Source of the DNA: Camelus dromedarius | Taxonomy: Eukaryota | Length of the DNA stretch: 64,000 bases | Reading direction: 5' to 3' | Assembly (NCBI RefSeq): GCF_036321535.1 | Contig: NC_087436.1 | Location: 38,690,001-38,754,000 of the forward strand | Shown here: piece after piece, positions 1 to 64,000 of the stretch | How the letters are laid out: the number at the start of each line of letters is the position of its first letter | Numbering within the stretch: the stretch's first letter is position 1 | The notes under the pieces: generated by a model | What the model saw: only the letters and a program-made list of their open reading frames with translations | Databases searched by the model: none | Told to the model about the DNA's origin: nothing | Position numbers and translations under genes: made by a program

Positions 1-617
1 AAAAAGAGAAGACAGCCTTAAAAAAACAAAAGGATAGGTGAGACATTCTACAGTTTCTCAGTTGAAGAAACTGTGGTTCCTTTTCTCATGATACCAAAAG
101 CTCTGTGCATGGTGGACCACGTCTTATTAGAATGTGTCTCTCTGTACAGCAGAACAGTGATGTTACTTTCCCAGCAGCTGATTGGGTCAGTCTGCCCCAG
201 GGCACTCAGCTGACCACAGGTTATTACATTCCCAAGACTGAAGACTGTACTTTTTTGCCCCCCTGCACTTAATGCATCATTTCTCTCTTTAGAAAGTCAG
301 ACTTCTTCCTCTGAGAAAGTAATGCAGAAATTCTGCTGAATTATGGCACTTTAAAACTGGAGCTTGATCTATTTTTTTTCTTCTTTAATTCCTGGAGAGT
401 AAATGGAAAAATATATTTAATTCCTGATGTGACTTTGACCTCCACTTTCTCAGTTAATAGAATGGACATTTGAAATTTTTGCACTGGAAAAAAAAATTGC
501 CATACACTTATATTGTAGCTTTATGTCAAGAAGACTAGGGTTCTTTTGGGTTAAGAGTTATGGGTAAAACTGAGAAAAAAAAGGATTCATTAACCAGGAA
601 TTAGTTCAGTGATCTAG

Positions 618-3533
618 TTTTTTTTTAATTGACATATAGTTGGTTTACAATGTTGTGTTAATTTGTGGTGTACAGCATAGTGTTTCACTTATACATGTAT
701 ATATTCCTTTTAATATTGTCTTTCATTATAGATTATTACAAGATATTGAATATTGTTCCCTGTGCTATACAATAGGACCTTGCTGTTTATCTATTTTATA
801 TATAGTAGTTATTATCTGCAAATCCCAAACTCCTAATTTATCCTTCCACCCTCCCTTTCCCCCTTGGTAACCATAAGTTTGTTTTCTGTGTGTGTGAGTG
901 TGTTTGTTTTGAAATAAGTTCATTTGTGTCTTTTTTTTTTTTTTTTTTTTAGATTCCACATATAAGTGATATCCTATGGTATTTTTCTTTGTCTTTCTGG
1001 CTTGCTTCACTTAGTGTCACAATCTCCAGGTCCATCCATGTTGCTACAAATGGCATTACTTTTTTATGGCTGAGTAGTATTCCATTGTATATATATTCCA
1101 CAACTGCTTTAGCCAGTCCTCTGTCAATGGACCTTTAGGTTGCTTCCATGACTTGGCTATTGTAAATAGTGCTACTATGAGCACTGGGCTGGATATATCT
1201 TTTCGAATATATCTTTAGATTTCCCTCTGGATAGATGCCCAGGAGTGGGATTGTGGGATCATATGGTAGGTCTATTTTTAGCTTTTTGAAGAATCTCCAT
1301 ACTGTTTTCTATAATGGCTGCATCAAACTACATTCCCACCAACAGTGTAGGACAGTTTTCTCCAGACCCTCTCCAGCGTTTATCGTTTGTGGACTTGTGA
1401 ATGATGGCCATTCTGAGTGGTGTGAGGTGATGCTTCATTGTAGTTTTGATTTGCATTTCTCTGATAATTAGCAATGTTGAGCATTTTTCGTGTGCCTATT
1501 GGCCAATTGATGTCTCCACTGGAGAAATGCTTGTTTATGTCTTCTGCCCATTTTTGGATTGGGTTGTTTGTTTGTTTGGTTTGTTACTGAGTTGTGTGAG
1601 TTGTTTGTATATTCTAGAAATTAAGCCCTTGTCAGTCTCATTTTTTTGCAAATATTTTCTCCCATTCCATTAGATTGTCTATTCATTTTGTTTATGGTTT
1701 CCTTTGCTGTGAAATAGCTTATAAGTTTGATTACATCCATTTATTTATTTTTGCTTTTATTTCTGTTTCTTGGGTAGACTACCATAGGAGAACATTGTTA
1801 AGATTAATGTCAGAGAATGTTTTGCCTATGTTTTCTTCTAAGAGGTTTATAGCGTCTTTATCTTATGTTTAAGTCTTTAAACCATTTGAAGTTTATTTTT
1901 GTGTTTGGTGTGAGGGAGTGTTCTAGCTTCGTTGATTTACATGCAATTGTCCAATTTTCCCAACACTTCTTGCCAAAGAGACTGTCTTTTCTCCATTGCA
2001 TATTCTTCTCTCCTTTGTCAAAGATTAATTGACTGTATGTGTGTGGGTTTATTTCTGCGCTTTCTATTCTGATCCATTGATCTGTATGTCTGTTTTTGTG
2101 CCAATACCATGCTGTTTTGATTACTGTAACTCTAGTATTATCTGAAGTCTGGGAGGGTTATTCCTCTAGATTTGTTCTTTTTCTTTAGTATTGCTTTGGC
2201 AATTCTGGGTCTTTTGTGATTTTTATATACATTTTAGGATTATTTGTTCTAGTTCTGTGAAAAATGTCCTGAGTAATTTGTTAGGGGTTGCATTAAATAT
2301 ACAGCTTGCTTTGGGTAGTATGGCCATTTTAACAATATTAATTCTTCCAATCCAGGAGCATGAGATATATTTCCATTTCTTTAAATCATCTTTAATTTTC
2401 TTAATCAATGTTTTATAGTTCTCAATGTATAAGTTTTTCACCTTCTTTGTCAGGTTTATTCCTAGGTATTTTATTTTTTGATGTGATTTTAAAAGGAATT
2501 TTTTTTTACTTTCCTTTTCTGATATTTCATTGTTAGAGTAAAGAAATGCAACAGAGTTCTGTATGTTAATCTTGTATCCTGCTATCTTGTTAAATTTGTT
2601 TATCAGATCTAGTAGTTTTTGTGTAGAGTCTTTAGGGTTTTCTGTATATAGTGTCATGTCATCCACATGTAGTGACAATTTTACTTCTCTTCCAATTTAG
2701 ATCCCTCTTATTTCTTTTTCTTGTCTGATTGCTATGGCTAGAACTTCCAATACTATGTCGAATAGAAGTGGTTAGAGTGAGCATCCTCGTCTTGTTCCAG
2801 ATTTTAGTGGGAAGGCTTTCACCTTTTCACCGTTGAGTATTATGTTGGCTGTGGGTTTGTCATAAGTAATTTTTGTTATGTTATAGAAGGAACCTACCCA
2901 GTTTGGTAAGAGTTTTTGTCATAAATGGGTGTTGAATTTTATCAAATGCCTTTTCTGCATCTGTTGAGATGATCATGTGATTTTTGTCCTTTCTTTTGTT
3001 GATATAGTGTATCACATTGATTGATTCACATGTGATGAACCATCCTTGTATCTGTGGAATGAATCCAACTTGATCATAGTGTATGATCTTTTATATATAG
3101 TGTTGGATTGTGTTTGCTAATATTTTGCTGAGAATTTTTGCACTTATATTTATCATAGATATTGGCCTATAATTTTCTTTTTGATGGTGTCTTTGTCTGT
3201 TTTTTGGTATCAGGATGATGGTGGCTTCATAGAATGAGTTTGGGAGTGTTCCCTCCTCTTCAATCTTTTGGAAGAGTTTGATAAGGACTAGTATGAGTTC
3301 TTCTTTGTATGTTTGGTAGAATTCCCCAGTGAAGCCATCTGGTCCTGGACTTTTGTTTGTAGGGAGGCTTTTTTTTTTTTTATTACTGATTCTATCTCAC
3401 TCCTAGTGATCAGTCTACTCAAATTATCTATTTCTTCTAGATTCACTTTTAGTGAACTGTATGTTTCTGGAAACTTGTCAGTTTCTTCTGGGTTGTCCAA
3501 TTTGTTGCCATATAATTGTTCATAGTATTCTCT
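618..3533 (-). mobile_element. 5'-truncated LINE-1 (3'UTR plus ORF2 C-terminal/RT region), decayed
   Basis: Poly(T) at 618 followed by a laurasiatherian L1 3'UTR end (aattgacatatagttggtttacaatg). ORF 2223..2678(-) reads [39 protein letters not shown]...[17 protein letters not shown], the L1 ORF2 RT region. Multiple frameshifts. Confidence 0.97.
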
Positions 3534-4125
3534 AGCTTATTTTAAATATGGTAGATTCTACAAAAAGAAAACCATTCTCCTCCAGCTTAGACAGGAATGA
3601 AATTATGTATTTGTGGCTCACAACTCTGGTGCCTGTGGAGCCAGAGTGGAGAAATGAAGTGAAGATGCTTTGATGTCTAAATTCCACTGATAACTTTTAA
3701 GCAAAAATAACAGTAGAGTAAGCTATGGAAGAGAGAGGATATTTCAAGAAAAATATTCACACAATTGTTTAACATTGAACTGATCAAACAAAATTGTGAG
3801 TTTTTTTTTTCCCTAAGGAAGAAAAAGGATGTTTACGTTCTTAATTTTTCTTTTCATCTAAGTCCAAGTATGGAGAATCTAAGAGTCTAAGGCTGGCTGG
3901 GTTTCCCAATAATTCTCTTTCAGAGAAGCCTTCAGTGAGGAGTTAAGAAAACCAATATTAGGGAAAGGAGGCTGTTTCAGTGGGAATGTGGAAAGCTGGG
4001 GAGAAGAGGATAAGAATATAAAACAATGAAATCTAAAAGAGAAATACCTCCAAATATGTAAATTCTTTCTCTTTTGCAAGCTAGTTGACTAGTGTCAAAT
4101 GACTCAATTCTAATAAATTTAAGGC

Positions 4126-4305
4126 AGTAGTTTTTAGCCAGGCATAAGGATCAGAATTACTCATTTAGCTTTTTCATAACACAGTTGCCAAGATGCTGAC
4201 ATAACCTTTCTATAACAGAAACCCTGCAAGCAGAACATGGGCAGAGATCTCTTTTGAAAAGTCCCACCAGTTACTCTGAAGCACACTTCAGCTTAAGAAG
4301 TACTT
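4126..4305. mobile_element. Degenerate hAT-Charlie MITE (MER5-like)
   Basis: Ends cagtagtttt...ttaagaagtact with internal ttttgaaaagtcccaccagttactctgaagcaca resemble the MER5B palindrome. Highly diverged. Confidence 0.5.
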
Positions 4306-4674
4306 TCCTCACATAGTTGCATTTACCCCAAGCCTCACCACTCTGTACTTACAAACAAAATCACAATAACAGCAATGTCTCAAACCTCATGGCCCTCCAC
4401 ATGTAACTGCAGGGTCTCATCCACTCATTTCCATAGCCCCCAAATGTGTAGCACAGAGTTGGAGAGAACTCCTCCCAGATTTTTCTTCTTGGTAGTCCTT
4501 GCTGAGGTCCTGGCTAGCAGCGCCACTTGAGAGTAGTACTTGACACTGGCTTCCTGCTCAGAGTGCTAGCTCCTATCCTGGTTCTCCCAAATTAAAACCC
4601 TCAAGCCCAAACAGCCTTTGTCATCTCAGAACCAGGCTGTGTTATGTCTAGACATGGTGAAAAGGATGCTCCTT

Positions 4675-5476
4675 CACAGTCCAGAGGCACAGGCTCACTA
4701 AGAGATTGCAGTCTAATCACAGGGCTAGAGAACTCTTACCCTCCCTGCACACCTTACCACCACATTAGTAAAGGCCTATTTATGGAAGTTTCTTTTAGCA
4801 GTACATCATATTCGGCTATCATGAAAAATTACAAGGCATACCAAAAGGCAAAAACACAATTTGAAGATACAGAACAAGCATTAGAGCCAGATATGACAGG
4901 GATGTTGGAATTATCAGACCAGGAATTTAAAACTCATATGAGTAATATGCTAAGGACTTTAGTGGTTAAAGAAGGCAGTGTGCAAGAACAGACGAGCAAT
5001 CCTCAAAAACCAAAACAAAGACTGAACGAAACAGAACAGAATATCCAAATACCTGGGACAACTACAAAAGGTGTAACATATGCATAATGGGAGTACCAAA
5101 AAAAGAAAGAAAGGAACAGAAGAAATATTTGAAATAGTAATGACTGGGAATTTCCCCAAATTAATGTCATATGCCAAGCCACAGATCCAGGAGAGCAGAG
5201 GCTACTAAGCAGGATAAATGCAAAAAAATAAACAAAAACCAAAACCAGAACCCACAAAAACCCTATACCCTGGCATGTCATTTTCTAATTATGGAAAACC
5301 ATAGGAGAAGAAAAAAAAATCCTGAAAAAAGTCAGAGGGAAAAAACACCTTATCTACAGAGGAACAAAGATAAGAATGACATCTGACTTCTTGGAAACCA
5401 TGTAAGCAAGAAGAGCATGGAGCAAAATATTTAAGGTGCTGAGAGAAAATGATGTTCTTCCCTAAATTGTATTCTG
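4675..5476 (+). mobile_element. Ancient L1M 5'/ORF1 fragment
   Basis: ORF 4644..5087 contains MLELSDQEFKTHMSNMLRTL (L1 ORF1p N-terminal-like). Downstream acagaggaacaaagataagaatgacatctgacttc and aatatttaaggtgctgagagaaaa are ORF1 RRM/CTD-like DNA. Confidence 0.85.
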
Positions 5477-6239
5477 CTTCATCTCCTTGGCCCTTAAGCC
5501 ACATGATGGGTACTTCTGTGTCAATGGAAACAGATTCTTCTTGCAGCCCATGTCTCCATCAGTTCAGTCTAACTGCATGGGACCCATTAGTAAAAGAGAC
5601 AGCCTCCTGTCCACTCATATGCCTTACCATTTCCGTCTCCAGACTCCATCCTCATTAAAGATACTTTCCTACTATGTGTACTACACACAAATAGCCTCTT
5701 TGAACTTTAGCTGTGCCTTTCCATCAAGCACACACCAAAATTTCAAATCCCAGTTTAGGTTGAGCTGAGATCCCTATTATACTAGTAATTCTTCTACGAC
5801 AATACCCTTTGTCTCAAGTTACCTAAAATCTAACTAAGTCCAAGGGGTTCACAAGGTCTGTGAGATCTACCATATGAATCTACCATATTTAGATCAAGTG
5901 AGTTGCTAAACATCAACCTCTGTATTTACCCAGAAAATGTAGTTAATATCCACATTTTCAAACCCAAGGCCCAAGTGCCTTTTGAATTGCCCCATGGGTA
6001 AGGGGAAAGGAAAGAGTTGAGAGGGCATTGGGTTGCAAATGTACTATCAGGTCTCCAATCCTAAAAACTATTAGAAAACTTTGCCTATATCATGTCATCA
6101 GTTCCTGCTCTCCTATCCCCTACCACCCTTTCTTTGTTTCCTGCCCCACTTACCACTTCCCAAATCTTCTTGCCAGGAATTGTCATTTTTGCAAGTGTCT
6201 CCACCATCCAGTCAACTGTTCACGCTAAAAACTAGTTGT

Positions 6240-6520
6240 CAAATCTGGCTCTTCCTGCTCCTTCCTCTAACCTCCCACAACAAATCTATCACCCAGTTCC
6301 ATTAGTTCTATATTCTGAATATCTGTTGATTCTAGTGTCACCTTCTTTTCATCCTCACCACGTCTAGTCCAGACTTGATTGACATCATGAGACTAATACT
6401 ATAAGCCACAACTGACTTCCTCACATCCACTTTCGTAGCCTGAAAATTTTTCTATGTTACAGTTGGAATAATTTCTTTTAATGTCTGCTTCCCTTTATAT
6501 TAAAAATCTTAAAGTCTTCC
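6240..6520 (+). mobile_element. L2 fragment
   Basis: aaatctatcacccagttccattagttcta...tctagtccagac resembles the L2 consensus. Very diverged. Confidence 0.5.
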
Positions 6521-7527
6521 TAAATTCTCTAAATATCTGTCTTCAACTATAAATTGAAGATAATTAATTCTACACTGATGTTTATTGTAATAATTTGAGA
6601 GAATATAAAATATATGTATAGATAACATGTATATAAAAAGCCTATACTTGACTTGGCATATGTCAGAAGTTATTATTATTTTTTTATTTCAAAGGTAATT
6701 TGAGGACATTGAACTAAACAGAAAAACAGAAGTCCTCTCTAGCTCTAAATTCATACGATTGTATGTTATTAAAAGAAGCTGGTGTGTACCTAAATTTTAA
6801 ACTTGATGCTATACTCTTGAGATTTTTCTATTGGTAATAAAATACTGAACCAGATGGACACAGATATGACTTACATTAGGCTATGTCAAAGATGATAAAA
6901 ATCACTCTTATCTACATATTGCACTTTGCCAGCTCCAGCTCTGTCATCTTTCTTCTTCTCGGTCATAGGTTGCTGCAGGATTGCTTAGGCTAGGGAGTCA
7001 AAAGAGTAGAGTCAGAGCTTCAAATAAGTCAAGTCTTAAAACAAACTGAAATAAGGGATTTAATAGAGGCGCCGCTCATCTCATCTTTGTCTCAGATGGG
7101 CAGGGGTTAGGGGAAACAAATTTCCAGAAGTGTTGGGTCATGTTTTTCAAGTTAACTCTGAAGAAGAGAGAAAGGAACAGTCAGAGAGAGGGACAGCAGG
7201 TGGTCTTCTGAGAAAGATTATGCTTTTTAATTGAATTGAACTGAATTAAATTTAACCCGCAACTTCACTCCACCCCAGGATCTCCTCCACAGGAATCTGA
7301 GGGTCAAGACACTGGGGAGTGAGAAATTTGTAGTATTTCCTCTGGTTCCTAGAACTATTTCATGTCTTCTGAACCTGTAGGTATATAGTGGCTAGTGAAT
7401 GGGCTGACTCCTAAGTGTGGAGTAACTACTGGGCAAGGGAGCTGGATAGAGAATAAAGAATATAGAATATAGAAGGAAAATGGTGTTTCTCAGCCCTTGA
7501 GATTCAACGTGGAGATGTGAAACATAC

Positions 7528-7592
<65 letters not shown>

Positions 7593-7609
7593 CCTACCTA
7601 CCTACCTAC

Positions 7610-7681
<72 letters not shown>

Positions 7682-7682
7682 A
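7528..7682. repeat. Compound tetranucleotide microsatellite (TATC)n(TACC)5(TATC)n
   Basis: Directly visible. The TACC block lies at 7591-7610. Confidence 0.99.
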
Positions 7683-7989
7683 CAACACAGTAGATTCTTC
7701 AAAATACCTTAGTCTATGGTCTGCTCTTTCCCTGACCCTCTTTGCCAGATTCTAAACTCCTCCTTCATCATCCTATTCTTGAAAGGGACCCCTTGGATCA
7801 ATGACCCATCACATACTCAGTCTTTCCTGGAATTTCCGCAGACGTGAGAATCACACCATTTCCTTTTCAATCTGTAATAGATAAACATATCTCTCTCAGT
7901 GAATTAAGCATGAGTTTATTTGCTTAAGATAAATAAATAAATGAATGAATGAAGTTTGAGAGCTCCCCACAAAGTTGGTTCTTACAGCT

Positions 7990-8110
7990 TGAATCTCAGA
8001 GTCTTCATATGTAAATTGTGGGTAGAATGCCTACATTGTTGGTTGTTATAAGAAACTGAGAGTTATAAATGAAGAACCTTATGCTCTGCTTGGCACAGAG
8101 TAGGCAGTTA
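7990..8110 (+). mobile_element. MIR fragment
   Basis: tctcagagtcttcatatgtaaatt...gcttggcacagagtagg match the MIR core and 3' end. Confidence 0.6.
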
Positions 8111-9224
8111 TCTTTTCTCTTAATAAAGATCAATGATATCCCAAATTTGGAAATTAAAATTGCATGCAAATCTGCAGGACATCATAAGGATTTTTCAAAT
8201 AGTTCAAAGCTCATGGTCCCAGTATACATGTTTAAAAATATCATATAATTGATGACATCCATTAGACTTCCAAGGACATATTTGGCTTTCTATTATGAAT
8301 TCCAATACTTGAAAACCTTGAGGAAAGTCTTCTGTAATAGAGTATGTCAAATACAAGCTCTGTTTTTGCTTATTTATACTAAATAGCCTTTAACCTCCAA
8401 ACCACTATGCTGTACAAGATTTATTTACAAAGTCTTCAGCCAGAGTTAGAGTTCCATGAGTTCTGAGTATACATGAACTTCCCTCTAGCAAATTATTTTG
8501 GGTCAGTTTCTCTGATGTGACTGATTTCAGCATGTTTGTCCACTTATGTTTAGAAAATACATAGTTATGAGCAATTTTCTTCCATTGTGAGCTATTTTCT
8601 TTTAAGAGTATACTGTTTAGGACAAAACTAAATTGATTGAATACATTCCTACATGGCTATAAATTAAATTCTGTAGACAGTGACATGGTCCTAACATCCT
8701 AAGCAAGTCAGAAATTTATGTAATTTTCAAGATGTTTAGTGAACTCAGTTGACCCATATTTTAAAGAGCATTCAAATTTCTCCCTAGGAAATAATATGAA
8801 TCACACACAAGCCCACATTTACTTAACATTTTTATCTTTTAAAATGTAGAAAAGCTCTGGTTCCTTTGGTAAGTAAATTACATGTTAGTCTTCAAGATAA
8901 TTGTCATGTGACTACTTTAGTTGGCTAACCTTGTATTCTCACCAAGGTACAATTTTATTTGAAAAGAAGTTGTTTTAATATGAGGTATGGGGGAGGGGGT
9001 TCTGAAAATACAGAATCCTTATCCAAATCTTTAAATATTTGATCAGGTTTTTTCAGCAGATTAGGAAAACCGAAATACAAGGTAAGCATATTTGAAACTG
9101 ACATTCATTCATTCCTTTTTTTAATTTAATCTCTGTATTTGAATGAAGGATTCTTTAAATTCTGTAGTGCGTTACAGCCTTCAGAAGTTTCACACACATG
9201 ATTTAATATAATCCCAAAATAACC

Positions 9225-10706
9225 TCCTTTTTATAATTCCCTACCCCTATATTGCCCTTCCCTCCACTCCTCTCCCCACTGATAACCACTAGTTTGTTCT
9301 CTATATCTATGAATCTGCTTCTTTTTTGTTTTATTCATTAGTTTGTTGTATTTTTTGGATTCCACCTACAAGTGATACCATACAGTATTTGTCTTTCTCT
9401 ATCTGACTTATTTCACTTAGCATAATGCCCTCCAAGTTCATCCATGTTGCTGCAAATGGCAAAATTCCATTCTTTTTTATGGCTAAGTAGTAGTATGTTG
9501 TTTATATACACCACTTATTCTTTATCCATTCATCTGTTGATGGAGCAACTTAGGTTGCTTCCACACCTTGGCAACTGTAAATAATGCTTCTGTGAACACT
9601 GGGATGGGTATTGTTTTGAATTAGTGTTTTTGGTTTTTTCATTTATACCCAGGAGTAGAATTGCTGGTTCATATGGTAGTTTTATTTTTAGTTTTTTGAG
9701 AAATCTTCAACTGTTTTCCACAGTGGCTGCATCAATCTACATTCCCACTAACAGTGTACAAGGGTTCCCTTTTCTCTACATCCTCACCATAATTTGTTAT
9801 TTGTGTTCTTTTGATGATAGCCATTCTGACAGATGTGAGGTGATATCTCATTGTGGTTTTGATTTGCATTTCCCTGGTGGTTAGCCACGTTGAGCATCTT
9901 TTCATGTGCCTGTTGACCATCTGTATTTCCTCTTTGGAAAAATGTCTATTCAGGTCCTGCCCATGTTTTAATTGGGTTGCTTTTTGATACTGAGTTGTAA
10001 GAGCTGTTTATATATGGTTGATATTAATCCCTTGTCAGTTATATCATTTGCAAATATTTTCTCCTATTCAGTAGATTGTCTTTTCGTTTTGTCAATGGTT
10101 TTCTTTGCTGTGCAAAAGCTTTTAAATGTTATTATGTACCAGTTGTTTATTTTTGCATTTATTTCCTTTGCTTTAGGAGACAGATCCAAAAAAATACTGC
10201 TGTGACTTATATCAGAGAGTGTTCTGCCAATGTTTTCCTCTAGGAATTTTATAGTATCCAGTTTTACATTTAGGTCTTTAATCAATTTAGAGTTTATTTT
10301 TGTATATGGTGTTAGAGGATGTTCTAATTTTATTCTTTTACATGTAGCTGTCCAGTTTTCTGAATACCACTCATTGAAGGGATCATCTTTTCTTCTTCAT
10401 ATATTCTTGCCTCCTTTGTCATAGATTAATCGATCATAAGTGGGTGGGTTTATTTCTGGGTTCTCTACTTTTTTCCATTGATCTATGTGTCTGTTTTTGT
10501 GCCAGTTTCATACTGTTTTCATTACTGTAGCTTTGTAGTATAGTCTGAAGTCAGGGAGCATGATTCCTCCAGCTCTGTTCTTCTTTCTCAAGATTGTTTT
10601 GGCTATTTGGGGTATTTTGTGTTTCCATATAAATTTTTAAATTATTTGTTCTAGCTCTATGAAAAATGTCATTGGTATTTGATAGGGATTGCATTGAATC
10701 TGTAGA
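9225..10706 (-). mobile_element. LINE-1 fragment (ORF2 C-terminus plus partial 3'UTR), lacking the extreme 3' end
   Basis: ORF 9732..9920(-) [34 protein letters not shown] and ORF 10064..10285(-) [19 protein letters not shown] are L1 ORF2p C-terminal motifs. Confidence 0.96.
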
Positions 10707-13700
10707 AGGTGACTTTCATTGTTATAATTCATCTTGATACAATTCTTTGTAGAGCATTTATAAAATTATTTCCTAAATGAGCTATTCATACAGTGAAAAA
10801 GCTACCTTCTGCAGAAATCTGATTCAACTATTGATTTAATGCTAAGACACAGCTTATCTTGAGACTACCAGATATACATAATGTTAATATAGCCATAAGC
10901 ACCTATAGAACACTTTAAACTATTTAAAGTGCTTTTACATACATTATCATTTATCATTTAATCACAGAGAATTACAGACTTTAATAAAATTTTGTGATTG
11001 GTCAAAATGCAGGAAAAAAACTAAATTTATATTTCAAATAACTTTTATTAGTATTTTACTGATAAGCAAATAGAGCATTTAACCAGAAGAAATAAATATA
11101 GGTTATGAACAAATATGTCAGAAAAATGGTTTTTCATTTAAATATAAAAATGTATATACCATGACTGCTATCTAGCATATTTAGTTCACTCTTTTGAATA
11201 TATAACTACATGATAACGTGAATGAGTTCCATAAGGGCACTGGCCAGACAACACAAAGCTTGGGAACTTGAGGCTGACGTGTTAAAGCCAGGATAGGAAT
11301 TCAACAAGAAGGAGCTAAAATCCAGAAAGGACATGGAGGGTGCAAACCATTGTTCTTAAGAAGTAGGAATCATAGCTAAGAAAACCAAGTGTGCATAATA
11401 GAACCACAGCCTGGAGCCAGGCTGACATGAGAAGCTGATCCAAGGAGGCAGCAAACAGATCCAGCTGGAATGGGATGGGATCCAAAGTCCATGGATTACT
11501 GGGTGTGGAATTGGAGTATGAGTTGTATGCCCTCAAGGGTCAGCTGGTACTTATGTATAGGAGGTTGAACTTAAAGGTGCATGTTAGGGAAGACAGATAA
11601 AATAGATCAAGTCTTGTTAGTCTTAACTATGTGATTATGGTAACAGTTACCGAAATGAAATTCTATATGTAGATTTGATTTTTTATTCAGAATGCTTTAG
11701 TAGGAGTAGTGATAACTAGAGATATCAGGATGATTATTAAATATCTACTAAATTCCAATTAAAATTACATATAGGTGATTTTGGAGAGGATGAAGCTTAA
11801 ACCCTCATCCTAATCAATAAGAATAAAAGTGTTTCATAAAAGCTTTGGATGGAGCACTTTGACTGACATATGATAGAGACCAAAATTATTTGTTAATTAA
11901 GCATTAATAATTTCTGATTTGTTGCAGTTTGGGGTGATTCCTTTAATAGTCTTATCCTAGCCCTTTTAGGAGTTAAAAAATTACTGCAACTAAATATAAT
12001 TTTTGTTTTTTTTAACCTATGTAATTATGTAATTCCAGCAAAGCCATTTGCAGGATTCTCAGTTCTGATTTTAATTGTACATATAGGGTCTTTTTTTGAC
12101 AAAAACTACTTAATTATTCTTCCTTTTTGTGTTCACAAAGGATGTTTCTGCCTCATGTTAGTTTTGATCTCTAATACTTATATTTTTCTGAAAAACGTTC
12201 CGAGACATTTTTTGTGTCTAATGAGGTTGAGGGAAATAACTCTCCATTAGAGAATGTTGGTTGATGCAGGAAAAATAACATGGTAAAATAGCAGCTCAAA
12301 GGCACGTTTACAAAATGCATACCTCTATTGGCTTATTGTGAATTTATTTGATTCACCAAATCAAGCTCTGGAGCTACTGGTAGGAAAAGAAACTGAAGAG
12401 CAGGCAAAAGGAACAGAAATATGCTCAGGACTCAAGGGAAATTTCAAGACTTCCCACTTCTAAGGGCCTAAAAGTTCAAAAGTTATACTTACTGCAGTTT
12501 GGCTTCAATGTGTGCCTTGAATTAAATATTTGAAATAGCATTTTATCCAAAGACAAGTATATAGATTAAAAAGCAAAATTAAAATGCCTGCAACTAATAC
12601 CAATGTAGGAAGTCCATCTCTTCTCATCTCCTGACCTCCACCCGACATTAGGAGGTTGACCTTCACTGTTTGTTGGCCCAGGAAAAGAAATCAAACATCA
12701 CCCCCAAAAGTTGTCCTGGCGAGACCAGTTCTTCTGGGAACCATACATCTTTTATAAGTCTCTTGATAATATAATTGATGATGACTTGGTTTGCTTCTTT
12801 AAGCTCCTGTTTTTCTATGCCCTGCAAACTAGTGCAAACTAGTCCCAGTACAGCCAGCAATATGGCTACTGTAGAAGTAAGAGATCGAGATCAATTAAAA
12901 TCTGATAATCAGGACTGGGTTTGTGAGAGGGTTTGGGGAGATAGAGTTTTCTTCTATGCCCAGAAAAATATATTTTTGCACTCTTAGATGCTGCATGCTA
13001 AATTTAATGAAAATTTAATGATAACTGTGTGTTTGTTTGTATGTGACTAGGTGTTTTCCAATATCCTGGGAGAATGCTGAAAAATACACATACATGTATC
13101 CACACACACTTAGTAGAGAGGCATAAAGACCAACTGAGCTGCAATAAAGCTTAGTTTAATCTTCAAACTAGAACGAAGGCATTACCATCAATAAAACCTT
13201 CACAGTCAGACTACTGGTATCCTCACTTAGGCCTGAGATCTCCATCCTGGCAGCCTTGGAGATAATCAGGGAAAGTCTCTTAGATACTTTGGCTGCTTAG
13301 CTCCAAATGCCAACAGGGATAGTGATTTTAATCAACAGTTAGCTGTTCTCCTTTCTGCCTCACCCTCACCTGCCATCACACCCACACATGTATTCGTGAA
13401 TGGGAACTACTACTCTGCAATCCTTAACGCCTTCTGTATTCAGGTGAGCATTCCCACATCTGTCTTCCTTCTGCTCTTTCCTCAGACCAGAGTGTCAAGA
13501 TATGAGCATATGTACACAGAAACACATAGCAATCTTCTAAATATTCATTTGGCTAAGAGTCCAGCAAATTCTAGTACTCTGAGGATTAACTAGTCACTTT
13601 ATTTCTTTTGGAAGGCTCTACTTTAACTGAAGCCCAACATTTTGTTTATCTTCCACTGTTTATCTTCCAAGGAACATGCTCAAATGTACTCATCATGAAA

Positions 13701-14817
13701 AAGTACCTGCTGTGGAAATACATTTTAAAATTGTGAGACATGAAGGCTTTTTTTGAGGAAGAAGGGTTATTATCTAATTTTTTTAAGATTTTTGATCCCT
13801 TGTAGGAGTGGACAAAGTGGAAGATTCTTAGAGATTTTAAACAACTTAACTTTGAATACTATTTCCAGCCCCTCTTTAATGTATAAAGTTAAGCAGATAC
13901 ACTTTTATGTTAAATAGATACTTGAAACCTATAAATACAAACAAATTTCATTTAATTGTTTTGACCTTCTCCTCCTGCAACAACACATTCTGAAGAACTG
14001 CTAACAAACAGTAAAAGAAAGATTTGCATTTAAGAGGCCTTTATTTCCACAATCATGCACTAGTATGGGGTCTAATGAATAATGCAAAAACTCAGTGGCA
14101 GGAGGCCAAAGAGAGAATAAAGAAAAACAAAGAGGGAGATAACAGACAACTCCACAAACTATGTCATTAATCTTTGAATGACTGGGAATTGATTATTATT
14201 GAGCTGTTTTTTTGTTTCAATTATTGACTAGAGAAGGCTGACTTTGCAGAGCATCATCTGCAAAGTGTGATTGAACAGAGGCTATCTCAAAGGCTCAAGT
14301 CCCTATTTTTTTTCCCTAAATGGATGTCAGTACTACAACTATATAAGTCATATATCATTAAGAAAAGAAATTAAGATTTGGTTTCTTCTCTAAATATATT
14401 TTCATCAAAGTACATTAGAAATAAAGGAACTCAGAGACTTAATTACTTGTCTCAGTGGCTGGATTTTTGACATTTATATTTAAACAAATAATTCTAATAT
14501 GATGTAAGTGTTATATTCAAAATATGTACTATGGGAAGATAGACAATAAATTATATGAATAGCAATTAATATATATATTCTTAGCCTTTTTTGACCCATT
14601 TTATTTGACACATTTTATTCAATTATCAGCATTCAACAAATATTTGTTAAGCACATATTGTATGCTAGATGTTTCCATTTTAACAATGCCAACTGTTGCC
14701 ACAAATGCTCTTTTGAAACAAAGATTATTAAATAAATGGGGATTAATGGAGAGCATTGATGATTTATTTGCCTTGGGAACATGAGAGGGAGAAAGAGTTT
14801 AGAGACCTAGCTAGGAC

Positions 14818-15040
14818 TAGAGGTGTGCTAGCAAATGTTTAACAACTGGTTCTCCCAGGTTTAAAGAAAAAACGGAGGCCCCATTTGTACTGTTTGTTAA
14901 TTAATTTAGTATATATACCACCATCATGTTTGAATTTCAGTCTACCAACCTGACATCACATCACTGATTGTGGAGTTGGAAAGAGACAAACACAATCTGT
15001 TCTCCTAATCCGTTATGAGCTTACTCTAACACATCATTAT
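14818..15040 (+). mobile_element. hAT-Blackjack MITE (MER63A-like)
   Basis: ggtgtgctagcaaatgtttaacaactggttctc...ctaccaacctgacatcac...ggagttggaaagaga...taacacatcatt matches the recalled MER63 consensus at both ends. Confidence 0.8.
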
Positions 15041-15529
15041 TAGTACCCAACAGACAATGGCTTGCCAGAGTCACCCTGAGAGCCTATCTATTATGACTAT
15101 GTAACAGGCAGAACTGAGAGAGGTTAATTAGCTTTGTAGAATGGCTCATGACTGCCCATAGATATATTTATATATTCCTGCATTGTCTTTATCTCTCTTC
15201 TTTTAGAGCATCTACTCTCATATGCTGTCTTTCTTTAGCTTTCTGCTACATTGAGCAACTGACCTCTGCTACCACAAAGAGAAAAACAGCTTCTGCTATA
15301 GGAAGTTGGCGATAACTTTGAGCTACTTCTGCAACATGTTTCACCATTTTTTCATGCAATATTAAAAAGACGTCTACTCAGGAATGAGATTTAATAAAAT
15401 CAGTAAATGTTTCTGCTTCATCAAGGAAATTCTTCAATAAAACTTGCTAACTTGCTGTTTTCACTGAGGATATGTTAAGATGAAGAGTTCGATGACTATA
15501 AGCCTTAATTAGAACTAAATTTCCAGAAG

Positions 15530-15695
15530 TTTACCCACCCTTGCTTTTGTACCATCAAAGCAAATGTCAAAACAATTTAAAGGGCTCATAATATCTTAGC
15601 ATTATTATGAAAATAATTTTTACCTTGCAAACCCCCTTAAAGCATCTCTGGGCCTCCTGCAGGTCTATGGACAACACTTTAGGAGCTACCACTCT
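15530..15695 (+). mobile_element. hAT-Charlie element 3' end
   Basis: ttagcattattatgaaaataatttttaccttgcaaacccccttaaa...ggacaacacttt is typical of Charlie-family termini. Confidence 0.6.
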
Positions 15696-15719
15696 AGTCT
15701 AAAGTCATAGATGTCCCTT

Positions 15720-16290
15720 GGTTTGGTTATTGCAGTAGGCTCCCCACATTCATTCTGGCCATTTTGTAATCCGTTCACCAACACACAGCCAAAGTGGACT
15801 TGTACTGAAGCAATTCTAATCATGTCACTTCCTACTCGGAGCCCTCTATGATCTGGTCCCTGCCTACCTCTGCAGCCTCACCTTTCTTTTTTCTCTTCCA
15901 TCTATTTGCAGCAGCTGCACTACTAGCATCTTTCTGTTGTTCCAACACAGTGGATTCATTCTTGCCCCAAGGTCTTTGCATGTGCTTCTCTTTATATTTG
16001 TAATGCTTTCTCCATACTCCACTGACCTGCTTTACTGGACCCCTCCTGTAGCTTTAAACATAAATCTCACTGTAAGAGGCTTTCCTTATGTATTCCTTGT
16101 TAGATTAGATCCCCCATCATAAATTCTCACATTCTTGTAATTGTGTAATTAGTGTTGTACTTATTTTTGAGATCTGCCTCCTCCATGAGACCATACTATT
16201 CTCAAGAAAGAGACTGTGTCTGTCATGCTCTCCACTGTATTCCTAATATACAGATTAAGGGCTTTGAATGTTGTCTGAATTGATTGAAAG
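15720..16290 (+). mobile_element. L2 3' region
   Basis: catgtcacttcctact, tgatctggtccctgcctacctctgcagcctcac, ccccaaggtctttgcatgtgc and terminal tgttgtctgaattgattgaa are L2 hallmarks. Confidence 0.85.
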
Positions 16291-18436
16291 ATGTCATCTA
16301 GCATGAAAAAGAAGGAACTGAAAGATTATCTACATATAAATATCAGTGTGTTTGCTCCTTTGATCATGTACAACACTGACCCTTTGTACCTCAATTAATC
16401 CAGCACCAAAGTACCTCAAAAAGACTCTCAGTATTTCTTAAAAAGTGCAAACTGGAATTACAGAGAGCACATCCCTCATTCCCCCAGGAATCAAATTGGA
16501 GACAGACCAGCATGGCTGTACTCAAAATTGAAACTCCAATAATGAAGAGTTTATCATAGGGATACTTTTGTCATTCTTTAATTTCTCTTTCCTTAAAGAT
16601 GATGTCTTTCCAAGAAGACTTCTAAACTCTTCATTCAAATAGACTTCAGATGCGGGGTGTGTGAGTGACTGTTTACCAGCCGCCTAGGGCTGAGGGCTGA
16701 GCAGCCAGGGAGAATAATAAATAAACTTCAGACAATCTATAGCTATGTTCCAGCAAATATCTGAACTCTGGCAGTAAGCATAGCTCAGCCCCAAATGTGG
16801 ACTTCCACTACACTTTATCCAGTGATTTTATTATCTCATCCATTCCTCTATTTTTAGTAAAAGTATTGAAGTATGTACTAGCTCTGAGTCAAATCTGTAA
16901 CTTCTTGACTTTCTGGAAAAATTATCATACTCCCAAGCTTAACACCATGGTCAGTCTTACCTCTACAGAATGCTGTAGCTTTTCTTCTGCTAGAGGAAAG
17001 TGTGCCAGAAATTAACTCCAGGAGGCTCTGAGTTCTTTAGAGTATGCCCAGTGAGGCTTGCACATGTCTTATGCCAGGTGGATAACCAGCAGGTGACTGT
17101 ACACAGAAACCTAAGAAAGTACACTAGAAATTATAATTTTTAATATTTTTTACTTGATTCAAAAAAAGTCTAAAATAAGACTTCCCAAATTACTCCTATA
17201 AATATTCACCATTAATTCTACCCAAAATGAAATTGATGCATCTTACACAATGCAATGTATGAACAATTCATATTAAGTCATAAAACTCAGGATTGCCTGC
17301 TGATGAAAAGTGAAAGTTTTGGTTAACTGGCTAAATATTTTATTTAGTGTCTCAACTACATTTAGAATCATGTGAGACATTGTTTCCTTTTTCTATTTCC
17401 TGCAGTATTCCTCCCAAAGCTAGAGTTTGTTTTAAAAAGATAAAGATTAAACACTGCAGTGAATTATATCCACGCTCATGTGCAAACACCTTTTTCTTTT
17501 GGCTTGTCTTTGTGAATATTTGAAATCTAATATTTATTATATTGTGTTTGAAAAAGAGACAGGGTAAAATGCAGCTTGAAAAAGAGAAGATGGTAACTGT
17601 AAGAGATTTAATTACAGTGACCCACCATAACTGGGTCAGCAAGAGGCTAGGAATGAATTTGTTTGTAATGGAAATAGGAACTTTTCTGGAACGTTTAAAT
17701 AGCTGGTACTGCGCCATTGCCTTGAATATAATCAGTCATTTTGTAGATTAGGTTTGAGAAAGGAATCCCAGGTGGAAAAGTTCAAAGTAGGAGGGTAGTA
17801 TCTAGAGAATAGCTAGTGGTTGTGCTTGGAAACCTAGACGTCAAGAGACCACTGAAAGGGCTGATTGCCGAAAGGAAGAAAGCAGCAGGAATCCTGTAAG
17901 TGTGGACGTATCAAGGAATAATTCCATCCTCTGCAGCAGTTGGATGACATTGTTACTGAATGGTTTGGAATTTACCTATGTCTTTTTATATTTGCTGTTT
18001 CTAATTTATTTTTCTATTTGTACTATTTGATTTTAGGCTAATCACCCAAATGATGAGTCAGCACTCTATCATTCTGTTGTACCTCCTTTAAAGAAATTTT
18101 TGCACACAAAAGCTATAAGACTAAATGACTTGTCTATGGTGTAGTACAGACAAATTTCTTGACCTCATAAAAGCTGATTGCATGATTTGCACATTATACT
18201 GCTTCTTACTTTTGCTTTCCTTCTTGCTTCCTTTAAGCATGTTTTTTCCATTGGTAGTGCCTTCTCCAGAGCTAGAGCAAGGGGAAGGCAACACTTCAAA
18301 GTCAAGCCAGTTATGTTATTAGAGGAACACTTTGAGAAAAGTATGGAAAAATAAGAAATTACCAGCAAAGGTGAGGTTTGTAAATCACCTATGAATATAA
18401 TTGATTCGTATTACAAATTCTCTCTTTTTCTAGAAT

Positions 18437-18608
18437 ACCACTGTCTGGTAGAGCTTTCTGTGATGATGGAAATGTTCTGTATGTGTGCTGTTCAATGCAG
18501 TTACCACTAGTGCAACTGAGTAACTGAATTTTTATTGTATTTTATTTTAATAATTTTAAATTTAAATAGCCACATGTAGCTAATAGTTACTGTGCTAATC
18601 AGCAGAGC
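18437..18608 (+). mobile_element. hAT-Charlie MITE (MER3-like)
   Basis: tagagctttctgtgatgatggaaatgttct...tgcaactgagtaactgaattttt...aaatttaaatagccacatgtagcta. Confidence 0.85.
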
Positions 18609-18951
18609 TCTCAAAAATGCCTTTTAGTTATCATGCTCAGCTATACAAAATCATTTCATTAACGCCAAACATACCAATTTAGAAACCATGATTATTTGAC
18701 TTGAATTGAGCTATTCTATCATTGACTTTTTGAACTATGAAGGGAATGGCTGATAATCAGATTAATAATAAAAAAAATTGTAGATCAAAAGTTTAACTTT
18801 CATAGAGACAGGAACTCATTACAAAACCTAGTTTAGAACTATTAAAACTATTTATAAATTAATATAGATAGATAAAATTTGTAGATGACAAATCACTCAT
18901 TATTTATTGATGTGAAGAAGTTCTAAATAGACCTTTACTTGGAAACACTCT

Positions 18952-19433
18952 TGTGATGGTTAATTTTATGTGTCAACTTGACTGGGCTAAGGAAGGCCAG
19001 ATGGCTGGTAAAACATTATTTCTGGGTGTGTCTATGAGGATGTTTCTGAAAGAGGTTAGCATTTGCATTAGTAGACTGAGAATAGAGATCCTCCCTCATC
19101 AATGCAGGTGGGCATCATCCTATCAGTTGAGGGCCTAAATAGAACCTGAAAGTAAAAGGAAGGCATCTCTCTCTCTTCCTGAGCTGGGCTGTCCGTCTTC
19201 TCCTGCGCTTGGACATCAGAGCTCCTGGTTCTTGGACCTTGTGACTCTGAGACTTACACTATCAGCTTCCCTAGTTCTCAGGCCTTTGGACTCATCCTGA
19301 ATTATACCACCAGCTTTCCTGTCTCTCCATAACTATATAAGCTAATTCTGGTAATAAATCTCCTCTTATATATGTATATCTGTATATATCCTATCCTATT
19401 GGTTCCATTTTTCTGGAGAACCTGCCTAATACA
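18952..19433 (+). mobile_element. ERVL solo LTR (MLT2 family)
   Basis: Starts tgtgatggttaattttatgtgtcaacttgactgggctaagg and ends ctggagaacctgcctaataca. AATAAA present. 5-bp flanks actct/gctct. Confidence 0.95.
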
Positions 19434-19856
19434 GCTCTTTAATAAGCAGTTATTCATTTATTTGAACTATGTGCCAGACACTGGACTAGTGCTGGAGATT
19501 TTTTAAAAGACTTGCCCTCAAGAAGCTCATTTTTGTCCTAGAGATTAAATATGTATCTTTGAATTATTCAAGTTTAATATTAATATAAATATTAATATAC
19601 TTAACACCTTGAAGACATGCAAGGACATTAAACAGTGTCCCCCAGAAAAGCTCATTTTTAAAGATGTCAGCAGCATTTTATCTTATGTACTTCAGTTTTC
19701 ATACTTTTCACATAAATAATAGTGAATTTTCCCAGATTAGTATAAAATAATGGTTTTTAAGATTTTACTTAATTGTGCTTTATACTGATTATTATTTATA
19801 TGATTTATAGTTTCTTTAGTATGATATATTGGTGTATATAGTGTATATGTGTTTTT

Positions 19857-19881
19857 TATATATATATATATATATATATAT
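19857..19881. repeat. (TA)n microsatellite
   Basis: Directly visible. Confidence 0.95.
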
Positions 19882-20189
19882 CTCAAATATTTAAGGCTTG
19901 GCCTACATTTTTAGGTAACAATAAGTTTAAAACTTCCCCAACATTTAAACCATGATTTAGATTTATACATAGTAAATAGTGCAAATGTACTAAGTACTAT
20001 ATTCCTCATAGTGCTATAAGTGCTGTAAGTTTAACCATAAGAATAACCATAAGTATATGTATATAAAGAGTACTAATTTATTCTTTTAATTTCTTGCATT
20101 ATTTTAACACCTAATATTTGCTATCATAAAAAATGATTAATTGATTTGCATTTAGTGAAAGGGACTTAATATGTTAGCCTTTCCAAGAA

Positions 20190-20413
20190 TATTGAGCATG
20201 GGCTGTAGAACCAGACTGTCAAATTGTTCAACCCCCGGCTCTCTCACATACCAAATATAACCTCATCATTAAACTTATCTGTGCTTCAACTTCCTCACTG
20301 GAAAAGTAGAAAATAATATTTGTCTCTTCATAGGATCATTATGAGAATTGCATTAAAAGAATCATTAAAAGTGCTTCACATAGTCCCTGACACATGGTGG
20401 TGCTCAATAAAAC
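20190..20413 (+). mobile_element. MIR SINE
   Basis: gagcatgggctgtagaaccagactg...tctgtgcttcaacttcctca...cctgacacatggtggtgctcaataaa. Confidence 0.85.
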
Positions 20414-20506
<93 letters not shown>

Positions 20507-20509
20507 TAC
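20414..20509. repeat. Compound trinucleotide microsatellite (TAT)~15(CAT)~16
   Basis: Directly visible. Explains the poly-L/S and poly-M/I ORFs. Confidence 0.99.
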
Positions 20510-21388
20510 TATTGGGAATATTGCAGGGTAAACTAGATACACTTCAGACCCTTTATCACCTACTTAGAGGAGATATTTGAGGAGACAGAGCTTGCCAATG
20601 TTCATGCATTATTATAGTATACCAGGTATCTTCAAAAAACTAAGCTGGACTTTAAATACTGGAAAATTTTTACTCTTGGTATCCAAATTTGTAGATGAAA
20701 TCTTCAGGTATTTTTATTTCCTTATAGAATGTTAATTTATTTATCTTTTTCCTCTCAGGACAAGGTTAGAGAATCCACACCGTTTTGTAATTTTGTGCTT
20801 TATTTTAAAGAATATATATTTGATGTGGAGTCATTGCAGAAGATGTCCCCCATGTTGAAAACAAATATATTTTTCTTTGAAGGACATGTGTATATGAAAT
20901 TTGAAAATAAAGGCTTTACTCTGTGTGCCTCTAAAGCCAAGGAATGGATATATTAAAAATGGGAAACTTTTTTATATTAAATACTGCCCTAGAAAGGATG
21001 TAGTATTTGAGAACAGCTATGATCCAAAGGCATGATCAGAAATTTTCAAGTAGAGTATTGAATTAGATGTCTAAGTGCCACCATGCACTCAGTAAACATT
21101 TCGCTGGCAATGCAAATCAAATTGGGAAAACTGAGTATCTCAGTAGTGCTGCTAATTTCTCAAGCCGCAAAGATTTATATCTTTGAATTCATGCTTAAGT
21201 CAGTATTATAGTGTGTGGAATGTTCCATGAGTTTTGTTTAAACCCTACATTAAAAGATATGTACTTATAATTCCACTCCTCAACTATATGCTTATAAGGA
21301 GATTTGAAGGAAATAACAGACTCCAGATTGGAGCGCTAAATAGGGAAATGTGGGCAGTAAGTGTGCTTTGAACCCCTATTTCTCTCTT

Positions 21389-21945
21389 TGTATTAGCTTT
21401 GAGACCGTTAGCTGCTATAACAAATAAATTTACAAATTTACAGTATGATAGCTCAAATGCAGTAAACTTTTATTTCCCACTCATTTTAAGTCGAAAGTGG
21501 GAATTCCTGGTTGATGGATGGTCTTTTCTGAGCAGAATTCAGAGACCCAGGCTTCTTCCAGTTTTGGCTCCATCATTTTCAGCATACGGTTTCCAATATA
21601 ACAGGCTACTCTTCAACCAATCAAAAGGGGAAGGCATAAATATCATTAAGTGGAAAGTTTTCCTGGACCAAGCCTGGAAGTGGACCAGGCCACTTCCTCT
21701 CATATTCCACTGGCTGGAACTCAGTTACATGGCCACACCTCACTTCAAAGGGAGCTGGATGCGGGGAGGGTATAACTCAGTGGTAGAATGTGTGCTTAGT
21801 GTGCATGAGGTCCTGGGTTCAATCTTCAGGACCTTCATTTAAACAAACAAACAAACCTAATTACCTCTTCCCCCACCAAAAAAAAAAAAAATGCAAAGGA
21901 AACTGGAAGATATAGCCCAAGATATGCTCAGGATGATGGGGAACA
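21389..21945 (-). mobile_element. Old MaLR LTR (MLT1K/L-like), interrupted by a SINE
   Basis: tagctgctataacaaa, ttcagagacccaggcttcttcca, tcatattccactggctggaactcagttacatggccacacct. Confidence 0.75.
21763..21891 (+). mobile_element. tRNA-derived SINE (camelid Vic-1 type)
   Basis: ggggagggtataactcagtggtaga (A box)...gtcctgggttcaatc (B box)...aaacctaattacctc, poly(A) tail, diverged TSD caaagggagctgga/caaaggaaactgga. Confidence 0.9.
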
Positions 21946-22499
21946 GTGCTACACTCCTCTTGATAATCTACAGCCTACAGAATATAGGTTCCTCTCCTCA
22001 ATCGCTAGTGCTCTCCCAGCTCCCTCCATCACCTCTTCAATTTCTGGAGAAAAGTAGTCTATTTAATTCACAGTTATGTGTCAGCCCTGGGTGTGCATTT
22101 TAAAAGCAGAAACCTGGAGAATGATTACTCACTCCATAAGAAGACAAATGGGGTTTTGTTGTTTTTTTGTTTTGTTTTTGTTGTTATTTTGTGGGGTTTT
22201 GTTTTTGTTTTACAAAACAGAATCGAAAAATACTTTAAGCAAGCTCTTTAGTCCACAAAAAAAGGCAAACTCTAAAAACCAATAAATTATTTGGCAAATG
22301 GTGAGAGGATGCAAATTAAAGAATAGGGAGTATAAATAGCATTATTCAATTCTGGCTTTTTTCTCATGTCTTTAGCTATTCAGAGTGTAAATTATGGGCA
22401 GATTGCTATCTCTACTGGTATTAAGTAAAAGATGTACCTCAACAAGTCAACAACAGAGACCATGTGTCTTAATTCCTATGCTGAGTTAGCATGTATAAA

Positions 22500-23150
22500 A
22501 GTGGAAATCTTAAATGCAACATGTTGCAAAACCAAAATCTTAACTTTCTTTCACAGACTTGCTCTACCTACATTCTTTTCCTTCTCTCTTGATGTAACTC
22601 TATTGTAAGAGTTGCACAAGACCAAAACTTTAGAGTCATTTTTTACTTCTCTCCTTCTCTCATACCTCTTATCCAAGCCTCTCTCTTCTCTTACCCACAA
22701 AATCCTATTGGATCTATATTCAAAACACCCAGAATATGAACACTTCCTCCGATCCTCACTGCTGGATTGGGCCTCCGTCCTCTCATTTGGACTACTGAAA
22801 TAGACCCCTAACTAATTTCACTGCTTTTGCTTTTGCCTATCCAAGCACCACCTCCACCACAGCTCCCCATCTCCTCCAACACACAGAGCCTACTCTCAAT
22901 TTACGGGGTTGGGGAAGAAGCAAAAGTTGAAGCAGTGAAATTAGTTAGGGATCTATTGCAATAATCTAGGTAAGAGGCAATGAATGCTCCTATCACTTTC
23001 CCTCTCTGTCAGTCCACTTCGGCCATAATGACCTCATTGCTGTTTTTGAACAAACTAGATATTCTCTCCCCTTTTTCTCTAATGTCACCTTCTCAACAAG
23101 GCTTATCCTGAGTGCCCTATTAAATATTTCAATGTTTTCCATCCTCCTAC
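22500..23150 (+). mobile_element. L2 fragment(s), with an internal opposite-strand piece at 22918-22980
   Basis: accaaaactttagagtcattttttacttctctc, aaatcctattggatctatattcaaaa, tggactactgaaatag...taact, aatgtcaccttctcaacaaggctt. Confidence 0.8.
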
Positions 23151-23993
23151 CCAGAATTTCCAAAACCTTTTAAACCGATTTTTCTTTTTCTTTTTTTAAT
23201 TGAGATGTAAATAATATAACATTATATTATATAGTTTCGAGTGTACAGCATAGTGATTTGATATTTGTGTATGTTGCAGCATCATTACTACAAGACGTCT
23301 GGTAACATCTATTACAACATATAACTACCAAAAAAAATTTTTTCTTGTGAAGAGTACTTTTAAGATCTACTCTCTTAGCAACTGTCAAATAGGCAGCACA
23401 GAATTTTTAACTATAGTCACCATGCTGTACATTACATCCCTATGATATATTTATTTTATGACTGAAAGTTTGTACTTGTGCCTTTTGACCCCCTTTATCC
23501 ATTTTGTCCACCACTCTCCCCCTGTTCTCTGTATCTGTGAGCTTGTTTTTTTTTAAGATTCCTCATATAAATATGATCATATAGTGTTTGTCTTTCTCTG
23601 GTTTACTTATTTCACTTTGCAGAATGCCCTCAAGTTCCATCCATGTTGTGGCAAATGGCAAGATTTCATTTTTTATGACCGAATAATATTGTTATGTCTA
23701 TATACCACATTATTTATTTCTCAGTTAACATTTAGGTTGTTTCCACATCTTTGACCATTGTAAATAATTCAGTGAACATGAGGGTGCATATATTTTTTTG
23801 AATTAGAGTTTTTGTTTTCTTCAGATAAATACCAAAAAGTGGAATTGCTGGATGATATGGTAGTTCTATTTTTAAGTTTTTGAGGACCCCTCCAATACTG
23901 TTTTCCATAGTGACTGCTGCATTAACTTACATTCCCACCAGTAGTGCACAACAGTTGCCTTTTCTCCACATCTTTGCCAACACTTACTATTTC

Positions 23994-24768
23994 CATGTCT
24001 GGTAGCTCCTTTGTAAGCATCTTTGCCACAGACATCTTTGCCACAGTAATTTTTTGCTGCAAATATTTTTGCCATGTAACTACTTAGCCATAAGGCAATT
24101 TTGCCACAAAAGATAAAGTAACAAAAATAAAAGAGGGACATTAAAAAGAGATAAACATGAAACATGAGAAATTAATAATGAAATTACAGACACTTCATTG
24201 CAAAATACAAAATATTTGAATACATTTAAAATATGTGTATATTTATGGCAATACTGCACAAATAATTTATTTTACTTTATGGGTTGTGCCTAAGCACTTG
24301 TCTTCCAAGTCTTTTTTACATAGTATTTTACATTAAAAAAATTTTTTTGTTGTTCATTTATCCTTCTCCTTGTTCAGCATCACACTTTTTCTTTTTTTAC
24401 CAAAATTTCTTCCTTCATTAAGAGAGTTTCCAAATACTGGGATGCATATTTATAACCGAGCTTTGTGTTGCATTGTAAAAGCCTTCCACACTGTTGTTTG
24501 CTCTTGGAATATTGTGTCACACACATGTCTATTGATAGGCGTTCCGAAGTTCTATGGCAAATGTGGATTTGGCCTCTTTCTTTTCCAATGTAGTGTGTTT
24601 CAAAATAAAAAACCAACCAGTCATCATCTGTCATGATTTTTGTATGTATATGTCAAACCAAACTGTCAACCATTTGTTTTATTTTTATGGCAAAATTGCC
24701 TTACACCCAATTAGTTATGCATCAGAAATGCTTGTAACAAAGATCCTCATAGCAAAATTACCTAGAAC
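23994..24768 (-). mobile_element. Mutator-like (MULE) DNA transposon deletion derivative with transposase remnant
   Basis: Imperfect ~100-bp TIRs with a perfect inverted 16-mer (taaggcaattttgcca at 24091-24106 / 24688-24703). Flanks tactatttc/aattatttc (9 bp). The minus strand encodes YFETHYIG and, in another frame, FAIELRNAY..IPRANNSVEGFYNA..HPSIWKL. Confidence 0.85.
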
Positions 24769-24789
24769 AATTATTTCTTGTCTTTTTAA

Positions 24790-25409
24790 AAATTTTTAAA
24801 CATTTTTTATTGAGTTATAGTCATTTTACAATGTTATGTCAAATTCCAGTGTAGAGCACAATTTTTCAGTTATACATAAAGATACGTATATTCATTGTCA
24901 CATTTTTTCGCTATGAGCTACCACAAGATCTTATATATATTTCTCTGTGCTATACAGCATAATCTTGTTTATCTATTCTACATATGCCTGTCAGTATCTA
25001 CAAATTTCGAACTCCCAGTGTGTCCCTTCCCACCCCTCTTCCCCTTGGCAACCACAAGTTTGCATTCTATGTCTATGAGTCTGTTTCTGTTTTGTATTTA
25101 TGTTCTATTTTTTTTAGATTCCACATATGAGCGATCTCATATGGTATTTTTCTTTCTCTTTCTGGTTTACTTCACTTAGAATGACATTGTCCAGGGCCAT
25201 CCATGTTGCTGCAAGTGGCATTATGTTGTCATTTTTATGGCTGAATGGTAGTCCAATGTATAAATATACCACATCTTCTTTATCCAGTCATCTGTTGATG
25301 GACATTTAGGCTGTTTCCATGTCTTGGCTATTGTAAATAGTGCTGCTATGAACATTGGGGTGCAGGTGTCATTTTGAAGTAGGGTTCCTTCTGGATATAT
25401 GCTCATGTA
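24790..25409 (-). mobile_element. Younger 5'-truncated LINE-1 with TSD
   Basis: ORF 25221..25406(-) DTCTPMFIAALFTIAKTWKQPKCPSTDDWIKKMWYIYT. TSD ttcttgtctttttaa at 24775-24789 and 25410-25424. Confidence 0.95.
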
Positions 25410-25849
25410 TTCTTGTCTTTTTAATAATAGTCATCCTAACAGGTGTAAAGTGATATCTCATTGTGGTTTTGATTTGCATTTCTCTGATGATTTGTAATGC
25501 TGAGCATCTTTTCACTTACCTGTTGGACATCTGTATGTCTTCTCAGAAAAATGTCTATTCAGTTCCTCCCATTTTTAAATAAGATTTTTTTTTTGCTGTT
25601 GTGTGAGATATATTTGGCTATTAACCTTTTATTGGATATATGATTTGCAAAAATATTCTCTCATTCAGTAGTTTGTCTTTTCATTTTGCTGATGATTTTG
25701 TTTGCTGTGTAGAAGCTTTTTAGCTTGATATAGTCTCACTTGTTTATTTTTGCTTTTTTTGCCTTTGCTTTTGGTGTCAAATCCAAGAAGTCATCATCAA
25801 AACTGATGTCAAGGAGCTTCCTTGAATTTTCCTTTTTATGTAATAACTC

Positions 25850-26035
25850 TCTAACATATTTCATAACTTGCATGATTTTTATGTTTATTGTTTGCCTCTC
25901 TCCCAGAATGTAAACTCCACAAAGCAGAGATTTCTCTTGTCATTTTTTTTCCCATTGCTGTCTTTCCAGTGCCTGGAAGAGCACATGGCATATAACGGAC
26001 TCTCCATGAATATTTATTGTATGTTGAGTGAATTT
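25850..26035 (+). mobile_element. L2 3' end (continuation of the 22.5-23.1 kb L2)
   Basis: ttgtttgcctctctcccagaatgtaaactccacaaagcagaga...ccagtgcctggaagagcacatggcatata...gttgagtgaat. Confidence 0.85.
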
Positions 26036-26137
26036 TTCTAGACGGCAATATAACTTAAAAATTGATAATCCTATCAGTTTTAAGGCTTTCTAGTTCACTA
26101 TTACATGCTAGAGAAGTTTAATCAAAATTCTTGGAAA

Positions 26138-26410
26138 CAGTATTTCTCAAGATGTGTTTGATGGAAAATTAACTTCACAAAATACCCATGTCAGATAAGT
26201 TTCTAAAACATGGCATACTGTACCTCCCTCTTGGGGATTTGCAAATTCTATTAGTATGTTATAGTCTCTGAGATAGTCTGCTGTAAAGAAACCTGTTTAA
26301 CTGTAATCCAGCATTTCTCAAGTTTACTTAATGTAACTCTTTTGTTATGGTGCAACTATTAGCATCCAATAGAATTATTGCTCTGAAGCTTACACTGGGG
26401 AAATATTTTT
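26138..26410 (+). mobile_element. hAT-Charlie MITE (MER112-like)
   Basis: cagataagtttc...ccctcttggggattt...ctctgagatagtctgctgtaaagaaacctgtttaact...ccagcatttctcaa. Confidence 0.85.
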
Positions 26411-26633
26411 CTAGACCAGTGGTTTAAAAATAATAATATCCAGATGGGATTTAACCCAGAAATGAAAGATGGTCTCAATGTATGAAAATCAATCATCATG
26501 ATACAGTATATTAACTAAATAAAAGATAAAAGCCACATGATTATCTCAGTAGAGGCACACAAAGCATTTGACATAATCCAAAATTCTTTCATGATGAAAA
26601 ACTCTCAACAAATAAGGAATAAAAGGGAACTTC

Positions 26634-27831
26634 TGTTAACAAACAAAAGTTTGGGTAACGCATGTTTGCTGCTGGTGGTGACTAGGTTCTTTGCCGTCTC
26701 AGAAAGAATTCAGAAATGGGACACAGAGGTTAAGAAAGTAAAGTGAGAATTTATTAAGGAATAGATAGTACACTCTCAAGGAGAGAGCAGGCAGGCTCAG
26801 GTGAGCAGCTTCCCTGTGTTTCTTTGGCAAGTTGGTTACTTAGTGTGTAAAAATGAATGGGCAGTATATTCACTGGGGAGGGAAGGGTTTGGTGGTGTGT
26901 TCACTGGTTTTTATTGAAACTCCGCCTTCCCAAAGGGAGGAGGGATTTTTGTCCTTATTTAGTCTGGATAGGAAGTGTCGTGGCATTGGTACATAATGTG
27001 TACTTCTAATCTGCAAGGCTAATTTTATTGAAATGAGGACATAATGAGCAAACTGTTACATTTGGACACTGGAGATTCCTGCCTTTTCCTACCTTTCTTT
27101 TTTGTCCTCCAGGCCACTTGTAAACCCAAAATGTTTGACTGCTTATAGCCCAGAGGTTCCTGCTTTTTTTCTCTGCCCAGAGACCCCTGTTGTTTACATG
27201 ATACAGAGTTTCCTGCATTTGGCCTGTGCCCCTCCTTTTTGCCCAATTCCTGGCATTTGACCTGATACCCCTTCCTTCCTCTGCTCATACCTGGCTATCT
27301 GCCTGCTCCAACACAGTGAGGCCAAACAAACTGAAACATCAAAGTTTGGAGCAGAGAAAGGTTTATTGCAGGGCCAACCAAGGAGAATGGGTGGCTCATT
27401 CTCGAAAAACTCAAATTCCCCCATGGTTTTGGGGGAGAAGTTTTATTAGGCAAAATTTGGGGTGAGGGCTGTAAGATGTGTGACTATCTTGTGATTGGAT
27501 GGTGAAGATGTAACATGGTGGTGTTCCAGGAATCTTGTGCTCAGCCTAAAGTTGCCATCCTCCACCTGGGTGGAGACCTTAGGAATTCAAAGATATTGTT
27601 ATGTATGTTCCTTGAGGTGGAACCAGGACCCCGCCCCAAGGCTGCATCATTGTTTCTTGACTCTTCCTCCCTTGTTTCTGCATTCTTTCCCTTCCTTCAC
27701 TGTTTGAATTGGCCTTTAGAATTCAGGGAAGGACAAGGAGGCTGAATGAAACCTATTTCCTATAAATAAGAACAGAGGACATGGAAAGGATTGGTACCAG
27801 GGAAGACCCCATAGGGTCCTGCTCTGTTTCA
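26634..27831 (-). mobile_element. ERV1-class solo LTR (outer)
   Basis: TG...CA ends (tgttaac / ctgtttca). 4-bp flanks cttc/tttc. tttatt poly(A) signal near 27362. Interrupts L1 ORF2 in register. Confidence 0.8.
26663..27313 (-). mobile_element. Second ERV LTR nested in the outer LTR
   Basis: Starts tgtttgctgctggtgg, has its own tttatt signal near 26750 (gaaagtaaagtgagaatttattaa), and ends ctatctgcctgctccaaca. Confidence 0.65.
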
Positions 27832-30439
27832 TTTCTTCTTCTTGATAAAGGGCATCTACAAAAAACAAAAACAAAATCACAGCTTAAGTCATACTCATTG
27901 GTGAAAGACTGAATGTTTTCTCCCTATAATCAGGAATAAGAAAAGAATATCCACTCAACACTTTTGCATACATTAAACTGGAAGTACTAGCTAGGAATGT
28001 CAGGCAAGAGAAAGAAATAGAAAAGTCCAGGTTGGAAAGGAAGAAGTAAAACCACCTCTATTTGCAGGTTACATGATTTTTTATGTCAAACACACATGGT
28101 TACGGGATACAAAACAAAAATACAAAAATACTCAGTTATATTACTATATACTAGTAATGAACAAACTGGAAATGAACTTAAGAAAACAATTCCATTAATA
28201 GTTGTATCAAAAAGAATACTTAGGGATAAATCTAACAAAATAAGTGCAATGTAAGTACACTGAAAACTAGAAAATATCATTAAAAGAAACCAATGAAAAC
28301 CTAAATAAATGGAAATACATGTTTATAGATGGAAAGACTCAATGTTGTTAAGACAGCATACTACAGCCAAATTAATCTGCAGATTCAACACAACCCCTGT
28401 CAAAATACCAGTTGACACTTTTTCCAGAATTTGACTGGCTGATTCTAAAATTCATATGGAGATTCACGGAAACCAAAATAGCAAAAATAATTTTAAGTAA
28501 AGCTAGAAAATTCACACTTCCATATTTCAATACTACAAAGCTAAAGTGTGGAACTAGTGTAAGCATAGACAAATAGATTAAAGGAAAATAACTGAGAAGA
28601 ATTTTACACCAAGATAGTGATGGAGCTGAGATTCAAACCCAAGTCAGACATGAAAATCCATGTTTTCCCCACTACCTCCTAATTTGTGTTGTTGTTCTCT
28701 ATATTCTCCAAAATACCTACCCAGGACCATGTGCCGAGTACTCACTCAAGTAACCAGTGCATGAATGAACAATTCTTATGACGATGACAGTCATCCTTTA
28801 AAGAAATAAGTGGTATATAAAGAAGGGTAATTATATCTTTAAGTATAATCCACCAGAAATTAAAAGCTATAATTGTCTATGTTTTGAATACAAAACACAG
28901 GTGGAGTTTCTACATTTCTATGCTGTAATGTCCTTCACCATTTAGAATGGATTGGTAAGAATATGAGAAGAAAAAACTATCGCCTGAAATATAAGACACC
29001 AGAACTTAAGATCGAAACTAAAATTAGAGTAACCAGGAGACATTCACCTCATAGTCTCACTTTTCCTGCCAGCCTTTCAGTGAGATTAAGATAAGTGTTA
29101 GCTGTATGGGAAGGGGAATGTTATATATACACTAATACACTCAAGTTCTCCTGGGCAGTACAGGAGGCACTGTAACTTTTAAGATCCCTGGAAATTTTTA
29201 GTCTTGGAATAGATTCACCAAACAAACAGTCCTAAAGAGTTTAATGTTGTCAGTGGCTAATGTGTACCATGTCAAACCTGCCTCCTCTGACACAGAGAAT
29301 GAAATGCTGCCACAGTCAAGTCTTCATGGTAACAATGCTGAAGCACTAAGTGGCTTTCTAACAAATTTAGACTTGACAGTTATTTTGTCTTGGTGGATTA
29401 GTCCACAAGAGCATGGCACATTTTCTGGCTGCTGAGGGAAATACACGCTAACCTATCTGCCTACAGGCGGCCGTCCAGGATGGATGCCCTCCAGATCGGG
29501 CTGTGCGGTGTATTTGTGACAGCTGTTTGACAGCATAGGGGAAGGATGTCCAAAGGAGATTGTGGGTGACTGCTAGGCCAAACTTCTCAACTTCTCATTA
29601 GTTTCCTTTTATAGACTTAAGAGCTGACCACAAGCAGTTGCATGCTTTGATAAAAGTAGATCAGAGAAATGGAAATAAATGCCATATCTGCCACACATTT
29701 TAGGCTCATTTCTTTGGACAGTTGAATGTAAACCATTGCTTTTTTGGGGGTAGTAATGTCTAACAGGTATTTTTAAAGGCTTTATATTTTATTCAACATT
29801 GTTACATAACTTAAGCCATTTTTGATAAAACAAATAGCATCTGAATATTGATATTTCACTGTCTCTAACCTGTAAAATCATCTGGAATAATTTGCTTCAT
29901 TTTTAGAGCCTAGTTTTCCCCACTTATGAAACTAGCAATAATAAAAGTCACCTTTCAGTTTCTTCTGTTACCAGGAAAGCTATTGCACAGATAATGTAAA
30001 ATATCCCTTCTGGTATGAGTTTAGTCCAGAAAGAATGATGTAGGGCTGAGCTAAAAGAGTACAGGACCTTATAGGGTGCCTTCTTGGGATCCAAACTTAA
30101 AAGGCTAATTTGTCTTCCTACCCTTGTTTATCCTTTGCTGTGATTTTTACTGCTCAGCTCTTTTAGCTTGTATTTTATAAGATACCTGATTAAACCCTTT
30201 TGGAATAAAGTAAGGATATAAATAATCAAACTTTAATGAAAAAATATAATCATTTAGTTGAATTTTCTTGAGCACATGCTGGGTGATTATGGAGATGATG
30301 AAACAAGGAAACAGTAGAAAATCTTATAGGAACACCAGCTTGTTAACCACTTAAAATGCATAAACCATATACACATAAGACTCTCTTTAACATTTGGGAA
30401 AAATTTTAAAATAAAAAATGCTGAAAGTGAGAATTAAAT

Positions 30440-30660
30440 ATTTATTAATACATTTTTGTACTACATGCTATTTGCCAGATACTATCTGGTGGTTTTACAT
30501 AGATGATGCATGTTCTATTATTACCACCATCTGCATTTTACAAATGAGGAAATTAAGGATCAGAATGGCTAAGTACCTTGCCTAAAGTCACTGGTAAAAA
30601 GTGGCAGCCAAGATTTGAAGCTAGGCAGACTGGCCACAGGGTCTATTACACCATTAGGCA
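30440..30660 (-). mobile_element. MIR SINE
   Basis: cattttacaaatgaggaaattaagg...aagtaccttgcctaaagtcac...gtggcagccaagatttgaagctaggcag. Confidence 0.85.
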
Positions 30661-30701
30661 GCATCACTCCAGACAGCTGAAGACAGTTGTGTAAATAGCT
30701 G

Positions 30702-30867
30702 TGTGATTCTCAGCCCTGAAGGCTCAACCACATCATCCTGGGGAGTGGGGAGGAAAAAAGATTAAGACACATTTTGATATCTGGGCCCCACTCAGAAATC
30801 ATTATATATATTTTCTAAAATGCCTATAGGTGGCTCTATTCTTGCACCCTATGTTAAGAACTACTGA
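30702..30867. mobile_element. MER5-like hAT-Charlie MITE
   Basis: tgattctcagccct...atctgggccccactcaga...gttaagaactactg. Confidence 0.6.
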
Positions 30868-32868
30868 AATAGATGAACCATCAATTTCAGTTCATAAACT
30901 AAAGAGCAGCAAGGACTTTCAAGGGATAGTCTATATTCTGAACAGGCTTTTCAAAATCTTTGGGATATAAGCATGATTAAAATGAGTCCAGTGTCATAGT
31001 GATAAAACAGTTATGGGAATAAGCATGACCCAAAGAAGTCAAGCCATATGCATAGAGGTCCCAAGCTGTCATCAAAAGACACCACATTTGTAGCCGTAGA
31101 AAGTTAGATTCTATATTCAAGAGAATACAGAAATGTAAGTCCAGAGGTAAAGGCAGGCAGGCCAAGCAATACATCTTTTACAGCACATGTAGGTTACACT
31201 TTCCATTAATAGAAATGAAAGAAGTACCACTGTAAGTTAGCCACCCATTGAGCTAAAAATACAGCTGCATACTCCATTTTTACTACATGAAAAAGGATGT
31301 CCTTTTTAACCTGTATGTTTTATGGTCAAAACTGAAATATTTTTAACCATTTTAATTTGTGATAAGAGATCGCAGAGACTGAAGGTTAATTTACTGAGTT
31401 CATTTACTCTGTACTCAAAATAAGACTTTATTTGGGAGAAGGGAAGCAAGAGTAAAGGAATAAGAAAGACATTAAGTGAAAGAGGCAAGTAAAGCATTAC
31501 CAAGTAATAAATTAAAAATAATTTGTGTTTCCCCTGAGAGTTGTTGATTCTGCATGGAGACATATGATGTGCTGCCTTTTAATACCAATCCTCCCAACCC
31601 TCTCAGTTACTTTAGTTCTTGGAGTTTCCAGATGCACAGAGGATTTAACAAATTACAGAGACTATATATGTGAATTATTCATTGGGCTTTTTTACGTATT
31701 CCATTCATATCCACACTGCTAAATGCAATTGTTTTAGGTGCCAAATTCCTGAAAAAAAATTGTTCTTTTCTTAATAATGGTTTACATACTTCAAATCCTT
31801 TGTGGCATGGTGGGAGTATAAAGAAGTAAGTCAATATTATACATCCTCAAAGGCTGCCCATATTTATTCCTGCACTAATATCAAACTGATTTGCTAATGA
31901 GGTAACAATAAAATGGTAGTTATAGTTTTCTACTTATATTTCACTATGAGGTTCTTAACTTTAGGGAACAAACCACTATTTGTGCCCAGAAACTTATTCT
32001 TTTACTTAATTTTATCTTGACTGCCATGTGGCAAATAGTCTATAACCTTTATGTTGGCTGATTTTTTTCTTTCTTTTCTCTTAAGTGTTTATAGTTTTAT
32101 GAATCAGTTTTATAGTTTGAAACTGTAAAAGAGCTCCTCAAGAATTTGGAGGACTAACTCTATATCAATTTGAATAAGCAAAGGGACAACTTTCTGTATA
32201 TTCTCCAAAGACTTTTATTTACAAGATATTATACTAAGTTGTTTGATGCTAAGGGGAAAAATCTACCAAACAATAAGAAAAGTGATAAACAAAATAATAA
32301 TAGTAATAATAATAACCTGTTATTAATGATCATTTGGGCAGGTTCTAGGTTGTCATTTTCCCTGATTAAGTAGTTTGAAAAGGCAGACTAAACAAAATAA
32401 TACTCTAGGTAAGATTACAGAGCAAATAGTATTTTTAAATAAATGTTTTCTAGCATATTAAAAGCATCTGCTGGTCTATAGGACATTCTCTAATAGAGGA
32501 GAGTTGCCCGAGGAGGGTTATTGTACACACATCATGAGGGTTCATCTTTCTGTCTTACACTGCACTCTGCAGTGTCTATGCTTACCAGGCAGACCCGGTC
32601 TCCGTTGTGGGACTGGTGTGATAAGTGTATGTGGAGCCAGCTTTACAAAGCCAGCTCCACCTGCAAAAGAGTTCTAAGGTCTCCATTTTGAGTCAAAGTT
32701 ATAGAACGCTGCCATTTCAAACTCAGATCTCAGCTACATTTTCTATTTCAGCTTTACCAGCCATTAATACACTGTCTTTGCTCCTTTTCTCAACATTTGT
32801 TTCTACCATTTGGAACTCAGAGTAGAGGAGAGATAATTCCTTAATAATTCATTAACGCCTAACTTTTT

Positions 32869-33034
32869 AAAGAAGATGCGGTATATTTATACAATGGAAT
32901 ACTATTCAGTCATAAAAACCGACAACATAACACCATTATCAGCAACATGGATGTTACTGGAGAATGTCATTCTAAGTGAAGTAAGCCAGAAAGAGAAAGA
33001 AAAATACCATATGAGATCGCTCATATGTGGAATC
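32869..33034 (+). mobile_element. Short LINE-1 ORF2-end fragment
   Basis: ORF 32876 YIYTMEYYSVIK...ATWMLLENVILSEVSQKEKEKYHMRSLICGI is the L1 ORF2p C-terminus. Confidence 0.93.
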
Positions 33035-33104
33035 TTTTTTTTTTTTTTTTTGACTCCTACCTTTCAATGGCCACCTTAGGCAAGTTGCTTCACCTCACTA
33101 CATA

Positions 33105-34035
33105 TTTTTTTTTAATTGAAGTATAGTTGATTTACAATGTTGTGTTAGTTTCAGGTGCACAGCAAAGAGATTTAGTTACACAGATTTTTTTCCATTCTTT
33201 TCTCAGATTCTTTTCCATTATAGGTAATTATAAGATATTGAATATAATTCCCTGTGCTATACAGTAGGTCCTTGTTGTTTATCTGTTTTATGTATAGTAG
33301 TGTATATATGTTAATCCCAAACTCCTAATTTATCCTTTCCCCTCCTTTCCCCTTTAGTAACTGTAGTTTGTTTTCTATGGCTGTAAGTCTATTTCTGGTT
33401 TATAAATAAATTCTTTTGTATCAATTTTTTTAGATTCCACACATAAGTGATATCATATGATATTTGTCTTTCTCTGTTTTACTTAACTTCATTTAATATG
33501 ATAATCTCTAGGTCCATCCATGTTGCTGCAAATGGCATTATTTCATTGTTTTTATGGCTGAGTAATGTTACATGGTATATGTATATACTACATCTTCTTT
33601 ATCCATTAATCTGTTGATGGACATTTAGGTTGCTTCCATATCTTGGCTATTGTAAATAGTGCTGCTGTGAACACTGACTGGGGTGTATGTATCTTTTTGA
33701 ATTAGAGTTTTCTCCAGATAATATGCCCAGGAGTGGGATTGCAAGATCATATGGTAAATCTATTTTTAGATTTTTAAGGAACCTCCATATCATTCTCTAT
33801 AGTGAATGCACCAATTTACATTTCCACAAACAGTGTAGAAGGGTTCCTTTTTCTCCACACCCTCTCCAACATTTATCATTTGTGGACTTTTTAATGATGG
33901 CCATTCTGACTGATGTGAAGTGATACCTCATTGTAGTTTGGGATTCCTTTCTTTTTTGTGTGTATACCTATTACAGATTTTTAGTTTGTGGTTACCATGA
34001 GGTTTTAGTATAGAAGTTATATATATATGTATATA

Positions 34036-34067
<32 letters not shown>

Positions 34068-34088
34068 AAATTGTTTTCAGTTGCTGAA
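33105..34088 (-). mobile_element. LINE-1 3' end (33105-33940) joined to a more 5' L1 piece containing (TA)n
   Basis: Poly(T)-aattgaagtatagttgatttacaatg 3'UTR continuing to tgatacctcattgtagttt, then tttgtggttaccatgaggttt...ttgttttcagttgctga. Confidence 0.92.
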
Positions 34089-35003
34089 AAGATTTTAACA
34101 AAATACTAGCAAACTGAATCCAAAATACATTAAAAGGATCAAGTTGGATTTATTCCAGGGATGCAAGGATTTTTCAATATCCACAATCAATTAATGTGAT
34201 ACATCACATTAACAAATTGAAGAATAAAAACCGTATAATCATCTCAGTAGATGCAGAAAAAGCTTTTGATAAAACTCAACATCCATTTATAATAAAAACT
34301 CTCCAGAATGTGGGCATAGGTGGAACATACCTCAACATAATAAAAGCCATATATGACAAACCCACAGCTAACATCATACTCAATGGTGAAAAGCTGAGAG
34401 CATTTCCTCTAAGATCAGGAACAAGACAAGGATGTCCATTCTTACCACTTTTATTCAACATAGTTTTGGAAGTCCTAGCCACAGCAGTCAGAGAAGAAAA
34501 AGAAGTAAAAGGAATCCAAACTGGAAAAAAAGAAGTAAAACTGTTACTGCAGATGATGTGATACTGATGCATAGAAAATCCTAAAGTTGCTACCAGAAAA
34601 CCATTGGAGTTCATCAATGAATTCAATAAAGTTGCAGGATACAAAATTAATATACAGAAATCTGTTGCTGTTCTACACACTAACAATGAAATATCAGAAA
34701 GAGAAATTAAGAATATAATCCTGTTTACCATCACATCAAAAAGAATAAAATACCTAGGAATAAACCAACCTAAGGAGGTAAAAGATGTGTACTGGGAAAA
34801 ACTATAAGACACTGATGAAAGAAATTGAAGACGACATAAACAGATGGAAAGATATACTGTCTTCTTGGATTGGAAGAATCAATATTGTTAAAATGGCCAT
34901 ACTACCCAAGGCAATATATAGATTGAATGCAATCCTTATCAAATTACCAATGACATTTTTCATGGAGCTGGAACAAAAAGTGTTAAAATTTGTATGGAAA
35001 CCC
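34089..35003 (+). mobile_element. LINE-1 ORF2 RT segment, inverted relative to the adjacent 3' end
   Basis: ORFs [12 protein letters not shown]...[43 protein letters not shown] and [20 protein letters not shown]. Confidence 0.97.
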
Positions 35004-35029
35004 ATATAGAACACCCCCCCCCAACAAAC

Positions 35030-35457
35030 ACACACAGTAGAATACCACTTAGCCCTAAAAAAGAATAAAATAATGCCATTTGCAGCAACATGGATGGACC
35101 TGGAGACTGTCATTCTAAGTGAAGTAAGCCAGAAAGAGAAAGAAAAATACCGTATGATACAGCTTATATTTGGAATCTGTGAAAAAGGACACACATGAAC
35201 TTATCTACAAAACAGAAACATACTCACAAACATAGAGAACAAACTTAGGGTTACCAGGGGTAAAGGGTGTGGGAAAGGATAAATTAGAAATTCGAAATTT
35301 GCACCTCTTGGGGAGTGATGGAAATGTTAGGTATCTTGATTGTGAGGGTGGTTTCATAGATGGTTTCATACATCTGTCAGAATTCATCAAATTGTACGTC
35401 TGAAATATGTGTAGTTTACTGTATAGAAATTATAACACAATAAAGATGTTTAAAAAA
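35030..35457 (+). mobile_element. L1 3'UTR fragment (35030-35303) abutting an older L1M 3' end (35304-35457)
   Basis: gccatttgcagcaacatggatggacctggag...gggaaaggataaattag, then ggggagtgatggaaatgtt...aattcatcaaattgtac...caataaa. Confidence 0.85.
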
Positions 35458-35619
35458 CTCAAATATGATTGCACACAATTGCAATGAAATATTTTTGCCT
35501 CAAAAAGGAAAAGGATAGAAAAGAGAAGAAAGTTTCATCTTTTGAACATCTAGATGTAATAAATATTATGTTAGAGACTTTTGTGTATGTATTTTGTCAT
35601 GACTTTTGTCTATGTACTT

Positions 35620-35790
35620 GAAAACCCTGCAACAGTTTTGTGATGTAGTTATTTTTATCCCCATTTTTATAGAGAAGTCAATTGAAGTTCAGAGAGATTG
35701 AACAGGTGCTCAAGAACACACTTAGTAAAATCTAGAGTTTGAATCTCTATCTGATGGCCCCAGAACCCAAGTCTTTTCCAAACCATTCTC
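35620..35790 (-). mobile_element. MIR fragment
   Basis: ttatccccatttttatagagaagtcaattgaagttcagagagattg. Confidence 0.7.
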
Positions 35791-36399
35791 ACCATGTGCT
35801 GGTATGGCCTATCCTGGGTGTTGGCAGTGGAAAATGTGCAAAGCTATGATGACGGAGGTGGTTCTTCATTTTTGACAGGATGAATTCCCTTTATAGTCCC
35901 ATCATCTGTGCTTTTTTCCAAAGAACATCCATTCAGTCATAAGCTTCACATACTCAGGAAGCAATTGTCCCATCATTCTTAGAGGACTGTTATTTTCTTA
36001 AATGTTAGATGGAATGAGATCACACATCAAGTCCGTGGTAACTGATCCTTGTTTAATGTTTGATAATGTATTTGTCTTAAGGTCAAATAGGATTATTACC
36101 GGAGCTCTACTGAAACATAAAAGGCAAATGGAAAAGTGACAAAAAACAGGGTGGTTGGGTCAGACCGGGGGAAAAAAAAAGCACACAGAATGAATTTGAT
36201 GTCGAAAAGGCAAAACCTGGGGACAAAAAAGCAGTAATTGAAATGTATTTTATAAGTATCATAAAAGTTTGTTTATAAAATAGATTTCAGTTTTGCAAGG
36301 CAAAAGAATGAAATGAAGAAAATTCTTTTTTTTATAGAGGGGAAAAAACTATTAACAGATGGTATTAAAAACACAGAGACTTAAAACACTTTAACTCTA

Positions 36400-37230
36400 T
36401 ATATTTTATTTTTAGTGAAAAAAGTAACATACATACAGGAAAGTATATGCATTAGCCTACATTTACATAGGTATACATCTCAGTGAATTTTCATAAGAGG
36501 AACATACTTAGGTAATCACCAAAGGACTCCAAAAGTCCTCCCCAAGCCCCTGCCAGTTGCTACTCCCTCCCTTGCAAAAGTAACTCTCCTGACTTCTAAC
36601 ACTATAGATCAGTTTTACCTGTTTTTGACCTTCATGAAAATAGAATCAAGCAATGTGTACTTCTTTGTGTCTGGCTTCTTTTACTGGATGCTATTTTATG
36701 AGATTCCACCCTTATTTTTATATGTAGCAATTATTCATGTTCATCGCTAAATAGTATGTCATTGAATGAATAAAATGCAATTTATTTATCCATTAGACAT
36801 TTGAATTGTTCCCAGGTGTGGCTATTATGAATGCTTAAGAATGTGCATATTCATGTACATGACTTTCTGTAATTCACATGTCTGTTGCATATGTATCTAT
36901 AAGTAGAATTGCTGAGTCATTGGCTATACATTTGTTCAGTTTTAATATTTATCACCAAAAGTTTTTCTAAAGTTGCCGTATCCATTTACACTCCTACTAA
37001 CGGTGTATGAGAGTTCCAGTTGCTCCAAACCATTGCCTGAGTCTGGTATTGTCAGTCTTTTTAATTTTAGACATTCTGGAAGGTGTGGGGTGATATCTTA
37101 GTATAGTTTTAATTTGTATTTCCCTGATGGCAAATTCATATATTACTGGCACTTTGGGTACTCTTTTTGGTCAAGTGCCCATCCATGTAAGTCTTTTGCA
37201 ACATTTTCTAATATGTTTTCTATTTTTTCT
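36400..37230 (-). mobile_element. Old L1M (L1MC/ME-like) 3' region
   Basis: ctcctgacttctaacactatagatcagttttacctgttttt...tgtgtctggcttctttt...ccatttacactcctactaacggtgtatgagagttccagttgctcca. Confidence 0.88.
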
Positions 37231-37242
37231 TGTATATATATA

Positions 37243-37460
37243 TATTTTTAATTGAAATATAGTCAGTTTATAATGTGTCAATTTCTGGTGTACAGCATAA
37301 TGCTTCAGTCACACATGAGCATACATATACTTGTTTTCATATTCTTTTTCACCGTAAATTTCTACAAGATATTGAATATAGTTCCCTGTGCTATACAGTA
37401 TGAACTTGTTGTTTATCTATTTTTTATATAGTAGTTAGTATCTGCAAATCTTGAACTCCT
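37243..37460 (-). mobile_element. Short LINE-1 3' end
   Basis: ttttaattgaaatatagtcagtttataatgtgtcaatttctggtgtacagcata...atagttccctgtgctatacagta. Confidence 0.9.
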
Positions 37461-37550
37461 GGCCCCTTCCCCAGACCTCCTGAGTCAGAACCTGCATTTT
37501 AGCAAAATCCCCAGGGGATTTTTAAGTACTTCAATTTTGAGAAACATCTG
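37461..37550. mobile_element. Half MER5A-like MITE
   Basis: ccccagacctcctgagtcagaacctgcattttagcaaaatccccagg...ttttgagaaacatctg. Confidence 0.8.
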
Positions 37551-38419
37551 ACCAGACAGTAAAGCATCTACCGATCTGATAACCTACATTTAAAAAATAA
37601 AACTAGGAGTGGAAGCAAGGATTGAAAGGGGGTGGGGGCCTAGCTGAAGAAACAGTAACTATCCTATATAAGGTCAATTTGTTAGCAAGGTCATTTTGAC
37701 TGCAAGCCCCAGGAACTGGGCACTGCGTGCTCTCAGCCAGGGTTCTCTCTCCATTTATCTTCATTTTTGGCTCTTTTCTCCACAGTCTCAAAAAAAATCA
37801 TAATGATTGGCTCTTACTTTTACTTTTGATTTCTATCTTAGCTTAAAAAGGACTGCAGGCAAACTGAAGGAAAAAGAAATGGAGGAAAGTAAGGAAGCAA
37901 ACTTTCTAAAAGAAATTGCAGCTGACATGCTGTCCTGGTCTCTCATTCAGTCCCTGATTCAGCCAATACTGTTCTCCTTTTCAGTCTCTGACTGAGAGTC
38001 CTAAACTCTTTATCTGTATTTTCTATGTCTTCTCTTTGAAGAGAAAAACAACATGAATGGATTGGGCTACAGAGTTTCTAAAAAAGTATTTTCTGTTAGT
38101 TGGTTTGTAGAAGTTATTAAACTGGTGAATTAAAAAAGTGAAGTGGGTGGGCCTAGATCACTGTAGTGTCTATGAACCTAAAGTTTATGAGTTGCTGGAT
38201 GGTTACATCCATTCTCCTAGTGGGACCCGGAAGACTTACTGCTTATGGTTAACTGTCTTTGTTAGAGACTGTTGGTAAAGTAATGATAAAAGTAACAATC
38301 ACTAATATGTATGGTTTGATTAATATATGCAAGACACTGTGCTAGGGGTTTTAGATACAGTCCCACATTTAGTTTTCTCAATAATACAGGTGAGTTGGGG
38401 AGATTTTATATCAGTATTC

Positions 38420-39115
38420 ATTTACTGAGTCCCAGGTAAGAGGAAAGTAAGTCACAGTAATACAAAATATTCACTAATAAGTTGACCACTTATAGGATGA
38501 ATTCCCACTCAGACAAGCATCACTTCTAAATACCATCGTTACAGTACAGGAGCCAAAGTTTTTGTCCCTCGGTTTCTTAATTGTATCAAACATCCAGCAC
38601 CATGGTAAAAACCAACAACACAGTATAATTATAGATTTTAGAAAAGAGGAAGAGAGGAAGTTGATAAAAAAATGTTAGAACACTGTTCAAATCGCAAAGA
38701 CATTAACAAATGAGGATCTGGCAGAATTTAGAAGAGTGAACTGAAAATGAGAAAATCAGCAAACTTTTAACAGGTTATGTTCTTCAGAAAACTGATTTAT
38801 CAAAATATCATGATCCTGTTATAAAAGCCAAATCTAAAGTTAAAAATTAATATCATGCTATCATATAATTTTATCCGAAAAAATTATGTCAGAAATTACT
38901 ACCTGATTCGTTATTATGCCAAGAAATAACTTATCTTTGCAATATTAACTATGAATTAAGATGAATTCATTTTCTTATAGTTTAGCTTAAATTTATAAAG
39001 ATGAATTTTCAAACTTCTTACAATTTGCTATAAGTGATATAGAATATTTGAAGTCGATTCATTTTAAGTAAGTTTTTCTTTTAGTATCAATCTTGCTCAG
39101 ATAAGGAGACTCTCC
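38420..39115 (+). mobile_element. Ancient Tigger-like (TcMar) fossil inside a MIR
   Basis: aacaaatgaggatctggcaga and terminal tcagataaggagactctc resemble old Tigger consensus. MIR halves at ~38280-38410 and ~39116-39240. Confidence 0.5.
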
Positions 39116-41689
39116 CATTTTATTATTATCCATTTTATATATAGGAAAACTGAAGCTTTACATGGCTGTATAGCCTGAGTAAGAGCATAGCCAGGCATCC
39201 AGTCTGCAAGATCCAGGCTTGTCCTACACGGTACTGCTACTAAAGTTAGGATTCTAAGACCATTCTAATAATAATAATTTGACCAATGACGCCAACAAAA
39301 TGGGACAGAACAACTTTAAATCTATGAATTCAGAAGTTGTTGAAAGTCATATGATGATATAAGACATAGACTAAGACCTGGGAATGCACTGAAATTTATT
39401 ACTTGGGAGTGAAGATGTCTCTTCTTCCTTAGAGAAAGTAAATGCAACTTGTACTGAAAGAAAAAGTTTTCTAAAAATATGGTATTTGGTGAATCATTTA
39501 GTAAAAAGCAAATTTGAAACATTACAGAAGATCTGGAATCATAAAACCATCTCATCCAAACCCAGTGCTACACTCTGCTCAAGTTTATGGACTGTGAGCA
39601 TGTGATTGATTGCACATCCAAGTTGAAACAAATGATGCAGTATCTATGGGAACTCTAGATAAGACCCTCCATTTACAGACATACCTGTAGGTTCCAGACT
39701 CCACAGGGTACATGCTAATTACAATGGTGACAAACCCCCTCATGACATAAGCTGCATGATAAAAGGGATATCTGCCTGGCATCACATCTTTTTGTTCCAC
39801 TTGCTAGAACACATAGCATTCACTGTTTCTCCTTTTCATATATTTGAGGAAAGAAAATCTGCCTCAGATTTTTAGTTAGATAAGCATACTATCCTTGGGG
39901 GAGGAGGGAGAGAGAGAACAAATTTTTATGGCTCATCAGATCTCCCACTGGCACAAATTAAATGCATTTTCTTTAAAGATGTAAACAACAAAAGCAAGAA
40001 AGTTTACTGGTGAGAAAGATGTACTTGAACTGGGGAAGCTGGCTGCTTGCCAATATCAATCTTAACTTGAGAATCAACTAAGAATATTAACCCTTTTAGG
40101 AAAAGTCATTGTAACAAAGAAATTGCAAGACACAAAATAAAATGTTTTATAATCGAAATGCATTAGTGGATAAAAATGTAGCCTGACTATCCATCACTGA
40201 TGAAATATATTTAAGCTAATGTAACTCCCAAGCATTATCATGTTGTATGAATTATTCTTCTACATGCATAATTTGCTTTCCTTTCTTTACTCATTGTATA
40301 TTAAGAGACAGAAACATGAATGCTTATTACTTTAGACTTCGAGGACAAAATAAAATAATTGTGTATAATTGGTAAGATGAATAACATGGTGATTAATGTT
40401 TAGTTGTGCATATTTGCAAAGGTGAAGTGACACTAAGCTGAATGTCCAGTGTGCACTCAGATGAGGGTAAAGTTAAAATATTTAAGCTAGGATAGAAGCT
40501 TAGAAGGTAAAGTTGTATAGAATGGGTGGATTATGCCATGTACAACTACATAAACACATGGTAGCTTGAAAGAAAGGTCAGAGAGGTCTTTGAGGACATA
40601 TGTTTTAATAATAATGAAAACGATAGACACACCACTATGGATCCAGGGTGAATAAATTGTGAATGAATGAACAAATGAAGCATTTAGTCAGTGACTAAGC
40701 TAAAAGCCTACAGACAAACTAAGAAATGCTTAGTGTCTGAACATAAGATCATTGGATGAATGTTTATATAAGCATGGGAAAAACAGAGCAACTACCCCAT
40801 CAGAATGTATTTGGACATGTCAACAGAAGTCTCTCAAAAGCCCTAACACTGCAGAAAATGGCCTGCAGCATCTGGCCCTATCTTATCAGCTTGGAGAATC
40901 CATCTGGGCAAATCATTGTCACCACTTTTTTGTGTAAACTAAAATAATCCTCTCCTCAAATATAGACTGGAATCCTGACCACAATCACAGTCACCTCATT
41001 TGAAAGACTCAAACAAGGGAATGTGTGTGTGAAAACACAAACAGCCACTATAACAAATGTCACTTCACCTACCACATGTTCAAATAAAGCATCCAATTTC
41101 TAAAACCCACCATCTATATTAAATACCATGTTAGGCAACAGAAAGAAATTTATAGTATGTTTATGACAGTTTTCAAGTAATACTAAGATAGGTGGGTTAA
41201 TTACAGACAAAAACAAGGTAATAGCTAGTTATCAGGAAAGACTGAAAGACTAGTTAAGAACTAACAAGGAAAAAAAATCTAAAGAGTCACAAAGGACACC
41301 AGATTAAATATGTTATCTCAATCCTTAGCCCTACACTGTCATATAATGTTTACATGTAAGATAAATAGGAAAATGGAAAGTATTTTTCCCTCAAAATTAA
41401 CATATGTCAAATCTTAATTAAGAGCTTTCTACTTGGGGGCCTTATATTGCCATAAAAATTGGGAAACAGGAGAGAATCTTGGAAGAATCTTAAGAATAAT
41501 AAATAATTTAAAATATGATAAGTCCTGTGAAACGTTAAAGATGTTTAGGTAAGAAAAAGATAGCTCTGCCTTCTGAGAGGCTTACCTCACATTTATTTCA
41601 GAGTAGTATAAAACAAAAAATTTGTTTACTGATTTGAGATAGAATAAAACCCTTTATAACTCTTTTACAAGAGGATGATATCAAACCCT

Positions 41690-42415
41690 TATAACCACAA
41701 TGAACTACCACTCCATACTGATTAAGAAGGCTATAATAAAAAGAGATGGACAATAACAAGTATTAATGAGGATGTAGGGAAATTGGAACCCTCATACATA
41801 GATCATGGGAATGTAAAATTGTGCAGTCACTTTGGAAGACAATTTGTCAGTTCCTTAAACAGTTAAACAGAGTTATCATGTGACTCAACAATTCCCATTT
41901 GTTATATATACCTCAGAGAATTGAAAACATACACCCACACAAACACTTGTACATTAGTGTTAACAGAAGCACTAGCCAAAAATAGAAAAACCCAACTGTC
42001 CATCAATTGAAGAATGGGTAAACAAAATATGGTGTATACATATGGTGGAATATTATTCACTCATAAAAAAGGAATGATACATGCTATAACCTGGATGAAA
42101 CTTGAAAACATTGTGCTAAGTGAAAGAAGCCAGACATAAAAGGCCACATATTATATAATTCAATTTATATTAAATGGCCAGAATAGAAATGGAAAATAGA
42201 TTAGTTAGTCTGGAGAGGGGATGGGGTTAGAGAGTAACAGGGAATGGCATCAGAGATTCTTTTCAGAGTAATGAAAATATTCTAGAATCAGAAATATTTT
42301 GGAATCATATGATGGTGATGGTTGCACAACTTTGTGAATATAGTAAAAAACACTGAATCATACCCTTTAAAAGGGTGAGTTTTATGATACATGAATTATA
42401 TTTCAATTAAAAAAA
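41690..42415 (+). mobile_element. L1MB-like 3' end
   Basis: ggacaataacaagtattaatgaggatgtagggaaattggaaccctcataca...gctaagtgaaagaagccagaca...ggtgatggttgcacaactttgtgaata...poly(A). Confidence 0.93.
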
Positions 42416-42579
42416 CCATAAGTGAGTAACTAATATTAGGGAAATAGCTACTATATTTTAGAAAAAATGTCTTGTCTAAACTTTTGCAGTTTAAAAATAT
42501 TCATTAAAAGGATAGTACACATCAGCTGTTCCCTCTTCTTCAGAAAACATGTAATAAAAAGGCTGAAATTATAAGATTA

Positions 42580-44220
42580 ATTATATAAGGTCTCTGACTG
42601 CATAGACTTCTGTGTACAGTGGAATAGACAGACAGACAAATAACTATACTACATGAAGTACATGGCAAAAAATGAAGAGATCTATACAAGATAATATAAC
42701 TCAGAAGAGGGAATGTCTATCTCTGAGTGGCATTAAGGCTTAAGGAGCTTCAAAGATAGTATAAATAGATCTGAATCTTGATGGAAGAGTGCATCTTCCC
42801 CAGACACACAAAATGTGGGAACACATGCAGCCACCAAGAGGTCTGAAAGAGCATGTTGGCTTCATGGGTCTGCAAGTCATTCTGTGGGGCCAGAACTATA
42901 GAGTTTTTACAGAAGAAGACCTGATGAGACTCAAAAGGTTCTGTTCTTGATGAGGAATGAAGGTATGAGCTTTATTCCTTAGGAGATGGAGAGCCATCAA
43001 AGATATTATTCAAAGAAGTGAAATATTTAGATTTCAATTTAAGCAGACCATGCTTCCAGTAATGTGGGTCAAGGATTGGAGGGCTACAAGACTAGAGGCC
43101 AAGAGACCCTTATAAGAATAAATGGTTAAGGCAAGTAAATAATGCAGCACTATTAGTAGGAATAGAGACAAGGTGACCTTAGAAATACTTAGAAAGGCAC
43201 TGTGAACTGAGGGGAAAAGAGGAATTGAGTATGACTCATCTCTTATTTGGGCAGGAAGGCATTTGTTTGTGTTGTTTGCATTACTAACAAAATTGCATTT
43301 AAATTGTAATGTTGAATTTGAAGTGTTTGTTCCAGGTATAGAAATGTAGTTGGTAGAATTTTGAGTTTTCAGCATATGGGAGAATGTCTGGGCTGGAGAT
43401 AAATATTTGATGGATCATTAGAATATTCTTGAACTAATGGGAATGGATAAGATTGAGCAAGAAGAACTGATCAAAAAAGAAAAGAGGGCAAAGAACAGAA
43501 ACCATCGAAGCCTGGATTATGGATGAGATAGCATAGAACCTGGCACATATTACTCAATAAGTATTTGTCAAATACAAATGGACAAGTGAACATCATAGTT
43601 GGTCCCAAGGATAGTAGAAAGGATGAGGCAATGAATGTGGAATCACAAAAGGGGGATGCCGCAGAATCATCTTTCCTAGTTGTCAGTAGGTCACAATGAG
43701 AAATGAAAGTCAGTCTTCTACATTGGCTGGGCATATAATTTTGGAAGTTTTCAGTGCAGAGATAAGATTGCAGAGGAAATGAGTAAGAAATAAAAAGGGG
43801 GGCTGAAGACTGGATTCTAGGCAGGAAGAGGAGGCAGATCCAGCAACTAAGAGAGACAAGCAGCCAGTGAGATGCGGATAAAGGGAGATCAGAGTGGTGT
43901 CTTGGAAACCAAGTGAAAAAAGTGGAGAAGGGGTGGTCACTGCTCCAAGGACTGAGAATTTTATATTGAATGTGGCAAAACAGAGGTCATCTGTGACCTT
44001 AACAAGTGCTGGTCTATGGAGCTGAAATGGGAGAAAGCCTAACTGCAGCAGGTTCAAGAAAGAGTGCGTGATGGAGTCAGATATGTGGGTTCAAGTAAAA
44101 GATGCAGGCAGAGAATGAGGAAGTGAAGAAAATAGAAACAGGTATGGAATTCTACTATAAAAGGGAGCAGAGAAACTAGCAGAGCTAGCATGGGATGTGG
44201 AGTCAAGAGAGGGATTCTTT
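42580..44220 (-). mobile_element. Long fragmented L2 region
   Basis: ggagatggagagccatcaaaga, agactagaggccaagagacc, tctgggctggagataaatatttg, gtggtgtcttggaaaccaagtgaa, gaggtcatctgtgaccttaacaag. Confidence 0.85.
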
Positions 44221-46481
44221 CTAATGAGACAGGAGATATTCCCCATGCTTTTAGCTGATGGGAATAATTTAGTGCAGAAAGACAGGATGATGCAGAAGAG
44301 AGATCAGCCTAGCCTCATAGAAGTTATGGAGGAACAGTACCCAGTACACAGTTGGGGGGTGGTGGTGGTGATAGGAGCCATGCTTCTTCAGGAAAAGCAG
44401 AGGATGTGGGTCCAGATGTAGGAAATTCCACAGATTTAGTAGAATTTAATTTTGTAGATAAGAAAAAAAAATAGTAATACATAACTTCCCAAGAATCAGG
44501 AAGCCAGGATAGTGAATTTAATTTTTGTCTAAAAATTGTGACCTTTGTTAAATGTTGGCCTAAATGGACATACTGTTGTTAATTTAAAATAATATTATTT
44601 TTAATAATAATTTTATTATTTTTGTAAAGTAATTTGTTTCTTAATAAATGTAAGAATAAAATATAAGAGTTTGAATATAGAAGTTAGCTGGGTTTTATAT
44701 ATCAAATAATATGACAGCAATTACATTGGAATCCATGTAAAAGAAATTTTAATACAACTGTAAGATATCTAGGGTCACTTAACTAGCCTGACATTAAACA
44801 GGAAGCCATCAATAGCAATATTTACTTTAGGAATACATATCCCAATCAAACTCAGAGGGGTACATTTCCTTGAAAAATAAACAGAAAGTAAATGCCCTAA
44901 TAGCTGTCTTCCCAGCAGTAGTATATTTTCACAAAGCACTTAAAAATAATTAGAATTTATTTTACATAGGGGGCATTAAAAAATCCTTTGTTAATGATTA
45001 CACGGATGGATGAACACATTTTGAAGAAACGTTGAGGAGCTTTCTGGATCCTATGAATAGTAGAATTATTCTTCTAAACATGAGTTACCTTCTTGTATAG
45101 AACATTGCCTGGACCCAAGTCCTAAAACAACAACAAAACAAGTTTTATAAGCTCTAAATCAGTTAGCTTTTGTGGAAGAACTAATACAAGGGATGTGTTT
45201 GTCTGACTAGAGACATTTTTATTAGATAATGGCAAAAGACTTGAGCAGGCAGGGTAATAGAGATTTCAATGGCATTAGGAAACATTTTATTTTCTAAATT
45301 CAACATTCAGTGAATGTTGGATATGATTATCATCATTCACGTTTTAACTAACTTGTTTTGCAGCTAGAGTTTCTTTACAGTTAGTGATTAGATTTTCTTT
45401 ACTGTAAATAAGGCAATTGGAATACTGTCTTCACTTTATGAGGTGATATGACTTAACCTGGATTTTTATGTCCAACAGGGAAAATAATAATATTTAAATA
45501 TAACACTTTGCACATAGTTACATTCAATAAATATTTGTTAATTTCTTTTAAAGACTGTACCTATTTCACACAAAGTAATAAATATTTAACATAATAAACC
45601 ACCAGTCCAAGAACAGATTGGAAAATAGTTACTATAAGATCAAATGGGGACAATACTGTGATTATATATGAACAAGTTCTGACCAACAGAACAAATATCT
45701 TGCTACTTAATTTTGAAAAAACAGTAGAATTACTGATTTTTTGCAAAATACATCAATACAAAGTAAATGAAGAACTCTCTGGGACTCCACAATCAATCTT
45801 CCAGTTTACATAAGAGCTGGATCGTTTTTACTACTTTATGCCAAATAAATGTGCTATAAATGCTAGTTGGGAGGGAAAATAAGCAAACTTTATAATAGTT
45901 TTTATGTAAAAAACAAATGCTTTTTTAAAATAGTTAATAATTTGATTATGGGCCATAAATAGTCACTTAATAAAATCATTTAAATCTTAAAGATAAATTT
46001 GGGTCCTGTTTTATACTTGTGAGCATATTTATTCAAGTCACGAGCATTCTTTTAGATTTGAGTGTAAGTGAAGTGGTGTTTCATAGATGCCAATTAAGCT
46101 TCCCTGCTAGATCTGTAAACAAAATGGACACCTTATTTTAGATTAATTGCTTGAGATAGTCTCAATTTGAAATCCCATATTGATAGTTCTGTGATCATTT
46201 AAATTTGGAATGCTTTCTAAAAATTATATGTATTGCTGTCATTTATTCAAGGGTCAAATGTTCTTTTTAATGTAAAAAAAATCATTACAACTTGAAACAA
46301 ATTTTAAAGATTCTGATTTTAGTGATTCTCTTTAACTGTGCCTAAAAAGTAATTCATAGCCCTTTCTTAATTTGTTGAAGTTTAAAAGTCACTTGTTTTT
46401 TATTCTAATCATTTCATGTGGTGTTAAAATATGCAAAGGTTCTACAGCAATTCATACATAAATTATATACCCATCTTCACT

Positions 46482-48039
46482 CTTTTTTTTTAACTGAAGT
46501 ACAGTTATAATTTGTCTGTTTCTAGTGTACAGCACAATGTCGCAGTCATGCATATACATACATATATGCATTTTCATATTCTTTTTCATTAAAGGTTATT
46601 ACAAGATACTGAACATAGTTCCCTGTGCTATACCAAAAAACTTTTTTAAAATCTGCTTTTATATATAGTGGCTAACATTTGTAAATCTCAAATTCCCAGA
46701 TTTATCCCTTCCCACTCCCTTTCCCTGGTAACCATGAGATTGTTTACTATGTATGCAAGTCTGTTTCTGTTTTGTAGATGAGTTCATTAGTGTCCTTTTA
46801 TTTTTTTCAGATTCCACATATGAGTGATATCATACGGTATTTTTCTTTCTCTTTCTGGTTTACTTTACTTAGAATGATGATCTCTAGGTCCATCCATATT
46901 GCTGCAAATGGCATTATTTTATTTTTTAAGGATAAGTAGTATTCTATTGTATAAATATACCACAACTTCTTTATCCAATCATCTGTCAATGGACATTTAG
47001 GTTTTTTCCATGTCTTGGCTATTGTATATAGTGCTGCTGTGAATATTGGGGTGCAAGTGTCTTTTCAAATTAGAGTTCCCTTCAGATATATACCCAGAAG
47101 TGGGATTGCTGGATCATACAGTAGGTCTATTTTTAGTTTTTTGAGGAAACTCCATACTGTTTTCCGTAGTGGCTACACCAAACAAATCCCCACCAGCAGT
47201 GTAGGAGGGTTCCCTTTTCTCCACACTCTCTCCAACGTTTATCGTTCATAGACTTTTGAATGATGGCCATTCTGACTGGTGTGAAGTGATACCTCATTGT
47301 AGTTTTTACTTGCATTTCTCTGATAATTAGTGATATTGAGCATTTTTTCTTGTGCCTATTGGCCTTTCATATGTCTTCACTGGAGAATTGCTTGTTTAGG
47401 TCCTCTGCCCATTTTTGGATTGGGGTGTTGGTTTTTTTTTTTTTTAAGTAAGTTATATGAGCTGTATATGTTCTGGAGATTAAGCCTTTGTCAGTTGCGT
47501 CATTTACAAATATTTTCTCCCATTCCGTAGGTTGCCGGTTTTTTTTTTTTCTGGTGTTTTTTGTTTTTGTTTTTTTTTTTTTGCTGATGGTTTCCTCTGC
47601 TGTGCAGAAGCTTATAAGTTTAATTAGATCCTATTTGTTTATTTTTGCTCTTATTTCTATTGCCTGGGTAGACTGCCCTAGGAGAACATTGCTAAGATTT
47701 ATGTTAGAGATTGTTTGGCCTATGTTTTCTTCTAGGAAATTTATTATGTCTTGTCTTATATCTAAGTCTTTAAGCCATTTTGAGTTTATTTTTGTGTATG
47801 GGGTGAGGGAGTGTTCTAACTTCACTGATTTACATGCAGCTATCCAGTTTTCCCAACACCACTTGCTGAAGAGACTGTCTTTTCTCCATTGTATATTCTT
47901 GCCTCCTTTGTTAAAGATTAATTGAACATAGGTTTGTGGATTTATTTCTGGGCTCTCTATTCTGTTCCATTGATCCATATGTCTGTTTTTATGCCAGTAC
48001 CACACTGTTTTGATTACTGTAGCTCTGTAGTATTGTCTG
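46482..48039 (-). mobile_element. 5'-truncated LINE-1 with a perfect 17-bp TSD
   Basis: TSD atatacccatcttcact at 46465-46481 and 48040-48056. ORF 47631..48062(-) [32 protein letters not shown]...[10 protein letters not shown]. Confidence 0.98.
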
Positions 48040-48361
48040 ATATACCCATCTTCACTTTTCATTTTCCTTTGCCAGGTAGACTATTTCTTGGGCTTCTTGC
48101 TATCACAGGAAACATGTAATTTCACAAAACACACAATGTACAATGTTAGGGAACTGAAACTTGATAACTTCAGATGAACAGATATATTTGAATTGGCAAG
48201 TTTTTAAACTATTGTAGTCTTTAGCAGGTGTTTATTTGGCTTGGCAGGCTCCTAAATATAGAACTCTGGGTTTGCATAAGTCTTACCATTTTCACACTAT
48301 GAGCAAGAACTATATATTTTACTTGTTTTATTGTCACAACACTAGAATTATATGTTGATAT

Positions 48362-48883
48362 TGCATAGGTTAGAATACTTTTAACAACAAATAACAGAAA
48401 ACTGCACTTAAACTAGCTTAAACAGGCAGATATGTATTGGCCTAGTTAGCTGGAAGAAGAGAAGGAGGAAAGGCCCAAAAGTTGACAATCCGGACACCTG
48501 CTAGAGTTCTTTTACCTTCTCTAAATAGAAGCTTCATTTTCAGGTTAATAGCAAAATAATAGCAGAAGAATCATGACCATGTCTAGAGAGAGAGTGTTAC
48601 TCTGAGAATTGTGTTGATAAGTCTTTCTCAGATGCCCCTTGAAAACCTCTTTTCACATCAGTTGGGTCACATGTCATCTCCTGCACCCATCATTTGCTCT
48701 AGAGATGGGGTTAGCTTTAGATACACCCGAGTCATCCACCAGAGCTCACCTGGAGTGATGAGGTCAGGTTCTCCTGAGGCCCATGGGATGTGTGGGGAAG
48801 GGGGAGATACTTGAATAAAGTCTGGGTATTATTGGAAGAAAGGAAGAAATGACTGCTGGTAGGCAGCAGAAATGTCTATTTCA
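48362..48883 (-). mobile_element. Old MaLR LTR (MLT1J/K-like)
   Basis: caaataacagaaaactgcacttaaactagcttaaaca...ttgggtcacatgtc...gactgctggtaggcagca. Confidence 0.7.
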
Positions 48884-49460
48884 AATGGTGATTGGGGATC
48901 ATATATAAAATATAGCCCTCCAAGTATCAAAAGCAAATTAAAAATTTGAGAGCACAACACTCTTCCATATATAAATAATTTTTATTCTGTAGCTTTAAAA
49001 TTTTTCAGTCAGGAGATTTTTTGCTATTCTGTGTTTCAAATTCATGATGTGTTTTCATCCTTTTTGCAAAAAGGAGTTCTATACCAGCTTGTTCAGTCAG
49101 TAGCTGATGTTTTTTAAGTCAGGCTGTAACTTTGGAAATGGTATCAGACTTGCATTTCAGATTATGTTTTTGTTAACTTTTATTCAACCAAACTTTAGCA
49201 AGCACTAACATCATGATACAGTGCTAGGTGCTTTTTACTCCTCTTTCATACATTATTGGCACATACATAGTTCAGGAATTTGGTGGAGGAGGTAAAGTTT
49301 AAGGAGGATATGCTGGGCTATATTTGATAATAGGATTTATTTGGAGTGAGGAGTTAATTGGAACAAAACAAGGGCTATGCAAACTATTGTTCTATTACAT
49401 CTTTTTTTAACTTTCACTACTTCTATTGATTTATATTAAAACCTACCAAATGCCACATTC

Positions 49461-49560
49461 AATTTTTTAAATTTAAGTACAGTCAGTTACAATGTGTCAA
49501 TTTCTGGTGTACAGTGCAAAGTCCCAGTCATGCATACACATACATATATTTGTTTTCATA
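49461..49560 (-). mobile_element. ~100-bp LINE-1 3' end
   Basis: aagtacagtcagttacaatgtgtcaatttctggtgtacag, the same terminus as the L1s at 37243 and 46482. Confidence 0.88.
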
Positions 49561-49734
49561 TTACATCTTATATTTATATTAAATCTTGATTATGTTTCTA
49601 GACTGGTTGCAGTCAAATATCCTACTAATATTCATGCTTCTCTTGCCATTTGATTTTAAGTGTGATGGTAATTGATGCTTATAAAAGCAATAATATGGTT
49701 AGAGACCCATCTCTTAGAACCACCTAGAAAAAAA

Positions 49735-49880
49735 ATTCCTGAGCCTTATGAATCTATTTCCTCATTTATAAAATAGAAAGAAATCTACCTCACTGAATTG
49801 TGGGATGATTTAAATGAGGTGAACTATGTGAGATCATAAAGCAATGTCTGACATAAAGTAGGCCCTCAGTAAAATTAAGC
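49735..49880 (+). mobile_element. MIR fragment
   Basis: tttcctcatttataaaatag...tacctcac...ttaaatgag...gtctgacataaagtaggccctcagtaaa. Confidence 0.75.
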
Positions 49881-50260
49881 AACTTTTGGAAAATGCCTGT
49901 TGACGGAGGCTCCTAATTAAAGAAGTTATCATTTAAAGGAGATGAAGCATATAAGTACGCATCCTTTTATTTTATAGTATTGCTAGATTCTTTGTTTGTT
50001 TTAACGAAGGGTAAAAGGAAAGAATATAGAAATTGGTATAGTTCCATTTCAAATGCCCAAAAGTACATGAAGAGGAAGGTAGAAACCTTTTAAAAATTTT
50101 CTAACAGAACACAAACATATGTATTTAGTAAGATTTGCTCCACAAACCGAGAGTGAAAAAAGTTACGCAAATCTCTTATTTTGTTCCAATTAATCCAGTC
50201 AGTCAAAACAAAAGCTACCAGAAGGTAACCAAGTATTAAATTTCACCCCACAGATGCAAC

Positions 50261-50479
50261 TTTTTTATTTTGATTTCACAATTTTTTTTTAAACAGGTCA
50301 CAACCCTAAGTTGCTGGCACCATCACCCAATGTACAAGCTACAAACCCTTGCTCAGCAGTTGAGGGGCATGCTTTAGTAGCATGTTTGAAAAGTGAATAA
50401 AAATCCATCTAAAACAAATCTTCAAATAGTTTCCATAGGAACACAGATAAGTGTGACCCCATGTCCTAGTCTTCCACAT
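50261..50479 (-). pseudogene. ODC1: 5'-truncated processed retrocopy containing only the distal ornithine decarboxylase 1 3'UTR
   Basis: The minus strand reads tggaagactaggacatggggtcacacttatctgtgttcctatggaaactatttgaa...gatttttattcac...tgcccctcaactgctga..tttgtagcttgtaca...gttgtgacctgttt followed by an A-rich end. This matches my recollection of the mammalian ODC1 mRNA 3' end. Confidence 0.75.
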
Positions 50480-50943
50480 TTTTGTATCTGGTGGGTGGAG
50501 TTCTCATTGTTTGTCCACAGTGCCTTGCTCAGCCATTGTCTCTGAAAAACACAAGACCACATCTGGGAAGCTGGTTCTTAAGGGCCTTGTAGCATAAATC
50601 ACAAGCTGTGCCAGGCTAGCTCTCCCTGCAACAACAGTTGGGATCTTATGTCAAGACTGGATCAGCCAAGATCCCCTCCTTTCCTAAGTAAATTTTTTTC
50701 CCAGGCAACCCTTATCCTTCTCTGTTAGAGTGTCTGGGCCAGAACCACCCTAGTCTATCCTGACAGATCACTCTAACTCCAAATTTCTGGATGTGTGTCT
50801 TGGTCCCAATCTCTCTGAAATGTCTAGGCTCTTTATGCAAATTTCTCATCTGGGTTTTTAAGGAGTAACAATGAGGAGTGAGTGTCAAAAGAAATCTGTC
50901 CTCATAGATGCTCCACTATATTCACATAACTAGGAAAACTACT

Positions 50944-51412
50944 TTTATTAGTTTCCTGTGGCTGCTGTAACAAATTATCACAAATTTAGTGGCTTAAAAT
51001 AACACAAATTTAATATTTTTTTTACACTTCAAGAGGTCAGAGATCTGATTTAAGTCTTATGGGGCTAAAATCAATTTGTCTGCAGGACTATATCATTTTG
51101 GAAGAGAATCCATCCATGCCTCTTCCAGCTTTTCGATGCTGCTAGTATTCCTTGACTTGTGGCCATATGGCTCCAATCTCTACTCTGTTGTTACAGGGTC
51201 TTATCCCAACTTTAACTCTCCTGCTTTCCTCTTATAAGGACCCTTGTGATTACAATGGAACCAACTGGATAATCCAAGATACTCTCCTTATCTCAAAATG
51301 CTTAATTTAATCTCATCTGTAAAGTCCCTTTTACCATGTAAGGTTAACATTTTCACAGTTCTTGGGGATTAGGACATGAATATCTTTGGGGTCGCATTAT
51401 CTGTCTGCCACG
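50944..51412 (-). mobile_element. MaLR LTR (MLT1C/D-like)
   Basis: tattagtttcctgtggctgctgtaacaaattatcacaaatttagtggcttaaaa...cttataaggacccttgtgattaca...ggggattaggacatgaatatctttgggg. Confidence 0.93.
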
Positions 51413-52093
51413 CTACTCAAGTAATTGCTTAGACAACAGAGATCTGCTTCAGGGGCTCTTCCACTATGCTTAGTGGAAAGTAGCAATATTTTTAAATATA
51501 GTCTCAGTGGACATTCCCTTTAAAATTCATATTAACTAGCATTTGACTTACATCTTCTTAGTTGTATGGTAGAGTGAGAAACCACATCAAAACCCCAGCA
51601 TTTCTTTATCCAGTAGGTTACTAAATAATATGTGGTTAGAGGGCAGTATAGTCAACAGCATGATTTGAACATGAAATTTAAAACTTCTCATCGTCTATCC
51701 TGAGTCCTCTATTTACTGCTGGTCCTCCCTGAAACCTAAGCATCATGCTACCTCTTACAATTCTCTGCTTGGGTTCAAGTCTGTCCACTTTTGAAAGACA
51801 ATGTTAGGTAGGTTGAACTATTTCAGTTGGGCACCCAGGTTCAGGCTGTCATGTGCTGAAGCAAGAAACTTGCCAGCTTTAAAAGTTTTGCTGATTTTTT
51901 TATGTTGATTCATCCCTGAACAACCAAAAAAAAAAAAAAAAAGTTTAATGTAGTCCAGTAACCCATTCCACTTAAGTATTTTAGGCAATCCTAACTCTGA
52001 AAATACTCAACAATAAAACAATGAGAAGCAACATTTTTAGTCATCCAATATGAGCAGTTTATCTATTAGCAACTTTGTTGGAAAGTGCAGACT

Positions 52094-52172
52094 ATTAGGT
52101 TGAATGATATGAAATTGCCAATTTTTCCAGTTTTTTTTTTAATCTTCAAAAATGGTAATTTCAGATGACACA
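52094..52172. mobile_element. MADE2-like mariner MITE
   Basis: tattaggttgaatgatatgaaattgcca...aaaaatggtaatttcagatg palindromic structure. Confidence 0.8.
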
Positions 52173-52314
52173 CCATAACATGAAGTCTGTAAATGGTGGT
52201 ATTCCAAACTCCAGCGGTACTCACCTAAATCTCTATGTGGGACAATTGGTGACCCTCCAAAACACCCTCCTCACTGCCCCCCACCTCAGCCTGACCTTCA
52301 GTAATATTTTGGTG

Positions 52315-52761
52315 TGATGGATATCTTCTGTTTGCCTGTCTAGACTTAAGCTCTACCATTCTCACTACCACCCTATTCTGGAGTCCTGGGAGGCTGACTC
52401 GTATGGGCCGATCTGGCCATGTGGCATTCAGGTAGCTTGATAAGCAGAAGATAAGTGGGCAGGCAGACAATGAGATGAGAGTGTTAATTCACCCTCCTCC
52501 ACTCCACTGGGTCATCCTTGGTTATCTGCATCCCTCCCTAACGGCCACACTCTCTACAAATAACTACCCTCAGAGCTCTGGTAACTTCTTCCTTTCTTTC
52601 AGTTGGGGAGAGACTGAAATGGCTCTCTGCTGTTGCTAGTTCTCGAGTTCTACGTAATCCTTATTTTTTTGTTTCTTTAAACACTGCCACACTTTTAAAG
52701 ATAGTCCTTTTACTCAGTTTGAACTTACCTTCTATTTTCTTCAGAAATTCTGACTGAAACA
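52315..52761. mobile_element. ERVL LTR (LTR33-like)
   Basis: cctgggaggctgactcgtatgggc...ctgctgttgctag...cacacttttaaagatagtccttttact...ctgactgaaaca. Confidence 0.65.
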
Positions 52762-52849
52762 GTTAAATAATCACCCAAGCCAGGTTCTCCAAACTAGTAA
52801 CTCCCACACATAAAACCACATTTCATTTTGTGAGTAGCATTTCCTCTAA

Positions 52850-53123
52850 GCACCCCTGGACCAGATAGAGGGTGGGAGGCTGTGAAGGGTATTCCAGACT
52901 ACAGACCCATCTAGGCCCAGGTAGGAGTGAATGAGCCTTCAGATGCTTCCAACCCCAGCCTCCACATCTTCCAACTGAGACTCCAGGTATAGTGGGTTAG
53001 AGACCCTGCTGTACCCTCTGAATTCCTGATCCCCAGAAACCATGAGAGATAAAAACTTATTATAGTTGCTTTAAGCCACTACATTTTGAGGTAACTTGTA
53101 CACAGCAGCAGATAACTTTGACA
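52850..53123 (+). mobile_element. MaLR LTR 3' part (MLT1F/G/H-like)
   Basis: gccttcagatgcttccaaccccagcc...gaattcctgatccccagaaaccatgagagataa...gctttaagccactacattttgaggtaacttgt...agcagataac. Confidence 0.85.
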
Positions 53124-53309
53124 CTTGTCGTCTCTGGTATCTGTCCTCTGAGGAGCTCCCAACCTCTTTCTCTTCCTCACTCACCATCATCTCTGACTCC
53201 TGTGAGAAGAGGTGGCACCAGCACTCACTGAGCCTAATCACACAGCAGACCAGGGTGACTCATTTGTCCTGTTTTCTAAATCTTTCCTGGCAAGACTTCA
53301 CAGCATAAC

Positions 53310-53560
53310 ACAGTGGTAAAGGGTGCACACCCTCTAGCCAAACTGTGTGGCTTCAAGTACTAGCTCTGCCGCTTACTAGCTGTGAGCCCTTGCTCCAGTA
53401 ATACAGTCTTCACGCCCTAGTGTCTTCATCTGCAAGACGGTGACAATAATGGCACGTGACTGATGGGGTTATTAGGAGAATTAAATGCATTTTTTTTGTA
53501 AAGGTCTTAGAAGAGTGCCTGGAATATAGAAAGTGTGACTAAATGTTTTTTTAAAATAAA
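53310..53560 (+). mobile_element. MIR SINE
   Basis: cagtggtaaagggtgcaca...gctctgccgcttactagctgtg...tcttcatctgcaaga...gtaaaggtcttagaagagtgcctgg. Confidence 0.85.
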
Positions 53561-53834
53561 ATAGTGCAGTGTGCCAGAAAACGACCATTTTCCTTACAAA
53601 CAAAGGTAAAAATGTGTAAGACTCACTGAATCCAGAAAACCTTAAGGATAGTCTTTAAAACCTCGTCTCTTCTAAAGCATTCTGAAGTGTTTCATTAAGG
53701 GTGACGTACTAATTACCTGAGATAAGTATATGAACGTACTGTTTTGCTCATTTGTCTGTGGCTTTGTAAGCACAAGATTTGAACTTATATAGCCTGTAGC
53801 TTTCCCTCTTGCTCTTTAATAAATCTTGAGACAT

Positions 53835-54890
53835 GTATATCAGGTCTGGTATATAAGCCAAGATCCTGACAGGGAACAGATGACATTCTCAAACTGTGTA
53901 GTTCAGGAGAGTTCAAATAAGGGACTGTTTCTGAAAGGTGGACAAGATTTTGAGAAGACAATAACAAAAGATAGTACAGCTCGTGATGGCAGGGAGCCAT
54001 TACCTCCCCTAGGCTGTGAGGCAGAGTAGTTGTATGGAGAGGGCTGTCTCGAAGAGACTTTGGCAGAGGGACACAGCCGACCAGGGCTGACCCAGCTGGG
54101 AAGTTACCAGGTGTTTATTTATTGCTGTGAAACAGTAATCACATATTGTGCTCACAATTTTGTGGGTCACAGATTCTGGCAGGGCACAGCAGAGATGGAT
54201 TATTTTTGCTTCACAATGCCTGGAGCCTCTGCTGGGGTGGTTTGAACAGCTGGAGATGTCTGAGACTGCAGGACAGGGGTCATATATCTGGGGCCTCAGT
54301 ACTGCTGTTGGCCGGGTTCCTTGGTTCTTCTCCATGTTATATCTGCTGGGATCACAGTGTCCTCCAAGATACTGTCTTCACTCATATATCTGCCGTGGAA
54401 GGCTGGAACAGGGGATAGCTAGCATTTCTCTCTCTCCATGGGTCTCCGTGGCTCCCTCCAGCAAGGAAGTCTCAGAGTAGTTGACAGCTCAGAGCTCCAG
54501 GAGTGCTCCAAGAGCCCTAGGTAGTGGACTACAAGGCCTCTTGTGATGACCTAGCTGCCAAAGTCCCAAAATGTCACTTCCACTGCATTCAATTATTCAA
54601 GCAAGTCATTTAGGCCAGTCCTGATTAAAGGGGAGAGGAGAATTAGACTCCACCTTTTGACAGGGAACATAGCAAAGAATTTGCAACCATGTTAAGTTCA
54701 TCGTATCAGGTTAATAAAGATTCTGAGGTCAGTTTTCTCCTGGCCCACCATCTCTTGCTGATGCTCCCTATTAACCAAGACAACCAATAGCCAGAGGGCA
54801 TAGGAGCTTGTTGATATAGTCCTTAGAGGTCAGCCTTCTAGGGCACAGAGTGGGACCTGGAGGAACAAACAGAAGGCATCCAGCATATCA
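53835..54890 (-). mobile_element. Old ERVL-type LTR split by an MLT1 LTR (~54110-54708)
   Basis: MLT1 part: tgctcacaattttgtgggtcacagattctggcagggcacagcagagatgg...tcacttccactgcattc...gaattagactccaccttttga. The flanks end gccagagggcataggagc...gtcagccttctagggcacagag. Confidence 0.7.
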
Positions 54891-55549
54891 TATCCAATGA
54901 CTCTCCTAATCTTTAAACATTTGTTTTATGGCTTTCAAGCACTGTTAGAGTTATGTAGGACTGTGTTCTTCAAAACATAGGAATGACCACGAGGAGAGAA
55001 CCATGTAAGCCCACCATTGTCTAATTTGTATTTCCTATTATTGTACCTTTCATTCTTGCAGTCTTAATCAGTGTTCATATAGAACATACAGAACATTCAT
55101 TCCCAGAACACATCCTCAATTTCTGGTACTTCAGTTTCCCACCTACAGGAAAAAATAAACTTATCTCTACTTGGAATCACCCTATCAGAATATTCCTGCA
55201 AATTCTTACAGGGCCTCTAGCATCGTGTCAGTATGTGTGTGCTAGCATGCTGAGGCTTGAGATGCAGGGCACTTGTATCTCAAGAGCCTAGCAATGTCGT
55301 CACACACTGTTAAAACATTTTATTTTGATAGAGGGCAGGGAATGGTAGAGTACCAGGTGAAGGTCTTAAAAATCATACTAAAAAAAAATCACACTTTATG
55401 TCCTTTTCCTTTTGGCTTATCTTAGGAATCAAATAGTTAATACGTTTTCTAGCAAAGACTGGTAAAGTAACATTCTATATCTTCCAGAATTTTTTGCTGC
55501 CCAATAATTTTAAAACATCTTATAATTTCATTTTAAACTAAGTTTCATC

Positions 55550-56058
55550 AGAGTTTTCCAGATTCCTGAAACCAGAAAGAGATTTTTTTCTCCTTAACTA
55601 TCCGCATACTTCTAGTGACAGGTGATATAAGGCACATTCATCTCACAACAAGACATCTGACACTCTTTGTCCTGGGATTAGGTGATTCTGAAGAGGGGGC
55701 GGTAGGAATATTCTTATATAAGTCATTCCTACACCAGGGCAGCTAGCAAAACTTAACAATAAAAAGAACTGAGTTTGAACCAGATAAAGAGATCCCGCTT
55801 AAACCAAACTAAAAATATCCCTAACTTAACTTCCTCTTAGCTGGATCCCCAAAATGTCTGCAGCCACTCCAGTGGTATTACTGAAGAATTCTGAGGAGGA
55901 AATGTTGGGGTGGAAAGAGGAAGTTATCTTAATCAGTTAGCAGTTAAATAGTTACAACCATGTGGACACATTGCTAGGGACCCACTCAGAGACTCTGGAG
56001 GGGCCCTGTAATGAATGATCCTGGAAGCTTCTGGAGCTTTGGGATAAATTCACCTCTG
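55550..56058 (-). mobile_element. hAT-Tip100 element (MER115/Zaphod-like)
   Basis: Minus strand cagaggtgaatttatccc...gggtccctagcaatgtgtccacatgg...ttttggggatccagctaagaggaagttaagttagggata...gtgtaggaatgactt. Confidence 0.85.
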
Positions 56059-56639
56059 CCCTTTTTGCTATAATTTTTCCTCAAGAGGAGTCATTGTGCT
56101 TCCCTGCCTCTATACCTAGATCAGGGACATCCTGATTCAGCTTGACAGACAGCCTGTCCCCTATCCCCACCGCCCCCAGACACTTCCTAATGCTAAATCA
56201 CAGGTAACAAAGATACATGTTTTAGTTCCTCTCTTTTAGAAGCTTCAATTTCCTTATGAAAATTAATCCAAGTCCATCCCAGGGACCTTTCTTTTCTCAA
56301 GGGAATAGTAGCCTTTTGTTTCAACTGTCATCTCCTCTTTGAACAGGGGAAACCTTCCTATCCCACATACACGTAAAGACAGAACTGTAACCAAGAAGGA
56401 CCCTGTTGTCATCGATGACCATCTGATATCTGTAATGGTGTTTGTAACTGTTGAACTATATAATGGTTTACAAGGTTTTCCTCATGCTCTTGCTGACCAA
56501 GGTTGGGCCAGAGAGGAGGGAGGCTTGGGTGGTCCACCCAACCCCCTCATGGTGCTGCCTGCAGGGATCATACTCAGTGCCCTGCTCTTCTCCCTAGTGC
56601 CTTGCTTCTGACCCCAGTGCCCTCCTCTTGACCCTGACA

Positions 56640-57227
56640 CCTCAGAAACAGCAGTTAGAGGTTTTGTGCATCTTGTTGTTCATAACTTGCCCAACTGCTC
56701 ATGTCTGCAGTTGTTTTTGACCCCTTGTGGTTTCCTTGTATTCTGTTATTTGAGCTGCAGGCCTTGGACTGCAGCAGTATGTCCCAAGCCTACTTAAAAG
56801 GTTGAAAGCATTTATCAACCTGACTTTAAACTGCACAAATTTTTCTCTAGAGCTCTTTTCCACAGAACCTCTTCCTATGCATCCTTTGTTCTAGGTACAA
56901 GAATATTAAGAGAGCCCCCAAATCAGAGGTGAACTTCTTACCCAGCAAAGGGAAGGGGACCACTGCAAAAATAAGAACAACTTTGCAACAATTTGTTACC
57001 TGTATATGATCTCTATGGAAACTAGCTCTTCCCCTTGAGCTCTTGAACTTTTACTGTAAAACCCCCTGCCTTCTCTCCCCAGTAGGCTCACAGTCTTAGA
57101 GGCATTAGCCCACTGTAACCTCCTTTGCTTGGCAAAGAAATAAAGCTGCCTTTTCTACTTCATCCAAAACTCTGTCCTCGAGTCTCAATTCACTAAAGCT
57201 GGGTATAGAGGCTGTGTTTTGGTAACA
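56640..57227 (+). mobile_element. ERV1-class solo LTR (5' boundary uncertain)
   Basis: TATA-like tgtaaaaccccct, ttggcaaagaaataaagctg poly(A) signal, ends ttttggtaaca. Confidence 0.75.
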
Positions 57228-57499
57228 AAACTTCACATGATTCTTAGTAGAACAAAGATACCATTCAGAGAAACTTCCTGCCTTCTCTCTCACAGGTTTG
57301 AGATACTCAATTTCTAATTTCCCCACCTCAGTGGATATCCACAGGTGTTGTCTGCCTCAAGAGGCAACTTACTTTTTTTAGGTGACTACAGCAAATACAT
57401 CTATGTATATTTATTAATTACATACTATAACATATTAGGTTATGATGTGGAACACACATCATTTGCTGTTCTCAAGGGCTTTATAATCTGGTATTTGAT

Positions 57500-58600
57500 A
57501 CTTTACTTGACATTAAGCAGTCTATCTGTGCCAGACAGTATTGTGGGAACTGGGGACCCAGTGGTAAAAAACAAACTCAACCTTATGGAGTTTACAGACA
57601 TCAGGAAAAAATAAACAAATAATAAATATAGAACATAATGTCCAAAGTAAGTAAGTGTATCAAGAAAAATACAGCTGTTTTTGGCAATGGGGTGGTTGTT
57701 TGTCCTATTAACTTACGACGTCTGAGAAGATCCTTCTGAGGTGCTATGTGAACAGAGACCCACATTAAGTGAGAGGCTGAGCTATGCAACTGTTGGGGTT
57801 TTTCCAAGGCAGAGAGGGCAGTTGTGAAAGCCCAAATTTGGAGTTTTTTTTTTTTTTAAGTCTTAGTAACAATAAAAAGTGTTAATGAGTCACAAGAACA
57901 GTAAATAAGACGTCAGAAACATTATTTGTTCATTCATTCATTCAATAAATAATTACTGAGCCCTATTATGTTCCTAGGGATACCAATATGAACACAAGAT
58001 TCTAGAGGGTCACAAATAAGACACAAGGTCTGCCCTCCAGTGGCTCATGTCCTGATTTGGAAATAAATTTCAAATAAATAGATTACAATACAGTGCAATG
58101 GTTGAGCAGGTGCTATGAGATTTCTTAAGAGATATACCTAAATGAGCCTTGGGTAGGAGGTGGAGCCTATAGAGGATCTGGGAATATACGTTTCCTGGAG
58201 TACCTAATTTCTAAATTAAATCCAAAGGAAACAGTAGGAGTTAGCCAGAAGCCAAAGAGAATAAATAAAAGCCACATGCAAAGTACTGGGAAAGTGAGGA
58301 CATGCTACATTTAAAGAAATGTGGCACTGATGCTTTTGCAGTAAGTTGGGTTCATATTGTAAATGGCTCTACATGTCCTACTGAGAAGATTGTCCTCTAT
58401 CTAGAGGACACTGGGGAGGCTCTAAAATGTTATAAGAGGGAAGTGACTCCATCAGGCTTATACTGTGGAAAGTTCACTCTGCCTGCAACATGGAGAATGC
58501 ATGGCTTCAAGTATTGAAGACAAGAAGTGGGATGGAGAAAAGGGAATGGATTTAAGAGTCATGATGTAAGCTCAATCTTCAGAACTCCATGATGGGTTGG
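57500..58600 (-). mobile_element. L2 fragments
   Basis: tatctgtgccagacagtattgtgggaactgggga, ttcattcattcattcaataaata, ctagaggacactggggaggct, agttcactctgcctgcaacatggagaatg. Confidence 0.8.
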
Positions 58601-58764
58601 AAACAGAAAATTACAAAATGAATTAGTTACACTGAAAAATGTGATTTCAGAGAATGGATTTGGAGTCAGTTTTGAATGATGTGCTGGATTTGAATAGATG
58701 GAGAAAGGAGTTTGGTAGAAAGGAAAGGACTAGAAATCCCTTCATATAGTTATTCTCCAGGTAA

Positions 58765-58940
58765 GAACTATTGAGTTCTAACTGTGTGCTGGGCACTCTA
58801 ATTGCTACTATAACATTTATTATATCACTTAACAGTCAGAAGAAGTATATATGGGCCATTGTTATTCCTGTTACAGATGAGGAAACTGAGGCATTGGGCA
58901 GTCACACAGCTGGAAACAGGATAATATAAACTTCCAATCT
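58765..58940 (-). mobile_element. MIR SINE
   Basis: ttacagatgaggaaactgaggca core. Confidence 0.85.
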
Positions 58941-59089
58941 AGACTACAAAAATCAGTCCCATTGCTTTATGATCGTTTCTCATTTTACCTGAAAAAAATT
59001 TGTATTTCCCACCAGACCATAGGTTAAGTAACTTTTGTCTGTTTAAAATATACAAAAACCCAAATTCACTCTCACCATAAAGTAAGCAA

Positions 59090-59290
59090 ACTGAAATATT
59101 GTCACTACTGAAGAAATGCAGAAAGTCTAATGCAGACTCTGAAGGCATTCAAAGAAGAATTTCCCAAAATGTTTTGAGCAATGGCAACACAGTTTATAAA
59201 AACATAGGACCTTCCAGTGTAACTATTGCAAAGAGGAAATCACTTGCATTAATCAATTCTAGACTTTTTAAGACATTATTGAAATGTTTT
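59090..59290 (+). mobile_element. Ancient mariner transposase fossil (MARNA-like)
   Basis: gcagactctgaaggcattcaaagaagaatttcccaaaatgttttgagcaatggcaaca matches the recalled MARNA 3' region. Confidence 0.7.
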
Positions 59291-60429
59291 TTCAGATTCT
59301 CAGACCTAATATGAGAGAAATTTTATAGGACTACACTTATGCTAGAATAGCTTACATGATACTTCTAATGTATGCACTATCTCAGTGATTTCATAGACAG
59401 GGAAGAATGAAAACAGATGAACTAAAGGAAATGAGGCCTGTTCTGTGGGATAGTTCCTTCTTTTTATTGATTTACTGATTGCTTTTCTTGGAAGTGCTGT
59501 TATTTAAAGACAACATTTTCTGTAAGCATAGCTGGAACTTCCAGATTGGAATGGCTGCACGTTATCTCCTTTCAATATGTTGTTAATTTCCCTATAAAAA
59601 TGGAATGGAAAAACTGAGTCACTGTGACTATTTCTATAAAGAATAAACTTCTAGCTTCATTTAGATGTCCATCTAGCTTTTGTTTATTTAAAAATGTAGT
59701 ATTTTCAAGGCATGAATCAAAGTTGAGTGAAAATTTTGCACACCTTATAGTATCCCTAATTTGAGAATCTTGTATGAGTTTTAATTAATTTTATTAAATT
59801 GTAAAATGTTGACTTTTCTTTTCAAAGAATTGATTCAAAGAAGTTTATCCAAAAGCTGCTCCTAAAAGATGAATGTTATCTCCAGTCATGAGGTTCTGTT
59901 TTTCCTCTGGCATGATAATTAAATCACACCTTTCCTTACATATTTGGAAGGAGGCAGGCTTCACAGTAGTGTCTGTGCAGCCATCTGAGATTTTTAAAAT
60001 GAGACTCTGAGCATCAACTAAAACATTTACACCTATAACTTATAGAGGAAAGACAAATGATTCTCTAGGTTGGAATCAATATCAACAAACCTGTTTCTCT
60101 CGATTTTCTTTTAAAAAGACACATTTTTGTTCCTTTAACCTTTAAAGAGTCTATTTTAAATGACCTACTTTTAAACTGGTTTTTAGTTAAGTGTGTCAGT
60201 GTTTCACTCCTTGCTATTTCTTTCTAAACTAATTATTTTATTTTTAGTCATTCTGACTAGCACAGGGTATTTTCTCTAGAGAATGGAATCTTTTCTTTAA
60301 TAGGAAAGTGGATGAAGAGTATAGATTTGTTCTGGATATGGGTGTTTTAAGTTATTTCATGTTTCTGTGAGTGGTTATTATTTATCAATGAAAACAAGAT
60401 CATCCCTCTGTTTAACATGATCTCCATAT

Positions 60430-60760
60430 GCAGGTGAAAGGACAGTGAGGAACCTCAAGAGTTCCTGAGGTTGATCTGCTCTGAGGCAGGACTTCAAAGC
60501 ATTATCAACAGATGGTTGTCCACCTCATTTGTAAAAGTCTCTAGGGAAAAATTCCGCTATTGTTTTTCATCATGAATCCATCTGTATTGCATCCCTCTGT
60601 CAGGCAAGTGTGTCTAGTATCTGTCCAAAATCCCTCCTGTTTTCATGTAAGTCCATTTCCTCCATGTGTGACCTTCCTTGATAAGAAGAACAGCTGCTTG
60701 CCATTCTCTGCATCATGTCTTTCCACATGGATCAGCCTTCGTATATCAAACTGAATTCTT
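60430..60760 (-). mobile_element. CR1/L3 LINE fragment
   Basis: cagatggttgtccacctc...aaatccctcctgttttcatgtaagtccatttcctc...gaacagctgcttgccattctct. Confidence 0.65.
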
Positions 60761-61241
60761 GGCTGCTTCAAGAGACTTGGGTAGAAAAACCCTATGTTTG
60801 ATTTGGGGAGGAAAATACTGTGTACTGTTTGAAATTATTGCACGATGACACAGTTTTATTATTCATAGATTGGCTCTGTCTTTGAAATTGAGAATTATGA
60901 TATGATTTAAATTAACGCAGCTAAAATATTAGCCTGATCCCTACTGTGCAACAACATGAAACACCTACTACAACACTGTCCTCAGAAAATTGCTCTTTCA
61001 CAGAAACCTAGTGCTGCGAAGAGTAAAAGGTGATCTTATTAACCATGATAAGACTTCCAAAGACCACTAAAAGAAATAACCCTTCCTCAAAGATCAATTG
61101 CTGTCCTATTTACATCTAATAAGGAAAAGTACTGCCAAAGTACTCTAAGAAAAAGCCCATGTTTCTTTTTAAATTGACCCAACAAATATCTGCAGAACAC
61201 ATGCTATGTCCCAGTCACTGTGCCTTATTACACAGTGTTAT

Positions 61242-62334
61242 TGTAGATGGATTCCTGAGGGGGCCTCCAGGATCCCTCATCCGCGTATTCACACCCTGGT
61301 ATGATCCCCTCCTCGTGTATGAGAGCAAAAATTTGACTTGCTTCTGTCAACTGAAAAAAATGTACAACCCAAAAGTTGAGAATTATGTTTTATTTGGTGG
61401 CTTTACTGAGGACAATAGCCCAGGATACAGCCTCTCAGATAGCTCTGAGGAACTATTCCTAAGAGATAAAGGAGGTACCAGGGCATATAGGAGTTTTTGC
61501 TGGAAAAAAATAACCCATGTAGTCAAATATCAAAAGATTACTGCTAATCACAAAAAGCAGACATCTCAAGTTAGTGATTTTAGTGGCTTTCTTTGTATGA
61601 GAAGATGTAAGAGTCTGGGCTCATAGAAGTTATTCCTTTGATATGCATCTTAACTATTTAGAGCCAGTATCCTGTTTTTCTCCATCCAGAATTCCCCTCA
61701 GAGAACACCGCTGGAGTGGCTGCAGTGGCTGCAGTGGCTGCAGTGGCTAATGGCTTGATGGTGGGCAACGTTCATTGCCTACTGAACTGGCAGGCAACTT
61801 TTTTTTTTTTTTGGTCTACACTTCCAACAAACAGAATATGGCAAAGGTATGTATGTATATATGTGACTATGTGTATGTGATTGGTTATGTTATTATAATA
61901 TTATACTGCCCATCTTGCTGGAGGCTGTCTCCCTTGCTGGCTTTGAGGAAGCAACTGGCCATTTTGGAGCTCCATGTGGCAAGGCACTGAAAGTGGCTTT
62001 GAAAAGCAGAGAGGGGCCTCCAACCAATAAGCTGTAAAGGCCTTCAGCCAGCACCCAGCAAGAAAAAGAATTTCTCAGTTCTGCAATCATAAGACACTGA
62101 ATTCTGCCAACAGCCTGAATAAGCTTGGAAGGGCATCCTTCTCCACTTGAGTCTCAGATGAGACTGCAACTCTGGTTGATACCTTGATTGCCTTATGAGA
62201 CACCCCTGAGCAGAGGGCCCAGCTCAAGCAGCCTAGACTTCTGATTCTGAAACTGGGAGACAATGAATGTATGTTGCTTTAAGCCACTGATATTGTGGTA
62301 ATATGGTTGCATAGCAATATATAACTAATATACA
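61242..62334 (+). mobile_element. MaLR LTR (MLT1E-like) interrupted by an ERV1 LTR
   Basis: cttgctggctttgaggaagcaactggccat...ctgaattctgccaacagcctgaataagcttggaag...ttgctttaagccact...atagcaatatataactaatataca. Confidence 0.92.
61345..61820 (-). mobile_element. ERV1-class solo LTR with a perfect 4-bp TSD
   Basis: tgtcaact...tctaca ends. TSD cttc at 61341-61344 and 61821-61824. MLT1 resumes in register. Confidence 0.88.
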
Positions 62335-63200
62335 GCTCCTCAGTCTTTGCCTTCCTTAACCTTGAAATCTTTGAAGCATACAGGCTTTGAAGCATACAGG
62401 CCAGTTATTTTGAAGAATGTCCCTCAGTCTGGGTGTTTTTGGTGGAAATCCCTTAATCTAATCCTCATGATTAGATTCATATTTTTGGCAGTTAATGACA
62501 CAAAAGTAATGTCATATCCTTCCCAGTATATTCTATTAAAAGGTATCTACTGTTGGTTTGTCCCAATATAAGTGACACTAAGTTGATCACTTGATTAGAG
62601 ATATCCACAAGGTCTCTTTTTTAAAGATACTATTTTCTCATAGTAACTAATAAGAAACCTGTGAGGAGATACTTTAAGCTATATAAATACTCCACCCATC
62701 ATCAAACTCTCACTAATTAGCTTTAGCAACCATTAATGATTTTCTAATTACATGATTCCTATTATATTTATTAGTTGGTATTCTACTGTAAGGAACATTC
62801 CTTTCTCTTCTATTTATTTGCTTATCTAGTTACTTATTTATTTCAGTATGGAATCAGGGTTTCTTATTTTGGCCAATGGTTTATAATTTGTTAATGTCAG
62901 TATATATTTTGATATTCCAACGGCTCCAGATTTGTCCATTGGAAGCCCCTTTCAGATATGTCCTCTGTTCTTCTGATATGTTGGCATCATTTTTAAGCCC
63001 TTCTTGTTTTCTGACAAGATTTTCCAGGCACATTTTGTACATTACCTGTCACAGAGCTAGAATTTTTCTCCAAAGACTCCTGCTTTCTTTTAAAGTAAAG
63101 AGTGGTATTTAGAAACCAAAATCTTCGTATTAAGTTTACTCATTGCCAAATCAATGTCATTGCTTCTAGTATCTCTCAGTGACAGAGCTGAAATATATAC
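62335..63200 (-). mobile_element. L1MC-like 3' region
   Basis: caggccagttattttgaagaatgtccctcagtctgggt...gttgatcacttgatta...gagtggtatttagaaaccaaaatct...tctctcagtgacagagct. Confidence 0.85.
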
Positions 63201-63202
63201 TG

Positions 63203-63340
63203 AGATAAATTTAACAAAATACATGCAAGACATGCACTAAAAACTATGACATTGCTGGGAGAAATTTTACAAGATCAGAATAAATGGATAAATATACTAT
63301 GTTAATAGATTCTAGGACTCAACATTATTAAGATGTCGGT
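63203..63340 (+). mobile_element. L1 ORF2 fragment
   Basis: ataaatttaacaaaatacatgcaagac...taaatgga...gactcaacattattaagatgtc. Confidence 0.8.
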
Positions 63341-63354
63341 TATGAAGGTGTCTT

Positions 63355-63580
63355 CTGCTTAGCATCTCACAGGGCTGCAGTCAGCTTCTTGGCTGGAATT
63401 GTGGTCTCATCTGAGGCTTGACTGGGGAAATACCTGCCTCTGTGCTCACTCCAGTTGTAGGCAAAATTCCATTCCAGACTGAGGAATTCATTTTCTTGCT
63501 GGATGGAACTCCTTGTAAGCTGTCAGCTGGAGGCTGCCACAGCTCTTAGTAACTGCCTGCATTTCCTTGTCATGTGCGAT
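63355..63580 (-). mobile_element. MLT1 (D-like) LTR fragment
   Basis: tctcacagggctgcagtca...gtctcatctgaggcttgactggggaa...tgtcagctggaggctgccacagctc. Confidence 0.8.
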
Positions 63581-64000
63581 TTCCTCACCTGATGCATGCA
63601 CACGCGCACGCACACACACACACTTAATTTTTAACCTCCAATTCCATTTCAACACCACAATGTACCTTCTAGCCTTCCCTTTCGACAATGAGAAACCTAG
63701 ATTCTATTATATGTGCAAAGACATTTACTCAATTTTCTCAAGCCTGGGATATACAGGTTTGCTGCAAAGGAATAGAAGATACTATGTGGTATTTTTTTTA
63801 AAAAAGAACAAGACAAAGTATTGGAGATATCTTGGCTTTTATAGTTTGTGTTCTTTTTTAGAAAAGAAATTTGATCATCCATGGTTTTGTTTGTTTTTCT
63901 AGTTATATGATCAAAACCTTTAGCAGTAGAGGTAGGTAAAAATCATGCAGAACCTTGTAAGCCATGTTAGAGAGTTTGGGTTTTATTCTAGTACAATGGA

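Follow-up and report, generated by a model that had tools for sequence, protein, structure and literature searches.

An internally deleted Mutator-like DNA transposon with a transposase remnant, nested in an older L1 of Camelus dromedarius

The insertion and its site

The DNA analysed here, called the window throughout, is a stretch of 64,000 nucleotides from contig NC_087436.1 of Camelus dromedarius, and all positions refer to it. At 23994-24768 an older L1 is interrupted by a Mutator-like (MULE) DNA transposon that is internally deleted and non-autonomous. An initial annotation had described at this place an inverted 16-mer, a doubled repeat, 9-bp flanks, the peptide YFETHYIG and a frame with HPSIWKL, each of which we recovered where it had been placed. 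The features of the locus are the following (target site duplication, TSD; terminal inverted repeat, TIR):

23541..23993, minus strand: left part of the host L1, an old L1 3' region, provisionally given an L1MA age in the initial annotation, 70-74% identical to four other L1 copies of the window
23985..23993 (alternative register 23986-23994), unstranded: left TSD, 9 bp, TACTATTTC
23994..24117, unstranded: left TIR, downstream of the transposase, with the terminal motif and at least six subrepeats of period 15-16 bp
24118..24225, minus strand: AT-rich stretch, putatively the untranslated 3' part of the transposase gene, with matching sequence past the stop in other copies
24226..24634, minus strand: C-terminal third of a FLYWCH/MULE transposase, broken by several frameshifts and stops, extending from an acidic run before YFETHYIG to the stop
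24484..24486, minus strand: presumed catalytic Glu codon of the DDE triad, GAA, kept, by alignment with E384 of the protein P0020
24678..24768, unstranded: right TIR, which falls short of the left one by about 30 bp (two subrepeats), from the TIR alignment and the periodicity
24769..24777 (alternative register 24770-24778), unstranded: right TSD, 9 bp, AATTATTTC
24788..25407, minus strand: second, separate L1 3' end with its own duplication of about 16 bp (24772-24787 / 25408-25422)
25408..25789, minus strand: right continuation of the host L1, 76% identical to the L1 at 9817-10192

The two TSDs are identical at 7/9 positions, a match with a chance of 0.003 at a fixed place, and moving the register by one base gives a pair of the same quality, likewise with 9 bp and 7/9. 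The length of 9 bp, which comes from one insertion site with a decayed pair whose ends are uncertain by one base, lies within the 8-10 bp of MULE-type duplications. In a comparison with an uninterrupted L1 at 9740-9860, the left flank aligned up to position 63 of that L1 and the right flank from position 58. The empty site accordingly holds a single copy of the target, which is found on both sides of the element. The duplication of the second L1 overlaps the right TSD of the element, and part of the target is therefore present three times. The initial annotation had dated the transposition later than the host L1. The nesting and the duplicated target agree with this order, and the element is younger than the host L1.

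The L1 neighbouring the element is of a type that we take to be camelid, and the same assumption is made for a tRNA-like SINE at 21766-21837. A tRNA-like Rfam match at these positions scored 31 bits, just over the threshold, and is probably the head of a tRNA-derived SINE. Comparison of the 64-kb window with itself revealed no second copy of the element. Elsewhere in the window, GC content is raised to 41-43% and CpG is commoner than in the remainder at 52001-58000, and long microsatellites occur at 7528-7681 (ATCT x38), 20414-20506 (TAT x15 adjoining ATC x17) and 34018-34067 (TA x25).

Both ends of the element are long TIRs of about 120 bp (left) and about 90 bp (right), as in MULEs, in which TIRs often exceed 100 bp; they share 76% identity across the best 67 nt. 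Their local alignment score of 73 was reached by none of 2000 shuffles (mean 25, maximum 49), and the 16-mer at 24091-24106 recurs without a mismatch, in reverse complement, at 24688-24703. As in Phantom/Muta elements, the TIRs are made of short subterminal tandem repeats. The sequence CATCTTTGCCACA is present twice, TRF recorded a period of 15 at 24018-24046, and the subrepeat motif of the left end recurs in six copies at spacings of 15, 16, 15, 16 and 16. The autocorrelation at lags 15/16, picked once the period had already been seen, was matched by 1/5000 shuffles for the left TIR and by 24/5000 for the right.

At 23969-23979, 15 bases ahead of the insertion, the L1 flank carries CATCTTTGCCA, whose 11 letters are also those of the TIR subrepeat. 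This is probably chance, but it could reflect target choice. A search of viral contigs with the TIR pattern gave 0 matches. Nine metagenome matches to the pattern were all (9/9) judged to be chance, having neither an alignment past the pattern nor a transposase match.

The transposase remnant and its protein relatives

The coding remnant spans about 135 codons on the minus strand, from 24634 to the stop at 24228-24226, and it reaches further towards this stop than had been seen in the initial annotation. YFETHYIG is encoded at 24607-24584 and, past two stops and in a different frame, IPRANNSVEG...HPSIWKL at 24510-24424. Other copies of the family have extra sequence at 24426, 24572 and 24617, where their contigs end loosely in the comparison, and the frame breaks or skips at these three points are therefore deletions. 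The presumed catalytic Glu is retained in this copy and in 24/33 family copies, whereas a conserved Trp, kept in 15/22 copies, has become Arg (CGG) here. In P0020, E384 stands 18 residues past W366, the same spacing as between W401 and E419 of Muta1.

About 70% of the coding region is missing from this copy, including the FLYWCH domain, both Asp residues and the CxxH motif. The first and second Asp, like the (C/D)xxH motif, are deleted here; both Asp motifs are present in the proteins P0015 and P0020, and no family copy reaches this region. Two of the closest relatives of full length carry the N-terminal FLYWCH domain that the deleted copy lacks. A Pfam scan of the remnant gave 0 matches for both pieces scanned, because the profile PF10551 spans residues ~187-284 of the intact relatives, a segment deleted here. 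The initial annotation had named a missing MULE profile hit as grounds for rejecting the classification. The remnant itself does come out blank in this check, but its homologues match, and the blank would be misleading as a refutation.

A phmmer search with the 117-residue main frame against 1.84 billion proteins returned 98 matches at E<=0.001, the best at 1.8e-16. When ten of these (nine longer ones and the top match) were submitted to Pfam, 6/10 passed the cut-off for MULE and two also that for FLYWCH. Thus, the remnant matches proteins that lie above the cut-off for the MULE-type DDE transposase (PF10551), with E-values down to 2e-9 against an intact FLYWCH and MULE protein. Two word-index protein searches with the remnant, weak as negatives, found none among 7 candidates and none among 5272, and in a further one 1/2 candidates was another decayed copy. 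These empty searches, together with the missing Pfam match, are what would speak for chance motifs in AT-rich DNA or for a fragment of another transposon superfamily. The phmmer E-values to 2e-9, the significant TIRs and the multiple copies described below rule this out, and its probability is negligible. The initial classification as a MULE is instead upheld by the matches, by PF10551 in the relatives and by the clade that the family forms in the tree. On the features that this copy retains, the element belongs to the MULE superfamily.

The best intact match was P0020 (QQP42000.1) of the copepod Caligus rogercresseyi, which agrees with the family majority at 74/119 residues (62%) in the better-covered columns. 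Across 144 residues the identity to the family majority is 61%, the next match of that length reaching 52%; with the copy at 23994-24768 itself it is 41%. P0020 contains FLYWCH and MULE domains in an intact open frame of a copepod, whereas the element is dead and mammalian. Its D-D, D-E and W-E spacings are 62, 132 and 18, compared with the 69, 136 and 18 given for Muta1 (PMC5499845). The D-D of 62 and D-E of 132 fit the ranges of 60-76 and 120-135 that a 2026 arthropod survey gives for most families (PMC13359780).

In the tree, P0020 is sister to the family copies with weak support (82/61). Three of 30 proteins looked up carried a name, and all three were intact and from crustaceans. In the ESM Atlas, queried with one family copy, the nearest cluster was mostly nematode and the next two were arthropod. 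The protein library holds one representative per 50% cluster, and closer relatives may therefore be hidden in it. P0020 is the nearest protein seen and is not taken as the donor.

Viral contigs contained no relatives of the copepod protein (0/2 candidates). A seeming bacterial MULE, reached through P0023, was rejected. In a search of bacterial genomes, the 80 loci among the matches listed all matched only its last 22 residues, and residues 70-91 of P0023 are identical to an Acinetobacter gene, which makes it a chimeric metagenome contig of host repeat and bacterial DNA. P0036, P0110 and P0111 share 55-56% identity with the family majority at their extreme C-termini.

Family copies, age and origin

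In four public runs, which carry three organism labels and from which the window itself may derive, 123, 122, 137 and 129 contigs aligned to the element at >=80% (4/4 runs), numbers that are not counts of loci and from which the 80% cut-off and filters hide copies. One contig per run aligned at >=99%, and up to 26 contigs shared one common alternative letter at a single place. These data show a family of dozens of copies or more, which is not to be read as a count. Long pieces of other copies differ from the copy at 23994-24768 by 14-19%, under the same cut-off.

Among the phmmer matches, 42/98 were judged by eye to be decayed reading frames of the same family in ENA/Logan contigs. The family alignment was built from 39 of these 42 (three near-duplicates were omitted), one other sequence and two pieces of the window, of which 40/42 were aligned. 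Copies have a median protein identity of 68% to the family majority, a value in which out-of-frame tails are counted and to which each copy contributed through the majority. Several copies continue into sequence matching the 3' region and the TIR of the copy studied here; P0003, P0018, P0066 and P0091, for example, read past the stop into sequence matching 24118-24225. In a tree with 30 other matches, 6/6 family copies fell into one clade (99/96). At the column in which the copepod protein has Arg, W occurs 10 times, R 3, Q 3 and G 2 times among 21 copies, a mixture to be expected if a CGG codon decays at its CpG, as it would in a vertebrate genome with methylation.

Two groups of copies share internal junctions. 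The six sequences P0009 and P0101-P0105 have the deletion junction near 24572 in common (window 24612-24424), with about 61% protein identity, while the P0059 cluster is undeleted there; the six represent this very insertion in a different species or else belong to a sibling deletion subfamily. In P0008, P0013, P0017, P0021, P0037 and P0045, a common, different upstream sequence is joined right before the PTF motif, which suggests a second, common internal-deletion subfamily. Residues 1-40 of P0053 and both ends of P0091 are presumably translations of ruminant SINEs, and if this is right, the family is present in ruminants.

The initial annotation had considered the element possibly horizontally acquired. 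As an ancient event this is plausible, given that the three named intact relatives all come from crustaceans. The patchy, high-identity signature that had been proposed for it was not seen: the copies differ by 14-19% and the best invertebrate protein match is at 62%. A recent, lineage-restricted horizontal transfer into the host group could draw on the invertebrate origin of the named intact relatives and on the exact insertion having appeared, among the matches listed from a near-identical DNA search, only in runs of three organism labels. However, such a search of runs carries no information on range, long pieces diverge to the extent given above despite the 80% cut-off, the copies stand at the median of 68% to their majority, and the inserts in P0053 and P0091 are presumably ruminant SINE translations. 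We regard recent transfer as very unlikely. The multicopy state of the family and the 14-19% difference between long pieces argue for an ancient invasion instead, and the divergence among copies, a rough guide without a fitted rate, suggests an age of tens of millions of years.

An alternative is vertical inheritance from an old vertebrate MULE lineage, with no invertebrate involved, since 62% across 119 residues of a conserved catalytic region is not proof of transfer. It has to be set against the three named intact matches, all crustacean, the three best Atlas clusters, all nematode or arthropod, and the available text of PMC6446971, which gives no vertebrate MULE transposase; on balance it is unlikely. 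The data are most simply read as an ancient transfer from an invertebrate lineage, by which the family would most likely have reached a mammalian ancestor tens of millions of years ago.

Mobilisation, novelty and comparison with known systems

Taking the observed ends, subrepeats, target duplication, homology and multiple copies together, a course of events may be proposed by analogy with Muta1. The autonomous partner would have encoded a FLYWCH zinc-finger and DDE transposase of ~450-470 residues, judging from the intact relatives; no autonomous copy was seen among the family copies examined. The Muta1 transposase binds the terminal motif and the subterminal repeats, more repeats giving stronger binding and excision, and cleavage leaves hairpins on the flanks before insertion with 8-9-bp duplications; the Muta1 TIR consists of 12-bp repeats with 3-4-bp linkers, and deleted derivatives are mobile in trans (PMC5499845, PMC5225508). 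Correspondingly, the transposase of the present family may have attached to the terminal motif and to the subrepeats of 15-16 bp, excised the element with hairpins remaining on the flanks, and inserted it at the target with a 9-base stagger, the repair of which would have made the duplication. The deleted copy was most likely mobilised in trans via its intact ends. It landed in the older L1 and then decayed neutrally. There is no sign of function for the single copy at 23994-24768.

Identity with Ricksha, which the initial annotation had also doubted in favour of a poorly described family, is unlikely, in view of the TIR length and of termini and a coding remnant that we take to be different in Ricksha. 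The Ricksha TIRs are 79 bp (PMC1431705), as opposed to ~120 and ~90 bp here, a mismatch that weighs little because the unit number can vary within such families. The element may nevertheless have been catalogued already, as a Ricksha subfamily, as the horse Phantom element (Marquez and Pritham 2010) or as a Dfam/RepeatMasker entry under another name, which is a real possibility though short of probable. A family of dozens of copies or more is likely to be in automatic libraries, and in a survey of camelids, homology to Repbase gave 1-3 'Mud' MITE families for each species, with no further description (PMC8605555 Table 8). Ricksha is curated as a placental family of the MuDR class, and RICKSHA, RICKSHA_0 and Ricksha_a are given as the only human MuDR entries in Repbase (PMC5753468). 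The available text of Dupeyron et al. 2019 (PMC6446971) has three placental MuDR Repbase entries, all of them Ricksha, and no match for vertebrate entries. It also cites the horse Phantom element, which may be of the same family as ours, and found no transposase in it; these statements, like the TIR length of Ricksha, speak against prior cataloguing. A description of such a family was not found in the literature by title and start of abstract, repeat families being mostly published in databases. The terms MULE, MuDR and Mutator are absent from the main text, as available, of two mammal-wide surveys (PMC10162687, bioRxiv 10.1101/2022.12.28.522108), whose supplements or libraries may hold the family, as may those of PMC8605555 and PMC5753468.

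The element matters because the 2019 survey, as far as its available text goes, found no MULE transposase in vertebrates and asks whether MULEs are absent there (PMC6446971). The closest intact relatives of the enzyme found here are invertebrate, though MULE transposases have been argued to be missing from vertebrates. Here, an element in a mammalian genome shows the ends of a MULE, a duplication of MULE length and a catalytic C-terminus that can still be recognised, which makes the question directly testable from a consensus. If the family is not Ricksha, mammals were invaded by more than one MULE and the family is a datable marker. We tentatively propose, with some doubt of our own, an uncatalogued Phantom/Muta-type invasion independent of Ricksha, from an aquatic arthropod or parasitic nematode into an early even-toed-ungulate or laurasiatherian ancestor; the element would have spread as two or more deletion subfamilies and left transposase fossils distinct enough to decide on the published question of MULE absence from vertebrates.

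Among known systems, Ricksha, Ricksha_0 and Ricksha_a are, like the element, placental, non-autonomous and classed as MuDR. They differ in that their TIRs are 79 bp long and RICKSHA has captured a piece of ERVL/MLT2B (PMC1431705), neither of which fits the element. The Phantom group (group 20, including Muta) combines FLYWCH and MULE domains as do the intact relatives, has TSDs of 8-10 bp and a TIR range of 18-613 bp that includes the element, and counts crustaceans among its hosts, whereas the group as defined in the available text lists no vertebrate and the host here is a mammal (PMC6446971). Membership of the element in the Phantom/Muta group is likely on the features described for the group. 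Overall, the insert very probably belongs to a multicopy Mutator-like family of the Phantom/Muta1 type, as a copy that is dead and non-autonomous. Muta1 of Aedes aegypti, to which it is likened by description, is active and has near-symmetric 145-bp TIRs of 9 units, whereas the element is dead with ends of ~120 and ~90 bp. Both share the foldback-type TIR, the subrepeat period of 15-16 bp, the W-E spacing of 18 and, with the 8-9-bp TSD of Muta1, the size of the duplication, and Muta1 likewise has derivatives with varying subrepeat number (PMC5225508, PMC5499845).
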